Part shown: in pieces, positions 1 to 64,000 of the stretch
Layout of the letters: every line of letters starts with the position of its first letter
How positions within the stretch are numbered: position 1 is the first letter of the stretch
DNA from: Thermofilaceae archaeon
GTDB lineage: Archaea > Thermoproteota > Thermoprotei > Thermofilales > Thermofilaceae
Length of the DNA stretch: 64,000 bases
Assembly (NCBI GenBank): GCA_038861545.1
Contig: JAWCCZ010000003.1
Span: 96,001-160,000, forward strand
Direction: 5' to 3'
Notes under the pieces: generated by a model
What the model saw: the letters and a program-made list of their open reading frames with translations, nothing else
What the model was told of the DNA's origin: nothing
The model's database searches: none
Translations under genes and position numbers: made by a program

Positions 1-16
1 CCGGTAAATTTAAAAA
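1..16 (+). promoter_or_regulatory. BRE/TATA promoter for the rpl22 operon
   Basis: CCGGTAAATTTAAAAA lies about 24 nt before the GTG at 38. The same CGGTAAATTTA core recurs at 30066 and 49535. Confidence 0.65.
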
Positions 17-37
17 TACAGAGGTTGTTCAGCCTGC

Positions 38-487
38 GTGCCACGTTGGAGGTACTCAGTGCTATTGGATCCCGCTAGGACGGCTATAGCATCAGGACGC
101 GACCTCAGAGTCTCGTATAAGGATACCGTAGAGGTATTGAATGCGATTCGAGGAAAGACGCTTGAGGAGGCAGAAAAAGTACTGAACGATGTAATAAATA
201 CAAAGAAGCCTTTACCCTATAGGCGATTCAATAAAAAAGTAGGGCATAAGAGGGCTATTAGTTCTGGTCGTTTTCCAGTGAAGGCAGCTAATGTTGTACT
301 CAAGGTACTCAAAAATGCCGAGGCTAACGCTGAGTATAAAGGCCTTGATACTGCTAGGCTGTGGGTGGTGCATGCGGCTGCTCACAAGGGGTCGAAGATA
401 AAAGGGTACATGCCTAGAGCTTTCGGGCGAGCCACGCCATGGTTCGAACAGTTGGTGCATATAGAGATAGGCCTTGAAGAGCGGTGA
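38..487 (+). CDS. rpl22: 50S ribosomal protein L22 (uL22)
   Basis: Archaeal L22 motifs (GRFPVKAA, NAEANAEYKGLD, MPRAFGRA); followed by S3. Confidence 0.97.
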   Translation: MPRWRYSVLLDPARTAIASGRDLRVSYKDTVEVLNAIRGKTLEEAEKVLNDVINTKKPLPYRRFNKKVGHKRAISSGRFPVKAANVVLKVLKNAEANAEYKGLDTARLWVVHAAAHKGSKIKGYMPRAFGRATPWFEQLVHIEIGLEER

Positions 488-493
488 TCAACG

Positions 494-1072
494 ATGACCG
501 TAGCTAAGTCCTTCCTTCAGAAAGGGTTGCAGTACATGGAACTGAGCGTTTTCCTAGCTAGAAGGTTAATTCATGCAGGTTATGTAGATGTTCAATTATT
601 CAAGACACCTATAGGGACTAGAGTTGTTGTGTTAGCTGAAAGGCCTGCCGTAGTTATAGGTAGAAGAGGAGCGAGCGTTAAGGAATTGCAAGAAATCCTC
701 CAGAAAAAATTTGGGATAGATAACCCCCAGATAGATGTGGTTGAAGTAGCTAACCCTGATCTAAATGCCAAAATAGTTGCATACGGTATTGCCAGGGCTA
801 TGGCCAGAGGAGTCAAGTTTAGGAGGGCAGCTTTAGTGGCGATTAGAAGGGTTATGGAGGCTGGCGCAAGAGGAATAGAAGTTGTAATCAGTGGTAAACT
901 TTCTTCCCAGAGAGCGAGGTTTGAGAAATATACTGCCGGGGTAGTGTACAAATCAGGAATGCCTGGTGAATCTATCGATGAGGCGGTAATACACGTACTC
1001 CTAAAACCTGGGATATACGGAGTTAAAGTCAGAATAGCGGCACCCGAAGCTCCTATAACTGTTAAAGCTTAG
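494..1072 (+). CDS. rps3: 30S ribosomal protein S3 (uS3)
   Basis: KH motif VIGRRGASV, GARGIEVVISGKL, GIYGVKVRI. Confidence 0.97.
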   Translation: MTVAKSFLQKGLQYMELSVFLARRLIHAGYVDVQLFKTPIGTRVVVLAERPAVVIGRRGASVKELQEILQKKFGIDNPQIDVVEVANPDLNAKIVAYGIARAMARGVKFRRAALVAIRRVMEAGARGIEVVISGKLSSQRARFEKYTAGVVYKSGMPGESIDEAVIHVLLKPGIYGVKVRIAAPEAPITVKA

Positions 1073-1078
1073 TGGGGT

Positions 1079-1291
1079 GTGAATATGAAACTGCTTCCAC
1101 CTAATGAGATAAGGAGTATGAACGGTGAGGAGAGAAAACGTCGTCTGGAAGAATTAAGAGCCGAGCTTATGCGACTTAGAGCGCAGGCTGCCAGAGGTAC
1201 ACTTGAAAACCCAGCTAGAATTAAAGAAATTAGAAAAGCTATAGCTAGGATTTTGACGATAGAGCGGGAAACAAAGAATCATGGGGCGTAG
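1079..1291 (+). CDS. rpl29: 50S ribosomal protein L29 (uL29)
   Basis: ENPARIKEIRKAIARILT motif; gene order. Confidence 0.96.
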   Translation: MNMKLLPPNEIRSMNGEERKRRLEELRAELMRLRAQAARGTLENPARIKEIRKAIARILTIERETKNHGA

Positions 1292-1562
1292 TCCTAGTAA
1301 CATTCTTAATCACGAGCTTATAGGTCTTAAAGTTTCAATTATTGGAAGCCGGAATCCCAGTCAGGTCGGTTTAACTGGTATCGTAGTGGATGAGACAATG
1401 AAGACCCTGGTTTTAGAAACATTTAATGGAAGAAAGAGAGTCTTAAAAGAGGGTACTAGTTTCCTATTTTATCTTCCCGGCTGTGTAAAATTATCAGTCA
1501 ATGGAAGAGAGCTTATCGGAAGGCCTGAAGATAGGTTAAAGAAAAGAACAAAGTCATGGTAA
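1281..1562 (+). CDS. rnp1: Ribonuclease P protein component 1 (Rpp29/Pop4)
   Basis: HELIGLKV, GIVVDETMKT, GRPEDRLK; lies between L29 and S17. Confidence 0.93.
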   Translation: MGRSPSNILNHELIGLKVSIIGSRNPSQVGLTGIVVDETMKTLVLETFNGRKRVLKEGTSFLFYLPGCVKLSVNGRELIGRPEDRLKKRTKSW

Positions 1563-1608
1563 AGCCATAGGTAGGTTTTAATATATTAGTTACAGAGGTT
1601 TTTCAGCT

Positions 1609-1944
1609 ATGAGTAAGGCAGCGCATAGGGATCTAGGTATTCCAGGTCTAAAACCCCCTGAGAAAGTATGTAGTGACCCACTATGTCCTTGGCATGGAGA
1701 GTTACCAGTTCGCGGGGTATTAATGGAGGTTAAAGTAGAGAAAGTAAAAGCGCATAAAATGGCCGTGGTAGTTCATGAGTACCCCTACTATGTCCCCAAA
1801 TACATGAGGTACGAGAAAAGAAGGAAGATGAAACATGTTCGAGTGCCACCGTGCATTGACATAAAACCAGGTGACCGCGTAGTGATCGGTGAAACTAGAC
1901 CCCTAGCAAAATCTATTTCTTTTGTAGTTTTAAGCAAGATTTAG
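1609..1944 (+). CDS. rps17: 30S ribosomal protein S17 (uS17)
   Basis: CSDPLCPWHG, KYMRYEKRR, GETRPLAK. Confidence 0.97.
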   Translation: MSKAAHRDLGIPGLKPPEKVCSDPLCPWHGELPVRGVLMEVKVEKVKAHKMAVVVHEYPYYVPKYMRYEKRRKMKHVRVPPCIDIKPGDRVVIGETRPLAKSISFVVLSKI

Positions 1945-1956
1945 AGGTGGAATGCT

Positions 1957-2382
1957 ATGGCAAAACGTGGTGCCAAGGTTACAGGTGTTTCATATAGGTT
2001 TCATGTAACGCCGGGAATATTCATGGAGAGCCTAGTTAAGGTATCTGATAACTCTGGCGCTAGGTTAGCTAAGGTGATTGGAGTTTTAAAAACTAGGACA
2101 ACATGGCGTAGAATACCTGGAGCAGCTGTCGGCGACATGGTAGTTGTCTCCATAAGGGAGGCGAAGCCGGAGCTCAGGAAACAAATAATGCATGGAATTG
2201 TGATTAGGCAGCGGCGCCCTTATAGGCGGCCCGATGGTACCTGGATAGCATTTGAAGATAATGCGATAGTGCTTATAACCCCTGAAGGAGATCCTAAAGG
2301 AAGCGAAATTCATGGTCCTGTAGCTAGAGAAGCTATTGAGCGTTGGCCAAGGTTAGCCACAATGGCTACCATTATAGTTTAA
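1957..2382 (+). CDS. rpl14: 50S ribosomal protein L14 (uL14)
   Basis: [26 protein letters not shown]. Confidence 0.97.
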
Positions 2383-3035
2383 CGTACTCGTTCACTCAAA
2401 GTTAAATGAATATTGAAGAGCTCCTCCTCGTAAGAAGGTAGTTCATTTAAAAAACATTTTAATTTATATAAAGGTACAAGTGCAACCCCCTCAAAAATTT
2501 TTACATCACCTTCGTGGAGGTTAACTAAAGCAGGAATAATTTTGGCTTTGTCCCATCCCTCAGTAAACCCACGAAGAGAATGAATCGATGTTAATCTCTT
2601 CGCCAGTATCTCACACTTTAACTTCTGCTGCCTTGCCGCAGTTTTTAAACCGCCAAGCCTTAATCTAGTCCAACGCTTACATTCAACAGCTAGTATACGA
2701 GGGTAATTGAAAGCCACTACATCAATTTCAAAAATCCTCTTCTCTCTTTTAAGTCGAACATGGGTCAGTGCTCTGAATCCATACTCAGCTAGTGCCTTGG
2801 CACATAGGATCTCGAAGTCCTTCCACTCTGCTTTTAAAGCTAGCCTGACTGGGTCAAATCCTCTTTTCCAGCATGCAAGCAAAAGGTCGGCAGCATCAAC
2901 TACTACAACTTGATCCTCGTTAAACCTTACCGGGAAGCCGTTTAAAAGGTCTACCAGTAGATCCCTTGTGAGTCCTGTGCATCCTTCTAAATAGGCCAGA
3001 TGCACTGTTTTTCGTTTTAAGATTTCTGTTAGCAT
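2379..3035 (-). CDS. PD-(D/E)XK restriction-endonuclease-like protein (Mrr/NERD-like)
   Basis: WKDFE...EIDVVA...AVECKRW catalytic pattern. Start moved to ATG 3035 because the longer ORF runs antisense through tRNA-Ile. Confidence 0.75.
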
Positions 3036-3145
3036 AAGGTATACTAGCTCGGTTATCACGTAACAAACATGGTAAGCAGGATAAAGATTTAGCGCACTGC
3101 ATACAATAAGTATTATAATCCCCTCTATTCCGGCATAAATGATAA

Positions 3146-3241
3146 GGGCCCGTGGCCTAGCCTGGTCATGGCATCCGGCTGATAACCGGAGATCGTAAGT
3201 TGGAAACCGGGGGGTCCCGGGTTCAAATCCCGGCGGGCCCA
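3146..3241 (+). tRNA. tRNA-Ile(GAT) with 21-nt intron (most likely 3185-3205, position 37/38)
   Basis: GGGCCCG/CGGGCCC acceptor stem; TCCGG-CT-GAT-A anticodon arm; CCGGG-TTCAAAT-CCCGG T arm; relaxed BHB (CTGA/TTGG). Confidence 0.93.
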
Positions 3242-3313
3242 CTATAAGGTCGTTTTTCCTATAGGAATTGAATAGCAGAAGAAGTTCTTATTTGAACCAA
3301 AACAATTTTATGT

Positions 3314-4294
3314 TCAATTGAGCTTTGTTCTGAAAAGTTCATATATACTGTGCAGTAACAAATCACCCATCTCGCGTGGAACACGTACCGCAGCTGCTTT
3401 GCTAAGACCTCCACCACCGCCACCCAGCTTAGAAACCACTGAAGAAAGTTCTTGTAGGGCATTAAACTCAATCATATGCGGCACACGACACGTAGCAACT
3501 GTCTCACGGTTATTAGGGGAAAATATTACAACTGTAACTTTCTTTTTTTCACGGGCAATCCTGGAAGCAATATGTCCAGCTAAGCCGCCAAGTTTAATCT
3601 CTCTGGCATCGATTATTAACCCTTTTTCTAAATCTACTACTATCTTCTCTTTAACATGGGCCATCTTATGGGCGAGCAGTTTTTCAAACTCTTCGGCCTT
3701 AATGGCGACTTCGTCGTCAATCAACTTTTGCTCGTCAACCCACATTTTAACGAGTTTACGTTTAAATTGCTCTTTAGCAGAGGGAGCACTTAGAGCGGCC
3801 GCCACTCTATCAGCTACTACTGTTAATTCATCGTCTGCAATCACACCATCTGCAATTTCCCCTATTTTAGCAAGCTTAGCGAAAAACTCAGGATTTTCGG
3901 TTAATGGCACGAAGACTTCTCTAGTAAGCGTTGATGTAGAACCATTGCTAGTGTATAAAATTGAGACCCCTCTCATTAGAAGTTCTAGCGCCAATCTGGA
4001 CGTCGATACATGATGATCGATCCAAAGGATTCGGCATCCCTCGGATATCAACTTAGTGGTAGCGTTTATCGTCGAGCTCCACGTAGCTTCATCTATACCA
4101 AGGTCTGTTATCAAGAGGAGATTAGGAGGCATAGCAGCCAGCTCTGCCAGCTTTATGTACAGGTTATACGGTTGGGCTATAAGTAGCTCGATTCTTAACC
4201 CTTTCATTCTCCTTAACGCGGCAATTATAATCGCAGCTGAAGCTAAACCGTCAAGGTCACCGTGAGCTACTAGTACGGCTCGCGTGTAATCCAT
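3314..4294 (-). CDS. DHH/DHHA1 family phosphoesterase
   Basis: HGDLDG, TDLG, WIDHH and C-terminal GGGGG motifs. ATG 4294 preferred as start; the ORF is open to 4321. Confidence 0.85.
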   Translation of the reverse strand: MDYTRAVLVAHGDLDGLASAAIIIAALRRMKGLRIELLIAQPYNLYIKLAELAAMPPNLLLITDLGIDEATWSSTINATTKLISEGCRILWIDHHVSTSRLALELLMRGVSILYTSNGSTSTLTREVFVPLTENPEFFAKLAKIGEIADGVIADDELTVVADRVAAALSAPSAKEQFKRKLVKMWVDEQKLIDDEVAIKAEEFEKLLAHKMAHVKEKIVVDLEKGLIIDAREIKLGGLAGHIASRIAREKKKVTVVIFSPNNRETVATCRVPHMIEFNALQELSSVVSKLGGGGGGLSKAAAVRVPREMGDLLLHSIYELFRTKLN

Positions 4295-4362
4295 TACTCT
4301 CACTCTAGTAGGCACCTTCAAAACAGCAAACTATAAAAACAGAACGTAAGAGCGCTATCGAA

Positions 4363-4923
4363 GTGTCTGAAAAAAATTTGGGACTATACTTGACTTTCAA
4401 GAGCAAGTATATGAAAAATATACTGAGGGGGACTAAGAAAACTACTGTTCGCCTAGGTATCATCAAGTCCCTTCATGATAGAGTCTTTATTGAATGCAGA
4501 GGTAAACTCTACGGTGAAGCAATTATAAAGAATTTACGTTATGTAGAGTTATCAAAGTTAAACGAAGATGATGCAATAAGGGATGGATTTAAAAATTTGA
4601 ATGAAATGATAGCTGATCTGAAAAGAATATATCCTTTTTTAAAGAAGAAAGATAAAATGACCATTATAGAATTTGAAGTCACTAAGATCTACTCACAGCC
4701 CATACCAAAGTCAGTATTAAACAGAGATCAGTCACGTATTGCCAAGCTTGCATTAGCATACTGGCCCCACTGGAGTAGCAAAGAAAGGAAAATACTGGCC
4801 GAGCTATCTGTCGGGAAAAGTATCGAAGAAATTGCAGTAGAAGATGAAGTGTCTATTGCCGAAGTTGTTAGTCTATTAAATTCTGTCAGTTCTAAACTTA
4901 GATCTATGGGACTTTCCACTTGA
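4363..4923 (+). CDS. ASCH domain protein with C-terminal HTH-like segment
   Basis: ILRGTKKTTVR (ASCH GxK..R) and DAIRDGF. The C-terminal SKERKILAELSVGKSIEEIA resembles a LuxR/GerE HTH. Confidence 0.8.
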   Translation: MSEKNLGLYLTFKSKYMKNILRGTKKTTVRLGIIKSLHDRVFIECRGKLYGEAIIKNLRYVELSKLNEDDAIRDGFKNLNEMIADLKRIYPFLKKKDKMTIIEFEVTKIYSQPIPKSVLNRDQSRIAKLALAYWPHWSSKERKILAELSVGKSIEEIAVEDEVSIAEVVSLLNSVSSKLRSMGLST

Positions 4924-6756
4924 TCGCTTACTGTAAACGGCGTTTACTCCCTCAAGAAGGGTTTCTACCACAATGTTTTCCGCAGATTTTAAGCGGAGAA
5001 GGTATTCAAGGAATTCTTTCTTAACCGAATTAATTATTTCGTTAGGGTTGGCACTACCATCAGCTATACTTTTCAACTTGGATTCCATTTTTCCTCTAAT
5101 TTCGGGAAGTATTGCCTCAGGTACTGCCTCATCTAAAGCCTTAATAAGGGCGCGACCAAGCGGAGTGGGTATGCAACTTTTTCTTTGTATTTCGAAGTAT
5201 TTTCTCTCTATATTAGTGTGAATATGGTCTTGCATCGTAGCATCTGTTCCTATCCCATAGTACCTCATCAGCCTAAGTAGTTCAGACTCGCTTAAGTACG
5301 GAGGGGGTTCGGTCTCGCGCTCAACTGTCTCTATATTTAAGACCTTTAACTGTTCGCCGATACTAAGCTCTGGAAGAGCTTTTTCTTGTGGCTTTTCATA
5401 ATAATATACTAATGTATAGCCGTAATCTAGTATTTTCACCCCTTCTGCTATAAACCTACAGTTGTCTATCTCTACTTTAACCAGCTGACGTTCCATTTTT
5501 AGCGGTGGGCTTAAAGTTGCAAGAAAATGCCTTACAACTAAGTCATATAATTTCCAACCTTCAACTCCAAACCGCTTAACCATCTTCTCTGCATTTACAT
5601 GCTTTAGAGGATGAATTGGAGGATGGGCTTTATCGTCATCCTTACCCTGCCTAACACTAAGCTTAGATTGTGAAAGAATTTTCTGACTAACATATTCACC
5701 AAGTTCTTCGTGGTGTAAAAACATCGAAGCGATAGCTCTGAGGTTAATTGTAGGAGGATATATTGTTGTATCGGTTCTAGGGTAGGAAATAAGTCCCTCT
5801 TGATACAGGTCCTCTGCAAGCGCCATAGCGATTTTTGGTCTGGTATCCAAAAAGCGGCTTGCCCTTCTTTCAAGTTCAACTGTAGCAAGAGGCTCAGGCG
5901 GTTCACGTGATATTATTTTATTATCAAATTCGATAATCATGGCTTTTTCGGCTTTCCTAAGCTTCACAGCTAAGGCTTCGGCTTCATCCTTTAGTTCGAA
6001 ATTTTTCTCATATTTTGCCTTAAACTTATAATTTGAAGTTTCTAATGTAACTATTAATTGATAATATTTCTTTTTCTTAAAATTTTCTCTCTCCAAAGCT
6101 CTTTTTACGACTAGGTAGAGTACTGGTGTCTGGCAGGGACCATAGCTAAGGAATTTTCCCCGCGGTAGATTACCGTTATTCCTCTCAACCATAAGTGTAA
6201 GGGTTCGCGTAAAAGAAGCTCCTATGACCAAATCGAGTACCATTCGTGCGAAAGCTTTGTTGGCCAGTCGAGGATCTGGATCACGAGGTTTAGATAAGGC
6301 ATCCAAAATATCATCTTTGGTCACGGCTGAGAACCATATTCTACTGAACTTTAAGTGTGGATTAGATTTTCTCATTACATGCATTACCTCGAATGCTATA
6401 GCTTCCCCCTCTATGTCAGCGTCAAGAGCCAGAATCACGAGTTCCGTAGAGATCGCGAGTTTACTTAAGGCATTTACATACTTCACCATTCCTTCCCTAA
6501 TCATTCTGATCGGAGCAATTCGGAAAAGCTCAATCGGGTCTACATTTTTCCAGCCGCTGTACTTTTTCGGGAAATCAAAATTCATTAAATGACCCCTGAT
6601 ACCTAATGCAGCCCATTCACCCCATTTACACTTGAAGACTAGTACTGACACTCCAGCTACATTAATGGACGCGTATCTACCTTGCGAAAGATAAGCGGCA
6701 AATGCTCTGGCCACCCCAGGTTTTTCTGCGACTACGATGGCATCAAACCACATCAT
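4876..6756 (-). CDS. topA: DNA topoisomerase I (type IA, Top3-like)
   Basis: VAEKP, LDADIEGEAI (TOPRIM), SYGPCQTP, catalytic GLISYPRTD, AHPPIHP, GIGTDAT. Confidence 0.97.
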   Translation of the reverse strand: MMWFDAIVVAEKPGVARAFAAYLSQGRYASINVAGVSVLVFKCKWGEWAALGIRGHLMNFDFPKKYSGWKNVDPIELFRIAPIRMIREGMVKYVNALSKLAISTELVILALDADIEGEAIAFEVMHVMRKSNPHLKFSRIWFSAVTKDDILDALSKPRDPDPRLANKAFARMVLDLVIGASFTRTLTLMVERNNGNLPRGKFLSYGPCQTPVLYLVVKRALERENFKKKKYYQLIVTLETSNYKFKAKYEKNFELKDEAEALAVKLRKAEKAMIIEFDNKIISREPPEPLATVELERRASRFLDTRPKIAMALAEDLYQEGLISYPRTDTTIYPPTINLRAIASMFLHHEELGEYVSQKILSQSKLSVRQGKDDDKAHPPIHPLKHVNAEKMVKRFGVEGWKLYDLVVRHFLATLSPPLKMERQLVKVEIDNCRFIAEGVKILDYGYTLVYYYEKPQEKALPELSIGEQLKVLNIETVERETEPPPYLSESELLRLMRYYGIGTDATMQDHIHTNIERKYFEIQRKSCIPTPLGRALIKALDEAVPEAILPEIRGKMESKLKSIADGSANPNEIINSVKKEFLEYLLRLKSAENIVVETLLEGVNAVYSKRSSGKSHRSKFRTDRI

Positions 6757-7886
6757 CTTTTTCTAGCTTTATCTTTCTCGTTAAGTGTTACATTAACTAC
6801 CTTTAGACCTACTCCCAATAATTCCTTAAAGACTTCACTAAGGAATCTCACGAAAATTCCTTTTTGTCCCACGAAGGCCCCTAAGTTCTCGCTGTCGATT
6901 TCGACTTCAATGTTTACACCAATTAGGTCAGCATTTCCCACATGTTTCTTTATCCACCCTAGCGGATGAAGAGAGCAAACTAATTGTTTAAAGTCCAGGT
7001 TCAGCTCTATTCCCCTAATACTTAAACCACTGTCTTTTTCAATGCGATTAATTCTATCACCACCCCTGCCGATCAACCTGCCTAAAAAACCATCCTTAGA
7101 AACTATCAGCATGTCCGGGGCATTCTTAATATCATACTTTTCTTTAAGCAGTCTCAGGTCTACCACCGTTATAATCTGCGCATCAGGCGAGTGAGAATAG
7201 ATTAAACTTAGAATTTTCCTTTCCTCTTCATTCATTTCCCTTTTTCTTAGTTTCATTTCTAGAGCCAGTTTAAATGCTCGCTTTGCGCCCGGTCTGACAA
7301 TATCCTGAACACCAAAATCAATAACAAACGCTTTCTCTTGACCCATCAGAACTTCTCTCGCAATAGCAGCACTATTGTCTGGCGAGCCAGCTTGAGAAAC
7401 TGGATCACCAGCTATAACTAGCTTTGAATTATTCCCTATGCGTAGCAAAGCTTCATAAATTACTTCTAAAGGTGCATACTGGGAATCATCAAGGAATACA
7501 AGAGTTTTCTCAAAGGTCCTTCCAGCTAGGAAACTAGGATCCGCTACAATTAACTTACTGCTTTCGAGTTGTTTTTTTAAATTCTCTTTATCTATGACAT
7601 CGGATATAAGATCAAAAATATATGAAGATGCCAGGTCAAAAAAGAGCCCACCCAACTCTATCGAGCTGTATCTTCTCCCAGTGTTAAGATCAACTAGGGG
7701 TCTAACTATTACGAAGCGGGAAAATTTGCCTCCGTTTACTGCTTTAATACCGTATAGACATGTTACAAAACTTTTACCGGTCCCGCTGGGACCGAAAACC
7801 CCCACTATATCTACATCTTGGCTATCTAGCGCGGCAAGTAATTGTTTTTGCTTTTCATTATACGGCTTAATGTCACCTGATAGCAT
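6753..7886 (-). CDS. PhoH-family ATPase with two C-terminal KH domains
   Basis: Walker A GPSGTGKS, AGRTF, LDDSQ, IAGDP, DIVR; KH GxxG loops GRLIGRGG and GAFVGQKG. Confidence 0.88.
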   Translation of the reverse strand: MLSGDIKPYNEKQKQLLAALDSQDVDIVGVFGPSGTGKSFVTCLYGIKAVNGGKFSRFVIVRPLVDLNTGRRYSSIELGGLFFDLASSYIFDLISDVIDKENLKKQLESSKLIVADPSFLAGRTFEKTLVFLDDSQYAPLEVIYEALLRIGNNSKLVIAGDPVSQAGSPDNSAAIAREVLMGQEKAFVIDFGVQDIVRPGAKRAFKLALEMKLRKREMNEEERKILSLIYSHSPDAQIITVVDLRLLKEKYDIKNAPDMLIVSKDGFLGRLIGRGGDRINRIEKDSGLSIRGIELNLDFKQLVCSLHPLGWIKKHVGNADLIGVNIEVEIDSENLGAFVGQKGIFVRFLSEVFKELLGVGLKVVNVTLNEKDKARKR

Positions 7887-7952
7887 GATTTAAAGTGCTT
7901 TGAAATGAGTATTTAAATGCACACATTCTCTCAAACCTCCGTTTCAGAGTTT

Positions 7953-8480
7953 CTACTTAAGGCGACGTCCGCAATAAGGACAGGCAACGTGAACATCACC
8001 ATAGGGAAGCGTCCTACCACAGTAAGGGCATTTTTTCTCGACCACAGAACTCTCAGAAGTGGTTACTTTAATTTCACTATTCACCGCAGTTCTACTATGC
8101 TGAGGTTTTTTCTGGTATTGGGGTGGAGCACTACTGGATGTTGCTAGTGCTTGACGTGGTAGCTTAGTCTCAGGTGTTATCTCTTCAGGCCTTTCCACTA
8201 TTTGTAATGATTCGCTCGAACGCTGGATAATGATGCCGACATATATTACGAAGAGCTTTTTCATAGCTAAAAAGACTAAGAGTATACCGATGACTGGTAT
8301 AACAGATAGTAAAGCTAGGAGCGATAGAATGAGTGTTAGGTTAGAATCGGATAGCACTAAGAAAAAAGACGAAAAAACAATTATCACAGCCAATAAAATT
8401 GAGGCTGTGATTAAGATAAGCATGAATTTTTTTAAATTACCTAGGGCTCTCTTCCCGACGATTTCCAATTCCTTGAACAC
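7953..8480 (-). CDS. Membrane protein with C-terminal zinc ribbon
   Basis: Two long hydrophobic segments, a Ser/Pro-rich linker, then CPYC-x11-CPYC. Confidence 0.75.
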   Translation of the reverse strand: MFKELEIVGKRALGNLKKFMLILITASILLAVIIVFSSFFLVLSDSNLTLILSLLALLSVIPVIGILLVFLAMKKLFVIYVGIIIQRSSESLQIVERPEEITPETKLPRQALATSSSAPPQYQKKPQHSRTAVNSEIKVTTSESSVVEKKCPYCGRTLPYGDVHVACPYCGRRLK

Positions 8481-8495
8481 GACGTGTTACCTTAA

Positions 8496-8547
8496 CTCCG
8501 TGATATAAATTCATCACTGATCAGAGCTTGGACCCACAGTCACTGGT
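8496..8547 (-). ncRNA. Candidate box C/D guide sRNA
   Basis: GTGACTG(C)-TGGGTCCAAGCT-CTGA(D')-TCA-GTGATGA(C')-ATTTATATCA-CGGA(D); TATA-like TTATTATA about 25 nt upstream. Confidence 0.4.
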
Positions 8548-8582
8548 CGCTATGAAGATCGGCTGCCGGGTATAATAAGTTT

Positions 8583-8921
8583 TTACTGATTTTTAGCTAA
8601 AGCAACACGCGCGATTTTTACTTTGCCGTCCTCGCTAACAACAGCCTCTAGGTGTGGACTAGCTTCTAATTGTTTTAAGTGGATATCTTTTATCAAGCTC
8701 ACCCTTCTACTTTTAACTTCAGCTCCGAGTAATTCAGCGAGTTCTTCCAGTACATGGTAGGCTTCTTTAGCTCTACCACGTGCCCAGAGTAGTTCATCTT
8801 GAGCGGCTATAACTTCACTCTTAACTTGGATGAGTGTTTTCTTGGCCTCGCCACTCACATCATCTCTGCGCAATAGTTCCTCCAACATGTTCAGTGCGTT
8901 TCGAAGATGTACCGAAGACAT
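8583..8921 (-). CDS. Hypothetical protein (helical/coiled-coil)
   Basis: 112-aa ORF with protein-like composition and a GGGGT RBS-like sequence upstream; no recognisable motif. Confidence 0.7.
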   Translation of the reverse strand: MSSVHLRNALNMLEELLRRDDVSGEAKKTLIQVKSEVIAAQDELLWARGRAKEAYHVLEELAELLGAEVKSRRVSLIKDIHLKQLEASPHLEAVVSEDGKVKIARVALAKNQ

Positions 8922-9037
8922 TTCGACCCCTTTAAATTAGGTAATCCAAAGCCTTAACCAGCTTAACTGGCTTTTTACGGAATACTAACGTAATGCGCTG
9001 GTTCATATCGGAGGAAGCCTCCTTGAGGGCGAATGTG

Positions 9038-10510
9038 TTATAAATGAGCGAATAACATTAAACGAAAGGAACGTGAAATGTCAGCTAAGCTGCAGGATAT
9101 CGCTTTCCTCCAAGGTCCTCTGATAATTCCCGAAGAAGCCATTTTAGAAAGTTGTTCGATTCTATAAGTGACTGGTGGGTGAGGGTCCCACTTAAGCCAA
9201 GCCATAAGTCGCCCCCAAGGGCTGCTCTCTAAAAATATATGCTTCAAACCTATTTTACGCAATGCTGATGCAAGCTTTTCTGGACGTCCAACATAAAGTG
9301 CCGAATCTATATCAGCCCTCATTTCAACGAATTTAGCTACTACGAAGAACACCGTGAGTGAGAAACTAAGGTAAAACAGGCCTAAGGGGGTTGCGAGTAA
9401 GGGCCACAGCAGTAGAGTTAGGTAAACTCTACTCAAATACTCAATGCTGCTTAGCACAAAAAAAGTTAACACGTCACGTCTTTTAAGGTGGCTTATTTCG
9501 TGCCCTATTACAGCTTCAATCTCCGCCTCATCAAGACGCGAGATAAGACCTGTTGTAATTAGCACTGATGCTAAAGAGGGGCACACACCTGAGGCAGCAG
9601 CGTTAGGATATATGATGTTGGAAAGGTAGACTGATGGAACATTTTTAAGTTTAAAGCGTTTTGCAACTTGCTCAACTATGTTGTAAAGATCAACCTTTCT
9701 AATTTCAATTTCGTATTCTTCGGGTTGAAGATTAAGTTCTGTTAAAACTTTCTTAACTGATTCCTCATTAGGTTCTTCTCCTCTTTCCAAGCTAGACTCA
9801 TAAAGTTTCTTTTTGACATCAAATCGGTGAGGTAATAGAACTTTTTGTAATACTATTTGATATTTTTCTATCGGCATTTTCAATCCAATTAGATATACTA
9901 GTCTATGCGATGAGTCCAGTTTCCAATCCCCCATTATAAGGGGCGTAATTTTATAGGAAATAACCATTATAGGTATCTGCATTAATACTAACACTATTGG
10001 TGTGTAGCTCCCGAATACAATGAACACTGCATATGAAATTAGTATTGAGATTGCGAAAATAAAGACTAGGTTCCCGAGGAATAACGATTGAAGCGTACGC
10101 TTAGATTTTGACTCAGCTCTTGGGGGGATTAGCCGTCTTCCTGGAACAAAAACGAAGTAAGCGGCGCCAAAACCGCCAGTTTCAGCGAAAAAGTTTAGTG
10201 CACTTTCAAGTAGCCTAGCTACCCCCTCAAGCACCATTCTACTAGTGAAAGGGCGGAGCAGGGTTACCCTGTATTGAATGGAGTTGCTTGAATATGAAAT
10301 AAGTATTTCAAATAAGGGTCCGCTTTCATCATCTATATAAAAAAGCATACCTGGGGAGCCTGCATAGCTTACGTTAAGTGCACTGCGCATATATCTACCA
10401 TATTTTTCGGTTATAACGTTTAAAAGAAACTTCTCGAATCTCTTTCTTACAGTATCATCACTAAGGTCTATATAAGGTAGATCCTTCTCTAAGATGGGTA
10501 GACCGGACAT
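9038..10510 (-). CDS. M48 family (HtpX-like) membrane zinc metalloprotease with N-terminal extension
   Basis: PNAAASG, AVIGHEISH, EMRAD, HPPVTYRI; several TM segments. Confidence 0.9.
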   Translation of the reverse strand: MSGLPILEKDLPYIDLSDDTVRKRFEKFLLNVITEKYGRYMRSALNVSYAGSPGMLFYIDDESGPLFEILISYSSNSIQYRVTLLRPFTSRMVLEGVARLLESALNFFAETGGFGAAYFVFVPGRRLIPPRAESKSKRTLQSLFLGNLVFIFAISILISYAVFIVFGSYTPIVLVLMQIPIMVISYKITPLIMGDWKLDSSHRLVYLIGLKMPIEKYQIVLQKVLLPHRFDVKKKLYESSLERGEEPNEESVKKVLTELNLQPEEYEIEIRKVDLYNIVEQVAKRFKLKNVPSVYLSNIIYPNAAASGVCPSLASVLITTGLISRLDEAEIEAVIGHEISHLKRRDVLTFFVLSSIEYLSRVYLTLLLWPLLATPLGLFYLSFSLTVFFVVAKFVEMRADIDSALYVGRPEKLASALRKIGLKHIFLESSPWGRLMAWLKWDPHPPVTYRIEQLSKMASSGIIRGPWRKAISCSLADISRSFRLMLFAHL

Positions 10511-10619
10511 TAACGGTATGTTGACTAGAGGGTTTAAAAGGTTAAGGGATTAAATTAGCTGACTATAAAAAATTAAGAATTAATAAAAGAGTTTAATTTT
10601 AGTAAAATCAATAGTTTTT

Positions 10620-12629
10620 TTATTCTTCTAAAGAAATTTCCTCAATACTCTGTGCCTTTCCTTTCCTTAACAATTTCAGGCCTGCAGTTCCGCCTCCTAT
10701 GGCTACACTCATCACTGCTGTTTCGAGAGTTGTTAACGGGATTCCACCTAGTATAGGTATCTCGAATAATACATCTAACTTTAGTTTCCTTGGGCCGCTG
10801 TTATTTACTTCTTCGAGACGTGTACTGACTATGCGTTTGTATGAACTCTCTATGATGAACTTACCTTTAGGTATTTGAATCACCTCTGTACCACCTTCCT
10901 CACCGGTTACCGTTCTCGCAATTACTGTGCCACCATTCTTGACGATAACTTCAGCACCTTGTATGGGTTTGTCCCAAGCATCGACTACTAGCCACGACGC
11001 ACGGTAAACATCGCACTTCACTGTTATGTTTGGATTAACTATTGATCCAAGCGCTAACGTAGCTACTGTTACACCTTTAAACTGTACATCGATTAGATAA
11101 TTGCCTGGTTTATATAGCTTGAAAGTAGCTACTCCGTCACTATCACTTAGGCTACTTAGGTTTAAAGGTCCTCGCACATCGACTTTTGCTCCAATAATCG
11201 TCTCACCACAGTCGTCGATGAGCTTGAAGTTTATGGGTTTCCAGTCTATTTCAAAAATATAGTTTCCGGTTTCTATGGAATCAAATGCCTTTACTTGGAC
11301 GTACGCCTCATTTGAGTAAGTTCTTATGTCTCTATACTCATTCCCCCATGGAAGTAAACCCTCAAAACGTCCACCAACTTCAATTCCGGAGGGGGTTCGT
11401 ATGCTAGTTATTGTAGCATAGCTAGGAGCTTGTACAACTAGGTATGCAAAAGCTGCATCCTTTATATCTGCATCCTTTATTGTGAATTCGACTCCTTTAG
11501 GAGTCCATACTCCAGCATCTTTAATGAATATAGTCGTATACATTAAGTTAACATTATCTCTCATGTTATTGCGTACTTCAAACCATGTTCCGAAAACTAT
11601 ATAAGCCTTAATCCAAACTCTTAAGTTTATATTAGGGATCAAGAAAGATGCAGCCCTAATGGTTACAGTATCATCTTTGTAATAAGCGTAGTCGACTAAA
11701 GTACCTGACACATCAACTTCACCGTTTGTTCTTCCAGTTAAGGGTGCGATGCTGTATAGAATCACCACTGCGCCAAGGCTTCTCCAACCACTTTTCTGTC
11801 CGATCCCGATTTTCTTTGTCTCACCAGCTTTGACAACATCCTCGCGGAAATCGGTTTCTGCTACCAGAAAAGATGGTGGTAGCTCATAGTCACGATCTTT
11901 AGCTAAGCAGATAGTATACTCACCTGTTTCCAAAAACGTTAAATTCAGCTCCAAGTGTTTGTAATCAACCTTTAAAGCAGCAGGTGTCTTTTCATTTGCA
12001 AACAGGCTTTCACTGTTAGGATCCTTTACATTCACAATTGCAAATGGAGCATGGTTATCTATGGTGATTTTAACTGTGAGGTCATTTCTAGTAAATGGAG
12101 GCGGAGGGTCCTCGACCGCGAACCTAACTTCCCCCTCCTGCAGCTTGAGCCATCCGCTTTTTACATAACAAATACTTACATAAGTATCGACTGTAACGTT
12201 TGAAGAAGAAGCCGCTAATGTTACAACACCGCTGTAAGAGACAAGTGCAATTACTTTCCCCTCTAATATTTCTGACTTAGAATACTTCACAGGTATTACT
12301 TCTTTCGGCAAACCCCCCGGAAAAGACACGCGTAGATAATATAAACTATATCCAGGCGGCGGAGGAGGTGCTTGAACATCGTTTATCTTAGCTTCATCGA
12401 GGAGAAGCGACGTGCTGTAGCCAGTCGTTAAAAAATAATCAATTTTTGCGTAGTAAACGTATTCATCTCCAAGGCTAACCGTAGCAGATTGCGATGCAAA
12501 AGCTGCTGCAACAGTTAAAGCCAGCATAAGCGCGTATAGTAGCCTAACTCTTTTCACACTTTTAAATCTAGGGAGGGATTTTAGGAGAGGACAGTTCCAC
12601 TGGAAGAGAATTTCATAGGTAGCGCGCAC
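10620..12629 (-). CDS. Exported, C-terminally anchored surface protein with carboxypeptidase-regulatory-like (Ig-like) repeats
   Basis: Signal-peptide-like stretch near the N-terminus (true start probably about 12560). Two repeats of the type PIxGAxVxV...SD/TGxxG...PG/KGxY/F. C-terminal hydrophobic helix followed by basic and then acidic residues. Confidence 0.7.
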   Translation of the reverse strand: MRATYEILFQWNCPLLKSLPRFKSVKRVRLLYALMLALTVAAAFASQSATVSLGDEYVYYAKIDYFLTTGYSTSLLLDEAKINDVQAPPPPPGYSLYYLRVSFPGGLPKEVIPVKYSKSEILEGKVIALVSYSGVVTLAASSSNVTVDTYVSICYVKSGWLKLQEGEVRFAVEDPPPPFTRNDLTVKITIDNHAPFAIVNVKDPNSESLFANEKTPAALKVDYKHLELNLTFLETGEYTICLAKDRDYELPPSFLVAETDFREDVVKAGETKKIGIGQKSGWRSLGAVVILYSIAPLTGRTNGEVDVSGTLVDYAYYKDDTVTIRAASFLIPNINLRVWIKAYIVFGTWFEVRNNMRDNVNLMYTTIFIKDAGVWTPKGVEFTIKDADIKDAAFAYLVVQAPSYATITSIRTPSGIEVGGRFEGLLPWGNEYRDIRTYSNEAYVQVKAFDSIETGNYIFEIDWKPINFKLIDDCGETIIGAKVDVRGPLNLSSLSDSDGVATFKLYKPGNYLIDVQFKGVTVATLALGSIVNPNITVKCDVYRASWLVVDAWDKPIQGAEVIVKNGGTVIARTVTGEEGGTEVIQIPKGKFIIESSYKRIVSTRLEEVNNSGPRKLKLDVLFEIPILGGIPLTTLETAVMSVAIGGGTAGLKLLRKGKAQSIEEISLEE

Positions 12630-12877
12630 GTATTACGTAACACACACTTCCTCAAGAGTTGTAGATCATCTAGTTGTATTTGTATTTCATAGAGTTGTCT
12701 CTAAAAAGTTTATCATTCATGTAGCACGGCTTTTACAATATGCTAAAGGCCTCTTTTACTGAAGGTTCATCAAACCTATACCGTTTTTCTAGTAACCACT
12801 ACTGGATAGGGTGAAGTATTGGAGTATTTATAATACGCCGCCAAGCTTAAGGCTTAGCTATCGAAAAGCACAGGGGG

Positions 12878-13288
12878 GTGAATGTGAAATACCGTTTGAT
12901 GGATTTATTGGCCTGCCCATATGATAAGAGTTTTCCATTAGAGTTGTTTACATTAAAAATCAACAAGTACAGTGAACGAACAATAACGTTTAAGAAAAAA
13001 CCTGCCTGCGAACTCTATTGCGCTTTTCAAGGCAAAAAAATTGAAGAATTGCATAGTAAACCTGATTGTGATGAATGTATAAAATACGAAGTTTCTGAAG
13101 GCGTTTTATTTTGTCGTGTATGTAATCGATGGTTTCCAATAATAGATGAAATACCTATACTCCTACCGGATGAGATGAGAGAAAAGAAAGAAGAATTAGA
13201 TTTTCTGCAAAAATTCAAAGATCAATTACCTAAATATCTGATAGAAGATGGGAAACCCTGGAACTTAAAAACATGCAGTAAGGAGTAA
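12878..13288 (+). CDS. Trm112 family methyltransferase activator
   Basis: MDLLACPYDK and EGVLFCRVCNRWFPIIDEIPILLPD. Confidence 0.9.
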   Translation: MNVKYRLMDLLACPYDKSFPLELFTLKINKYSERTITFKKKPACELYCAFQGKKIEELHSKPDCDECIKYEVSEGVLFCRVCNRWFPIIDEIPILLPDEMREKKEELDFLQKFKDQLPKYLIEDGKPWNLKTCSKE

Positions 13289-13336
13289 TTCTATTCTTCT
13301 AGTACCAGCTTAAGCAGACATCCGATAAAGTTTTAT

Positions 13337-15067
13337 TCAGTCATGAGTATAGATGAATGTTAATTTTTCCTTGTTTTCTAAAATAGTAAAACCAAACCTA
13401 TAGAATTGTGCATGCATTCCGACTTCCACTTCTTTTACCCCTGGTTCAACCACCCCCTCCACTACGGCAACCTTGTTACCTTTAGCGACAATAATAGTGG
13501 CGTTTAAAGCTCCCATTACAGGACACCATTGTATTATAGGCAAGCTTTTAGACTTAGCATATTCCACGCCGAGAGCCAGCACCTCTGCCTCTTCATCAGA
13601 AAGAAGTCTTATATTTGCGAGTCCTAGAAGCCTAATTTCTTTTCCCGGAGTAATGTTTTCAACCTCATTACCTGGTACGTAAACCTCACCTATACCGTTG
13701 CATACTTTTAATTTGATTTCTCGAATGCCTCTCTCCGGGTATGAAGGATGACGTGGGATTTTAGCCACAAGCTCTTTAAGTCCAGTTTTCAGCCTAAGTT
13801 TAACAGGGTTCGGTACAAACATGTATCTATTAGCACGGGGTTCTAAGTATTTCCTATTTGTAGCGTAAAGGTTTTCCAAGCTAATCTTAGCTGACGAAGG
13901 TTTAATTCCGACTTGAATTATTAATTCCCAAATAGATTCAGGTAAGATCCCTCGCCTCCTTAATGCACGTAAAGTAGCTAACCTAGGATCGTCAAGGCTA
14001 TCAAAAAGCCCGGAACGCAATCCTTCTCTCATTCTCGATTTGCTAAGAATAGCACCCTCTATGCTTAGCCTGCCAAAGTGGACCGCAACTGGATATTTCC
14101 AGCCAAAGTGTTCATAAAGGTATTTTTGCTTCAGAGTATTTACTTCATGCTCAGCGCCTCTTAAGATATGCGTTACACCCATTAATCGGTCGTCGATAGC
14201 GCAGGCGAAGTTATAAGTTGGCCAAACCCGGTATTTGTTCCCTGTCAAGGGATGGGGGTGCTGTTCAGTGTTTATTATTCTAAGCGCTACCCAATCCCTA
14301 ACAGATGGATTAGGATGCGAAGCATCAGTTTTAATTCTTAGAGTGACTTCCCCTTCTTCGAAATCTCCGTTTAGCATTTTCTCCCATAGTTCCAGCTGAT
14401 ATTCCTCTGGTTGAGCGGCGCAAGAGCATCTAATACCGGCAGTTCTGTATTTGCTGACAGCTTCTCGAGGGCACTTGCATACATAAGCACAACCTTTCTT
14501 TAAAAGTTGTTTAGCATGATCGTAGTATATCTCCATCCTTAGCGACTGTATATATTCTTCATCCCATTTAATACCTAGCCATTTCAAGTCATCTCTGATT
14601 ATATCATATGCTTCGGGCATAGGGGCTTTTGTTTTGGGATCCGTATCCTCAAATCTAAGTATGAATCGCCCGGAATAAACCCTAGAATACTCATAATTGA
14701 GGATGGCGGGTCTGGCGCTGCCTAGGTGAAGGACGAAATCCGGGTTTGGCGCAAACCTTGTCACTACTTTTCTCTCCTCAGCGCTTGGCAGCGGTGGCAA
14801 ATGCCGCCTTTCACTCGACACTTTTTCTTCAACCAGAACATGAGTTTCGCTCAGGCGCGCAAGTAACTCTCTCTGCTCATTTAGGCTCATTAAATTTACT
14901 TCAGAGACAACCTCTTCAGCCAATTTGAGTAACTCTCGAGCTATGGGACGAAGATCTGGCCTACTTCCCAGTAGCTTAGAAAATACAGAATTTACCATAG
15001 CCTTGCCACCATGCTTAATTGCATTTTCTAAAGCATAGACCAGTAACTGTTTCCTATATTCTTCCAT
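13337..15067 (-). CDS. gltX: Glutamate--tRNA ligase
   Basis: TRFAPNP, HLGS (HIGH variant), LRFEDTDP, WPTYNF, LSKS, DDPRL. Confidence 0.97.
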   Translation of the reverse strand: MEEYRKQLLVYALENAIKHGGKAMVNSVFSKLLGSRPDLRPIARELLKLAEEVVSEVNLMSLNEQRELLARLSETHVLVEEKVSSERRHLPPLPSAEERKVVTRFAPNPDFVLHLGSARPAILNYEYSRVYSGRFILRFEDTDPKTKAPMPEAYDIIRDDLKWLGIKWDEEYIQSLRMEIYYDHAKQLLKKGCAYVCKCPREAVSKYRTAGIRCSCAAQPEEYQLELWEKMLNGDFEEGEVTLRIKTDASHPNPSVRDWVALRIINTEQHPHPLTGNKYRVWPTYNFACAIDDRLMGVTHILRGAEHEVNTLKQKYLYEHFGWKYPVAVHFGRLSIEGAILSKSRMREGLRSGLFDSLDDPRLATLRALRRRGILPESIWELIIQVGIKPSSAKISLENLYATNRKYLEPRANRYMFVPNPVKLRLKTGLKELVAKIPRHPSYPERGIREIKLKVCNGIGEVYVPGNEVENITPGKEIRLLGLANIRLLSDEEAEVLALGVEYAKSKSLPIIQWCPVMGALNATIIVAKGNKVAVVEGVVEPGVKEVEVGMHAQFYRFGFTILENKEKLTFIYTHD

Positions 15068-15171
15068 TGATTAAACACCGCCTCCTGTTATTCTTCGAGC
15101 ATTTAAATGCTTGAGCTAAATATTGTATCTGGGCATATAATTTAATTCCTACCTTAGTAGTAACTCAAGAT

Positions 15172-15882
15172 ATGTTAGAACTCGGATTAATTCATAAAAT
15201 TTTAAGCTCCACACTACTAGTTTATGCGGCATTTTCGGATGTAAAAACGAGAGAAGTAGAAGATACTATTTGGCTTGCTATGTGTATCGTATCGGTTCCT
15301 CTCATATTTTATGAATTAATTAAAGTAGAGCCTAGGTGTCTGTTATATTATGTTTTCTCATTTTACTTAGCTTTCACGCTGGGCTTGTTTCTATCCTCGT
15401 TTAACATTATGGGAGGAGCGGACTTCCTCGCCCTTGCATGTATAGGGCTGGTGACAGTACCGGAGTTTAACGGCCCTATATCCGCTTTACCCTCACTATC
15501 TGTAATGGTGAATTCCCTGCTGGTATCCCTAGTTTACCCGTTATATATTCTGGTGAAAAACATGAGAGCTATATTTAGAGGAGAAAAGTTATTTGAAAGT
15601 GTAGAAGTCACTTCGCTAGCGAAGGTTTTAGGTCTTTTTACCTTGGTCAAAGTGCCGGTCGAGGAATATAAGCGTAAAAGGGATTTCTACTCTCTTGCAG
15701 AAATTATAGAAAACGATAAAAGGAAAATTTCTTTTTCTTTAAAAATTCGCAGCAACGATGTACAGCTTTCAGGAGGAGAAGTATGGGTTACACCACATAT
15801 ACCATATGTGGCGGTGCTTGCTGCAGGTTACATAATCCACCTTGTACTAGGTTGTCTATTAGAGTTATTTTTACTCAAGTAA
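15172..15882 (+). CDS. A24 prepilin/preflagellin peptidase (PibD/FlaK-like)
   Basis: SDVKTREV, MGGAD, VWVTPHIPY; multiple TMs. Confidence 0.88.
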   Translation: MLELGLIHKILSSTLLVYAAFSDVKTREVEDTIWLAMCIVSVPLIFYELIKVEPRCLLYYVFSFYLAFTLGLFLSSFNIMGGADFLALACIGLVTVPEFNGPISALPSLSVMVNSLLVSLVYPLYILVKNMRAIFRGEKLFESVEVTSLAKVLGLFTLVKVPVEEYKRKRDFYSLAEIIENDKRKISFSLKIRSNDVQLSGGEVWVTPHIPYVAVLAAGYIIHLVLGCLLELFLLK

Positions 15883-15948
15883 CGATGATTCTTAAGGTTT
15901 TGCCATACGGGTTAAAAAAGGTTAAATGATTACCAGGTACACTTGAAT

Positions 15949-16020
15949 GGGCTATGACGCGGAAACCGGGTTCCGACGGGTGGTTTATACCCGGATGGCG
16001 ACAAAGGCTGGGATGAGCCC
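15949..16020 (+). ncRNA. Candidate box C/D guide sRNA
   Basis: GGGCT/AGCCC terminal stem. ATGACGC(C)-GGAAACCGGGTT-CCGA(D')-CGGGT/ACCCG hairpin-ATGGCGA(C')-CAAAGGCTGGG-ATGA(D). GC-rich island; TTAAAT about 25 nt upstream. Confidence 0.65.
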
Positions 16021-16082
16021 TACCTAGCTGTCAGTTATAACAAAACATTAAAACGCCTCCTTGGGATAAGACCGAGAAGATT

Positions 16083-17909
16083 ATGGAAAAGTCTGCTATC
16101 ACAGGGGAAGTAGGGGTCGTTAAATATTCTGAAATTAAAGATTTAGCCCCTGAGAAAATAGGCGAAATTAGCCGTACTTTTACGTATAAACTTATGCCCA
16201 AGGTCAATGAAGATTATAGAGTTAACTTAACTATTCCTCCCAACCTGAGGGATGGAGAGAAGCTAGTTACCCATACCCTTTCCACATGTCCTCATTGCTA
16301 CTCACTTCTTGCAGCAACCATATTTGAGAAGGAAGGGAAAGTCTACATAAGGAAGGAATGCCCAGAGCATGGTGAGTTTGAAGAGCTTTACTTCGGGGAT
16401 TATTCTCTATATGAAAGGTATAGAAGGTGGCAACACGATGGGAAAGGTATTTGGACACCCAACGTACAAACTTCGTCTTTATGTCCGTATAATTGCGGAC
16501 TCTGTTCGAGACATAAAAGTCACACAGCCTTGCTGAACTTAGCGGTAACAAACAGGTGTGGTTTACGATGCTGGTACTGCTTCTTCTTTGCTGTTAAAGC
16601 TGGTTACGTCTATGAGCCATCGCTAAATCATATCAGATTCATGCTAAGGGAGGCTAGGAAAATGCTGCCGCACCCGGCTGTAGCTGTACAATTCACTGGT
16701 GGAGAACCACTTTTACGAGATGATATAGTGGATATCGTAAAAATAGCTAGGGAAGAGGGTTATCACCATGTACAGATAAACACTGAGGGTATTAGGATAG
16801 CTTACGAACCCGATCTAGCTGTGAAGCTACGAAAAGCAGGCGCCAACGTGATTTATATGAGCTTCGACGGAGTAACTCCTCACACAAATCCGAAGAACCA
16901 TTGGGAAGTTCCATATACGCTTGAAGGCTTAAGAAATGCTGGTTTGGGTGCCGTACTAGTCCCAACGGTAATAAAGGGTTACAACTTACATGAAGTAGGA
17001 GCTATAGTGAGGTTCGCTCTGAAGCATTCCGACATTGTCAGGGGGGTTAACATGCAACCAGTTTCGATTGTTGGTAGAGTTCCTAAGAAAGAACGGGATA
17101 AGCTAAGAGTTACAATCCCAGACGTTATAATAGAGATTGAAAAACAAACGAACGGTAATATAAGTAGGGAAGATTGGTACCCAGTACCAAGCGTAGCACC
17201 TGTTTCCAGAGTTGTAGAAGCATTGACCGGCAAGCCGCAGTTTGAGCTTACTACGCATTTTATCTGCGGAGCAGCGACCTACGTGTTCTTAGATGGGAAC
17301 GAGATAGTACCAATAACAAGGTTCGTCGATGTAGAAGGGCTTATGCATTTTTTAGATGAAACAGCTGAGGAAATTAAAGGTGGATCTAACAAGTATATAG
17401 TTACTCTAGGCGCATTATATAGACTCGGAAGATTTATCGATACTAGCAGAGCTCCTAAAAGGTTCAGAAGTAAGAAGAAATTCCTTAGATACGTATATAA
17501 TATACTTTTAAAACATAATTACTTGGCACTTGGCGAGTTTCACTATCAGGCACTTTTTCTTGGGCTTATGCATTTCCAGGATCCTTATAACTACGATGTG
17601 AGTAGGGTGCAGAGATGCGAAGTTCACTATGTGATGCCTGACGGTCGCATAGTACCTTTCTGCACTTTTAATGTATTCCCAGAGTTTTATAGAGATAGGG
17701 CGCAGAAAGCGTTTTCTTACACGATAGATGAATGGGAACAGTTGACTGGAAAAAGGCTTTCAGAGGAAATTTATGTACGCGACATTAAGAAGCTACTCAG
17801 CGGCGAAGTATATAGAAAGGCTTACGAAGGAATAATTGATGTTGATTCAATACCCTACGAAGAACACGTAACTGCATCAAAGAGGTTCGGTATACCTGTG
17901 AGTGAGTAA
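16083..17909 (+). CDS. tes: Tetraether lipid synthase (GDGT-forming radical SAM enzyme, MJ0619 family)
   Basis: N-terminal CPHC...CPEHG; CPYNCGLCSRH; radical SAM CGLRCWYC; FTGGEP; HFIC; C-terminal RCEVHY...IVPFC. Confidence 0.9.
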   Translation: MEKSAITGEVGVVKYSEIKDLAPEKIGEISRTFTYKLMPKVNEDYRVNLTIPPNLRDGEKLVTHTLSTCPHCYSLLAATIFEKEGKVYIRKECPEHGEFEELYFGDYSLYERYRRWQHDGKGIWTPNVQTSSLCPYNCGLCSRHKSHTALLNLAVTNRCGLRCWYCFFFAVKAGYVYEPSLNHIRFMLREARKMLPHPAVAVQFTGGEPLLRDDIVDIVKIAREEGYHHVQINTEGIRIAYEPDLAVKLRKAGANVIYMSFDGVTPHTNPKNHWEVPYTLEGLRNAGLGAVLVPTVIKGYNLHEVGAIVRFALKHSDIVRGVNMQPVSIVGRVPKKERDKLRVTIPDVIIEIEKQTNGNISREDWYPVPSVAPVSRVVEALTGKPQFELTTHFICGAATYVFLDGNEIVPITRFVDVEGLMHFLDETAEEIKGGSNKYIVTLGALYRLGRFIDTSRAPKRFRSKKKFLRYVYNILLKHNYLALGEFHYQALFLGLMHFQDPYNYDVSRVQRCEVHYVMPDGRIVPFCTFNVFPEFYRDRAQKAFSYTIDEWEQLTGKRLSEEIYVRDIKKLLSGEVYRKAYEGIIDVDSIPYEEHVTASKRFGIPVSE

Positions 17910-17912
17910 AAC

Positions 17913-18350
17913 ATGCGTGTAAAAAGTTTTAACTTCACCCTCAAATTACTAGACCCATTAAAGCTTCAGGCATGTGTTGAAACTAGGACTTACTTAAAAC
18001 AAGGCAATAAACTCTTAAAATTAACTGGAGTAGAGCGAGCCTTTACACTGGACGATGCCCTAGACTTTGACTTAGAATTTGGAGAAGTCATTCAATTAAC
18101 ATTTTCCGACGCGATTCGAGGTAATTTTGAATGCAGTGTTATAGACTTTGACTTACAAGGATTAATTGTGAAAGTTTATGACTGCGATATTTCAGGAAAA
18201 AAGTATAAGCTATTTTCCTTATATTCGGCTGAAGACGAATTGAGAAGGCTTTACGCAGACAGGCTGGCAAAACTAACTTCTATGGATGAGCGAATAAATG
18301 GACTTGCGGTGAAGTTAGGTTTAAATTCATCCTCCTTAAAGGATCTTTAA
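17913..18350 (+). CDS. Hypothetical protein, probably co-transcribed with tes
   Basis: 145-aa ORF starting 3 nt after the tes stop. Confidence 0.7.
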   Translation: MRVKSFNFTLKLLDPLKLQACVETRTYLKQGNKLLKLTGVERAFTLDDALDFDLEFGEVIQLTFSDAIRGNFECSVIDFDLQGLIVKVYDCDISGKKYKLFSLYSAEDELRRLYADRLAKLTSMDERINGLAVKLGLNSSSLKDL

Positions 18351-18408
18351 ACTTTTATATATTTGCCAAGGAAAAAATTTATTTGCAGCATTTTTTCGAA
18401 TATGTCAT

Positions 18409-18717
18409 ATGACAGATTCTGAAGAAAAATGTTTACTTGAACATGTAGTACTCATTTCTAGAGAATTGCTCGATAATACCCGATCCCGTGTGATATCAAT
18501 TAAATTGCGTACTCTTCTAAAGTATGCATATGTTTCATACAGGAGAAGAACAACCGATCTAAACTCTATTCGAGGATTGGTTCCACGCGTCAGGCCTCCG
18601 TCTAAACTTACTAATCAATATTTTTATAGGGAAATGGAAAAAGTTCTTAAAAATAACTTTAATGTGAAAATAGAGAACAGAAGGCAGTTCAGGTACGTAA
18701 TTTTTACAAAGATCTAA
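18409..18717 (+). CDS. Small basic hypothetical protein
   Basis: 102 aa, Arg/Lys-rich; own TATA (TTTATTT) about 25 nt upstream. Confidence 0.7.
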   Translation: MTDSEEKCLLEHVVLISRELLDNTRSRVISIKLRTLLKYAYVSYRRRTTDLNSIRGLVPRVRPPSKLTNQYFYREMEKVLKNNFNVKIENRRQFRYVIFTKI

Positions 18718-18724
18718 GTTTTTC

Positions 18725-19231
18725 TTAACAGTTTTTATTAAGATCTTCGCTTATTCCTTTTCTAACTTTAACTGCCTTGCCAACTTTTTTTGACTTCATT
18801 TCGATGCCACTCAGTATTGCTTTACCGACCGCAACTAATGTCCCCTCGGTATCTACAACAATGACCTCATCTCCCGGTTTAATTTCTGAATCTGCATTTA
18901 CGACATGTCTGCAGAACACTGTTCTGCCTTGAGCTATAAAGGAGGCCGCTTCCTTCTCTACTATTACTCTGTATCTGGGAATAGGTAGAACTTTCAATAA
19001 CTTTACAGCTCCTTTAAGGGTAGGCACAAAAAACCCATCACTAGCTCTTATTGTACCAATTAACTCGTCGCTTATGTAAATTTCCCTTATTCTACCTGTA
19101 GCTGGTGACTGCCGAACTTTAACTTTCCCCTCTTCGAGAAGGGTAGAGGCTTCTCTACCTAGTTGATAGGCTAAAACTGCCTTAAGCATTTCAAGCATGC
19201 TCCTAGTCAAAGGTTTTTCAGCGTTTTCCAT
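18725..19231 (-). CDS. PUA domain protein (TGT C2/PUA-like)
   Basis: SPATGRIR, GRTVFCRHV, IKPGDEVIVVD, AVKVRKG. Confidence 0.88.
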   Translation of the reverse strand: MENAEKPLTRSMLEMLKAVLAYQLGREASTLLEEGKVKVRQSPATGRIREIYISDELIGTIRASDGFFVPTLKGAVKLLKVLPIPRYRVIVEKEAASFIAQGRTVFCRHVVNADSEIKPGDEVIVVDTEGTLVAVGKAILSGIEMKSKKVGKAVKVRKGISEDLNKNC

Positions 19232-19254
19232 TATGTTCGGTATTCTTACGCAAA

Positions 19255-19752
19255 ATGTATATGAAAGTAGTGCATAAATACTGTGTGCGATGCGAATTAT
19301 GCGGGGAGGAGATCCGTGGAAAAGCTTACCTGGGAGTAGTTGATAGAGCGGAGCTTATCCTATGTGATAAATGTGTAAAGAGGGCCAGCAAAGTTTATGG
19401 TCCATTGGGAGCCAAAAAACAAGTTTCTCAGGCTGTTATTTCATCTCAACGTACTATACGTATCGAGAGCGAAAAAGAAGAAGTTGTAGATGATTTTGCT
19501 GATAAAATAAGGGAGGCAAGAGAGCGAGCAGGTTTCACTAGAGATACTTTAGCAGCACTACTTGGTACTAAAGTTTCCGTTGTTAGAAGACTAGAAGAAG
19601 GTTCTCTCAAACCAACACTAGAGATGGCGCGAAAACTTGAAAAAATACTCAAAGTGCAACTCATTGAGAATGTTGCTGAGGGTGACCTTGAGGGGGGTGG
19701 TATAAAAACTTGGGAGCAGACGCTAGGAGATGTAGCCGAGTTCAAAGAGTAA
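19255..19752 (+). CDS. mbf1: Archaeal multiprotein bridging factor 1 (Zn ribbon + Cro-type HTH)
   Basis: CELCG...CDKC, IREARE, LEKILKVQL, TLGD. Confidence 0.92.
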   Translation: MYMKVVHKYCVRCELCGEEIRGKAYLGVVDRAELILCDKCVKRASKVYGPLGAKKQVSQAVISSQRTIRIESEKEEVVDDFADKIREARERAGFTRDTLAALLGTKVSVVRRLEEGSLKPTLEMARKLEKILKVQLIENVAEGDLEGGGIKTWEQTLGDVAEFKE

Positions 19753-20990
19753 GACCTAGGCGTGTTGTTTTGGTTGAAAGATTAGATGAAGGCAGAAGCA
19801 GCCTTATGCATGAATTAAAAGAGCTAGCCACAGCCGCTGGCTATGAAGTTGCAGGCATTTTAACGCAAGTTAGGCATCCAGATCCTAATTATCAAATAGG
19901 GGAAGGCAAGGTAGAGGAATTAAAGGAACTAATTAAAAAGAAGGAGGCATGCAAGGTAATCTTCTTTAATGACCTAAAGCCTCGTCAAGCTTACAATCTG
20001 ACCAAGAAGCTTGGAGTTGAAGTAATCGATCGTTTTCAATTAATACTGGAGATTTTCGCTAGCAGAGCTGGCAGTAAGGAAGCTAAACTTCAGATAGAAC
20101 TAGCTAAGCTGAAAAGAGAGCTTTCGTTTGCCCGCGAATGGTTAAGATTGGCAAAGTTAGGTGAATTGCATGGCTTCCTCGGAGGCGGGGAATACGCCAT
20201 CGATGCTTATTACAAACACGTTAGAAGGAGGATAGTTAAAATAGAGGAGGAGCTTTCTAAACTAAGGGTTTTTAAGGAAAGCCGATGGATGAGAAGGAGC
20301 TGGGAAGGTGGGTTGTATTACGTAGCACTTACAGGCTATACTGGAGCTGGGAAGACTACATTGTTTAGGGCTCTAACTGGCTACCAAGGGTATGTGGATG
20401 GGAAGCCTTTTGCTACGCTGAATACAAAAATGGGTAGGACTTCTATTGAAGGAAGACCTATGGTAATCTCCGATACTGTTGGCTTTATAGACTGTTTACC
20501 CCCCCAGCTTTTAGACGCTTTCTATACAACATTGGGTGAAGTAGCTTTGGCGGATGCAGTTATCATGGTGTTCGACATTAGTGAAGACTCAGAAGAGATT
20601 AAACGTAAGCTTTCCGCTGCCTATACAACTCTAAGGGCTTTAGGTGTGAGTTCCACTAAAATCATTGCAGTGGCAAACAAGGTAGATGCGCTCGATGGAG
20701 AGAGCCTTGAGATGAAGCTTTCACCTGCTCGATCGTTAGGATTTGAGCCTATTCCGATTTCAGCTCTTAGAGGTGAGGGTATTGAACAACTCAAAAGAGC
20801 TATACTGGAAAAGTTACCCGGCTATGCAGTAGTTAAGGTTGAAATCGATAAAGTTAATATATTACATGAATTGCATAGGGGTGCTTTTATAAGAGAGGTT
20901 GACATCAAAGACGGGAAAATCGACGCCATTGTTGAAGGTCGGAAAGAGTGGATTGAAAGTATTCTGCGAAAAAGAATCTCGAAGAAATGA
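19710..20990 (+). CDS. hflX: GTPase HflX
   Basis: IGEGKVEE, EAKLQIELA, GYTGAGKTT, DTVGFI, NKVD. Start uncertain. Confidence 0.95.
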   Translation: MGADARRCSRVQRVRPRRVVLVERLDEGRSSLMHELKELATAAGYEVAGILTQVRHPDPNYQIGEGKVEELKELIKKKEACKVIFFNDLKPRQAYNLTKKLGVEVIDRFQLILEIFASRAGSKEAKLQIELAKLKRELSFAREWLRLAKLGELHGFLGGGEYAIDAYYKHVRRRIVKIEEELSKLRVFKESRWMRRSWEGGLYYVALTGYTGAGKTTLFRALTGYQGYVDGKPFATLNTKMGRTSIEGRPMVISDTVGFIDCLPPQLLDAFYTTLGEVALADAVIMVFDISEDSEEIKRKLSAAYTTLRALGVSSTKIIAVANKVDALDGESLEMKLSPARSLGFEPIPISALRGEGIEQLKRAILEKLPGYAVVKVEIDKVNILHELHRGAFIREVDIKDGKIDAIVEGRKEWIESILRKRISKK

Positions 20991-21009
20991 TAACCTTTTC
21001 CTGGGTTAG

Positions 21010-21606
21010 ATGTTTATGCAAATATTCGTTTTAAGAATTGGGCATAGACCTGGGAGAGATAAAAGAGTATCTACCCATGTTGGCCTTGTCGCTAGAGCGT
21101 TCGGCGCAGACGGTATAATTTATGTGGGCAATGTTGAGAAATCTTTACTAGACAATTTAAGGAAAGTTGTAGAAACATGGGGTGGGTCTTTTTCTATTGA
21201 AGTAACATCTTCGTATAGACAGGTCATCACTCATTGGAAAGGAAAAGGTGGAGTCGTTGTACACCTGACTATGTATGGTGAGAACATTGAAGGAAGCAAT
21301 GTACTTGAACAGATCAAAGCTTATGGCAAAGACATTTTAGTCGTGGTGGGAGCTGAGAAGGTTCCAGCTGACGTGTATAAGTTAGCCGACTTTAATGTAG
21401 CTATTGGTAACCAACCACACAGCGAAGTAGCTGCTTTAGCAGTTTTTCTAGATAGACTTTACGGAGGGAAAGAGCTACTAAAGAAATTTAAGGGTGGAAG
21501 ATTAGTAATCATACCCTCACTGCGAGGAAAAAAGGTAATTGAGGTAGTCGATTATGAGCGAAAGAGATCAAGTACTACTCATATTGGCGAGGAAGATCCA
21601 CGGTGA
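21010..21606 (+). CDS. trm56: tRNA (cytidine(56)-2'-O)-methyltransferase
   Basis: [38 protein letters not shown]. Confidence 0.96.
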
Positions 21607-22057
21607 TATAGCCGGGAGGATAGCTGAAAGGTTATCTAGGGTAGGGGAAGCCACAGATGAACAGCTTTCACAAGCGTTGGGGATAGAAATTGGTCTTATA
21701 AGGAGGTTGCTTAACGAGTTATATGAGTCGAGACTTGTTCGATATAGAAGGGTTAGGGATGTTGATCAAGGCTGGTATTTATACTATTGGAGATTAACAG
21801 ACGAAGATCCATTCCGCGTAGTCGAAGAAAGGAAAAAGAGGGTTCTCGAGAACCTAAAGCTTAAGTTAGAACATGAAGAAAGTGGATCCTATTTTATTTG
21901 TCAGCGATGCAATGCTAGATACTCCTTTGATGACATCGTAGACTACATGTTTAGATGCCCTGAATGCGGGTCTGACCTAGAGGCAATTGATAATAGCCTA
22001 GTTGTAAATAAACTTAGGATTATTATATGTAAGCTTGAAGGATTGAAGTTAGAATAG
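21554..22057 (+). CDS. tfe: Transcription factor E (alpha)
   Basis: Winged helix with TDEQL and GWYLYYW; Zn ribbon CQRC...FRCPECG. Confidence 0.93.
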
Positions 22058-22083
22058 GTGCTAAAACTTAATAGGTTAACAAA

Positions 22084-22398
22084 ATGAATGGTCGGTGTAT
22101 TTCAATGCCTGGCAAGATACTGAGTATTAAGGAGGCTTTAAGTCATCCTCTGAGAAGACGTATAGTAGCGACCTTAATGGACGATCCAGGAATCAGTGTA
22201 AGACAGCTGGCACGTCATCTAGGAGTCGGAGTTGGCGCTCTTTCAGGTCATTTAGCGATTCTGTATCGCATGGGGCTCATTAGAGAGGAAAGGCAAGGAA
22301 ATCGCTTACAACTATTCCTAAACGAGGAATATATAGCTAATTCACTCGGAGAGAGGTGGTCAGAGTGGAGTTCCTATTCGCGCGCTCAGAGGAGATAA
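22084..22398 (+). CDS. ArsR-family winged-helix regulator
   Basis: ALSHPLRRRI, HLAILYRMGLI. Start may be ATG 22105. Confidence 0.85.
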   Translation: MNGRCISMPGKILSIKEALSHPLRRRIVATLMDDPGISVRQLARHLGVGVGALSGHLAILYRMGLIREERQGNRLQLFLNEEYIANSLGERWSEWSSYSRAQRR

Positions 22399-23576
22399 AA
22401 AGTGGTAAGACCACTGATATATATTTTGAGCGAACTTTAAAAGTTCTCGAAAGAGAGAATTTAGCTTCAACAGAGGTTTATGCCGAAGTAACGGCGAGCG
22501 CAATACCACACAGGTATAAATGGGTCATTTATGCAGGTTTAAGAGAAGCGTTAACCCTTCTCGAGGGTAGAAACATTTCAGTTTACTCAATACCAGAGTG
22601 CACGTTGTTCTATCCGGTTGATGTAAATAAAGTAAAAACGCCTGTACTGGCTGTTGAGGGTCCTTATGAGGAATTTGCTGTCTTCGAAACCGCGCTTCTC
22701 GGCTTTCTAGCTTCAGCCTCTGGAGTTACTACTAAGGCGGCAAGGGTTAAGAAAGCTGCTTGCAATCGCCCAGTACTTTCCTTTGGGGCGCGGCGCACTC
22801 ACCCAGCAATAGCACCGTTTGTAGATTATTATGCATACATAGGTGGTTGTGATGGTGTTTCCTGTGTTAAGGGAGCTGAACTGCTTAACATAGCACCGTC
22901 AGGCACCATGCCCCACAGCCTCATGATAATATTTAGAGCAGTTAAGGGTAACCACGTTGAAGCTTGGATAGCTTTTGATAAACACGTTGAGCCGGAAGTG
23001 CCCAGAATAGTACTCGCTGATACATTCTGGGATGAAACAGAAGAGACTCTAAAAGCGGCAGAAAAGCTTGGAACAAGGCTATGGGGTGTCAGGCTTGATA
23101 CGCCTAGCAGTAGACGAGGAGATATAGCTGCTATTGTGAGAGAGGTGAAATGGAAGTTACGAACTGCTGGCTATAATCATGTAAGGGTAGTTGTGTCAGG
23201 TGGGCTTGATGAGAACGTGATACCAGAGCTAATTGAAGCTGGTGCTGATGCATTCGGCGTCGGCTCAGCCATAGCTAATGCTCCCTACATAGATTATGCT
23301 ATGGATATCACGGCTGTCAAGGTTAAAGGTGAATGGATTGCGATATCTAAGAGAGGTAAATTCAGTGGTCGTAAACAGGTCTATAGATGCTGGAATTGCC
23401 TTAAAGACATGGTGACCCTTGCTGAGGATAACGCGGAAAAATGTCCAAGTTGTGGTGGACCTGTTGAGCCGTTATTAACCAAGGTAATGGAGGTAGGTAG
23501 AATACTCATAGAGAGAGAACTGCCAGAAAACTTGCGTAAACGTGTACTAACCCAGATCCAGAAGGTAGAATTATAA
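22356..23576 (+). CDS. pncB: Nicotinate phosphoribosyltransferase
   Basis: TDIYF, SFGARR, GTMPHS, VRLDTP, SGGLD, FGVG; C-terminal Zn ribbon. Confidence 0.95.
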   Translation: MVRVEFLFARSEEIKSGKTTDIYFERTLKVLERENLASTEVYAEVTASAIPHRYKWVIYAGLREALTLLEGRNISVYSIPECTLFYPVDVNKVKTPVLAVEGPYEEFAVFETALLGFLASASGVTTKAARVKKAACNRPVLSFGARRTHPAIAPFVDYYAYIGGCDGVSCVKGAELLNIAPSGTMPHSLMIIFRAVKGNHVEAWIAFDKHVEPEVPRIVLADTFWDETEETLKAAEKLGTRLWGVRLDTPSSRRGDIAAIVREVKWKLRTAGYNHVRVVVSGGLDENVIPELIEAGADAFGVGSAIANAPYIDYAMDITAVKVKGEWIAISKRGKFSGRKQVYRCWNCLKDMVTLAEDNAEKCPSCGGPVEPLLTKVMEVGRILIERELPENLRKRVLTQIQKVEL

Positions 23577-23630
23577 GGCCCAATATCTACTTGTTACTTA
23601 AAAATTCCATAGCCTTGTTCCAAGCTTTTC
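23061..23630. repeat. Perfect 24-bp long-range inverted repeat (arms 23061-23084 and 23607-23630)
   Basis: GAAAAGCTTGGAACAAGGCTATGG inside pncB is the exact reverse complement of CCATAGCCTTGTTCCAAGCTTTTC downstream of the stop. Confidence 0.95.
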
Positions 23631-23653
23631 AGTATCGGCGAACGATTTTAGGC
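23607..23653 (-). pseudogene. Inverted degenerate fragment of pncB coding sequence
   Basis: Minus strand reads PKIV-(frameshift)-ADT-EKLGTRLW, versus PRIVLADT...EKLGTRLW in PncB. Confidence 0.65.
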
Positions 23654-23767
23654 TTATCCTGTTACGAAGACAGTGCTGTATGCCCCATGCTGAAGGGTTA
23701 AACAATGCTAGCTTGCTGATAGTATTCACTTACATGAGAGTTTCAACATCGGCAAATTGTTACTTGA

Positions 23768-23842
23768 TGCGGCCGCCGGGATTCGAACCCGGGTTCTCCG
23801 GCGTGGCAGGCCGGCGTCTTAACCAAACTAGACTACGGCCGC
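23768..23842 (-). tRNA. tRNA-Gly(GCC), intronless
   Basis: GCGGCCG acceptor stem; CCGGC-CT-GCC-AC-GCCGG anticodon arm; TTCGAAT T loop. Confidence 0.97.
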
Positions 23843-23966
23843 TATTTTCAAGCACCGGGGATTTAATGGGGTGATATATATTTGCCGCATCCTAAAGCAG
23901 TTAACTCTGAGCTACTTATTGTGGTAAAAGTAAACAATATATTCCCTCTTCTTTACGTGAAATACA

Positions 23967-24066
23967 GCCGGGGTCGCCTAGCCTGGTCGAGGGCGCCGGA
24001 CTCATAATCTAGATCAATTCGGGATAGGATATCCGGTCAACCCGGGTTCGAATCCCGGCCCCGGCA
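23967..24066 (+). tRNA. Elongator tRNA-Met(CAT) with 24-nt intron (24007-24030)
   Basis: GCCGGGG/CCCCGGC acceptor (G1-C72, so not initiator); CCGGA-CT-CAT-A|intron|A-TCCGG. Confidence 0.92.
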
Positions 24067-24133
24067 CTAATTTATGCTCTATCTCTAGATAGCTGATGAT
24101 TGACGATTAATTTACTGTTTGATGTACGTTAAG

Positions 24134-25108
24134 TCATCGAAAAGATGGGGAAGGCTCCGTTAACCTTACCCCCCACCGTGATATTCCTGTAACTAGTACC
24201 TGTTTAGCCATACTCTTCAATGTATCAGCTACGCGCCCAGCATCTTCTTTCCAGCATAAAGCTACCACAAATCCTCCGCCTCCAGCGCCAGTCAACTTCG
24301 CTCCTAGAGCTCCTGCCTCTCTAGCTGCGTCTACGAGTAAGTCAAGCTTATTGTTAGAAACTCCTATTGCGTGAAGTAACCCATGGTTTATGTTCATCAG
24401 TTGACCTACTCTGAAAAAGTCACCCTGTTCCAGCGCATCCTTGGCTGAATAGGCAAGCTCGCCGGCCGCATTGTATATATGTTCGAGTACATGCGGGTAG
24501 CGGTCTCTCAGTGTTAAAACTTTAGCCACCATAGCGCCTGTGGACCGTTCGATTCCTGAATCAGCTAACACCAACCTTATAGAACTTATATTAGAGCTTA
24601 ACTGCCGGAAACGCATTCCCTTTTTATAAAATATAAGCCCGCCGTACGTTGATACCGTGTTGTCTATCCCACTGGGTTTACCGTGGACCACTGTTTCAGA
24701 TCTGTAAGCAATTTCAGATATTTTTTCTAGGCTGAGCTCTAATCCAAGTAGTTTAGCTGTTGCAGCAACCGTAGCTACAGCAACGGCAGCTGAGGAACCC
24801 ATACCAGCTGCTCGGGGAATACTTGACTCTATTTTTAAGTTAAGACCCTTGGTCTTATCAGTAATTTTGAGGACTTCTTTAGCTGCAACGTAAACCGGGT
24901 ACAATGGTCCATTTTTCTCATCTTCGAAACTGAAAAAAGCTTCGCCGTACTCCATTGAGCTAACGTTAACCCCCTCTTTATCAATAAATTCGGCTTTTAC
25001 CCGTGCTTCAATTTCTACGGCAGCGGCAATCGCAGGCTGTCCACCTACAACAAAATGCTCGCCAACGAGTATAACTTTGCCCGGGGCTATTGCACACACG
25101 CTACTCAA
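24134..25108 (-). CDS. mvk: Mevalonate kinase
   Basis: APGKVILVGEHFVV, GMGSSAA, HGKPSGID, KLTGAGGGG. Confidence 0.95.
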   Translation of the reverse strand: MSSVCAIAPGKVILVGEHFVVGGQPAIAAAVEIEARVKAEFIDKEGVNVSSMEYGEAFFSFEDEKNGPLYPVYVAAKEVLKITDKTKGLNLKIESSIPRAAGMGSSAAVAVATVAATAKLLGLELSLEKISEIAYRSETVVHGKPSGIDNTVSTYGGLIFYKKGMRFRQLSSNISSIRLVLADSGIERSTGAMVAKVLTLRDRYPHVLEHIYNAAGELAYSAKDALEQGDFFRVGQLMNINHGLLHAIGVSNNKLDLLVDAAREAGALGAKLTGAGGGGFVVALCWKEDAGRVADTLKSMAKQVLVTGISRWGVRLTEPSPSFR

Positions 25109-25697
25109 CTAAATCACCTAAAAACTGCATCAACCTTTCAATAGTCCTTCTATAATCTTCTTTTTTATATAAGTTAACCGCTACTAGGGTTTTTATTAAC
25201 AAGTCATTTGGGCAAGCCTTGCCCTCACTGTAGCATTTTACTAGGGTTTTCTCGGCGGCCTCTATAGTTAATAGGTACAGCTTACGTATTAGTTCCACAG
25301 CCTCTAGCAGCTCGTTTTCGCCTAATTTGGCACCCATCTTGGTTAGAGCCACTGCAGCGTTTCTAGCATTTTCTTCAATTAGTGTGGCATATTGTTCACT
25401 ACCCGGTATTAACCCCTCTGCAAGCTCATATGATACAATAAACCGATGTGCAGTCGCACGATACCATCTCACGACTAGATTTCGTCGGATTTCCGTCCTC
25501 ACAACTGCTACTAGTCCACCCTGTTCAAGCATAGATAGGTGATGCGCGATAGATGAGACATTCTTTCCCAAAGCCTTGGCCAGTTGTTGCGGTGTCATTT
25601 CTGCAAAGCGCAATAACTGCAGGATTCTCCTACGGGTTTCGTCTGCGAGCAGTTTTGCCACTTCAGGTTCTCTGATGACCTTAACACCGGAATTCAT
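25101..25697 (-). CDS. ArsR-family regulator with C-terminal helical domain
   Basis: LADETRRRIL, HHLSMLEQGGLV, WYRATA; overlaps the mvk start. Confidence 0.88.
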   Translation of the reverse strand: MNSGVKVIREPEVAKLLADETRRRILQLLRFAEMTPQQLAKALGKNVSSIAHHLSMLEQGGLVAVVRTEIRRNLVVRWYRATAHRFIVSYELAEGLIPGSEQYATLIEENARNAAVALTKMGAKLGENELLEAVELIRKLYLLTIEAAEKTLVKCYSEGKACPNDLLIKTLVAVNLYKKEDYRRTIERLMQFLGDLVE

Positions 25698-25720
25698 TGA
25701 AGAATACTTAGAAAAAGGCT

Positions 25721-25733
25721 GGAAAAATTTTCC
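25721..25733. promoter_or_regulatory. Palindrome over the arsR-mvk promoter (possible operator)
   Basis: GGAAAA-A-TTTTCC lies 24-36 nt upstream of ATG 25697. Confidence 0.35.
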
Positions 25734-25822
25734 GCATGTCTGACTAGCTCACAGCGGCCTTCTAGAATAGCTAGAGTCAGAATTTCTAAACGAGGAATTT
25801 AAGTTCAGAGGTTGTTTTAAGA

Positions 25823-26470
25823 TTGAGAATGCCTCTTACATGCTGTATTTACGAATTAAGCAAACCGTTAAGCCTTAAAGAAATTACCGGAAAACTTGAA
25901 CGTACTCGTTGGTCAGTACAAATTTTAGGAGATGAAGTAGAAAATAAAGTTTTCCGGATAATCTCGGTGGAAAGGAGGGAAGGGCGCTTAACCATATTTC
26001 TTAAAATATATGCTGGTGATCAACGACTGGAAAAAATATTGAAAGTCCGAATTATAAGCTTCAGAGGACACACATACCTGCTTGCTTTTGCCAGTAAAAA
26101 AATTGTCAGCAAAATCGCTAAGTCTATAGCAGACGTTTTAGGCGTAGAAGTCTCCACAATAGTAATCCAGCAAAGCAAGCTCAGGAAGATTTACGAGGGG
26201 AAGACCATAAAATTAGTTGTTTTCGATATGGTTAGAGTTCCTGGACTTCGTAAAGTAACCCTCTCGGGAAGCTCAGTAGCCGATACTGATGCCTTTAGGG
26301 AATATATCAGCGTATGCGAAGTCAGTTATGTATTATTTGAATGGATGGGATTCATAGTTGGTATCAGTGTATCGGGAACAGTTGTATGTTTATCCAAAAT
26401 CGATGAAGAAGTATTTTTTAAATTAATAGAAGAAGAACTAATTCCACTAGTGGTATCGACTTCTATATGA
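25823..26470 (+). CDS. Hypothetical protein
   Basis: 215-aa alpha/beta ORF; ATGA overlap with the next gene. Confidence 0.75.
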   Translation: MRMPLTCCIYELSKPLSLKEITGKLERTRWSVQILGDEVENKVFRIISVERREGRLTIFLKIYAGDQRLEKILKVRIISFRGHTYLLAFASKKIVSKIAKSIADVLGVEVSTIVIQQSKLRKIYEGKTIKLVVFDMVRVPGLRKVTLSGSSVADTDAFREYISVCEVSYVLFEWMGFIVGISVSGTVVCLSKIDEEVFFKLIEEELIPLVVSTSI

Positions 26471-26992
26471 CCGTCTATTTCATTGGTATATTCACACCGT
26501 TAAAATGTTTTGATAAGTTTATACCGAGCCTCTATGAGCTGATTCCGCTTGAACACCGTCATCTGACCTTAATATACTTGGGGTATATCAAATATCTAGG
26601 CAATACCAAAAATTTCTTCATTTATAATATTCCTCCTATACGGAAGTTTAAGCTATTCTTTCAGGGCATCGAGCCTTACCCAAGCATGGCCAAGCCGAGG
26701 TACCTGGCAGCTAAGCCAGATAAGACGAGTACTGAACGGCTTTATGATTTACGGACGAGAATCCTGGACTGCGTAAAAAGTTCAGTTGTCGACAAGTATG
26801 AGGTATTCAAACCTCATGTTTCTATAGCTTACACTCGCGCGAAGCCTTCCTTAGATCTAATTGAGCAAGTTCAACATGTTATTAAGGAAAGTAAAAGCAT
26901 CAAAGAGTCTTTGATTGTAGAAAAAAATCTCGTTAGTTAAAGCTAAAGCGGGTAAATTTTTGGAAATAGCTTACCTAAACCTTACTATATGA
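26467..26992 (+). CDS. 2H phosphoesterase (2'-5' RNA ligase/ThpR-like), apparently frameshifted at an A7 run
   Basis: HLTL and HVSI motifs. The ORF stops at 26940, but removing one A at 26921-26927 gives a family-like C-terminus ending at 26992. Confidence 0.8.
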
Positions 26993-27006
26993 AATATTCA
27001 ATGCCC

Positions 27007-27300
27007 TCAAGCGCTCTCAGCCAGCTCGTCTTGGAGCTCCAGGTGCCTCCGGAAATACTCTGCAGCGAAACTACACACAGGAACTATCTTTAGTCCATTT
27101 TCCTTAGCCCAGGCAACTGCATGTTGCAAAAGTTTTGTGGCAAACCCCTTCCCACGGTACTCCGGAGGAGTATAAGTCTTATTAATGTAAAATTTTTTCT
27201 CCTTAATTTCATATTGCAAGAATGAGTAGGTGCCTGGTGCCAGCCTGATCAGGAACATACATTGTTCAGGCCTGTGTAATACTGTATTTTCTTCACTCAT
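27007..27300 (-). CDS. Small GNAT N-acetyltransferase (YjdJ-like)
   Basis: TYTPPEYRGKGFA, KIVPVCSF. Confidence 0.9.
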   Translation of the reverse strand: MSEENTVLHRPEQCMFLIRLAPGTYSFLQYEIKEKKFYINKTYTPPEYRGKGFATKLLQHAVAWAKENGLKIVPVCSFAAEYFRRHLELQDELAESA

Positions 27301-27389
27301 ATGAGAGCTGAGAGTTACAGCTTTATACGTTTTATCTTAAAACGATATCCGCGCAAGAGATAAAAATAGATGGATAGACAACCCGCGGA

Positions 27390-27491
27390 GGGCCCGTAGT
27401 CTAGTGGTTAGGATGTCCGCCTTACAAGCGTGCCTCGGTAGCCGAGGGCTAAGAACGCGGGAGGTCCCGGGTTCGAATCCCGGCGGGCCCA
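27390..27491 (+). tRNA. tRNA-Val(TAC) with 29-nt intron (27427-27455)
   Basis: Canonical BHB with CTTA/TAAG central helix and 3-nt bulges; CCTCGG/CCGAGG intron hairpin. Confidence 0.95.
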
Positions 27492-27527
27492 CTATTTTAC
27501 ATATTCATTTTCCCTCTATTTTCTAAC

Positions 27528-28109
27528 TTATATTGTGCAGCCGGTAGGGCTAAGCGCTATGCGGAGAGCATCCAGTTCGTGGCGTGACAATTTTTTAAGT
27601 CTTGTGAAGTCGCCGATTACAACGTTTGCTTTAGCCTCCTCCTCATGCACAAGGTTTGCAGAGACTCTTAACTTGCGAATCGAGCCAGCCAATTCTTCGG
27701 CCAATTTGTAGCACGCCTTAGTATATCCTATTTTGCATTGAATGTCTTTTTTTAGTTTAATGAGTTCGGATATTAGTTCAATGGTTTTGTCGTTTTCTCT
27801 TACAATACTAGTGTAAGCCATAATGTCGTTTATCAGTATAACCATACCAATGTTTCTTGCCCCTACATCGATTCCTACCGTCATCTTAGTACTTCTTTCT
27901 AATTGATGTGCTAGCCAGCAAGCGAATAAAGCAACCTGGTGCTTAGAACGTAGTATTTCCTTAGGTACTTTTTTACCATTGTTACTAACCTCGATAAATG
28001 ATTCTAAACCAAGGTCCCTTATCGTTTGATAAAGTAGGTGAATAGAGCGTAGATCCGGCGCGCACAGAGCTACACGCCGCGTTCTCAGGGCTTGTTCCAA
28101 GCTTCGCAT
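27528..28109 (-). CDS. RNase H-fold (YqgF/RuvC-like) putative nuclease
   Basis: VGIDVGARNIG, LVHEE, HELDALRIA. Confidence 0.65.
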   Translation of the reverse strand: MRSLEQALRTRRVALCAPDLRSIHLLYQTIRDLGLESFIEVSNNGKKVPKEILRSKHQVALFACWLAHQLERSTKMTVGIDVGARNIGMVILINDIMAYTSIVRENDKTIELISELIKLKKDIQCKIGYTKACYKLAEELAGSIRKLRVSANLVHEEEAKANVVIGDFTRLKKLSRHELDALRIALSPTGCTI

Positions 28110-28711
28110 ACTTCAATCATTTTATTCAATTCTATCCTATTTCTGTCAAGGAGTATATTAGGGTCCGCTAATTCACGCTCCTCAAGTATAACCTCTTTCT
28201 TAACAACCTTCAGCCTTAATAGATAAGGCTTTAGAAGCCGAATATACCGCAGGCCGAGCGGTCCGCCGGTTCTCTGGTCTTCTCCGCATACAGTGATGAC
28301 TTTACCTGAGTTCTCAATTATGCTAGTGAATATCTGGATTTCAGTCAGTGCCATACGCATTATGTAGCTTTCCTTAAGAACTGCTCTGTAAGGAATTATA
28401 TTTGCCAAAAACTCATCTAACACGATAGTCCTACAATCACCTGCTCTCGTTTCCCCAAGCACCTCGAACACTTTGAGTAACTCGCTGTAGAAAGACATTG
28501 TCTGAAAAACTTTAGCCTCCTTTGGGAGTTTTTTCAGACGTGCATGTCTTCCGGTACCTATGTATAGAAATGGCCTAGAGTTATAGGCAATCAATAGGGC
28601 TAATCGTGTTCTTAATGAGCCCGGAGGCCCATAAATGACTAATCCTTTTTTCTCCTCTAAAATCCGTGTTAACAAGTAGAGTAAGTGTTCAGCCTCCGGT
28701 TTTTTGCGCAT
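28085..28711 (-). CDS. RecA/RadB-like P-loop protein with degenerate Walker A
   Basis: VIYGPPGSLRT, LYIGT, Walker B IVLDE, GPLG. Confidence 0.65.
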   Translation of the reverse strand: MRKKPEAEHLLYLLTRILEEKKGLVIYGPPGSLRTRLALLIAYNSRPFLYIGTGRHARLKKLPKEAKVFQTMSFYSELLKVFEVLGETRAGDCRTIVLDEFLANIIPYRAVLKESYIMRMALTEIQIFTSIIENSGKVITVCGEDQRTGGPLGLRYIRLLKPYLLRLKVVKKEVILEERELADPNILLDRNRIELNKMIEVCEAWNKP

Positions 28712-29063
28712 AAAGTACTATAACTAACAGTGAGCCGACAATTATTAAAACTAAACCGGTCGCAATCGAGAGCTTAGCCGTTTCGCTGCGGATTTTTCCA
28801 CTCCCGGTATACAGTAAGTAATAGCCAGCTACTACCATAAGGTAACCTACAAAGGATATTGTCAGCTCTATGAAGTTTTGGTAACTTCTACTTGCTACTG
28901 GTCCTATGATAGATGTCACTGCTATGAACTCTTCCGGGCTATGAATCATGGTATATAAAATGTTAAAAACCCCACATAGCAGGAATAAGCTGGCAGCAAT
29001 GATTAAAGGAGCTAAGATAATTGGATCCAGAATTTTTGTTATAAATCGCGGGATTTGAGACAT
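28689..29063 (-). CDS. 3-TM membrane protein resembling OSTC/DC2 (OST3/OST6 family)
   Basis: TM1 SLFLLCGV, loop ending YQNFIE, TM2 ending AGYYLL, TM3 ending K-x-GG. TATA at 29093-29086 favours ATG 29063; the ORF is open to 29075. Confidence 0.6.
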   Translation of the reverse strand: MSQIPRFITKILDPIILAPLIIAASLFLLCGVFNILYTMIHSPEEFIAVTSIIGPVASRSYQNFIELTISFVGYLMVVAGYYLLYTGSGKIRSETAKLSIATGLVLIIVGSLLVIVLYAQKTGG

Positions 29064-29161
29064 TATAGGCCTCATTTCTTTTACAGATATAAACTTTCGT
29101 TTACAATGACTTTTTGTTAGGTCTTTTCCCGACTTTTACGATAGGGTCTTCGTTTTCTCCA

Positions 29162-30019
29162 TTAAGCTGCTGTAGAAAAGGCTATTGTACCTAGAAGCAT
29201 TGCAAGAAGTGTAATTTTTCGACTGTTTTCAGCATGCCTTATGTCCTGCTTTAGTAGGATGTATATTGCTGTGAACGAAAATAACGTATCAGTGACGGAC
29301 ACGAGAGCGGTGTAAATCGCGCGTTTTCCTTGGTCATGAATCAATGGAAGTGCGATAAGGCTAAGCAAGATGGCGAATATGAACAAGACAGCTGCTAAAA
29401 AAGCCGCAAAACGCCGACCCTTAACAACAGCAATTGTTTTAATTCCAACCCGCTTGTCGCCCTCGAGATCTCTTATACCCTTTAACACTTCTCTACCTAA
29501 AGTAGCTACAAAAGCTATGAGTGTGAAAATAATAGCTAATAAAGGTATCTGGTAACCACTAGTAACGGTTGCTCCAAATAGGAAGGGTAGGGAAGTGTCA
29601 AGACTCACGACCAAGTTACCGATAAACCCCAATCGCTTGTAACGAACGTTGTATGCCATGCCGCTCGTTATAGCTGCCAGTACTACTACTAGTGGCATTA
29701 TTCCAAGGAATAAAGAGAGCGCGGTTCCGAGTAATAAAGTTAGATAGCCAGCCATGATTGCCTCCTTTAAGCTAATCTCGCCGGTAACTAATGGACGGTA
29801 CGGGGCATTTATTTTATCTTCATCAATATTGTAAATATCATTGAAAATGAAGAGGCCAGCCTCCACAAGTACTGTAATCACTATCGCTAGTACAGCTTGT
29901 ATAAGGGGTGTATACATCCATCCTCCCGCTCCAAGTGCACAGCCAGTTACTGCAGCTACTGAGGCTATAATGCCATGCTCAATCCGGGTGAGTTTGAAGT
30001 AAGCAGATACTTTGCCCAC
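29162..30019 (-). CDS. Digeranylgeranylglyceryl-phosphate synthase (UbiA family)
   Basis: NDIYNIDEDKINAPYRPLVTG, REVLKGIRDLEGD; many TMs. Confidence 0.88.
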   Translation of the reverse strand: MGKVSAYFKLTRIEHGIIASVAAVTGCALGAGGWMYTPLIQAVLAIVITVLVEAGLFIFNDIYNIDEDKINAPYRPLVTGEISLKEAIMAGYLTLLLGTALSLFLGIMPLVVVLAAITSGMAYNVRYKRLGFIGNLVVSLDTSLPFLFGATVTSGYQIPLLAIIFTLIAFVATLGREVLKGIRDLEGDKRVGIKTIAVVKGRRFAAFLAAVLFIFAILLSLIALPLIHDQGKRAIYTALVSVTDTLFSFTAIYILLKQDIRHAENSRKITLLAMLLGTIAFSTAA

Positions 30020-30064
30020 AGGGTATTCTCTAAAACCACTTTAAAACAGCTACTGCTAATTTAA

Positions 30065-30078
30065 CCGGTAAATTTAAG
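30065..30078 (+). promoter_or_regulatory. BRE/TATA promoter
   Basis: CCGGTAAATTTAA is identical to positions 1-13 and lies upstream of ATG 30110. Confidence 0.55.
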
Positions 30079-30109
30079 TGCTTCATTTGTAGAGAACCTA
30101 CAGGTTGCC

Positions 30110-30283
30110 ATGTACATAATTGCCTGTAACAAGTGCTCTCTAGTACTTTATGCCGGTGAGAAACCAATTGATGTGCTAAGGGTTCTTGTTAAGTATGGTG
30201 ATAAATGTCCTCGGTGTTTACACAAGTTTTCTCTGAAACCAAAGCAGATACGCGCTCATGCACGGTCCGTTAGGAACTACTAA
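30110..30283 (+). CDS. Small zinc-ribbon protein (57 aa; absent from the ORF track)
   Basis: MYIIACNKCSLVLY...YGDKCPRCLHKF...; CxxC-x23-CPxC; has its own promoter. Confidence 0.75.
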   Translation: MYIIACNKCSLVLYAGEKPIDVLRVLVKYGDKCPRCLHKFSLKPKQIRAHARSVRNY

Positions 30284-30338
30284 GCTCCCGCCTCATATCA
30301 ACTACAAATTTATTAATCGCTTTTCAAGGGTTCATCGG

Positions 30339-32516
30339 ATGAGCAGTCGAACTAAAGTAGTCAAGGATAAATTACTATCAGGAATTTTTCGGGCTTTAGC
30401 CTTACCAGCCGATAGTCGATTCATAGCAGCTGCAGTAGTTTCATTCAGCGTATTGTTATCACTGCTTATCCGGCTTGCTCCGCTACGATGGGGTGTGTAC
30501 TTAAACGAATTCGATCCGTACTACGAGTACTATTTAGCTGAGACTCTCCTACAGAAAGGTAATGGCGACCTTCTCAAAGGACTTGTCTGGTGGTTTAGCT
30601 GGTGGTTTGATCGAAGTGAACGGGATACCCTGTTCTGGGCTCCAGGAGGCAGAGATACGAGGGCCTCTAGCCAGTTAGGAGCTCCTCTATTTTCAGCTGT
30701 GACGTATACTCTACTAAAGGGTTTGGGCTTCGACATTGATCTCTACACAGTCCATGCCTTCATACCGGCTGTTGGAGCAGCGTTTACATGCATATTCGCT
30801 TACTTTTTAGCCAAGGAGTTATGGGATTCGAGTGCTGGAGTGCTATCCTCACTTTTTATGAGCTGTTGTTGGCCATTTATTTATAGAACCAACTTAGGAG
30901 CTAAGCATGAGGGTTTAGCTATACCTTTAATGTTAGCTTCTTTCACGCTTTTTATTCAAGCCCACAGAAGAGGGTCTATTATGCGGGGAATAGTATCAGG
31001 GATCCTTATGAGTTTAGTTGTTTTCTCTTGGGGTGGCTTCCTTTATCCTTGGAATCTACTAGCTCTAACTGTTTTAATTTGGTTACTGATTAATCCTGGC
31101 GATACCAGAACCGCAAAGGTTTACATACCATACTTTACTTTATCGAGTATCGCCATAGCACTACTACCAAGGTTCGGCCCCCGGATGGCTTATGCTTCAC
31201 CTGCAGCAATTGTACCTTTACTAACGATCGGAGCCTCTCTCCTCACGCATACTCACCTTTTACCCACCCTAGGCAGGACAAGAAGTGTAGATAGGAAAAC
31301 CACAGTTATAATTGCAACCTGTATAGGCGTGATTTTCTTTTTAGCCTGGTGGACCGGTGTTCTCGTTTCGCTTCCTGGTAGAATAATAGCGGTTATCATG
31401 CCTATTCTACGCGAAGTAGGTGTAACCACAGTAGCTGAACACGCCGTACCAACATGGGCCTCTATCTACGGCGATTACAGCTTACTTATACCATTTTCTG
31501 CTTTCGGTGCACTACTCAGCGGCTACAGGATGCGTAAACGCTTTGAGGATCTTTTTGCAGTTTTACTCTGGTCTTCGGCCGCCTATGCTGCTGCTTCTAT
31601 GGCTAGGTTAACTCTCTTATTAGGTCCAGCCGTAGCTCTTCTAACTGCTTCAGCATTCTCGGAACTTATAGGCAAACTAATAGCAGCTAGGATTACCAAT
31701 GTAAAAGCTCGGAAAAGAGCCGGGATCAGCGATGAACTAGTAGCATTAACCATCATTTTAGTTTCAGCCTTACTTTTAGTCCCCCTACTCAATTATACGG
31801 CTTTAACTGCAACTCATCAACCAGCGTTAATACTCAGCTCTTCAATCCCGGTTGTTGATTATAATTACCAATATACTGATTGGATTTCTGCACTCGAGTG
31901 GATTAAGGCGAACGTGCCTACTGGATCCGTTATCGCAACTTGGTGGGACTACGGTTACTGGATTTCTGTTAATACTCTGAGAAATACTACTTGTGATAAC
32001 GCGACAATCGATACCAACCAGATACAGAAAATAGCTAAGGCTTTTCTATCACCAGAGGAGGAAGCTCTTCGGATTTTTGAGGGGTTAAACGTTACATACG
32101 TAGTGGTTTTTGAACCTTTCCTATCCGCAACTTTACCCAACTTAGGCATTACAGTATATTATTCACCAGCAGGAAGCGCATACGGAGGAGACTTAGCCAA
32201 GAGCTACCAAATGGCCCGTTGGATTGGGGCCGATACAGAGAAGTACCTCGGGTTCGGATACGTTGACAGCTACCCCATTATAGTGCCGAAGGATAATGAT
32301 GAAGCTCGTAATGCTACACTTTATCGGCTACTTTTCTCTAGGGCTACTGGGAGGTACTTCTACATTTTTGATCAACAGCTATCTTACTGGATAAGCTACG
32401 AGGGTCCCCGCCCGACGATACCAGAGCCCGAGCACTTTGAACTTGTATTTGCTTCGTCACCTAACAGGTGGGTATTAGTATATAAGGTCATTTACCCTGA
32501 GCCGAAGACTCCCTAA
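30339..32516 (+). CDS. aglB: Oligosaccharyltransferase AglB (STT3)
   Basis: EFDPY, TVAEH, WWDYG, DNAT; multiple TMs. TATA at 30309-30316 supports ATG 30339. Confidence 0.95.
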   Translation: MSSRTKVVKDKLLSGIFRALALPADSRFIAAAVVSFSVLLSLLIRLAPLRWGVYLNEFDPYYEYYLAETLLQKGNGDLLKGLVWWFSWWFDRSERDTLFWAPGGRDTRASSQLGAPLFSAVTYTLLKGLGFDIDLYTVHAFIPAVGAAFTCIFAYFLAKELWDSSAGVLSSLFMSCCWPFIYRTNLGAKHEGLAIPLMLASFTLFIQAHRRGSIMRGIVSGILMSLVVFSWGGFLYPWNLLALTVLIWLLINPGDTRTAKVYIPYFTLSSIAIALLPRFGPRMAYASPAAIVPLLTIGASLLTHTHLLPTLGRTRSVDRKTTVIIATCIGVIFFLAWWTGVLVSLPGRIIAVIMPILREVGVTTVAEHAVPTWASIYGDYSLLIPFSAFGALLSGYRMRKRFEDLFAVLLWSSAAYAAASMARLTLLLGPAVALLTASAFSELIGKLIAARITNVKARKRAGISDELVALTIILVSALLLVPLLNYTALTATHQPALILSSSIPVVDYNYQYTDWISALEWIKANVPTGSVIATWWDYGYWISVNTLRNTTCDNATIDTNQIQKIAKAFLSPEEEALRIFEGLNVTYVVVFEPFLSATLPNLGITVYYSPAGSAYGGDLAKSYQMARWIGADTEKYLGFGYVDSYPIIVPKDNDEARNATLYRLLFSRATGRYFYIFDQQLSYWISYEGPRPTIPEPEHFELVFASSPNRWVLVYKVIYPEPKTP

Positions 32517-32673
32517 GTAGCTTCATAGCTCTCCTGTACTTGCCATACTTATCTTCTGGGGAAAATTTCGGTGGATGTGGTATCCGAATATTACCGCCAC
32601 AATGAGGGCACTTATCGGTTTTTAGCGTATATCTACCGCAATCTAAGCATTTTCTCAACAACCATCGACTCAT
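32488..32673 (-). CDS. nop10: H/ACA RNP protein Nop10
   Basis: CLDCGRYTL, CPHCG, HPPKFSPEDKYGKYRR. Confidence 0.96.
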   Translation of the reverse strand: MSRWLLRKCLDCGRYTLKTDKCPHCGGNIRIPHPPKFSPEDKYGKYRRAMKLLRESSAQGK

Positions 32674-32679
32674 AGTTGC

Positions 32680-33495
32680 CTAATCCCTCTGCTTTTCAAA
32701 ACTAGCTTGGCATCCCTCTTCCAATGCTTTCTGTAACAAAATTTTTTCTAATTCATTAATGAAATTCTCCAAGTGTTTGGGATCGAAAGCTTCAGCTTCT
32801 AATCTATACTTAGGAGACCCTTCAACATAGAATCGGGCTTTAATCTCAGGATGTTTTTCTTTTACCTCTTTCCATGCTGTAAGGATCGCTCGAAGCCTAT
32901 TAACACCGTCCCCTTTAGAGCACCTAACCGTGAATATGCATCTAACTTTAACCTTAGGTACTCTAACATAATTCTCTGCTAATTCCAAAAAAGTTGATAA
33001 CCAGGGCTCTTTCACACCGGCTTTTTCGAGAGCTTTTCTCCCTTCCCTGACAGCGGCTTCGAATCCTGTGAAGATTTCTCCGTAGGTTTTCTCCAGCTTT
33101 TCTGCTTCACGGGTTGCTTCGCTTAGTGATCCCCCCAGTTTCCTGGCCGCAAGCTCGAGTAATTTCGCAGCCCTCTGGGATCTCTTCCATTCTTGAAGCT
33201 TAGCTCTTCTTTCATTTTCAGCTACGCGTTTTAACGATACATCTACATGTTTTCTTTTAGGATCTATTCTAATAACTTTAAAAACTTTCTTTTGGCCAAT
33301 TTTCAAAACTTCTCTTATATTCTTAAACCAAGAATGAGATACTTCATTAAACGGTATATATGCTTCTAAACCCCCATACTCGTCCAGTGTAATGAATGCT
33401 CCATGATCCTCTATTTTCTTTACGGTACCGACCACTAGTTCAAAGAGCTTTGGAAGCTCATGTGTTGACAAACAACTCACCGCCATTAATTTCAA
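32680..33495 (-). CDS. eif2a: Translation initiation factor 2 alpha
   Basis: S1 domain GAFITLDEY...VDVSLKRV, GSPKYR; conserved L44e-S27e-IF2a-Nop10 order. Confidence 0.95.
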   Translation of the reverse strand: MKLMAVSCLSTHELPKLFELVVGTVKKIEDHGAFITLDEYGGLEAYIPFNEVSHSWFKNIREVLKIGQKKVFKVIRIDPKRKHVDVSLKRVAENERRAKLQEWKRSQRAAKLLELAARKLGGSLSEATREAEKLEKTYGEIFTGFEAAVREGRKALEKAGVKEPWLSTFLELAENYVRVPKVKVRCIFTVRCSKGDGVNRLRAILTAWKEVKEKHPEIKARFYVEGSPKYRLEAEAFDPKHLENFINELEKILLQKALEEGCQASFEKQRD

Positions 33496-33692
33496 TCAAG
33501 TGTTTTAAGCACTTCTCCCCCAATCGATGCTCTACCGCCTGTAGGTTTAACTAAAATACGACCACACATATGACACGAAACATTGTACGTCGCATGGGTA
33601 AATATAATCTGTTCGTTACCACAGTCAGGGCACCGTACTAAGATAAATTTGCTACGAGGAAATGGTACAAGTATTTTACCAAAGAGCGGCAT
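33492..33692 (-). CDS. rps27e: 30S ribosomal protein S27e
   Basis: PRSKF, CPDCGNEQ, CHMCG, PTGG. Confidence 0.96.
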   Translation of the reverse strand: MPLFGKILVPFPRSKFILVRCPDCGNEQIIFTHATYNVSCHMCGRILVKPTGGRASIGGEVLKTLD

Positions 33693-33980
33693 TTATGACA
33701 CCTTTTCAGCAAGCTCAAACTTTCTTAACCTACCAAGGGATTTATGCCGCATATAGCCACAAACGCTGCATTTTAGCCTGATTACCTGCTTTTTTGTAAC
33801 TTTGGCGAATTCCTTTTGTTCGGGTTTTCTCTTTGAACCATATCCTTCTTGTTTACGAAGGTATCTACGTTGACCAGCGGCAAGCGTTCTTCTCTTACCG
33901 GCTTTATATACCGATACTTGGTGTTTAGTATAGGCTTTGCAACGGGGACAGTACGATCTAACTTCCTTGGGAAATCTCAA
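33693..33980 (-). CDS. rpl44e: 50S ribosomal protein L44e (eL42)
   Basis: YCPRC, GQRRY, KVTKK, CSVCG. Confidence 0.96.
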
Positions 33981-34046
33981 GCTTTAACCCCCAACCTTGC
34001 ATAGGTATGCAGTATTAAGCGTTACGCGCTTTTGCACACGTTTTAT

Positions 34047-34610
34047 CTAACTGTCATTTAAGTCTACAATTTTTTTCGCTACGCCTGCTCTCTCGAGCTC
34101 TGCTGCATCTGTACTTGGAATAATAGCTACATCGTTCATAGAGAATGGACCGAGAATTCTTCCGTCACTTAATACCACTTTTGAGTAAGGTTTAGAAAAT
34201 GATACTATGGATAGCTTTAAAACTTTTCCTTTATTTTGAGATGAACTAGCCTCTAATTTAGAAATACTGGATAGCGTTTCAAGTATTTTATCTAGGATTT
34301 CCGATTCTTCTTTAGGCACTACAATATTGGGTTTCTCTCCCTTAAACCAAACATATAGTAGCTCCTTAGTTAACCTTAAGAGTAGTATACTATGCACTGT
34401 ACTGTGCACCCTTTTAATCCATTCTTCTAGTAGCTCCTTGCTAATTTCGCCGCTAACTGTGACATTGTGTATCTCAGATAGGCGAGTCTTTATTTTAACA
34501 TAGAAATCAACCTCTAGAGGATAAACTTCATTGCTTTCGATTTCTCTTTTAAGTATATTTTGAAGGTAGCTTTCCACGTCGCCTATACCGGACATTTGGT
34601 CGAGTACCAT
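34047..34610 (-). CDS. GINS subunit (Gins15/Gins51, A-then-B domain)
   Basis: Helical A domain (DFY, LRLTK, PKEE) plus B domain (DGRILGPF...AAELERAGVA); lies after priS. Confidence 0.8.
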   Translation of the reverse strand: MVLDQMSGIGDVESYLQNILKREIESNEVYPLEVDFYVKIKTRLSEIHNVTVSGEISKELLEEWIKRVHSTVHSILLLRLTKELLYVWFKGEKPNIVVPKEESEILDKILETLSSISKLEASSSQNKGKVLKLSIVSFSKPYSKVVLSDGRILGPFSMNDVAIIPSTDAAELERAGVAKKIVDLNDS

Positions 34611-34661
34611 ATCCCTTACGGCTTATATAGACTCTTCGCTAACGCTTTTTTACTCTCTTAG

Positions 34662-35780
34662 TTATAATACTTGGAAGTTAACAACTTCTGCTCCGTTAAG
34701 CAATAAATATAATGCAGCGTATAAAGGGATCTTTCCCTCATTCTCTTTTAGATTTACATCAAGCATGACTTGTGGAACTCTTTTCGCTTCGATGAAGGCT
34801 TCTCCTCTAAAGGCTTTAACTTTATCGAGGGGGTTTTGGTTTTCTAATTCCTGAATGCTAAAAGTAGCGGCTTTAAGCCCGGTCCTGCCGTGCAAGCTAT
34901 TTTTTAGCCTTATTAGTCTATGTATATCCACTGTTACCTTTTCATCAATAGCTGCTTTCTCGCTTGAAATGCAATTCTCGATAATGATCTGCCAAGTTTT
35001 CAGATCCGTTACAAGCTCGTTGCTAGAAGAATGCAACATAGCCCAGCGAACTATGCGTCCATACCAACCAGGGCTACTTGAATCAAATCTAAGTTTGTAT
35101 CCCCCAGGAACCCGAATGAGTACTTGCCTATAGTCTAACCCCACCCCTCTAATATAATCAACAATCTCGCGCCTGCCATCTTGCCCGAGGCTTTTAACAG
35201 CCTCTGATTCAACATGTACGTGAAATCCCCTATGACCTGAGAATGTAACAATCATTTCGTTTTTAGATATGCCGAAATCATTCTCTAAAAATTCGTTTAG
35301 CTTCAATACTTCATCCCGAGCTACATTAATGCATGTCTCACAAATCCAAACCTCTCTCTCTATACTTTCACTACCGCACCTAGGACATTTCTCGCATGTA
35401 CCCCACCCCGTGGCTCCACATTTCTTGCATGACCATCGATCATGGAGCTCTTTACAAGGAGTTTCAACATGATCTACGTCTATATCGAAAACTAAGTCCG
35501 CACCCCGCCAACCCTTTGAATCCATATCTTTAGCCGAGGGATTAGCGTAGTAGGCTGATGAATGGTAGACGTGACGCGGAACGGAGTAGCGTAGTTGCTC
35601 AATAAGATCTGCTGGGGTATAAAAAGAAACGTGCCTTTGCATTCCGGCTCCTTCAAAGTAGGAGAATGCGAACTCACGCATCGAGAAAGAACTGATGTTT
35701 ACATCTTCTGGGTTAAGTTTTCTATAATAATCTCGAAAAAGGATCTTTCCTATCGTAGCAGGCTTGGAGCATCTGTTCAT
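34662..35780 (-). CDS. priS: DNA primase small subunit
   Basis: REFAF, DLVFDIDVD, FSGHRGFHV, DIHRLIRL, SLHGRTG. Confidence 0.96.
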   Translation of the reverse strand: MNRCSKPATIGKILFRDYYRKLNPEDVNISSFSMREFAFSYFEGAGMQRHVSFYTPADLIEQLRYSVPRHVYHSSAYYANPSAKDMDSKGWRGADLVFDIDVDHVETPCKELHDRWSCKKCGATGWGTCEKCPRCGSESIEREVWICETCINVARDEVLKLNEFLENDFGISKNEMIVTFSGHRGFHVHVESEAVKSLGQDGRREIVDYIRGVGLDYRQVLIRVPGGYKLRFDSSSPGWYGRIVRWAMLHSSSNELVTDLKTWQIIIENCISSEKAAIDEKVTVDIHRLIRLKNSLHGRTGLKAATFSIQELENQNPLDKVKAFRGEAFIEAKRVPQVMLDVNLKENEGKIPLYAALYLLLNGAEVVNFQVL

Positions 35781-36826
35781 ACTTTATCTCGCTTGGAGGC
35801 TATATGGGGTCGCAGCGATTTCCAGTAGTACTGAAGAGGATGTTTAACGCCACATTCAGCTATGCAGAGACCTAAGGTTTTCATGTTATCACATTTGTAT
35901 GGTGAGTACTTTTTCCTAGAACCCCTCATTCCAGCTATGTGTTCAATTTGGTATCTAGTTACTTGTTCTTTAAAATCGGGCGCGACTCTAAAGACTTCAA
36001 GGACTTCTTCTACGTTTAATCCTATGTTTAACATAAATGACGCAAGCATAAACCTTGCGCTATGTGGTATGTTTTTTCCAGCCTTCACACTATCTATAAT
36101 GGCTTTTACACAAGGAGGTAGAGCCTTTTCCCAGTTATCGACTTCAACTATCTCCCAGTTTTCTTTAATATTCCTTAGATATGTACCCCATTCAGAGCTT
36201 AATCTTTCAGCTAAAGAGTATAGGGAGTCAGGAATTTGTAGCTCTTCTACTTCGACTTCTTCTACTCTTTTTTCAATTAGAGCTCTTAACCGTTCCTCTC
36301 CAAGCCTAATAGTTTCTACCCTATTAACATAAACCCAGCCTTTGTCGACTACGCGGTGAACAAGTTTCCATGAGCCTCTCCTTTCTGGTATACTGTCTAA
36401 ATAATCGAAAACACTGATAGATAAAGGATAACCGAAAACGTTTCCCTCATACCTAACTTTAATCCCTAAACTGTTAAGAAGATATAGTAGTTTATCTAGC
36501 TCTTCTCCACTCAAGAAAAACCGGGTTCTCCTAGCAAAGGTTGTAGCGAACCGTCTAACGAGTAAGCGATCACCTATTAATTTTAAAACTAGTAAACTTG
36601 TCATAAAAGAAATTATCTCCTCGTCGCAATCTCCAGCAGGTGGAGATATCTCAGAGTTTCTTATAGAGGCTTCAATATATTGACTTGCTCTCTCAATTAT
36701 ACTTTTTAAAGCACCACTAGCCATGTCGGCCAGTGTTAACCCCAACTCTTTTACTCGCTCTATTGCAATTGGTAGAAAAGGGTATTTACGCAGGTCATCA
36801 TCGGTTATTAATAGTTCGCTCTTCAA
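35777..36826 (-). CDS. priL: DNA primase large subunit
   Basis: KYPFL, LPPCV, TRYQIEHIAG, YKC...GLC..C (FeS domain). Confidence 0.95.
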   Translation of the reverse strand: MKSELLITDDDLRKYPFLPIAIERVKELGLTLADMASGALKSIIERASQYIEASIRNSEISPPAGDCDEEIISFMTSLLVLKLIGDRLLVRRFATTFARRTRFFLSGEELDKLLYLLNSLGIKVRYEGNVFGYPLSISVFDYLDSIPERRGSWKLVHRVVDKGWVYVNRVETIRLGEERLRALIEKRVEEVEVEELQIPDSLYSLAERLSSEWGTYLRNIKENWEIVEVDNWEKALPPCVKAIIDSVKAGKNIPHSARFMLASFMLNIGLNVEEVLEVFRVAPDFKEQVTRYQIEHIAGMRGSRKKYSPYKCDNMKTLGLCIAECGVKHPLQYYWKSLRPHIASKRDKV

Positions 36827-36832
36827 GGCGTC

Positions 36833-37585
36833 TTATGCCTCTAGCCTCGGGGCTAGATAATACCTCAGAGTTCCGCCTCCCACGATTTCAAAACTTAACG
36901 ACAAAGGCTTGTTTGAAGAGAACTCAACAGTTACTAGTTCGCTTATCCTGTAAGCTTTGCTGACGATGTCATCTAAGTAATTTAGGCTATAGCTTGCAAT
37001 AGATGGCTGTCTCACCTCATATTCTATAAGAGATCCGCTTTCCGGCGAAAACTTAGCCTCTAATTCTCCTTTATCGCTTTTCGCGATAATTTTTAGCGTG
37101 TTTTCCTCCCCTATGAATTTAACAGTATCACTTATCATTTCAGCATCTTTTAACGAATCTCGAAACGTATCTGATAGCATTTTAGCAACAACATCAAACG
37201 TGACCCTGGGTGTTGGTAATTCCTCTCCCATAACATCGATGAGAGGAAGCGAAAAACTCCTCTCAGCTTTGCCGGCAAGTATTACCTTAAACCTTCTTCC
37301 TTCAATCTCGAAGATTATTTTATCTTCGGCTTTAGCCCTTCTCAGAACTTTATTAAGATCATCAAAATTGACCCCTATCTTAACTTGACTTTCCCCTATA
37401 TCATATATACTAAAGGCCTCTCTGGGGACATGTAAATCAACCATTGCTATTCTTGAGGGGTCTAATGCACGTAGCTTTAGAGCCTCACCATCCATTATGA
37501 AACTCGCCTCATCGACAATTGCATTTAGGCTTTCCATCAAATACCTCCAGTCCCTAGCATCCTGAAATTCAAACCTAATGGGCAT
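36833..37585 (-). CDS. pcn: DNA sliding clamp PCNA
   Basis: ALDPSRIAMVDL, YYLAPR. Confidence 0.97.
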   Translation of the reverse strand: MPIRFEFQDARDWRYLMESLNAIVDEASFIMDGEALKLRALDPSRIAMVDLHVPREAFSIYDIGESQVKIGVNFDDLNKVLRRAKAEDKIIFEIEGRRFKVILAGKAERSFSLPLIDVMGEELPTPRVTFDVVAKMLSDTFRDSLKDAEMISDTVKFIGEENTLKIIAKSDKGELEAKFSPESGSLIEYEVRQPSIASYSLNYLDDIVSKAYRISELVTVEFSSNKPLSLSFEIVGGGTLRYYLAPRLEA

Positions 37586-37755
37586 AACATTCCTCGGAAT
37601 ATTGTTTCCTTTGATGTACTATTTATACTAGTCGTCCATTCTTCTCTTTATCTAATCGGCTGTTGAGTTAGAAATTTGAAAGTAATATCTTTAGATAAAT
37701 TATATATCTAGTTATAATGTTTTATATAAGCGGTGTTCTATGAAATTGCTTACGT

Positions 37756-38091
37756 TCACTGATATTCACGCCATACATAACCACATTTGACGCACTTGAA
37801 AAACCTAGTAGCCGGTTCGTCACCCGCTCTAGTTTGCATTTCCCAATAATAAGCTTCTTCACTCCTACAGCGGGGGCATTCGATCTTCGTTTTGGGTAAG
37901 ACTTCCACCTTGACATTGCTATCAATGACGAGTATTACATCATCTGGTTTGCGCTGTACAGTTCGCTTAACTTTATAAGCCTCTTTGTTATCAGCTAAGG
38001 ATTCGTATCCGCACCTTTGGCATCTTAGTACTGTTTTATCGTTTCTCCTTTGCGGTAACATTAGGCTACCGCACTTTGGACAATACTTCAT
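37756..38091 (-). CDS. tfs: Transcription factor S
   Basis: Two Zn ribbons; QTRAGDEP catalytic hairpin. Confidence 0.96.
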   Translation of the reverse strand: MKYCPKCGSLMLPQRRNDKTVLRCQRCGYESLADNKEAYKVKRTVQRKPDDVILVIDSNVKVEVLPKTKIECPRCRSEEAYYWEMQTRAGDEPATRFFKCVKCGYVWREYQ

Positions 38092-38276
38092 GGCTAACCC
38101 AAGGGGATCTAGTAATCACCTTTAGCTTTTTCCGTTCAATATTTGAGCAAGTAGTTAAATTTTCTGATATCTTCAGAACTATTGTTTTGGATAGACGGTG
38201 TCATCCATAAAAGCTAGTTTGAACTTTCTAAAAGGCTTGACGGCAACCCTATATACTGGTTTGTGTCTATGGTCGC

Positions 38277-38696
38277 GTGGAACAATGTCTAGAGTATAAC
38301 ATACTACTAGAACGAGCTTATAAAATGATACCTTCGAAAAGCATAGTGAGGGAGCGGTTCGAAGTAGAAGAACCCGAAGTGATGGTTACAGGAAAAAGAA
38401 CTTTTGTCTTAAACTTTAAGAAAATATGCGATGACATGAACAGAGAGCCAGAGATCCTTCTGAGGTACTTGCTGAAAGAGCTGGGAGCGTCGGGTAACCG
38501 AGAAGAAGATGTAGCAGTTATATATGGAGTATTTTCCTCTAAGATGATTAAGGAATTAATTAATTTGTTCTTGAAAAGCTACGTGTATTGTTCAGTATGT
38601 GGTAGTCCGGATACTATTCTAAGAAGAGAGGAAAGGAAACTGATGCAGTTAAAATGTATGGCATGCGGTGCTTTAACTCCAGTTAAACCATTTTAA
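38277..38696 (+). CDS. eif2b: Translation initiation factor 2 beta
   Basis: ERFEV, LLKELGASG, CSVCGSPDT, CMACGA. Confidence 0.95.
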   Translation: MEQCLEYNILLERAYKMIPSKSIVRERFEVEEPEVMVTGKRTFVLNFKKICDDMNREPEILLRYLLKELGASGNREEDVAVIYGVFSSKMIKELINLFLKSYVYCSVCGSPDTILRREERKLMQLKCMACGALTPVKPF

Positions 38697-38744
38697 CTTG
38701 GTATTGCAGGCGTAAAGGCTTTATTCATCCATAGTTAAACATAG

Positions 38745-39071
38745 ATGATGAACGAATTACCCAGCGACGCTGAAGTTCTCATGAACCGAATAATAGCTAA
38801 AGCGGCATGGCTCATGCATGAGGGACGTATAATTAAGATAAGCGATAAAATGTACTACGTGGTTGGGAGGAAAAACAGGCACATTGTTAGGGTGAATAAT
38901 GAAGAGCTTTCATGTACTTGCGATGGCTTCAAAGAGAGGAGCGTATGTTCGCATGTAATAGCTGTTTCGACAATAATTAAATTTGGTGGGGGGGAAGAAC
39001 GTTTTGATGAGTTCGTAAGGAATCGAGTATTGAGGGAGCTTAAGCTCCTGGGCCGACAACCTATAAGATGA
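38745..39071 (+). CDS. SWIM zinc-finger protein
   Basis: SCTCDGF...CSHVIAV. Confidence 0.85.
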   Translation: MMNELPSDAEVLMNRIIAKAAWLMHEGRIIKISDKMYYVVGRKNRHIVRVNNEELSCTCDGFKERSVCSHVIAVSTIIKFGGGEERFDEFVRNRVLRELKLLGRQPIR

Positions 39072-39166
39072 TCATAGAAGGTGCGAAATTATTTGACTAA
39101 TTTATCAGGGAACTCCTCAAACCCTATGCTGCGAAGAGCGCCAATGAGCTCACGCATCAAATATTT

Positions 39167-39221
39167 GGGTCTGACGGTTTGGTACACTTCATAGATCAGT
39201 TCACGGACGCTCGTCATCCCC
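39167..39221 (-). ncRNA. Candidate box C/D guide sRNA
   Basis: GGG-ATGACGA(C)-GCGTCCGTGAA-CTGA(D')-TCT-ATGAAGT(C')-GTACCAAACCGT-CAGA(D)-CCC; TTTTTAAAA about 25 nt upstream. Confidence 0.72.
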
Positions 39222-39428
39222 TAATTCTATACTTACATTACTATTTTAAAAATATTTATAGTGGTAGGATTATTAAGACCAGTAAACCCAATCAATGGTA
39301 ACTACGTGAAACATTTATATTTTCACCATAGTTTCCACGCTTGAAACTTTTAGCGCAACTTTACAGACTATTGTGAAAAATACTAGGGTAATCCTTAAAA
39401 CATCACATGTACTCCCCTCCCGAGAGGC

Positions 39429-41915
39429 ATGGCTAAGGATAAGGCAACGAAGATAATATTATGGTTCGAAGAGCTGACAAAAGAAGATGTCCCCCTAGTT
39501 GGTGGCAAATGTGCTAATTTAGGTGAAATGAGCAGAGCCGGTATACCTGTCCCACCAGGTTTCGCCGTTAGTGCTTATGCTTACAAACGTTTCATAGAGG
39601 AAACTGGTATCAAAGATAAGATACAGGATATTTTGAGAGAACGGGTAAGACCAGGCGCCTCCGCTCCAGAGGATTATATAGAAGCTAGCAAAGAAATTAG
39701 AAAATTGATAGAGAGCACATCCATGCCTAAAGATATTGAAAATGAGATAAAGAGAGCTTATAAGGAGCTCAGCAAGCGTGTAAGTAAAACTGAAGAGTTT
39801 GTAGCTGTACGAAGTAGCGCTACAGCAGAAGACTTACCCGATGCAAGTTTTGCAGGGCAGCAAGAAACGTATCTTAACGTGAAGGGAGAAGATGACGTTG
39901 TTGACAAGGTTAGGAGATGCTGGTCCAGTCTATTCACCCCTAGAGCCATATTTTACAGGGAAAGTAAAGGGTTCTCGCACGAGAAGGTTTTGATAAGCGT
40001 AGCTGTACAAAAGATGGTCAACTCCCGTGCGGCAGGAGTTATGTTTACAATACATCCGGTCACCGGAGAGCAAGATAAAATAGTAATCGAAGGGTCCTGG
40101 GGGCTTGGCGAGAGCGTCGTATCTGGGAAAGTCACTCCCGATGAGTGGGTTGTTGATAAAAATACATTAACCGTAGTCGACAGGAGAGTAGCTGAGAAAA
40201 ATTTTGAGATAGTAAGAGATAAGTTGACTGGCCGAAACTTAGAAAGGGAGGTTGAACCGGAACGAAGAACAAAACCGGTTTTAAACGATGAAGAGATACG
40301 TAAGTTAGCAGAGCTCGCTGTAAAAATCGAGAAGCACTATGGCAGACCAATGGATATAGAATGGGCCATCGATGGAGATTTAAAATTCCCTGAAAACGTG
40401 TTTATTGTCCAGGCGAGACCGGAAACCGTATGGAGTTCTAAGGGTATTGAAGCTGAACCAGCAGAGGCTAAAGGCGTAAGATTAGCTGAGGCTAAAGCAG
40501 TAATAAAAGGTCTTGCTGCCAGTCCCGGCGTAGCATTTGGCAAAGCTAAAGTTTGCTTAACCCTCGAAGATGCAAAGAACTTGATGCAGAAAGGGGATGT
40601 CTTAGTTACCAGGATGACCGATCCTGACTGGGTACCGTACATGAGGCTGGCGGCAGCGATTGTGACCGACGAGGGGGGTATGACTGCCCATGCGGCTATA
40701 GTTAGTAGAGAGCTTGGGATCCCGTGTATCGTAGGCACGCGTGAGGCAACTAAGTTAATGCAAACAGGGAATGAATACACAGTCGACGCCAGAGCTGGAG
40801 TTATTTACGAAGGGTATGTTGAGGATCTTTTAGGCAAGAAAGAAGAGAAACCAGCGGCTATAACGGCACCCTTAGAGCTTGTAGTAAAACCGGCTACTGC
40901 TACAAAGATCTACATGAACTTGGGAGTACCAGAAAAAATCACAGAGTATAAGAATTTGCCATTCGATGGCATTGGGTTAATGCGTGTTGAATTCATAATG
41001 GCCAGTTATGTTGGCGAACACCCATTATATTTGCTTGAAATTGGAAGGGGTGACACCTTAGTTAACAAGATGGCTGAGGGTATTGCAATGGTAGCTAGGG
41101 AAATATATCCTAGACCCATTGTCGTTAGGTTCAGTGACTTTAAGACCAACGAGTATAGGCAGTTAAAAGGAGGTGAAAAGTATGAACCGCATGAAGATAA
41201 TCCAATGCTGGGCTGGCGAGGAGTAAGCAGGTATATCAGCCCACAGTATGAGAAGGCTTTCAGGCTTGAAGTTCAAGCGATAAAGAAGGTTAGGGAGGAG
41301 ATGGGGCTCGGCAATGTATGGGTAATGGCACCCTTTGTGCGAACTCTCTGGGAAGCAGAAAAATTTGTAAAGCTTTTAGCTGAAGAGGGGCTTGAGAGTG
41401 GCCGAGACTTCAAGATATGGGCGATGGCAGAGGTCCCAAGCATAGTTTTCTTAGCCGAAGAGTTCTCTAGGTACTTTGACGGATTCAGTATAGGTAGCAA
41501 TGACCTTACACAGCTTACCTTAGGTACTGATAGGGACAGCGCTATTCTACCAAAAATTGATCCACGATACTTTGACGAGCGCGATCCAGCGGTTAGAACT
41601 GCTGTAGCTATGTTAATCGAAAAAGCTCACAATTCACCGTATGGCTATAGGACAGTGAGCATTTGTGGCCAAGCGCCTAGCGTTTATCCAGAATTCACAG
41701 AGTTCTTAGTTCGAAGCGGGATCGATAGCGTAAGTGTAAACCCTGATGTTGTAGCTAGAACTAGAGAGCTTGTATCCTCTATTGAACGCAGAATAATGCT
41801 TGAAAAACTGCTTGGTATTGAACACTGTGACGACGATCTAGGTTGGCCTATGAGACGCCCTAAGAAAGGTCTGCCGAACGTTTGGGCACGCCGGGTCGAT
41901 GAATTAAACCTATAG
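39429..41915 (+). CDS. ppsA: Phosphoenolpyruvate synthase
   Basis: VGGKCANLGE, AVRSSATAED, TAHAAIVSRE, NPMLGWRG, SIGSNDL, SICGQ. Confidence 0.97.
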   Translation: MAKDKATKIILWFEELTKEDVPLVGGKCANLGEMSRAGIPVPPGFAVSAYAYKRFIEETGIKDKIQDILRERVRPGASAPEDYIEASKEIRKLIESTSMPKDIENEIKRAYKELSKRVSKTEEFVAVRSSATAEDLPDASFAGQQETYLNVKGEDDVVDKVRRCWSSLFTPRAIFYRESKGFSHEKVLISVAVQKMVNSRAAGVMFTIHPVTGEQDKIVIEGSWGLGESVVSGKVTPDEWVVDKNTLTVVDRRVAEKNFEIVRDKLTGRNLEREVEPERRTKPVLNDEEIRKLAELAVKIEKHYGRPMDIEWAIDGDLKFPENVFIVQARPETVWSSKGIEAEPAEAKGVRLAEAKAVIKGLAASPGVAFGKAKVCLTLEDAKNLMQKGDVLVTRMTDPDWVPYMRLAAAIVTDEGGMTAHAAIVSRELGIPCIVGTREATKLMQTGNEYTVDARAGVIYEGYVEDLLGKKEEKPAAITAPLELVVKPATATKIYMNLGVPEKITEYKNLPFDGIGLMRVEFIMASYVGEHPLYLLEIGRGDTLVNKMAEGIAMVAREIYPRPIVVRFSDFKTNEYRQLKGGEKYEPHEDNPMLGWRGVSRYISPQYEKAFRLEVQAIKKVREEMGLGNVWVMAPFVRTLWEAEKFVKLLAEEGLESGRDFKIWAMAEVPSIVFLAEEFSRYFDGFSIGSNDLTQLTLGTDRDSAILPKIDPRYFDERDPAVRTAVAMLIEKAHNSPYGYRTVSICGQAPSVYPEFTEFLVRSGIDSVSVNPDVVARTRELVSSIERRIMLEKLLGIEHCDDDLGWPMRRPKKGLPNVWARRVDELNL

Positions 41916-42051
41916 CAACGATAAGCATTAATCTTTTTTATTACTTTACTAACCCTGACAGTTTTTACTAATGATTAAATTGAACTCAGGTAAAGACCCC
42001 TTTTAAAAATAACACAAACTTTATGTATGATATCCACTCCAGCCTTTAGGC

Positions 42052-42294
42052 ATGTCACGTAGAATTAATATTTTAGAACATGAACTTGTACCGCAGCATA
42101 TCCTCCTCAGCGAAGAGGAGGCCTCTAAAATTTTGAAAAGAATAGGTGTGTCCAGACGGCAGTTACCATGGATCCTTGCCTCGGATCCTGTGGCCAAAGC
42201 CATCGGTGCAAAACCGGGCGATGTAGTCATGATCATTAGAAAGAGTCCGACGGCAGGAGTATCAGTTGCTTTAAGATACGTGACCAGAGGGTGA
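42052..42294 (+). CDS. rpoH: RNA polymerase subunit H (Rpo5)
   Basis: HELVPQH, LPWI, SDPV, RKSPTAG. Confidence 0.97.
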
Positions 42295-45200
42295 TTCGAA
42301 TGAGTTGGAGATATTCAAGGGATGATGCTTGGTTGTTAGTTCAAGCTTTTATTAAGGAGCATGGTTTAGTAAGGCAGCACCTGGATTCGTACAATAAATT
42401 TGTAGAGAAAACCTTACAAGAAATAGTAAATGAGGCGGGACCCGTAGAGTCCGGCATTCCCGGGCTAGTTATCGGTTTAGAGAAGATATCGGTGGAGAAT
42501 CCCAGGGTCAAGGAGGCGGACGGATCTGAAAGCTCGATCATGCCGATGGAGACAAGAATTAGGAACTTGACTTATGCTGCACCCATTTTTCTAGAAATGA
42601 CTCTTATTGAAGACGGTGAAGAAAAAGATAGAGCAAAGGTATACATCGGCGATCTTCCGATTATGGTCAAATCAGTGAAATGCCCTCTATCTAAAATGAG
42701 TGAGGAAGAGCAAGTAAAAGTTGGCGAGGATCCTCGGGATCCCGGTGGCTATTTTATTATTAATGGATCAGAAAGGGTCCTAATAGTACAAGAAGATTTG
42801 GCTGTAAACAAGGTTCTGGTAGACTATGGACCTAGCGGCAGCTCAGTAACTCATGTCGCCAAGGTTTTTTCGTCGACAGCTGCATACAGAGTACCCATAA
42901 CTGTTGAGAGAACCAAGGATGGACAATTATACGTGACTTTCCCAGCAATTCCGACAAGGATTCCGATAATGGTGATGATGCGTGCTCTTGGATTGGAAAG
43001 TGACAAGGAGATAGTTAATGCAATTACTGATGACCCAGATATTTTAAACGAGTTGTATCCAACCCTTATCGAGCAAAGCAGGATCACCCCCTCAGTAGAC
43101 GAGGCATTAGATTACCTAGGCGCCAGAGTTGCCGTTGGTCAACCTAAGGAGGTGAGGGTTGAACGGGCGCAGCAAGTAATAGACCAGTATTTCCTTCCTC
43201 ACATAGGTTTAAAGCCGGAAAATAGAGTGGATAAAGCGTACTTTTTAGGTCAAATGGTTGAAAAGTTAATTGAATTAGCTCTCGGGAGAAGAGGTCCAGA
43301 TGATAAAGATCACTTAGCGAATAAGAGGTTCAAACTAGCGGGAGATTTAATGGCTTCCGTCTTTCGTCAAGCTTTTAGGCAATTCGTTAGAGACTTAAAA
43401 TATCAACTCGAGAAAAATCGAAGCAAAAGCAGGGAAGTTAACCTACACACGCTTGCAAGAGCTGACGTGATAACAGACAAGCTTCGAAACGCGTTGGCTA
43501 CAGGCAATTGGCCTGGTGGACGTACGGGCGTTAGTCAGATCTTGGACCGAACGAACTACTTGTCTACTATTAGTCATCTCAGACGAGTTGTTTCACCCCT
43601 CAGCCGAACGCAGCCCCATTTCGAAGCTAGAGAGTTGCACGCGACTCAGTGGGGCATGCTGTGTCCAGTGGAGAGCCCTGAGGGACAGAACTGTGGTCTA
43701 GTGAAGAATTTAGCTTTGCTTGCCATGATATCGATAGGAATTGATGAGAAAGATGTATATGAGCTGCTTGTATATAGGCTTGGAGTTGTTCCAATAAAGG
43801 AGGCCAGAGAGAGAGACGTTAAAGGTAGTAAGGTATTTCTGAACATGAGGCTTATAGGCATTCATGAAGATGGAGCTGAGTTAGTGAAGGTTTTAAGGGA
43901 ACTAAGAAGGCAGGGCAAGTTACACCACGAAGTTAATATAGCCCATTACAGAAGCGAACATATAGACGAGGTTTACGTTAACTGCGATAGTGGCAGAATA
44001 CGAAGACCTCTACTAGTTGTTGAAAACGACGAGTTAAAATTAAAGCCTGTACATCTAGCGAAGCTACGCAATGGAGAATGGGGCTGGAGTGATTTAATCA
44101 GAAAAGGAATTGTTGAATACCTGGATTCAGAAGAGGAAGAAAATGCACTTATCGCGGAAAATGTCGACTCTATAACACCAGAGATAACCCATGCTGAAAT
44201 AACGCCTGCCGCTATATTAGGAGTGATCGCCTCTGTGATACCTTATCCTGAGTATAATCAGTCACCGCGCAATAGTTATGAAGCTGCTATGGCGAAACAA
44301 GCGCTTGGTTTCCCTGCAGCCAACTTTATTCATAGAATGGATCCTCGTATGCACTTTTTACACTATCCACAGAAACCGTTGGTGAGGACCAAGGTATTTG
44401 ATTTAGTTAACTTGGATGATAGGCCCTTCGGACAAAATGTTATAGTAGCGGTCTTAACCGGTGGTGGGTACAACATTCAGGATGCCGTAGTGATGAACAA
44501 GGCTTCGATAGAAAGAGGATTAGCGCGTTCCACTTTCTTCAGGACCTACGAGGCTGTAGAAGTTAAATACCCCGGAGGTCAGGAAGATAAAATTGAAGTA
44601 CCCTCTGAAGATGTAATGGGTTATAGGTCTAAAGACTCATATTTGAAATTAGATCCGAGAGATGGTATTGCTTTTCCCGAGTCGGAAGTAAAAGGCGGCG
44701 AGGTTATCATAGGTAAAACAAGCCCACCACGCTTTATGAGCAGTTTCTTTGACTACCGGGCAACTACAAAAAGAAGGGATACCTCCGTCAGTATTAGGCT
44801 CAACGAATCTGGCATTGTCGACAGGGTCACAATAGCAGAAGACGTTGATGGGAATCGATTAGTGAAAGTTAGGGTTAGAGATCCTAGGCCTCCTGAGCTA
44901 GGCGATAAATTTGCATCACGGCACGGCCAGAAAGGAGTAGTGGGTTTAATTTTGCCAGCAGAAGATATGCCGTTTACAGAGGAGGGCATTGTTCCAGATG
45001 TCTTGATAAATCCACACGCTATTCCTTCTCGAATGACTGTAGGACAGTTATTGGAATCGATAGCTGGAAAAGTCGCGTCTTTAACTGATACCAGCATTGA
45101 TGCAACTGCTTTTGAAGGTACTCCGGAGGAGCAGCTTCGAGAGATGCTTCAAAAGCTTGGGTTTAGAAGCGATGGTAAAGAAGTACTCTATAGTGGAATT

Positions 45201-45647
45201 ACTGGTGAGCGACTAGAGGCCGAGGTATTTATCGGAATAACCTACTACCAGAAGCTCCATCATATGGTTGCGGATAAAATCCATGCGAGAGCTAGGGGGC
45301 GCGTTCAGATACTTACTAGACAGCCGACAGAGGGAAGGGCTAGAGAAGGTGGATTAAGGTTTGGTGAGATGGAGAAAGATTGCTTAATTGGGCACGGAGC
45401 CTCAATCCTGTTGAGAGAACGGCTTTTCGAATCGTCAGATAAAACTCTAATCTTTGTCTGTAATAGGTGTGGTTTCTTAGGATGGTATGATGCCAGGCGG
45501 AATGAGTACATTTGCCCAGTATGTGGTGATCGTGGTGAACTTAACCCGGTTTATGTTTCCTATGCCTTTAAGCTTCTATTACAAGAACTCTTAAGTTTGG
45601 GAATAGCACCTAAGGTAATTCTAGAAGATAAGGTTGGGGTGGTGTAA
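42291..45647 (+). CDS. rpoB: RNA polymerase subunit B (Rpo2, unsplit)
   Basis: [32 protein letters not shown]. Confidence 0.98.
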
Positions 45648-45649
45648 AT

Positions 45650-49524
<3,875 letters not shown>

Positions 49525-49534
49525 AGGGATGACG

Positions 49535-49547
49535 CGGTAAATTTATA
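49535..49547 (+). promoter_or_regulatory. Internal BRE/TATA promoter before rpl30e
   Basis: CGGTAAATTTATA; third copy of the motif. Confidence 0.5.
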
Positions 49548-49619
49548 GCTAATGAATTAGTAGGGGTTCTGCAGCAAAAGTATGTTGAACACGGTTGAAT
49601 CAGCGCTCTGGTGGTCAAT

Positions 49620-49925
49620 ATGGATATAGTTCGTGAAATACAGGCGGCAATCAAAACAGGTAAAGTATTATTCGGTTACAGGCAAACGCTAAAATCCATC
49701 GTCAATAACCAAGTGAAACTGACAGTAATTTCATCAAATGTGCCGGAGCAAATTCGTAGGGATATTACAAAACTCTGTAAATTATCAGGTATACCCATAT
49801 ACGAGTTCCCTGGAACTTCCTGGGATCTCGGAGCAGTATGTAATAAACCCTTCATGGTAACCACATTGGCAGTTCTAGATCCAGGCGCAAGCGGTATCAT
49901 TGAGCTAGCTAAAGGTGCTCAGTGA
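49620..49925 (+). CDS. rpl30e: 50S ribosomal protein L30e
   Basis: KTGKVLFG, LGAVCNKPF, DPGAS; GGTGG RBS before ATG 49620. Confidence 0.95.
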   Translation: MDIVREIQAAIKTGKVLFGYRQTLKSIVNNQVKLTVISSNVPEQIRRDITKLCKLSGIPIYEFPGTSWDLGAVCNKPFMVTTLAVLDPGASGIIELAKGAQ

Positions 49926-50360
49926 ATGGCTGGTGTTAAATTGACAGAAAACGAGCTGCAACATATATCGATATTTGAAGCGATAACACAAGTAGAAGCA
50001 CTAGATTGCATATTGGACGAAGATGATAATAGGGTTATATTCGTAGTGCGCAAGGGAACAGCTGGAAAAGCAATAGGCAGCAATGGAACCAATGTTAGAA
50101 CGCTCAGGCAAGTCTTGCGCAGAGAAATTGATATAGTAGAGAAAGGGGAAACGCTGGAGGAGCTGGTTTCTTCGGCCCTTTTCCCTGCTGCTATTAGATC
50201 AATTGAGGTTAAAAAAGATAATAATGGTAGAAGTTCTATATTAGTCGAGGTACCTTTCGACCAGAAAGGCTTAGCGATAGGAAAGGGTGGAAGGAATGTG
50301 CGAAGGGCAAAACTACTTATTAAGAGATACTTCGGCATCGACAACTTAGTACTTAAATAG
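49926..50360 (+). CDS. nusA: Archaeal NusA (two KH domains)
   Basis: GKAIGSNG, GLAIGKGGRN. Confidence 0.95.
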   Translation: MAGVKLTENELQHISIFEAITQVEALDCILDEDDNRVIFVVRKGTAGKAIGSNGTNVRTLRQVLRREIDIVEKGETLEELVSSALFPAAIRSIEVKKDNNGRSSILVEVPFDQKGLAIGKGGRNVRRAKLLIKRYFGIDNLVLK

Positions 50361-50481
50361 AAAACCTGACTAATTTTATCTATCTGTCACTAATTTAGTG
50401 GTCAGAAGGGTTCAGCTTGGAATTTTAATTACCGTACCCAGGCTAAAATTTTTATCCTAGCAAGTCTCTGCCGGGCAGGCT

Positions 50482-50925
50482 ATGCCAGGTTCGAAATCAC
50501 CCAAAGGAATGTTCGCGGCTAGAAGGCTGGTTTCAAAGAGAAAAAAGTTCAGATGGAGCGATGCTAACTATAAGACTAGGATGTTAAATCTTAGGAAGCG
50601 CTTCGACCCCCTTGAAGGTGCACCCATGGCAAGAGGAATCGTGTTGGAAAAAGTAGGAGTTGAAAGTAGGCAACCGAATAGCGCGGTTCGTAAATGCGTT
50701 AGAGTTCAATTAATAAAGAATGGGAAGGTTGTAACTGCATTTCTTCCAGGTGACGGGTCATTACTTTTTGTGAACGAACACGATGAAGTAGTTATAGAAA
50801 GGATAGGAGGACCTGAGGGGAAGGCCTATGGCGATCTTCCTGGCGTTAGATTTAAAGTAACTAAAGTTAACGGAGTTTCATTGATAGAGATACTTCGGGG
50901 GAAGAAACAAAAGCCAGTACGTTAA
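50482..50925 (+). CDS. rps12: 30S ribosomal protein S12 (uS12)
   Basis: [24 protein letters not shown]. Confidence 0.97.
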
Positions 50926-50939
50926 TTGGGGGCTTTACC

Positions 50940-51794
50940 TTGAGTAGAATTGAAATGAGTTTCCGAAGGCTGGAGGAAAATTATGCAGAATTTATAGTGG
51001 AAGGTATTACCCCAGCGATAGCGAACGCCATTAGAAGGACCATAATATCGGATGTGCCGACATTGGCGATAGACGAAGTTGCAATTGTTGAGAATTCTTC
51101 CGTACTTTTTGACGAAATTATTGCCCATAGATTAGGGTTAATCCCCTTAAAAGTCGACGTCGAAACCTATGACGTTTTGCTTGAATGCTATGAAGAAGGT
51201 AGGGCAGATGACTGTGTCGCCACGCTAGCATTAGAAGTGGAAGCTGAGAAGCCCGGGACAGTGTACTCAGGACACTTGAATTTCACCGGTTTTATAGGAG
51301 AGTTTGCACGATTGACTCCTATAGAGGTGAAACCTGTATCCGATTTAGTGCCTATTGTAAAGCTCGCAGCTGGACAGAAGCTTGTATTAGAGGCTTACGC
51401 TAAAATTGGTATAGGTAAGGAGCATGCGAAATGGCAGCCTGTATCCGTTGCTGCGTATAAATACTACCCTGAGATCAGAGTAATTAAAAGAGAGTGTGGC
51501 GAGGAAGGTAAAAAGTGTGCGGATGCATGTCCAAGAGGTATATTGAAGTGGAGCAACGGGAGACTTGATGTAATTTCTGAAAAAGTGGAAGAATGCACAA
51601 TGTGCAGAGCTTGCGAAGAAGCATGTTCCGAAGTAATCAAGATTTCCTGGGATGACAGTAAATTTATATTTAGAGTTGAAGGTTTAGGCATGATTCCACT
51701 AGCTAAGGTTATTGAAACTGCTTTAAAGAGACTGATTAGAAGAGTGAACTCCTTCATGGAGGAGTTAGAGAAGACCATTCAAACTCAATCATAG
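50940..51794 (+). CDS. rpoD: RNA polymerase subunit D (Rpo3) with ferredoxin-like FeS domain
   Basis: ANAIRR, DEIIAHRLGLIP, EHAKW; CADACP and CTMCRACEEAC. Confidence 0.96.
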   Translation: MSRIEMSFRRLEENYAEFIVEGITPAIANAIRRTIISDVPTLAIDEVAIVENSSVLFDEIIAHRLGLIPLKVDVETYDVLLECYEEGRADDCVATLALEVEAEKPGTVYSGHLNFTGFIGEFARLTPIEVKPVSDLVPIVKLAAGQKLVLEAYAKIGIGKEHAKWQPVSVAAYKYYPEIRVIKRECGEEGKKCADACPRGILKWSNGRLDVISEKVEECTMCRACEEACSEVIKISWDDSKFIFRVEGLGMIPLAKVIETALKRLIRRVNSFMEELEKTIQTQS

Positions 51795-51836
51795 GGTAAG
51801 AAAATTTTTAATCATAGAATCAATGATGGGCGAGTT

Positions 51837-52199
51837 ATGAGAAGGACAGGACCAACGAATGCTTACTTAAGAAGGCTAATAGGGTATCTAAGGAAGAAAG
51901 CAAGGGAGAATGAAGCTCCAATATGGTATACAGTGGCCGAGAATTTAGAGAAACCGGCTAGAATCAGGCCAGAGGTAAATGTTAGCAGAATCAACAGGTA
52001 CACGTCACCCGGCGATATTGTAGTAGTACCTGGTAAAGTGTTGGGTAGTGGAGTACTTAAACACCAAGTTGTTATAGCAGCTTTCTCATTTACTAAAAAA
52101 GCTCGCGAAAAAATTGAAAACGCTGGGGGTAAAGTATTAACTATTCCACAATTGATCAAAGAGAATCCAAGGGGTAAAGGTGTGCGTATAGTGTGCTAG
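51837..52199 (+). CDS. rpl18e: 50S ribosomal protein L18e
   Basis: VNVSRI, VVPGKVLGSG, NPRG. Confidence 0.96.
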   Translation: MRRTGPTNAYLRRLIGYLRKKARENEAPIWYTVAENLEKPARIRPEVNVSRINRYTSPGDIVVVPGKVLGSGVLKHQVVIAAFSFTKKAREKIENAGGKVLTIPQLIKENPRGKGVRIVC

Positions 52200-52257
52200 C
52201 CGTAAAATTAAAAACACCGGTGTATAGCGCCAACTGAAAGTTACATGGTGGCTAGTA

Positions 52258-52701
52258 ATGGATAAAGTGCTAGTAGTTGATGCAACCGGTTTAATAGCTG
52301 GTAGGTTGGCTAGCATAGTTGCTAAGAGATTGCTGAGAGGGGAGAGTGTGATCATAATAAATGCGGAAAAGGCTATAATAACTGGTAAAAGGGAGAGAAT
52401 AAGGGATTGGTACTTGAAGAGAGTATCGGAATGGAAGACGCACTTTAACCCGGAAAAGAAGGGGCCTAAAATTCCTAAAAGGCCAGATTTAATTATGAAA
52501 AGAATGATAAGGAACATGCTTCCATACAAGAAGCCCAAGGGTAGAGAGGCGTTTAAAAGGTTACGAGTATTCATTGGTACACCACCAGAGTTAGCAGATA
52601 TCACCAAATGGATACCTGAGGAAGCCAGGCTTCAAAATACCACTGTAGACTTCATTACTTTAATGGAACTTGCTAAGGCTGTGGGTGGTAAGGTTGGTTA
52701 G
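52258..52701 (+). CDS. rpl13: 50S ribosomal protein L13 (uL13)
   Basis: GRLASIVAK, NAEKAIITG, MLPYK. Confidence 0.96.
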   Translation: MDKVLVVDATGLIAGRLASIVAKRLLRGESVIIINAEKAIITGKRERIRDWYLKRVSEWKTHFNPEKKGPKIPKRPDLIMKRMIRNMLPYKKPKGREAFKRLRVFIGTPPELADITKWIPEEARLQNTTVDFITLMELAKAVGGKVG

Positions 52702-53098
52702 AGTAGTAGTGGTTTCCGCTAGGAGGAAGACCGCTAGATCCAGGGTAATAGTCAGGGAAGGCAAGGGTCGAGTATTAATTAATGGCATCCCGCTAGAAGT
52801 ATTGGAGCCGGAAATCATTCGATATAAAATCTATGAGCCTGTGTACCTTGCTGGGAACGAAGTTATAAGTAAGGTTGACATATTCGCCGAAACCGAGGGG
52901 GGTGGGCTTATGGGACAAGCTTCCGCTATACGTACCGCTATAGCTCAGGCACTTGTTGAGTGGACAGGATCAGAGGTGCTTAAAGAACTTTACAGCAAGT
53001 ATGATAGACGCTTGCTAGTGGAAGATCCTAGGCAGACAGAACCAAAGAAGCCAGGTGGTAGATCTGCTAGGGCCAAGAGGCAAAAAAGTTATAGATGA
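52694..53098 (+). CDS. rps9: 30S ribosomal protein S9 (uS9)
   Basis: RRKTA, GGGLMGQA, ARAKRQKSYR; TTG start after GGTGG. Confidence 0.96.
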   Translation: MVRVVVVSARRKTARSRVIVREGKGRVLINGIPLEVLEPEIIRYKIYEPVYLAGNEVISKVDIFAETEGGGLMGQASAIRTAIAQALVEWTGSEVLKELYSKYDRRLLVEDPRQTEPKKPGGRSARAKRQKSYR

Positions 53099-53108
53099 TT
53101 ATAAATTC

Positions 53109-53309
53109 TTAACCATAAGTTTCATATTTTAATACTTCATCTATTAATTCCACGTGAGAAAGCAACATTCTCCTACAACAATAGCGTTTAATATTAAGTT
53201 CGTCGAGAATTTTGCTGGGGTTCTCTCCTCTTTTTACACGTTCAGAGAATCTCTGCCACTTATCACCTATTAGCGCACCACATGTAAAGCATCTAACCGG
53301 TATAATCAC
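53109..53309 (-). CDS. rpoN: RNA polymerase subunit N (Rpo10)
   Basis: [16 protein letters not shown]. Confidence 0.97.
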
Positions 53310-53331
53310 GTGAACCCATGAAAAATTATAG

Positions 53332-53919
53332 TTATACGCTTTTCGCTTGATGAGCCAATTTTACACAGAAGGTAGATAAACGTGCCTTTGACCGAAGGAG
53401 GACTGTGTTAACCTTATCAATCAAGTATGCAAGAACGTGTGGGTTAATACAATCCACACCTGAGAGCTTGAGTGGCATTTCAATACGATCGGAGGAGACT
53501 ATTTCAACTACTGCACGTTTCCCAACACCTTGGATCCCGCTGTGCTTCAAGCCGGAGTTTCTAGCGGTAATTAGTAGGAATTGAGCTGCATCTAAAGTTC
53601 TGCATACGATATGCATTATTGGGCCCTGAACAGATAACCATAAGCTAGGGTATTTTGCATACCGTGTAACTTTATCAAGCTCATATTTTTCGATTGGTCT
53701 ATGCCACTTAGCTACTACTACCATTATTCCTTTCTCTCCAGGTGTTTCAGAGGCAGAAACCTGTATCCTACCACTACAACTGCTGGTAGTGTAGTAGTCT
53801 GGATGGTAATTTATAATTGATAAAAGTTCAATTATATCCGGATCTACTTTTCCAGTTTCTAATTCTCGTAAGAGGTTCCAAGCAGCTTTTCTTTTTTCTA
53901 GCTCGAATGTGTAACTCAT
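53332..53919 (-). CDS. taw3: tRNA wyosine methyltransferase Taw3 (TYW3)
   Basis: [20 protein letters not shown]. Confidence 0.92.
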
Positions 53920-53932
53920 AGCTTATGAACAA

Positions 53933-55405
53933 TTAAGGAAATAACCTTGAGGCCAATTTCCAGGCATCTATCTGGGCTGACACCGTCATAACCTCTCTAC
54001 GCAAGTTGAGGGTTGCTAACCGCAACTGAGTGTAGCTATATTCTTTAAGTTTCTCGATTATTCCCCGCTCTTCCACTATACGTGTATCATAATCTCCTCT
54101 CATAAAGGCCGGATCATTTAACAACAGATGCATGAATGCTATATTTGTCTTTACGCCTTCAATAATCGTTTCCTCAAGAGCTGTGATAAGTCTTCTCCTT
54201 GCCTCATCACGTGTTAACCCCCAGCATATCACTTTCATTATAAGAGGGTCGTAGTAAATGGGAACATGAGCCCCTGCGTAATAACCGCTGTCAACTCTAA
54301 CGTAGGGCCCTGAAGGTTCCCTGTACTTGGTTAACTGTCCTGCAAACGGAGTAAAGTAAGCAAGGGGATCTTCTGCGTAAACTCTTGCCTCTATAGCATG
54401 GCCCTTTATATTAATTTCATTTTGCTTGAAAGTAGGGTTCTCACCAGCAGCGACTAAGATTTGTTCTCTAACTATATCTACGCCCGTTACCATTTCAGTG
54501 ACAGGGTGTTCAACCTGTAGACGCGAGTTAACCTCAAGTAAATAGAAGTCTTGCGTAGTAGGATCATATAGGAATTCAAAGGTTCCCGCATTTTCATAGC
54601 TACAGGCTTTAGCGGCTTTAAGAGCTAGATCCAAGAGTTTTTTTCTGAGTTCTGTATTCAGTGCTGGAGATGGAGCTTCTTCTATCACCTTTTGAAACCG
54701 CCTTTGCACAGAACACTCTCGCTCATATAAATGATACACAAAGCCTTTATTGGTCCCTATTATCTGGACTTCAATATGCCTCGCTTTAGGTAGGTATTTC
54801 TCTAAGTAGATTTCTAGTTGACCAAAAGTCTTTCCGGCCAACTGAGCTGCTGTGTTTATAGCTTTGAGCAAGTCTTTCTCGGACCAGACAACTTGTATTC
54901 CAATTCCACCACCTCCACCTGCTGGTTTGATTATCACTGGGTACTCTAGCTCTTCAGCTATGCTAGGAGCGTCTCGCACATCTATAGGGTTAAAGGTGCC
55001 AGGAATAACGGGCACTCCGACTCTATGGAAAAAATTTCTAGCACCAAGCTTATCGCCAACTAGTCTTTGTGTGTGTGCTGAAGGACCTATAAAAATCACT
55101 CCCTCCTCCTCCAAACGCTCAATGAAATCTGCGCGCTGCGATAGAAAGCCGTAGCCCGGGTGCACAGCTTCGGCGCTACTAAGTTTAGCCACCTGCACTA
55201 TGGCTTCAATATTCAAATAGTTTTCGGTTGGCTCAGACCCGCCAATTCTGTAAGCTTCATCTGCAACTAATGTGTGAAGGGCGTTACTGTCAGCATCAGA
55301 GTATATAGTGACGGTTTTAATGCCTAGGGCTTTCGCCGTCCGAGCAATTCTTACAGCCACTTCTCCTCTGTTTGCTATTAGTATCTTAGAGAATGGCGCA
55401 TCCAT
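53933..55405 (-). CDS. Biotin carboxylase subunit (AccC/PycA-like)
   Basis: IANRGEVA, HPGYGFLS, GGGGIG, RECSVQRR, EVNSRLQVEH, RVDSG. Confidence 0.94.
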   Translation of the reverse strand: MDAPFSKILIANRGEVAVRIARTAKALGIKTVTIYSDADSNALHTLVADEAYRIGGSEPTENYLNIEAIVQVAKLSSAEAVHPGYGFLSQRADFIERLEEEGVIFIGPSAHTQRLVGDKLGARNFFHRVGVPVIPGTFNPIDVRDAPSIAEELEYPVIIKPAGGGGGIGIQVVWSEKDLLKAINTAAQLAGKTFGQLEIYLEKYLPKARHIEVQIIGTNKGFVYHLYERECSVQRRFQKVIEEAPSPALNTELRKKLLDLALKAAKACSYENAGTFEFLYDPTTQDFYLLEVNSRLQVEHPVTEMVTGVDIVREQILVAAGENPTFKQNEINIKGHAIEARVYAEDPLAYFTPFAGQLTKYREPSGPYVRVDSGYYAGAHVPIYYDPLIMKVICWGLTRDEARRRLITALEETIIEGVKTNIAFMHLLLNDPAFMRGDYDTRIVEERGIIEKLKEYSYTQLRLATLNLRREVMTVSAQIDAWKLASRLFP

Positions 55406-55478
55406 GTATGTTACACCCGCTTAGAGAAAATCACAGATAATATAAGGGATGCTGTGAATAACCTACATGTATTTTTCC

Positions 55479-55540
55479 GCATATCAGCTTATTAAGCTTC
55501 ATCATAGATTCAACTACACCTCAGCTTCATCAATATATGC
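55479..55540 (-). ncRNA. Candidate box C/D guide sRNA overlapping the 3' end of the NTPase gene
   Basis: GCATA/TATGC terminal stem; TTGATGA(C)-AGCTGAGGTGTAG-TTGA(D')-ATCT-ATGATGA(C')-AGCTTAATAAG-CTGA(D). Confidence 0.7.
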
Positions 55541-56064
55541 TCAACAATTAGGTGTGGAACCTCATCCCGGTTATGCAGTGTTAGCGATATCACACTTATA
55601 TCCTTTCTTGAAAGTACCATACGACCAAAGGAATCCTCGTGTGCTCTGAAATGTATAGTTGCTATAACCGGTTTAGAGGAGTTAAGGGCTTTCACCACAG
55701 CCTTCCTAAATAGTGGAGAGTAGAGCTCCATAGGTCCTATTTCATCAATCACTATAACATCAGAGATTTCAAGAGCTTTGATAATGGCTTTAACTCCAAC
55801 TCTCTCTAGTTCACCTACAAGCACAACGTACTTCCCTATCCTAGGTAACCCCTTTCCCACGCGGGCGAGGTACGCTTCTTCACCTGTGGACAAATCTACT
55901 ACTACGAAACCAGTTCTAACTCCGGATTCTCTAATTTCTCGTGAAATAAATCCGCCTACATGAATTCCCAGCTTTCTGAGTTCTTCTGTAACTTTTAATA
56001 CGGCCGTGGTCTTGCCAACGCCCGGGTGTCCAGTGATTAACAGGTTTTTAGTAAAATTTTTCAT
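55510..56064 (-). CDS. Nucleoside triphosphatase (THEP1 family)
   Basis: ITGHPGVGKTT, VIDEIGPMEL, ATIH. Confidence 0.94.
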   Translation of the reverse strand: MKNFTKNLLITGHPGVGKTTAVLKVTEELRKLGIHVGGFISREIRESGVRTGFVVVDLSTGEEAYLARVGKGLPRIGKYVVLVGELERVGVKAIIKALEISDVIVIDEIGPMELYSPLFRKAVVKALNSSKPVIATIHFRAHEDSFGRMVLSRKDISVISLTLHNRDEVPHLIVEHILMKLRCS

Positions 56065-56086
56065 TGGAAGTATATTTGGACTAGTT

Positions 56087-56572
56087 TTAAAGGTTCTGTG
56101 CTATATTTTCAAGCGCTTTCATAGTTTCGGTTAACTCTTCCCTTTGGCATACAGCTAGTAAAACCGTTAAGGGTTTTCCCAACCGCAACTCCCTTACAAG
56201 TTCTCGGTTGAGGTGGATAGCTGCTTTATCACTGTTTACAGCTATGGTGCGTCCATCAATGTAGAAACTTTTACGAACTACGATTGAAGTTTTACTAGTG
56301 AAGCTTAACTGAGGGCTCCCGTAGCCTTTAACAATTTCGACTGTTGAGTCACACTTCAGAAGAATGATCACACATACATCGTTGCTAGTGATGACACTTT
56401 TAAACTGAGAGGATAAATGTGCAGCAGCTTTATTTGCTGATACTCCTATAATGCAATCACCCCTGGGTGTAACAAAGGAATCCCTAGTAATTTCAAAAGT
56501 AGTTTTATGTAGGGCTTTAACAGCAGGGTGGCCACTAGCTTCTATTCTCTCTACTACTATCATGGTGACCAT
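56087..56572 (-). CDS. DUF371 family protein
   Basis: GHPAVKALHKTTFEIT, TPRGDCIIGV, VVRKS. Start approximate; the ORF is open to 56599. Confidence 0.85.
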   Translation of the reverse strand: MVTMIVVERIEASGHPAVKALHKTTFEITRDSFVTPRGDCIIGVSANKAAAHLSSQFKSVITSNDVCVIILLKCDSTVEIVKGYGSPQLSFTSKTSIVVRKSFYIDGRTIAVNSDKAAIHLNRELVRELRLGKPLTVLLAVCQREELTETMKALENIAQNL

Positions 56573-57227
56573 ACCTGCCTCTAAGCGAGACGAAGACACA
56601 ATAGGTAACTTGACGGTGAGTTACCTTATCACCGTCGCGATTCACCGCTAATAACGTCTGATGCCAGCGGGGACCTACTGGTATCACCATTACGCCCTTA
56701 TCGGCTAATTGTTTAATAAGAAGAGGGGGGATTCGGGGGGCAGCCGCCGTAACCATGATTTTCTTGAACTGATATCCTTCTCTAACTGGGGCCCCCAAGC
56801 TTCCATCGGCTACCAATAGGTGAACTCGTTCATAGTACCCGGTTTTCTTCAAGTTATCTCTGGCGTAGTAAGCTAGTTGTTTTATAAGCTCTATACTCAC
56901 TATGATACCCTCAATACTTTCATCACTAGGCGAAATTATCTCTGTGCAGAGCGCGACATGGTATCCGCTACCTGTGCCTATTTCGAGCAGCGTGTCACCT
57001 CTAGTTAAGCCAGCTGCTTCACACATTATTGCACACATATGTGGAGCGGATATTGTTTGGTTTTCTGGAATAGGTAGAGGGCGATCTTCATATGCCTCAT
57101 CCTTGTATTCGGGCGGAACAAATTCCTCTCTAGGTACCTTTAGCATGGCTATCTTTAAAGATGAACTTTTGATAACACCCTCTAGTTCTAGCGCTTTAAC
57201 GAGGTTCCGGCGTTTCTCTTTATACAC
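56535..57227 (-). CDS. pcm: Protein-L-isoaspartate O-methyltransferase
   Basis: VPREEFVP, QTISAPHM, LEIGTGSGY, VTAAA. Confidence 0.95.
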   Translation of the reverse strand: MYKEKRRNLVKALELEGVIKSSSLKIAMLKVPREEFVPPEYKDEAYEDRPLPIPENQTISAPHMCAIMCEAAGLTRGDTLLEIGTGSGYHVALCTEIISPSDESIEGIIVSIELIKQLAYYARDNLKKTGYYERVHLLVADGSLGAPVREGYQFKKIMVTAAAPRIPPLLIKQLADKGVMVIPVGPRWHQTLLAVNRDGDKVTHRQVTYCVFVSLRGRYGHHDSSRENRS

Positions 57228-57275
57228 TAGCTGAAATTTGGAGAAAACAGTTTTAAAACTACCCTTAAGTGAAGG

Positions 57276-57572
57276 GTGGATATGCCCAGAGTTTTCGACA
57301 TAGGCAGGTTATGTGTTAAAATAGCGGGAAGAGAGGCTGGTAGGAAGTGCGTAATAGTAGATACCATAGATAATAATTTTGTTCTTGTAACTGGTCCCAA
57401 GGCTGTTACCGGAGTAAAGAGGAGAAGGGTTAATGTAAAGCATCTAGAACCAATAAACCAAAGAATTGACATAACTAGGGGTGCGAGCGACGAAGAAATA
57501 ATGACTGCTCTCGAAAAAGCCGGGCTTCTCGAGGAGATGAAACAACCGCTTAAGCCACTTGTTAAGACATGA
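57276..57572 (+). CDS. rpl14e: 50S ribosomal protein L14e
   Basis: [28 protein letters not shown]. Confidence 0.96.
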
Positions 57573-58555
57573 CCGCATCTATTAAGCATACCAGAGAAGT
57601 CCTAGTAAGGGATGATGAATCCCCTTCAGAGTTTGGAAAACGTCCGGAGGAACGTGATATCTCGGAACTTTTAGAACTGGGCGTCATAAATTTAGACAAA
57701 CCCCCCGGCCCTTCCAGCCACGAAGTTGTCGCTTGGTTTTCTAGGATAATTGGAATCAGTAGGATAGCTCATGGTGGCACGCTAGACCCCAAAGTCACCG
57801 GTATTCTACCGGTGCTACTTAACCGCGCCGTAAAAGTTGTACGTTTTCTCCTCAACGAGGATAAAGAATACGTTGGAGTTATGAAGTTGCATGGCGATGT
57901 GTCGGGAGAAGAAATTGTGAGGACTTTAGCAATGTTTAGAGGACCCGTGTACCAGAAACCACCTCTCCGGTCCGCAGTTAAAAGAACTCTTAGAGTTAGA
58001 CGCATACACGATGTAAAAGTACTTGAAGTTTCTGGGAGGAATGTCCTTTTTTGGATATGGTGTGAAGCCGGGACCTACGTTAGGAAGTTCTGTTATGACG
58101 CTGGACTAATTCTGGGAGTTGGAGCACACATGCAGGAGTTGAGGAGAGTTAGAAGTGGATGCTTCACTGAAGCGGAGGCTGTTACAATGCAAGAAGTTGT
58201 AGATGCATTCACGATATGGAAGGAGAGCGGGAACGAAAGTTATCTCAGAAAGGTCGTTAAGCCAGTAGAGCAAGCTGTACAGCATTTACCTAGGGTAATT
58301 ATCAGGAATGCAGCAGTAGATGCAGTAGCTCACGGCGCTCAACTAGCTGTTCCAGGTGTTCTTAGAGTGGATGCAGGTGTAAAAGTGGGGGACATTGTTG
58401 CCATACTTACGTTGAAGGGCGAGCTAGTAGCTATAGGTAAGGCTGAGATGAGAAGCGAAGAAATGGTCATAGCAAAGAAGGGAATAGCGGTTAAGCCTCT
58501 GGCAGTTACAATGAAACCTGGCGTTTATCCTAGCTTATGGAAGAAGCATAGGTAA
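57569..58555 (+). CDS. cbf5: H/ACA pseudouridine synthase Cbf5
   Basis: [31 protein letters not shown] domain; uninterrupted ORF. Confidence 0.96.
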
Positions 58556-58681
58556 GGCAAGTAGGAGACGCGTGTAGAGAATTTATATTTTTACATATGA
58601 TGAGCTTACTCGATCAGCTAATTCTTTCAGGCGCTTCTTGACAAGTAGGAATATAAAGTCCTTCGACAACAGGATGTCAAA

Positions 58682-58778
58682 GCCGGGGTGCCCGAGTGGA
58701 CTAAGGGGGTGGCCTGGAGTGGTTTTAGAGAGCCACTGTCCTCATCAGGACGCCCGGGTTCGAATCCCGGCCCCGGCG
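58682..58778 (+). tRNA. tRNA-Ser(GGA) with 11-nt intron (58720-58730)
   Basis: GTGGC-CT-GGA-G|TGGTTTTAGAG|A-GCCAC; long variable arm GTCCT/AGGAC; G73 discriminator. Confidence 0.93.
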
Positions 58779-58844
58779 CTGTCGCCTTGTTAGTATATTG
58801 GCTTAGCAAAACTAATAAACCCTTGCCAGTGAGGCGGGTTCGGA

Positions 58845-59297
58845 ATGAGTGAAGGCGAGTTCAAGTACATAGTTAGAATAGCTGATCGGGATCTCCCAGG
58901 AGACAAAAACATAGTGTATGCCTTGGCCTTAATCAAAGGCATAGGAGTTAATACTGCTTACGCTTTATGCCGTAAGCTAGGTATAAGTACTCGCAGAAAG
59001 CTCGGCTCGTTAACCGACGATGAAATTAAACAAGTTGATGGCGCTGTAAGGGAGCTTCAAAAGCTTGGCTTACCAGCATGGATGTATAATAGGAGAAGGG
59101 ATAGCTATTATGGAACAGATAGACATCTTGTGGGTGCAGATTTGGTGCTTACGGTGAAGGGGGATATAGAGCTGTTAAAAGAGCTTAAATGTTGGAGAGG
59201 TATCAGACATATGCTCGGCTTAAAGGTAAGGGGACAGCGTACCAGAACTACAGGTAGAACTGGATTAACTATAGGTGTAAAGAGGTCTTCAAAGTAA
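58845..59297 (+). CDS. rps13: 30S ribosomal protein S13 (uS13)
   Basis: IKGIG, WRGIRH, VRGQRTRTTGR. Confidence 0.97.
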   Translation: MSEGEFKYIVRIADRDLPGDKNIVYALALIKGIGVNTAYALCRKLGISTRRKLGSLTDDEIKQVDGAVRELQKLGLPAWMYNRRRDSYYGTDRHLVGADLVLTVKGDIELLKELKCWRGIRHMLGLKVRGQRTRTTGRTGLTIGVKRSSK

Positions 59298-59330
59298 AAT
59301 AAATATAGTAGTGGTACCAGCTGACCAGCG

Positions 59331-59843
59331 ATGGGCGATCCTAAGAAGTCAAAAAAGAAATGGGAGGGCTCCCCGCATCCATGGAGGAGGGAAACCCTAC
59401 AGGCAGAATTAGAACTACTCGGCAAGTATGGACTACGCAATAAAAGAGAGCTTTGGATAGCTAGGACTTATTTAAGAAGGATTAGAGCCAGGGCAAGGAA
59501 ATTACTTGCTTTGCCTCCGGAGGAGAGGGAACTAAGGGGAAGGCCCTTGATTAACAGGTTGTACTTGGTAGGGATATTACCAAGCCTCGACTCTTCTCTC
59601 GACGACGTACTCAGGTTAACGGTCGAAGATATTCTCGAAAGAAGACTTCAGACGATAGTCTATAAGAAAGGACTTGCGAAATCCTACTACCAAGCTCGTC
59701 AGCTGATTGCCCATGGGCATATTGCTATTAAGGGTCGAAGAATTACAAGTCCCGGATATTTGGTATCACGCGAAGAAGAGGGTCACGTGAGCTTTTATAG
59801 ACTATCGCCATTAATAGGAGCTTCTAATACACCTACCTCTTAA
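59331..59843 (+). CDS. rps4: 30S ribosomal protein S4 (uS4)
   Basis: MGDP, YGLRNKRELW, ERRLQT, ARQLIAHGHI. Confidence 0.97.
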   Translation: MGDPKKSKKKWEGSPHPWRRETLQAELELLGKYGLRNKRELWIARTYLRRIRARARKLLALPPEERELRGRPLINRLYLVGILPSLDSSLDDVLRLTVEDILERRLQTIVYKKGLAKSYYQARQLIAHGHIAIKGRRITSPGYLVSREEEGHVSFYRLSPLIGASNTPTS

Positions 59844-59902
59844 AGTTAGGTGTAACTTCCCAGCGAAAAGGCCTTAAATATGGATAAACTATACCCTCCG
59901 CA

Positions 59903-60343
59903 ATGTCTGAGGGAGGAGTAAGCGAAAAAGTGGATAGAATACATCAATCAATGACTACAAGGAGTGATATAGGAATCGCATGGATATATGCTAGTTACAA
60001 TAATACGATTATCCATATAACTGATTTAAGCGGAGCAGAGACGATATCCTTCGTAACCGGTGGTATGATAGCGAAAGCCGATAGGGATAAGCCCAGCCCT
60101 TGGGCCGCTATGCAGGCTGCTATGCGTGCAGCCAGGATAGCGATCGATAAAGGTATCCGAGTTGTACACGTGAAAGTTAAAGCGCCTGGAGGAGCTGGTC
60201 CTAAAACTCCCGGTCCTGGTGCTGGTCCTGCGATTCGAGCTCTCGTACGAGCCGGTTTAATCGTAGATCGAGTTGAGGACGTAACACCTTTGCCGACAGA
60301 CTCCATACGTAAGCCGGGTGGCCGCAGAGGTAGAAGGGTCTAA
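59903..60343 (+). CDS. rps11: 30S ribosomal protein S11 (uS11)
   Basis: [26 protein letters not shown]. Confidence 0.97.
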
Positions 60344-60459
60344 AATTTAAGGTTTTTAACGCTAATATACGCAGAATATTCTTGCTTAGAATATCTTCCC
60401 TCCGTATACCATTAAAAAATACGCCAGGGAACCCTGACGACTTAGTCCGGAGTTAAAAA

Positions 60460-61215
60460 CTACAGGAATAAGAAGTCTAAAATTTCATCTACCGTATGGG
60501 GTTCAAGTTTTTCGTATCTCTCTGTTGATCCTAGATCATACCAGAATGCATCAGTGAAAAACGCTTCAACGTTGTAGCCTCTGCTCACGAGCAGGGGAAT
60601 AAAGTCACGCATTAGATCAACCTCTTTTAATTCTACAACCAAGTTTTCTAGGTAATTTAAAACGTTGACCCTAACTGCAGCTATACCGATGACTACAGGA
60701 ATATTAAGACGCGGTTTTTCCTCAAGTTTTACAATTCTGTTACCTTCAACTTCGGCTACACCCACACTTACCGAGTAATTTGTCGAAAGCGCTAAAGTAG
60801 CCGTTGCACGGTTTTCGACGTGCTTGCGTAGTAGCGCTGACAAATCTAAGCTAGTCAGTATGTCACCGTAGTAAATCACTATATGCTCATAGTTGTTGAA
60901 AATCCCTAGCCTGTAAGCATTATATATTGCGCCTCCGTTACCCTTGTAATTAGGGTTATCTTTGACATAAGCTAGCTTAACTCCAAAGCGGCTTCCATCA
61001 TCAAAGTAATTAATTATCTGTTCCGCTTTATAGTTTACAAGTAGCGTTATATCGGAAATTCCATGGTACTTAAGCAGTCTAATTATATATTCGAGAAGAG
61101 GTTTCTGTTTAGAGCCCACTGGTATCATTGCTTTCTGAAAATAGTAAGTGAGAGGTCTTAATCTAGAGCCGGTTCCACCACAAAGAACCACTCCTTTAAC
61201 TTTCTCTCCCATCAT
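60460..61215 (-). CDS. Sugar-phosphate nucleotidyltransferase
   Basis: LCGGTGSRLRPLT..K, YGD, EEKP, WYDLGS. Confidence 0.9.
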   Translation of the reverse strand: MMGEKVKGVVLCGGTGSRLRPLTYYFQKAMIPVGSKQKPLLEYIIRLLKYHGISDITLLVNYKAEQIINYFDDGSRFGVKLAYVKDNPNYKGNGGAIYNAYRLGIFNNYEHIVIYYGDILTSLDLSALLRKHVENRATATLALSTNYSVSVGVAEVEGNRIVKLEEKPRLNIPVVIGIAAVRVNVLNYLENLVVELKEVDLMRDFIPLLVSRGYNVEAFFTDAFWYDLGSTERYEKLEPHTVDEILDFLFL

Positions 61216-61437
61216 CCTAGATAATTCGATCTTCCCAATTAGTCTTTCGCAAGCTTCCCCTAACAGCTAATTGTTCAAGCCTTTGAACGGAACTTTAGAA
61301 TTAAATTATTGGTCTGCATGTTCACAGGAAGGATATACAACTCAAGCTTGATTAACTCGCATTTTCCGAAAATGTAACCAGAGAATTCTAAATTTTTGAA
61401 GCGAAGACTTTTATCGCTTAATTATATAGGTAAGAGC

Positions 61438-62748
61438 GTGGACGAATTGTATTATAGCGAAAATGATTTCACAATAGTTTCGGTTAAAGGTAGATGGGTC
61501 TTAGATTCGAGAGGAAACCCTACGGTTGAAGCAGATGTTGAAACAGCGGGAGGAGGATATGGTACAGCGATTGTACCAGCTGGAGCTTCTAGAGGAATGC
61601 ATGAAGCACTGGAACTAAGGGATGGAGACAAAGCTTTCCAGGGTAAAGGCGTAACAAAGGCTGTTAAAAACGTAAACGAGGTTATCTCCGAAAAGATCAT
61701 TGGCATGGATGCCAGAGACCAAGCGGCTATTGATAGGGCAATGATCGAATTGGATGGCACATCGAATAAATCGAAGTTAGGTGCTAATGCTATACTCGCT
61801 GTTTCGCTCGCAGTAGCTAAAGCTGCTGCAAGCACCTATGGCATGCCACTTTTTCAGTACCTGGGCGGCAAGATGGCTCGAGTGTTGCCAACACCGCTAA
61901 TGAATGTAATAAACGGTGGTAAACATGCAGGTAACGAATTAAGCATTCAGGAGTTCATGATAGTTCCAGTGGGCGCAGATAGTTTTTCTAATGCTTTAAG
62001 AATATCCTGTGAAGTTTACTATTGCCTTAAAGATATATTGCAGGGGAAATACGGTAAAAATGCAATTAACGTTGGAGATGAAGGCGGTTTCGCGCCACCT
62101 ATGAGAGAAAGCAGAGAGGCATTAAACGCTCTTGTCAATGCTATTAAGAAAAGCGGATACGAACCAGGCCGTGAGGTACTCTTAGCCCTTGACGCGGCCG
62201 CGTCTAACTTCTACTCAAATGGACAATATAGTATAGACGGTAAAAGCCTTTCTCGGGACGAGCTACTTGAGTACTACCGCCAGCTAGTTGAAGAGTATCC
62301 TATTATCTCCATCGAAGATCCTTTTCATGAAGAAGACTTTGAAGGTTATAGGTTGATAACCGATAAACTCCAGAGAAAGGGTATACAAATTGTAGGTGAC
62401 GATATATTCGTAACCAACGTTAAAAGGCTTGCCAAAGGTATCGAGGCTGGTGCGGGAAATGCACTGCTTCTTAAGGTAAACCAGATAGGCACGCTAACAG
62501 AGGCTCTGGAAGCAGCGTTTATGTCATTTCGAAACGGCTGGAATGTGATAGTATCTCATAGAAGCGGAGAAACGGAGGATGCGACTATTTCGCACTTGGC
62601 AGTAGCTCTAAGGTGTGGTCAAATTAAGACTGGAGCTCCGGCTCGCGGTGAGAGAACAGCCAAGTACAACGAGCTGCTAAGGATTGAAGAGTACCTTGGG
62701 AACGAGGCTCAGTTCTTAGGGGCGTCAGCTCTCAAAACTAGAAAGTAG
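61438..62748 (+). CDS. eno: Enolase
   Basis: DSRGNPTVE, GDEGGF, LLKVNQIG, SHRSGET; GTG 61438 is the likely start. Confidence 0.97.
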   Translation: MDELYYSENDFTIVSVKGRWVLDSRGNPTVEADVETAGGGYGTAIVPAGASRGMHEALELRDGDKAFQGKGVTKAVKNVNEVISEKIIGMDARDQAAIDRAMIELDGTSNKSKLGANAILAVSLAVAKAAASTYGMPLFQYLGGKMARVLPTPLMNVINGGKHAGNELSIQEFMIVPVGADSFSNALRISCEVYYCLKDILQGKYGKNAINVGDEGGFAPPMRESREALNALVNAIKKSGYEPGREVLLALDAAASNFYSNGQYSIDGKSLSRDELLEYYRQLVEEYPIISIEDPFHEEDFEGYRLITDKLQRKGIQIVGDDIFVTNVKRLAKGIEAGAGNALLLKVNQIGTLTEALEAAFMSFRNGWNVIVSHRSGETEDATISHLAVALRCGQIKTGAPARGERTAKYNELLRIEEYLGNEAQFLGASALKTRK

Positions 62749-62759
62749 GATAAGTTTCC

Positions 62760-63554
62760 ATGAAGTTAAAACCTGAGTTTAATAGGTTTAACGCTTTTAT
62801 TTTTGATTGCGATGGAACTCTATGGATTGGGGAGAATCCCATACCCGGTGCCCTAGAGGCCGTAGAGAAGCTTCGAGAGCTTGGAAAAATAGTGCTTTAC
62901 GCTACTAATAACTCCACTTTATCAAGAAAGGGCTACCTGGCCAAAGTAAGGAAACTCGGTTTCACGGCTAAAATCCAGGAAATTTATTGTAGTAGTTACG
63001 TTGCAGCTATGCTAATGAAAAATTTAGGATTAAGGGATGTTTTTCCCTTAGGAGAGAAAGGATTAATCGAAGAGCTGATGAAAGTAGGTTTGCGAGTTCT
63101 AGATATTGAAAGTGACGAGACAGCCGAAGGGGTCTTAGTCGGATTGGATAGACGCTTAACATATAGAAAGTTACAGTACGCGTTTAGACATATTTTAAAA
63201 GGGGCTCTGTTTATCGCTACGAATAAGGATCCAACCCTTCCCATGGAAGATGGATTCACGCCAGGAGCGGGGGCTATAGTAGCCGCGTTGGAAACAGCGT
63301 TAGGTCGCAGTGTTGACATTCTTGTGGGCAAGCCTTCGCCCTACCTATTTATTGAAGCTATGAAGGAGTGGAAGTTAGATAGCTCTGAGGTCTTAGTGAT
63401 AGGCGATCGTCTCGACACAGACATTGAAGGTGCTAGAAGGGCTCGTTTAGCTTCAGCTCTAGTTGCTACCGGCGTCACGCAGCCGGCTGAGATTTCACTT
63501 TCTAAAGTTAAACCGAGCTATGTTCTTTCTACTTTGCTTGAAATATTCGAGTGA
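62760..63554 (+). CDS. HAD-IIA (NagD-like) phosphatase
   Basis: FDCDGT, TNNS, GKPS, IGDRLDTDI. Confidence 0.94.
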   Translation: MKLKPEFNRFNAFIFDCDGTLWIGENPIPGALEAVEKLRELGKIVLYATNNSTLSRKGYLAKVRKLGFTAKIQEIYCSSYVAAMLMKNLGLRDVFPLGEKGLIEELMKVGLRVLDIESDETAEGVLVGLDRRLTYRKLQYAFRHILKGALFIATNKDPTLPMEDGFTPGAGAIVAALETALGRSVDILVGKPSPYLFIEAMKEWKLDSSEVLVIGDRLDTDIEGARRARLASALVATGVTQPAEISLSKVKPSYVLSTLLEIFE

Positions 63555-63998
63555 AATTTTAGGCATTACTATAGCACCGTCTACCCCCTCCAATACAGTC
63601 GCCTCGCCTTTCAAATACAACAGACCAACATAGGCTGCAGTGACGGCGTCAAGCTCGTCACCAGTTTGAGTATCGGTTAATCCTTTGATTCCTAGGGCCT
63701 CAAGGCCATTCTTTAGTTTTTCTAACCCCATACCCTTCCGGGGAATTCCTAACAAGTCCTGAGCTCCACCTGGATAAACTTCGATTACTATGAACCCGTA
63801 AGCTTCGAGAACGTTCTTAAGTCTGATCCCTCTAATGGTCAGAATTCTCATAGGTCCTAAGGTTACCGGGAAGAACCTGATACCCATCGCGAGCATAGTT
63901 TTATCGCATTCCCTCAGATGCGGGCCCCCAGCGTCGTTGATCCCTTTACGTCCATAAGGAATTGAGAGCGGGGCGTCAACTGCAACTACGTCAGGCGA
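63495..63998 (-). CDS. DUF429-like (RNase H-fold) protein, 5' end beyond the window
   Basis: Frame is open to the window edge: VAVDAPLS...RECD, IEVYPG, DELDAVTAA. Confidence 0.82.
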   Translation of the reverse strand, partial: SPDVVAVDAPLSIPYGRKGINDAGGPHLRECDKTMLAMGIRFFPVTLGPMRILTIRGIRLKNVLEAYGFIVIEVYPGGAQDLLGIPRKGMGLEKLKNGLEALGIKGLTDTQTGDELDAVTAAYVGLLYLKGEATVLEGVDGAIVMPKISLEYFKQSRKNIARFNFRK

Positions 63999-64000
63999 TG

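Follow-up and report, generated by a model that had tools for sequence, protein, structure and literature searches.

A diverged OSTC/DC2-type membrane protein encoded beside aglB in a Thermofilaceae archaeon may form a two-subunit oligosaccharyltransferase

In the window (the whole 64,000-nucleotide stretch of DNA that was analysed), a gene for a small three-helix membrane protein lies close to aglB, the gene of the catalytic subunit of oligosaccharyltransferase (OST). The features at this locus, in window positions, are as follows.

27528-28109, minus strand: protein Y of 193 aa, RuvC/YqgF-like with an RNase H fold (from alignment; listed for context)
28085-28711, minus strand: RecA/RadB-like P-loop protein X, 208 aa (from alignment and PDB profile matches; listed for context)
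28689-29063, minus strand: 124-aa OSTC/DC2-like membrane protein with three TMs; profiles that leave out its clade have no other significant match in the genome
29087-29093, minus strand: TATA-like box TTTATAT, read from the sequence, with a putative promoter function
29162-30019, minus strand: UbiA-family prenyltransferase, DGGGP-synthase-like (Pfam UbiA, 1.8e-39; context)
30110-30283, plus strand: Zn-ribbon protein (57 aa, CxxC...CPxC), immediately upstream of aglB
30258-32516, plus strand: AglB/STT3 catalytic oligosaccharyltransferase (Pfam STT3, 7e-22, and AglB core domains)

The open frame of the OSTC-like gene spans 28689-29075 on the minus strand (128 aa, hereafter P0001) and begins at an upstream ATG at 29075. 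This ATG lies only 12 nt past the TATA-like box (29093-29087), whereas a second one at 29063 lies 24 nt past it and is therefore the likelier start, which would make the gene leaderless; a public protein identical to that of the window (P0002) is likewise 124 aa long. The original prediction had described a 124-aa protein with three TM segments at 28689-29063, and the open reading frame, hydropathy (segments at approximately 19-37, 71-89 and 102-120) and the helices of an AF2 model (18-45, 61-91 and 97-126; pLDDT 76) bear this out: apart from one short helix at its N-terminus the protein consists of the three TMs, and it has no soluble domain. All of the motifs pointed out there are present (SLFLLCGVFNILY..P, SRSYQNFIE, AGYYLLY and AQKTGG), and the distance of about 1.3 kb to the start of aglB is close to the 1195 nt that separate ATG 29063 from the start of the aglB frame, or 1276 nt if AglB begins at its likelier start, Met-28 (30339). 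Only two genes lie between, as had been stated, namely those of the UbiA-family prenyltransferase and the Zn-ribbon protein; the name DGGGP synthase given to the former (29162-30019, minus strand) is plausible, with all matches to the NCBIfam generic prenyltransferase and DGGGP-synthase models falling below cut-off.

Downstream, the frame of X overlaps the stop of the OSTC-like gene by 23 nt, and that of Y overlaps X by 25 nt. The Walker A motif of X reads GPPGSLRT, with Arg for Lys, and its profile matched RAD51D (1.4e-4) and RadB (5.5e-4) in the PDB. In the alignment of Y, G-x-D-x-G and H-x-x-x-A are invariant; its PDB matches are weak only (the IscB RuvC domain, YqgF and RuvC; E 0.01-0.25). 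No specific family for the Zn-ribbon protein was found in Pfam, NCBIfam or the PDB.

Searched alone, P0001 gave E 1.2 and 9 bits against Pfam PF04756 (OST3_OST6), below a cut-off of 27 that is a detection threshold and not a biological feature, and nothing in NCBIfam was matched. Because the protein fails Pfam directly, its assignment to OST3/OST6 is made transitively, through profiles of its relatives. Of the 13,853 six-frame ORFs in the genome, P0001 was the sole significant match both of a profile built without its clade (E 2.6e-11; next best 0.15) and of one built from members of other classes only (E 2.9e-10; next best 0.049). The relatives in those profiles score 26.6-44.5 bits against PF04756, with eight of nine matching proteins reaching the cut-off of 27, and cover positions 170-288 or so of its 294, which correspond to the last three TMs. 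Across the wider family, 21 of 36 members match OST3_OST6 at E<=0.01 (best 1e-13), and one Infirmifilum relative is labelled "OST3/OST6 family protein" by NCBI. OSTC ranked first in every search of all PDB sequences with an archaeal family profile, at E values of 0.08, 4.4e-4 and 1.9e-10 for profiles of 17, 26 and 36 sequences, respectively; the largest also matched the TM region of MagT1 (213-324) at E 3.5e-8, and the next, unrelated match stood at 0.03. Profile similarity to the Pfam family and to OSTC, as the original prediction anticipated, was thus found by way of the relatives.

The alignment of the family with OSTC is full-length, and conserved family residues pair with identical OSTC residues: one Gly in each of TM1 and TM2, the Q-x-x-x-E with which TM2 opens, and a C-terminal Lys. 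Five positions (G35, Q66, E70, G84 and K125) vary little or not at all across the 36 archaeal members, and the DC2-like ordered pattern that had been recognized by eye is recovered in these shared residues. Judged from sequence comparison, the protein resembles OSTC more closely than chance would allow and is a genuine, though highly diverged, member of the OST3/OST6 family of the OSTC/DC2 type. One may instead postulate small membrane hairpin repeats of the DUF308/HdeD kind, given that PF03729 (DUF308) is matched by 7 of 17 close relatives, one of which, 47% identical, reaches 25.6 bits over TM2-TM3, just past the cut-off of 25. The score of P0001 is only 12.3 bits (E 0.21), however, the match covers a single hairpin rather than the whole protein, and only 3 of the 36 wider-family members match DUF308 compared to the 21 that match OST3_OST6; we give this reading next to no credence.

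Structural comparison pointed in the same direction, with weak statistics. The two best of 350,542 chains found by Foldseek with the AF2 model were OSTC (6s7o_H and 8pn9_H; probability 0.95, TM 0.50-0.60, but E 0.5), and VIA aligned 95 residues to OSTC and MagT1 at rmsd 3.5-3.8 and Z 8.6-8.9 (8.9 for MagT1), a level below that which discriminates helical bundles, since unrelated bundles score alike and a de novo helical design tied at 9.3. These values, together with the absence of a significant family match for P0001 alone, would also fit an unrelated small hydrophobic protein that matches OSTC by chance or composition among three-helix membrane proteins. Such a coincidence is very improbable, however, when the leave-out profiles find P0001 uniquely in its genome at E of about 1e-10, when the family profile separates OSTC and MagT1 from the next PDB match by the margin given above, and when P0001 fills the same slot of a conserved gene block as relatives that score above the Pfam cut-off.

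Human OSTC/DC2, the STT3A-specific subunit of OST-A (PDB 6S7O H, 8PN9 H, 8B6L J and 6FTG), is the best sequence match of the archaeal family profile in the PDB. Both proteins have three TM helices and no soluble domain, at 124 aa here and 149 aa in OSTC, and the C-terminus of the window's protein would lie outside, like the lumenal C-tail of DC2 (PMC5674889). Identity is only about 17-20%; the window's clade differs by a 3-residue insertion in TM1 (GVFNILY compared to GG-IIY) and has lost the PP after TM1 that other archaeal members keep. Yeast Ost3/Ost6 and human MagT1/TUSC3 are related through the last 120 or so positions of PF04756, which the relatives match above the gathering score. These proteins have a thioredoxin-like lumenal domain with a CxxC motif and a fourth TM helix, whereas the window's protein has neither; given that it has no thioredoxin domain, it is therefore filed as OSTC/DC2-type and not Ost3/6-type. 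An oxidoreductase role is excluded, there being neither an N-terminal thioredoxin-like domain nor a fourth TM helix.

Members of these families have been reported from archaea before: OST1 and OST3/6 are stated for eukaryotes, TACK and Asgard (PMC11417166), and Ost1 and Ost3 are cited in Asgard (PMC10307638). Compared to these Asgard/TACK OST3/6 homologues, this Thermofilaceae copy is too diverged for Pfam, and OST1/ribophorin was not found in this genome. OST3/6 in TACK archaea has thus been mentioned in the literature already, and the window's protein is a new, unusually diverged member; our literature search found no description of the Thermoproteota members, their linkage to aglB or the Zn-ribbon neighbour. 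Orthologues within Thermofilaceae occur in Infirmifilum sp. NZ (P0020, annotated as "OST3/OST6 family protein") and Infirmifilum lucidum (hypothetical protein IG193_03895, P0015); they share the block UbiA - OSTC-like - X - Y - ZnR - aglB, yet their identity with the window's protein is just 22-25%. Both pass PF04756, P0020 with 33.8 bits and P0015 with the 27.8 bits obtained for L009, a locus protein whose aligned sequence is the same.

The genome carries a single aglB, and the WWDYG motif and the EL5 motif TVAEH of its product are invariant in 18 relatives. A complex model of AglB (residues 28-752) with the OSTC-like protein reached an ipSAE of 0.81, compared to 0.00 for the best control; solved complexes attained this mark in 58 of 80 cases, mismatched pairs in 2 of 110. 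Runs shared at least 89% of contacts, with a partner pLDDT of at least 81. The predicted docking surface comprises AglB residues 382-505, a segment past the EL5 TVAEH motif with the last four hydrophobic helices, and this region corresponds to the site on Stt3 that Ost3 touches (TMH10, 11 and 13; PMC7226087). This control-tested model thus places the predicted interface at the STT3-DC2/Ost3 site, as the original prediction would have it, and the OSTC-like protein probably sits on AglB there. The result must be interpreted cautiously; the pass may reflect the model's memory of solved STT3-OSTC/MagT1 complexes, and as such shows likeness, not binding.

Further OST subunits were sought by a six-frame Pfam search of the 92%-complete genome, from which very diverged or tiny subunits could escape. 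There was no match to PF04597, PF03345, PF05251 or PF02109, and PF10215 gave E 0.72 only; ribophorin I/Ost1, OST48/Wbp1, Ost5/TMEM258, DAD1/Ost2 and Ost4 were not found, nor was KCP2 or any other OST subunit in this genome. With five further subunits not found, at most a two-subunit enzyme is therefore supported. Of the multi-subunit, eukaryote-like OST proposed originally, only a single predicted accessory subunit finds support in this genome.

Linkage to aglB is conserved inside Thermofilaceae and beyond. In 13 of 17 Thermofilaceae genomes no more than 2 kb separate the OSTC-like gene from aglB, and two different arrangements occur among them. Of 60 loci sampled from 28 other families, 27 (in 18 of these families) have the two genes within 10 kb of each other, against a chance expectation of approximately 1-2% per genome. 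At nine loci from six families the distance is at most 1 kb, often with the OSTC-like gene divergently transcribed from ZnR-aglB. The family was carried by 134 of 251 sampled genomes and is widely spread in Thermoproteota; the earlier statement that such homologues come mainly from Asgard archaea and Bathyarchaeia is too narrow. The UbiA gene adjoins the OSTC-like gene only in Thermofilaceae, and the genus of the window's archaeon has the block from UbiA to Y in inverted orientation with respect to ZnR-aglB. Translation genes also flank aglB in this archaeon, as they do in Sulfolobus (PMC4287180), and the neighbourhood of the OSTC-like gene and aglB may be inherited synteny.

A true OSTC homologue might also be imagined to serve something other than AglB, working with X and Y, its presumably co-transcribed neighbours (for example, as their membrane anchor), or alone. 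The overlapping frames of the three genes follow a single TATA-like box, and the pair is as frequent a neighbour of the OSTC-like gene as aglB: at least one of X and Y is found no farther than 10 kb away at 33 of the 60 loci of other families, and at all Thermofilaceae loci examined. Outside Thermofilaceae, however, X mostly occupies the other strand (OSTC+ X-), and there is therefore no conserved operon. Both X and Y resemble soluble enzymes of nucleic-acid metabolism, for which no membrane link is known; the interface with AglB is strongly predicted, all controls scoring 0.00, and the conserved family residues are those common to OSTC. We regard this scenario as unlikely.

Our preferred interpretation, to which we assign a probability of roughly 70%, is that a diverged OSTC/DC2-type membrane module packs on the single AglB to form a two-subunit oligosaccharyltransferase. 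The OSTC-like protein would insert N-in/C-out, and its three helices are predicted to pack against TM10-13 of AglB and the final part of EL5, giving a two-subunit OST in the manner of DC2 on STT3A and Ost3/MagT1 on Stt3/STT3B. There it may add to the stability of AglB, form a lining of the lipid-linked-oligosaccharide groove and/or connect AglB with the SecYEG channel; the groove and translocon roles are suggested by analogy. The accessory OST subunit beside AglB that was first proposed from the sequence is thus supported by profiles, interface model and conserved linkage. We know of no archaeal AglB shown experimentally to have a partner. Archaeal OST has been described as single-subunit (PMC8993221). 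In eukaryotes, DC2/KCP2 and Ost3 are known to dock OST onto the channel that conducts proteins (PMC5674889; PMC7226087); DC2 contacts Sec61, the counterpart of SecYEG.

The freshest lead is the conserved Zn-ribbon gene beside aglB and the OSTC-like gene; it is a conserved neighbour of both, and its product is a candidate associate. A bolder and rather doubtful extension would make the AglB of Thermoproteota the core of a small, conserved module with the OSTC-like subunit (coupling to SecYEG for co-translocational glycosylation) and possibly the cytoplasmic Zn-ribbon protein. If this were true, the coupling of OST to the translocon seen in eukaryotes would predate the Asgard-eukaryote lineage, and AglB of Thermoproteota would not be a single-subunit enzyme.

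We reconstructed the neighborhood of the OSTC-like gene within the window and compared it with other genomes of the phylum; the host genome is a Thermofilaceae assembly of 1.63 Mb (92% complete) with Infirmifilum among its relatives. Several features were relevant to the analysis:

27528-28109, minus strand: Y, a RuvC/YqgF-like protein, overlapped by X over 25 nt
28085-28711, minus strand: X, a RecA/RadB-like protein directly downstream of the OSTC-like ORF, which it overlaps by 23 nt
28689-29075, minus strand: OSTC-like ORF, open frame of 128 aa (P0001)
upstream of the OSTC-like gene, same strand: UbiA-family prenyltransferase
30110-30283, plus strand, opposite to the OSTC-like gene: 57-aa Zn-ribbon ORF
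30258-32516, plus strand, opposite to the OSTC-like gene: AglB, with an STT3 domain, WWDYG, and the EL5 TVAEH motif

A TATA-like TTTATAT lies 5′ of the OSTC-like ORF at 29093-29087. The ATG at 29075 begins only 12 nt past this element and that at 29063 begins 24 nt past it, and because of this spacing a leaderless product of 124 aa from 29063 appears likelier than one starting at 29075. The length of 124 aa originally predicted agrees with this start and with the identical public protein (P0002), which is also 124 aa long. Hydropathy and an AlphaFold2 model (pLDDT 76, pTM 0.60) both indicate three long transmembrane (TM) helices and a short N-terminal helix, and the concentration of positive charges at the N-terminus and the TM2-TM3 loop suggests an N-in, C-out topology.

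By itself, P0001 has no significant match in Pfam or NCBIfam (E 1.2 against Pfam OST3_OST6, PF04756). Only seven close relatives were recovered by phmmer among 1.8 billion representatives, and word-index searches added few more; we therefore widened the family through syntenic genes in the genomes of relatives. Other Thermofilaceae genes occupying the same slot after UbiA are 20-25% identical to P0001 and form a bridge to a large family, which the alignment of syntenic genes detects in 134 of the 251 genomes sampled across the phylum (64 of 109 genera), with members in Bathyarchaeia, Calditenuaceae, and Nitrososphaerota. As the key control, profiles built leaving out the window's clade were searched against a six-frame translation of the genome (13,853 ORFs); the sole match was the OSTC-like ORF (E 2.6e-11), which a profile of members from other classes only also matched (E 2.9e-10).

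Relatives outside the window's clade score 26.6-44.5 bits against OST3_OST6, with eight of nine matching proteins reaching the cut-off of 27, and the match is confined to the three C-terminal TM helices of this profile. At E ≤ 0.01, 21 of 36 family members match OST3_OST6, and NCBI names one Infirmifilum relative "OST3/OST6 family protein". When the archaeal profile was compared with all PDB sequences, OSTC was the best match every time, with E-values of 0.08, 4.4e-4, and 1.9e-10 for successively broader alignments; the membrane region of MagT1 came second (E 3.5e-8), and the next unrelated match had an E-value of 0.03. Residues conserved across the family (the TM1 Gly, Q-x-x-x-E, the TM2 Gly, and the C-terminal Lys) are identical in human OSTC. 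Judged from these sequence comparisons, homology to OSTC/Ost3 can be considered established, directly for the family and transitively for the window's protein, and the clade-excluded profiles, the OSTC match, and the shared residues bear out the original prediction of an OSTC/DC2-like (OST3/OST6) protein. Ost3/6 subunits carry a thioredoxin domain, whereas the window's protein consists of the membrane module only and is for that reason of the DC2 type rather than the Ost3/6 type.

The contribution of the window itself is modest: it reveals that one clade of the OSTC-like family has diverged beyond the reach of Pfam, and in the alignment this clade has three extra residues in TM1 and a lengthened first loop. 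A 47%-identical relative (locus L004:1495-1857, plus strand) passes DUF308 over TM2-TM3 (25.6 bits, cut-off 25) and fails OST3_OST6, so automated pipelines could mislabel members of this clade.

Structure comparison appears weakly consistent with OSTC homology. A Foldseek search with the model placed OSTC chains at ranks 1 and 2 (probability 0.95, TM 0.5-0.6) at an E-value of 0.5 that is not significant alone, and comparison by VIA gave OSTC and MagT1 Z scores of 8.6-8.9, which are tied with unrelated helical bundles and likewise not significant alone.

We also modeled AglB (residues 28-752) with the OSTC-like protein, using a separate alignment for each chain and three controls. The pair reached an ipSAE of 0.81, compared with 0.00 for the best control; this mark is attained by 58 of 80 solved complexes versus 2 of 110 mismatched pairs. 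Contacts agreed by at least 89% between runs, and the pLDDT of the partner was at least 81. In the model, all three helices of the OSTC-like protein contact AglB residues 382-505, which comprise the end of EL5 and the last four hydrophobic helices (TM10-13 in the 13-TM STT3 architecture). Ost3 contacts Stt3 TMH10, 11, and 13, a site that it shares with DC2/MagT1 (PMC7226087). The anticipated AglB interface was thus recovered at the Ost3/DC2 site, although only as a likeness: the predicted pair resembles STT3-OSTC and STT3-MagT1 complexes, which is distinct from binding, and the result may reflect memory given that both complexes have already been solved.

Linkage to aglB, also part of the original prediction, proved to be conserved. 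The OSTC-like gene and aglB are ≤2 kb apart in 13 of 17 Thermofilaceae genomes; outside this family, in a sample of 60 loci of ~20 kb each from 28 other families, aglB lies ≤10 kb away in 27 (18 families) and ≤1 kb away in nine (6 families), against a chance expectation of about 1-2% per genome, with the qualification that related genomes are not independent. The usual layout in other families is AglB and the Zn-ribbon gene on the minus strand, divergent from the OSTC-like gene on the plus strand. Within Thermofilaceae, UbiA, OSTC-like, X, Y, Zn-ribbon, and AglB genes are all co-directional in seven genomes; comparison of 27528-32516 with loci L017-L023 indicates that the UbiA-to-Y block is inverted relative to Zn-ribbon-aglB in the window's genus and a sister genome. 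Two genomes (G009 and G017) have ~10 kb inserted between these two parts, and in two complete genomes the OSTC-like gene is directly divergent from Zn-ribbon/aglB. The window thereby defines a conserved UbiA, OSTC-like, RecA-like, RuvC-like, Zn-ribbon, and aglB block. A link of the OSTC-like gene to the prenyltransferase was considered and dropped, as the adjacency of UbiA is confined to Thermofilaceae.

Here and in most relatives, aglB is followed by Nop10, eIF2-alpha, S27e, and L44e (32488-33980, minus strand), and "translational machinery downstream of aglB" has been described in Sulfolobus (PMC4287180); this is old synteny that cautions against reading function from neighborhood alone. The first ATG of the aglB frame (30258) lies inside the Zn-ribbon gene, giving a 26-nt overlap; relatives align only from residue ~14-50, and the next Met (residue 28, at 30339) follows closely after the Zn-ribbon stop. 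Translation probably begins downstream of the annotated start.

The Zn-ribbon protein (CxxC...CPxC) belongs to a specific single-copy family: a profile from members of other classes has the window's ORF as its sole match in the genome (E 5e-9), and searches of Pfam, NCBIfam, and PDB gave no described family beyond generic Zn ribbons. The protein is encoded in 193 of the 251 Thermoproteota genomes that we sampled and lies directly upstream of aglB, in either orientation, at all ten Thermofilaceae loci searched by similarity (L016-L025). In other families it is ≤10 kb from the OSTC-like gene at 29 of 60 loci, often <250 nt away and divergent. One may postulate an obligate partnership with the OSTC-like protein. 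The phyletic patterns differ, however: in four families that yielded no OSTC-like gene, every genome has the Zn-ribbon gene (19/19, 9/9, 37/37, and 11/11), whereas none was recovered from f16, f19, and f34, three families that carry the OSTC-like gene. We therefore rejected strict dependence on the OSTC-like protein; the Zn-ribbon protein is a candidate AglB-associated cytoplasmic factor, and we flag it as a conserved, so far unstudied neighbor of aglB.

As a further caveat on the linkage to aglB, X and/or Y lie ≤10 kb from the OSTC-like gene at 33 of 60 loci of other families, as frequently as aglB. The pair accompanies this gene across the phylum; outside Thermofilaceae, X is mostly on the opposite strand. 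The Walker A motif of X is GPPGSLRT, with Arg in place of a Lys kept by more distant relatives (GSFKT, GSYKT). Y is an RNase H-fold protein overlapped by X (27528-28711, minus strand).

Six-frame Pfam searches of the genome did not find ribophorin I, OST48, Ost5, or DAD1, and gave a single meaningless match for Ost4. Of the multi-subunit, eukaryote-like enzyme initially envisaged, at most one accessory subunit remains and these others do not, leaving at most a two-subunit OST. Elsewhere in the genome (contig C5:43140-43388, plus strand; locus L013), a 211-aa open frame matches PF04756 (E 0.0012, 18 bits) over positions 11-106 only, the thioredoxin-like N-terminal part; its product is probably an ordinary thioredoxin-fold protein.

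Archaeal N-glycosylation is usually ascribed to AglB alone, and accessory OST subunits rank among the eukaryotic signature proteins whose roots are placed in Asgard archaea. Our literature search found no paper analyzing the Thermoproteota members, the aglB linkage, or a complex. Lombard (2016) detected no prokaryotic homologs of accessory OST subunits (PMC4973528); later work reported Ost1 and Ost3 in Asgard (PMC10307638), and OST1 and OST3/6 in TACK and Asgard have been stated in passing (PMC11417166). OST3/6 in TACK has thus been mentioned before, and the present analysis adds a clade invisible to Pfam, a block of six genes that is conserved, and, as a lead, the Zn-ribbon protein. The cultivable hyperthermophiles Thermofilum and Infirmifilum are possible sources of a minimal two-subunit OST for purification and structure determination. 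A Thermoproteota-wide, aglB-linked DC2-like subunit, predicted at the Ost3/DC2 site, would push the origin of the STT3-Ost3/DC2 subcomplex to the TACK-Asgard ancestor.
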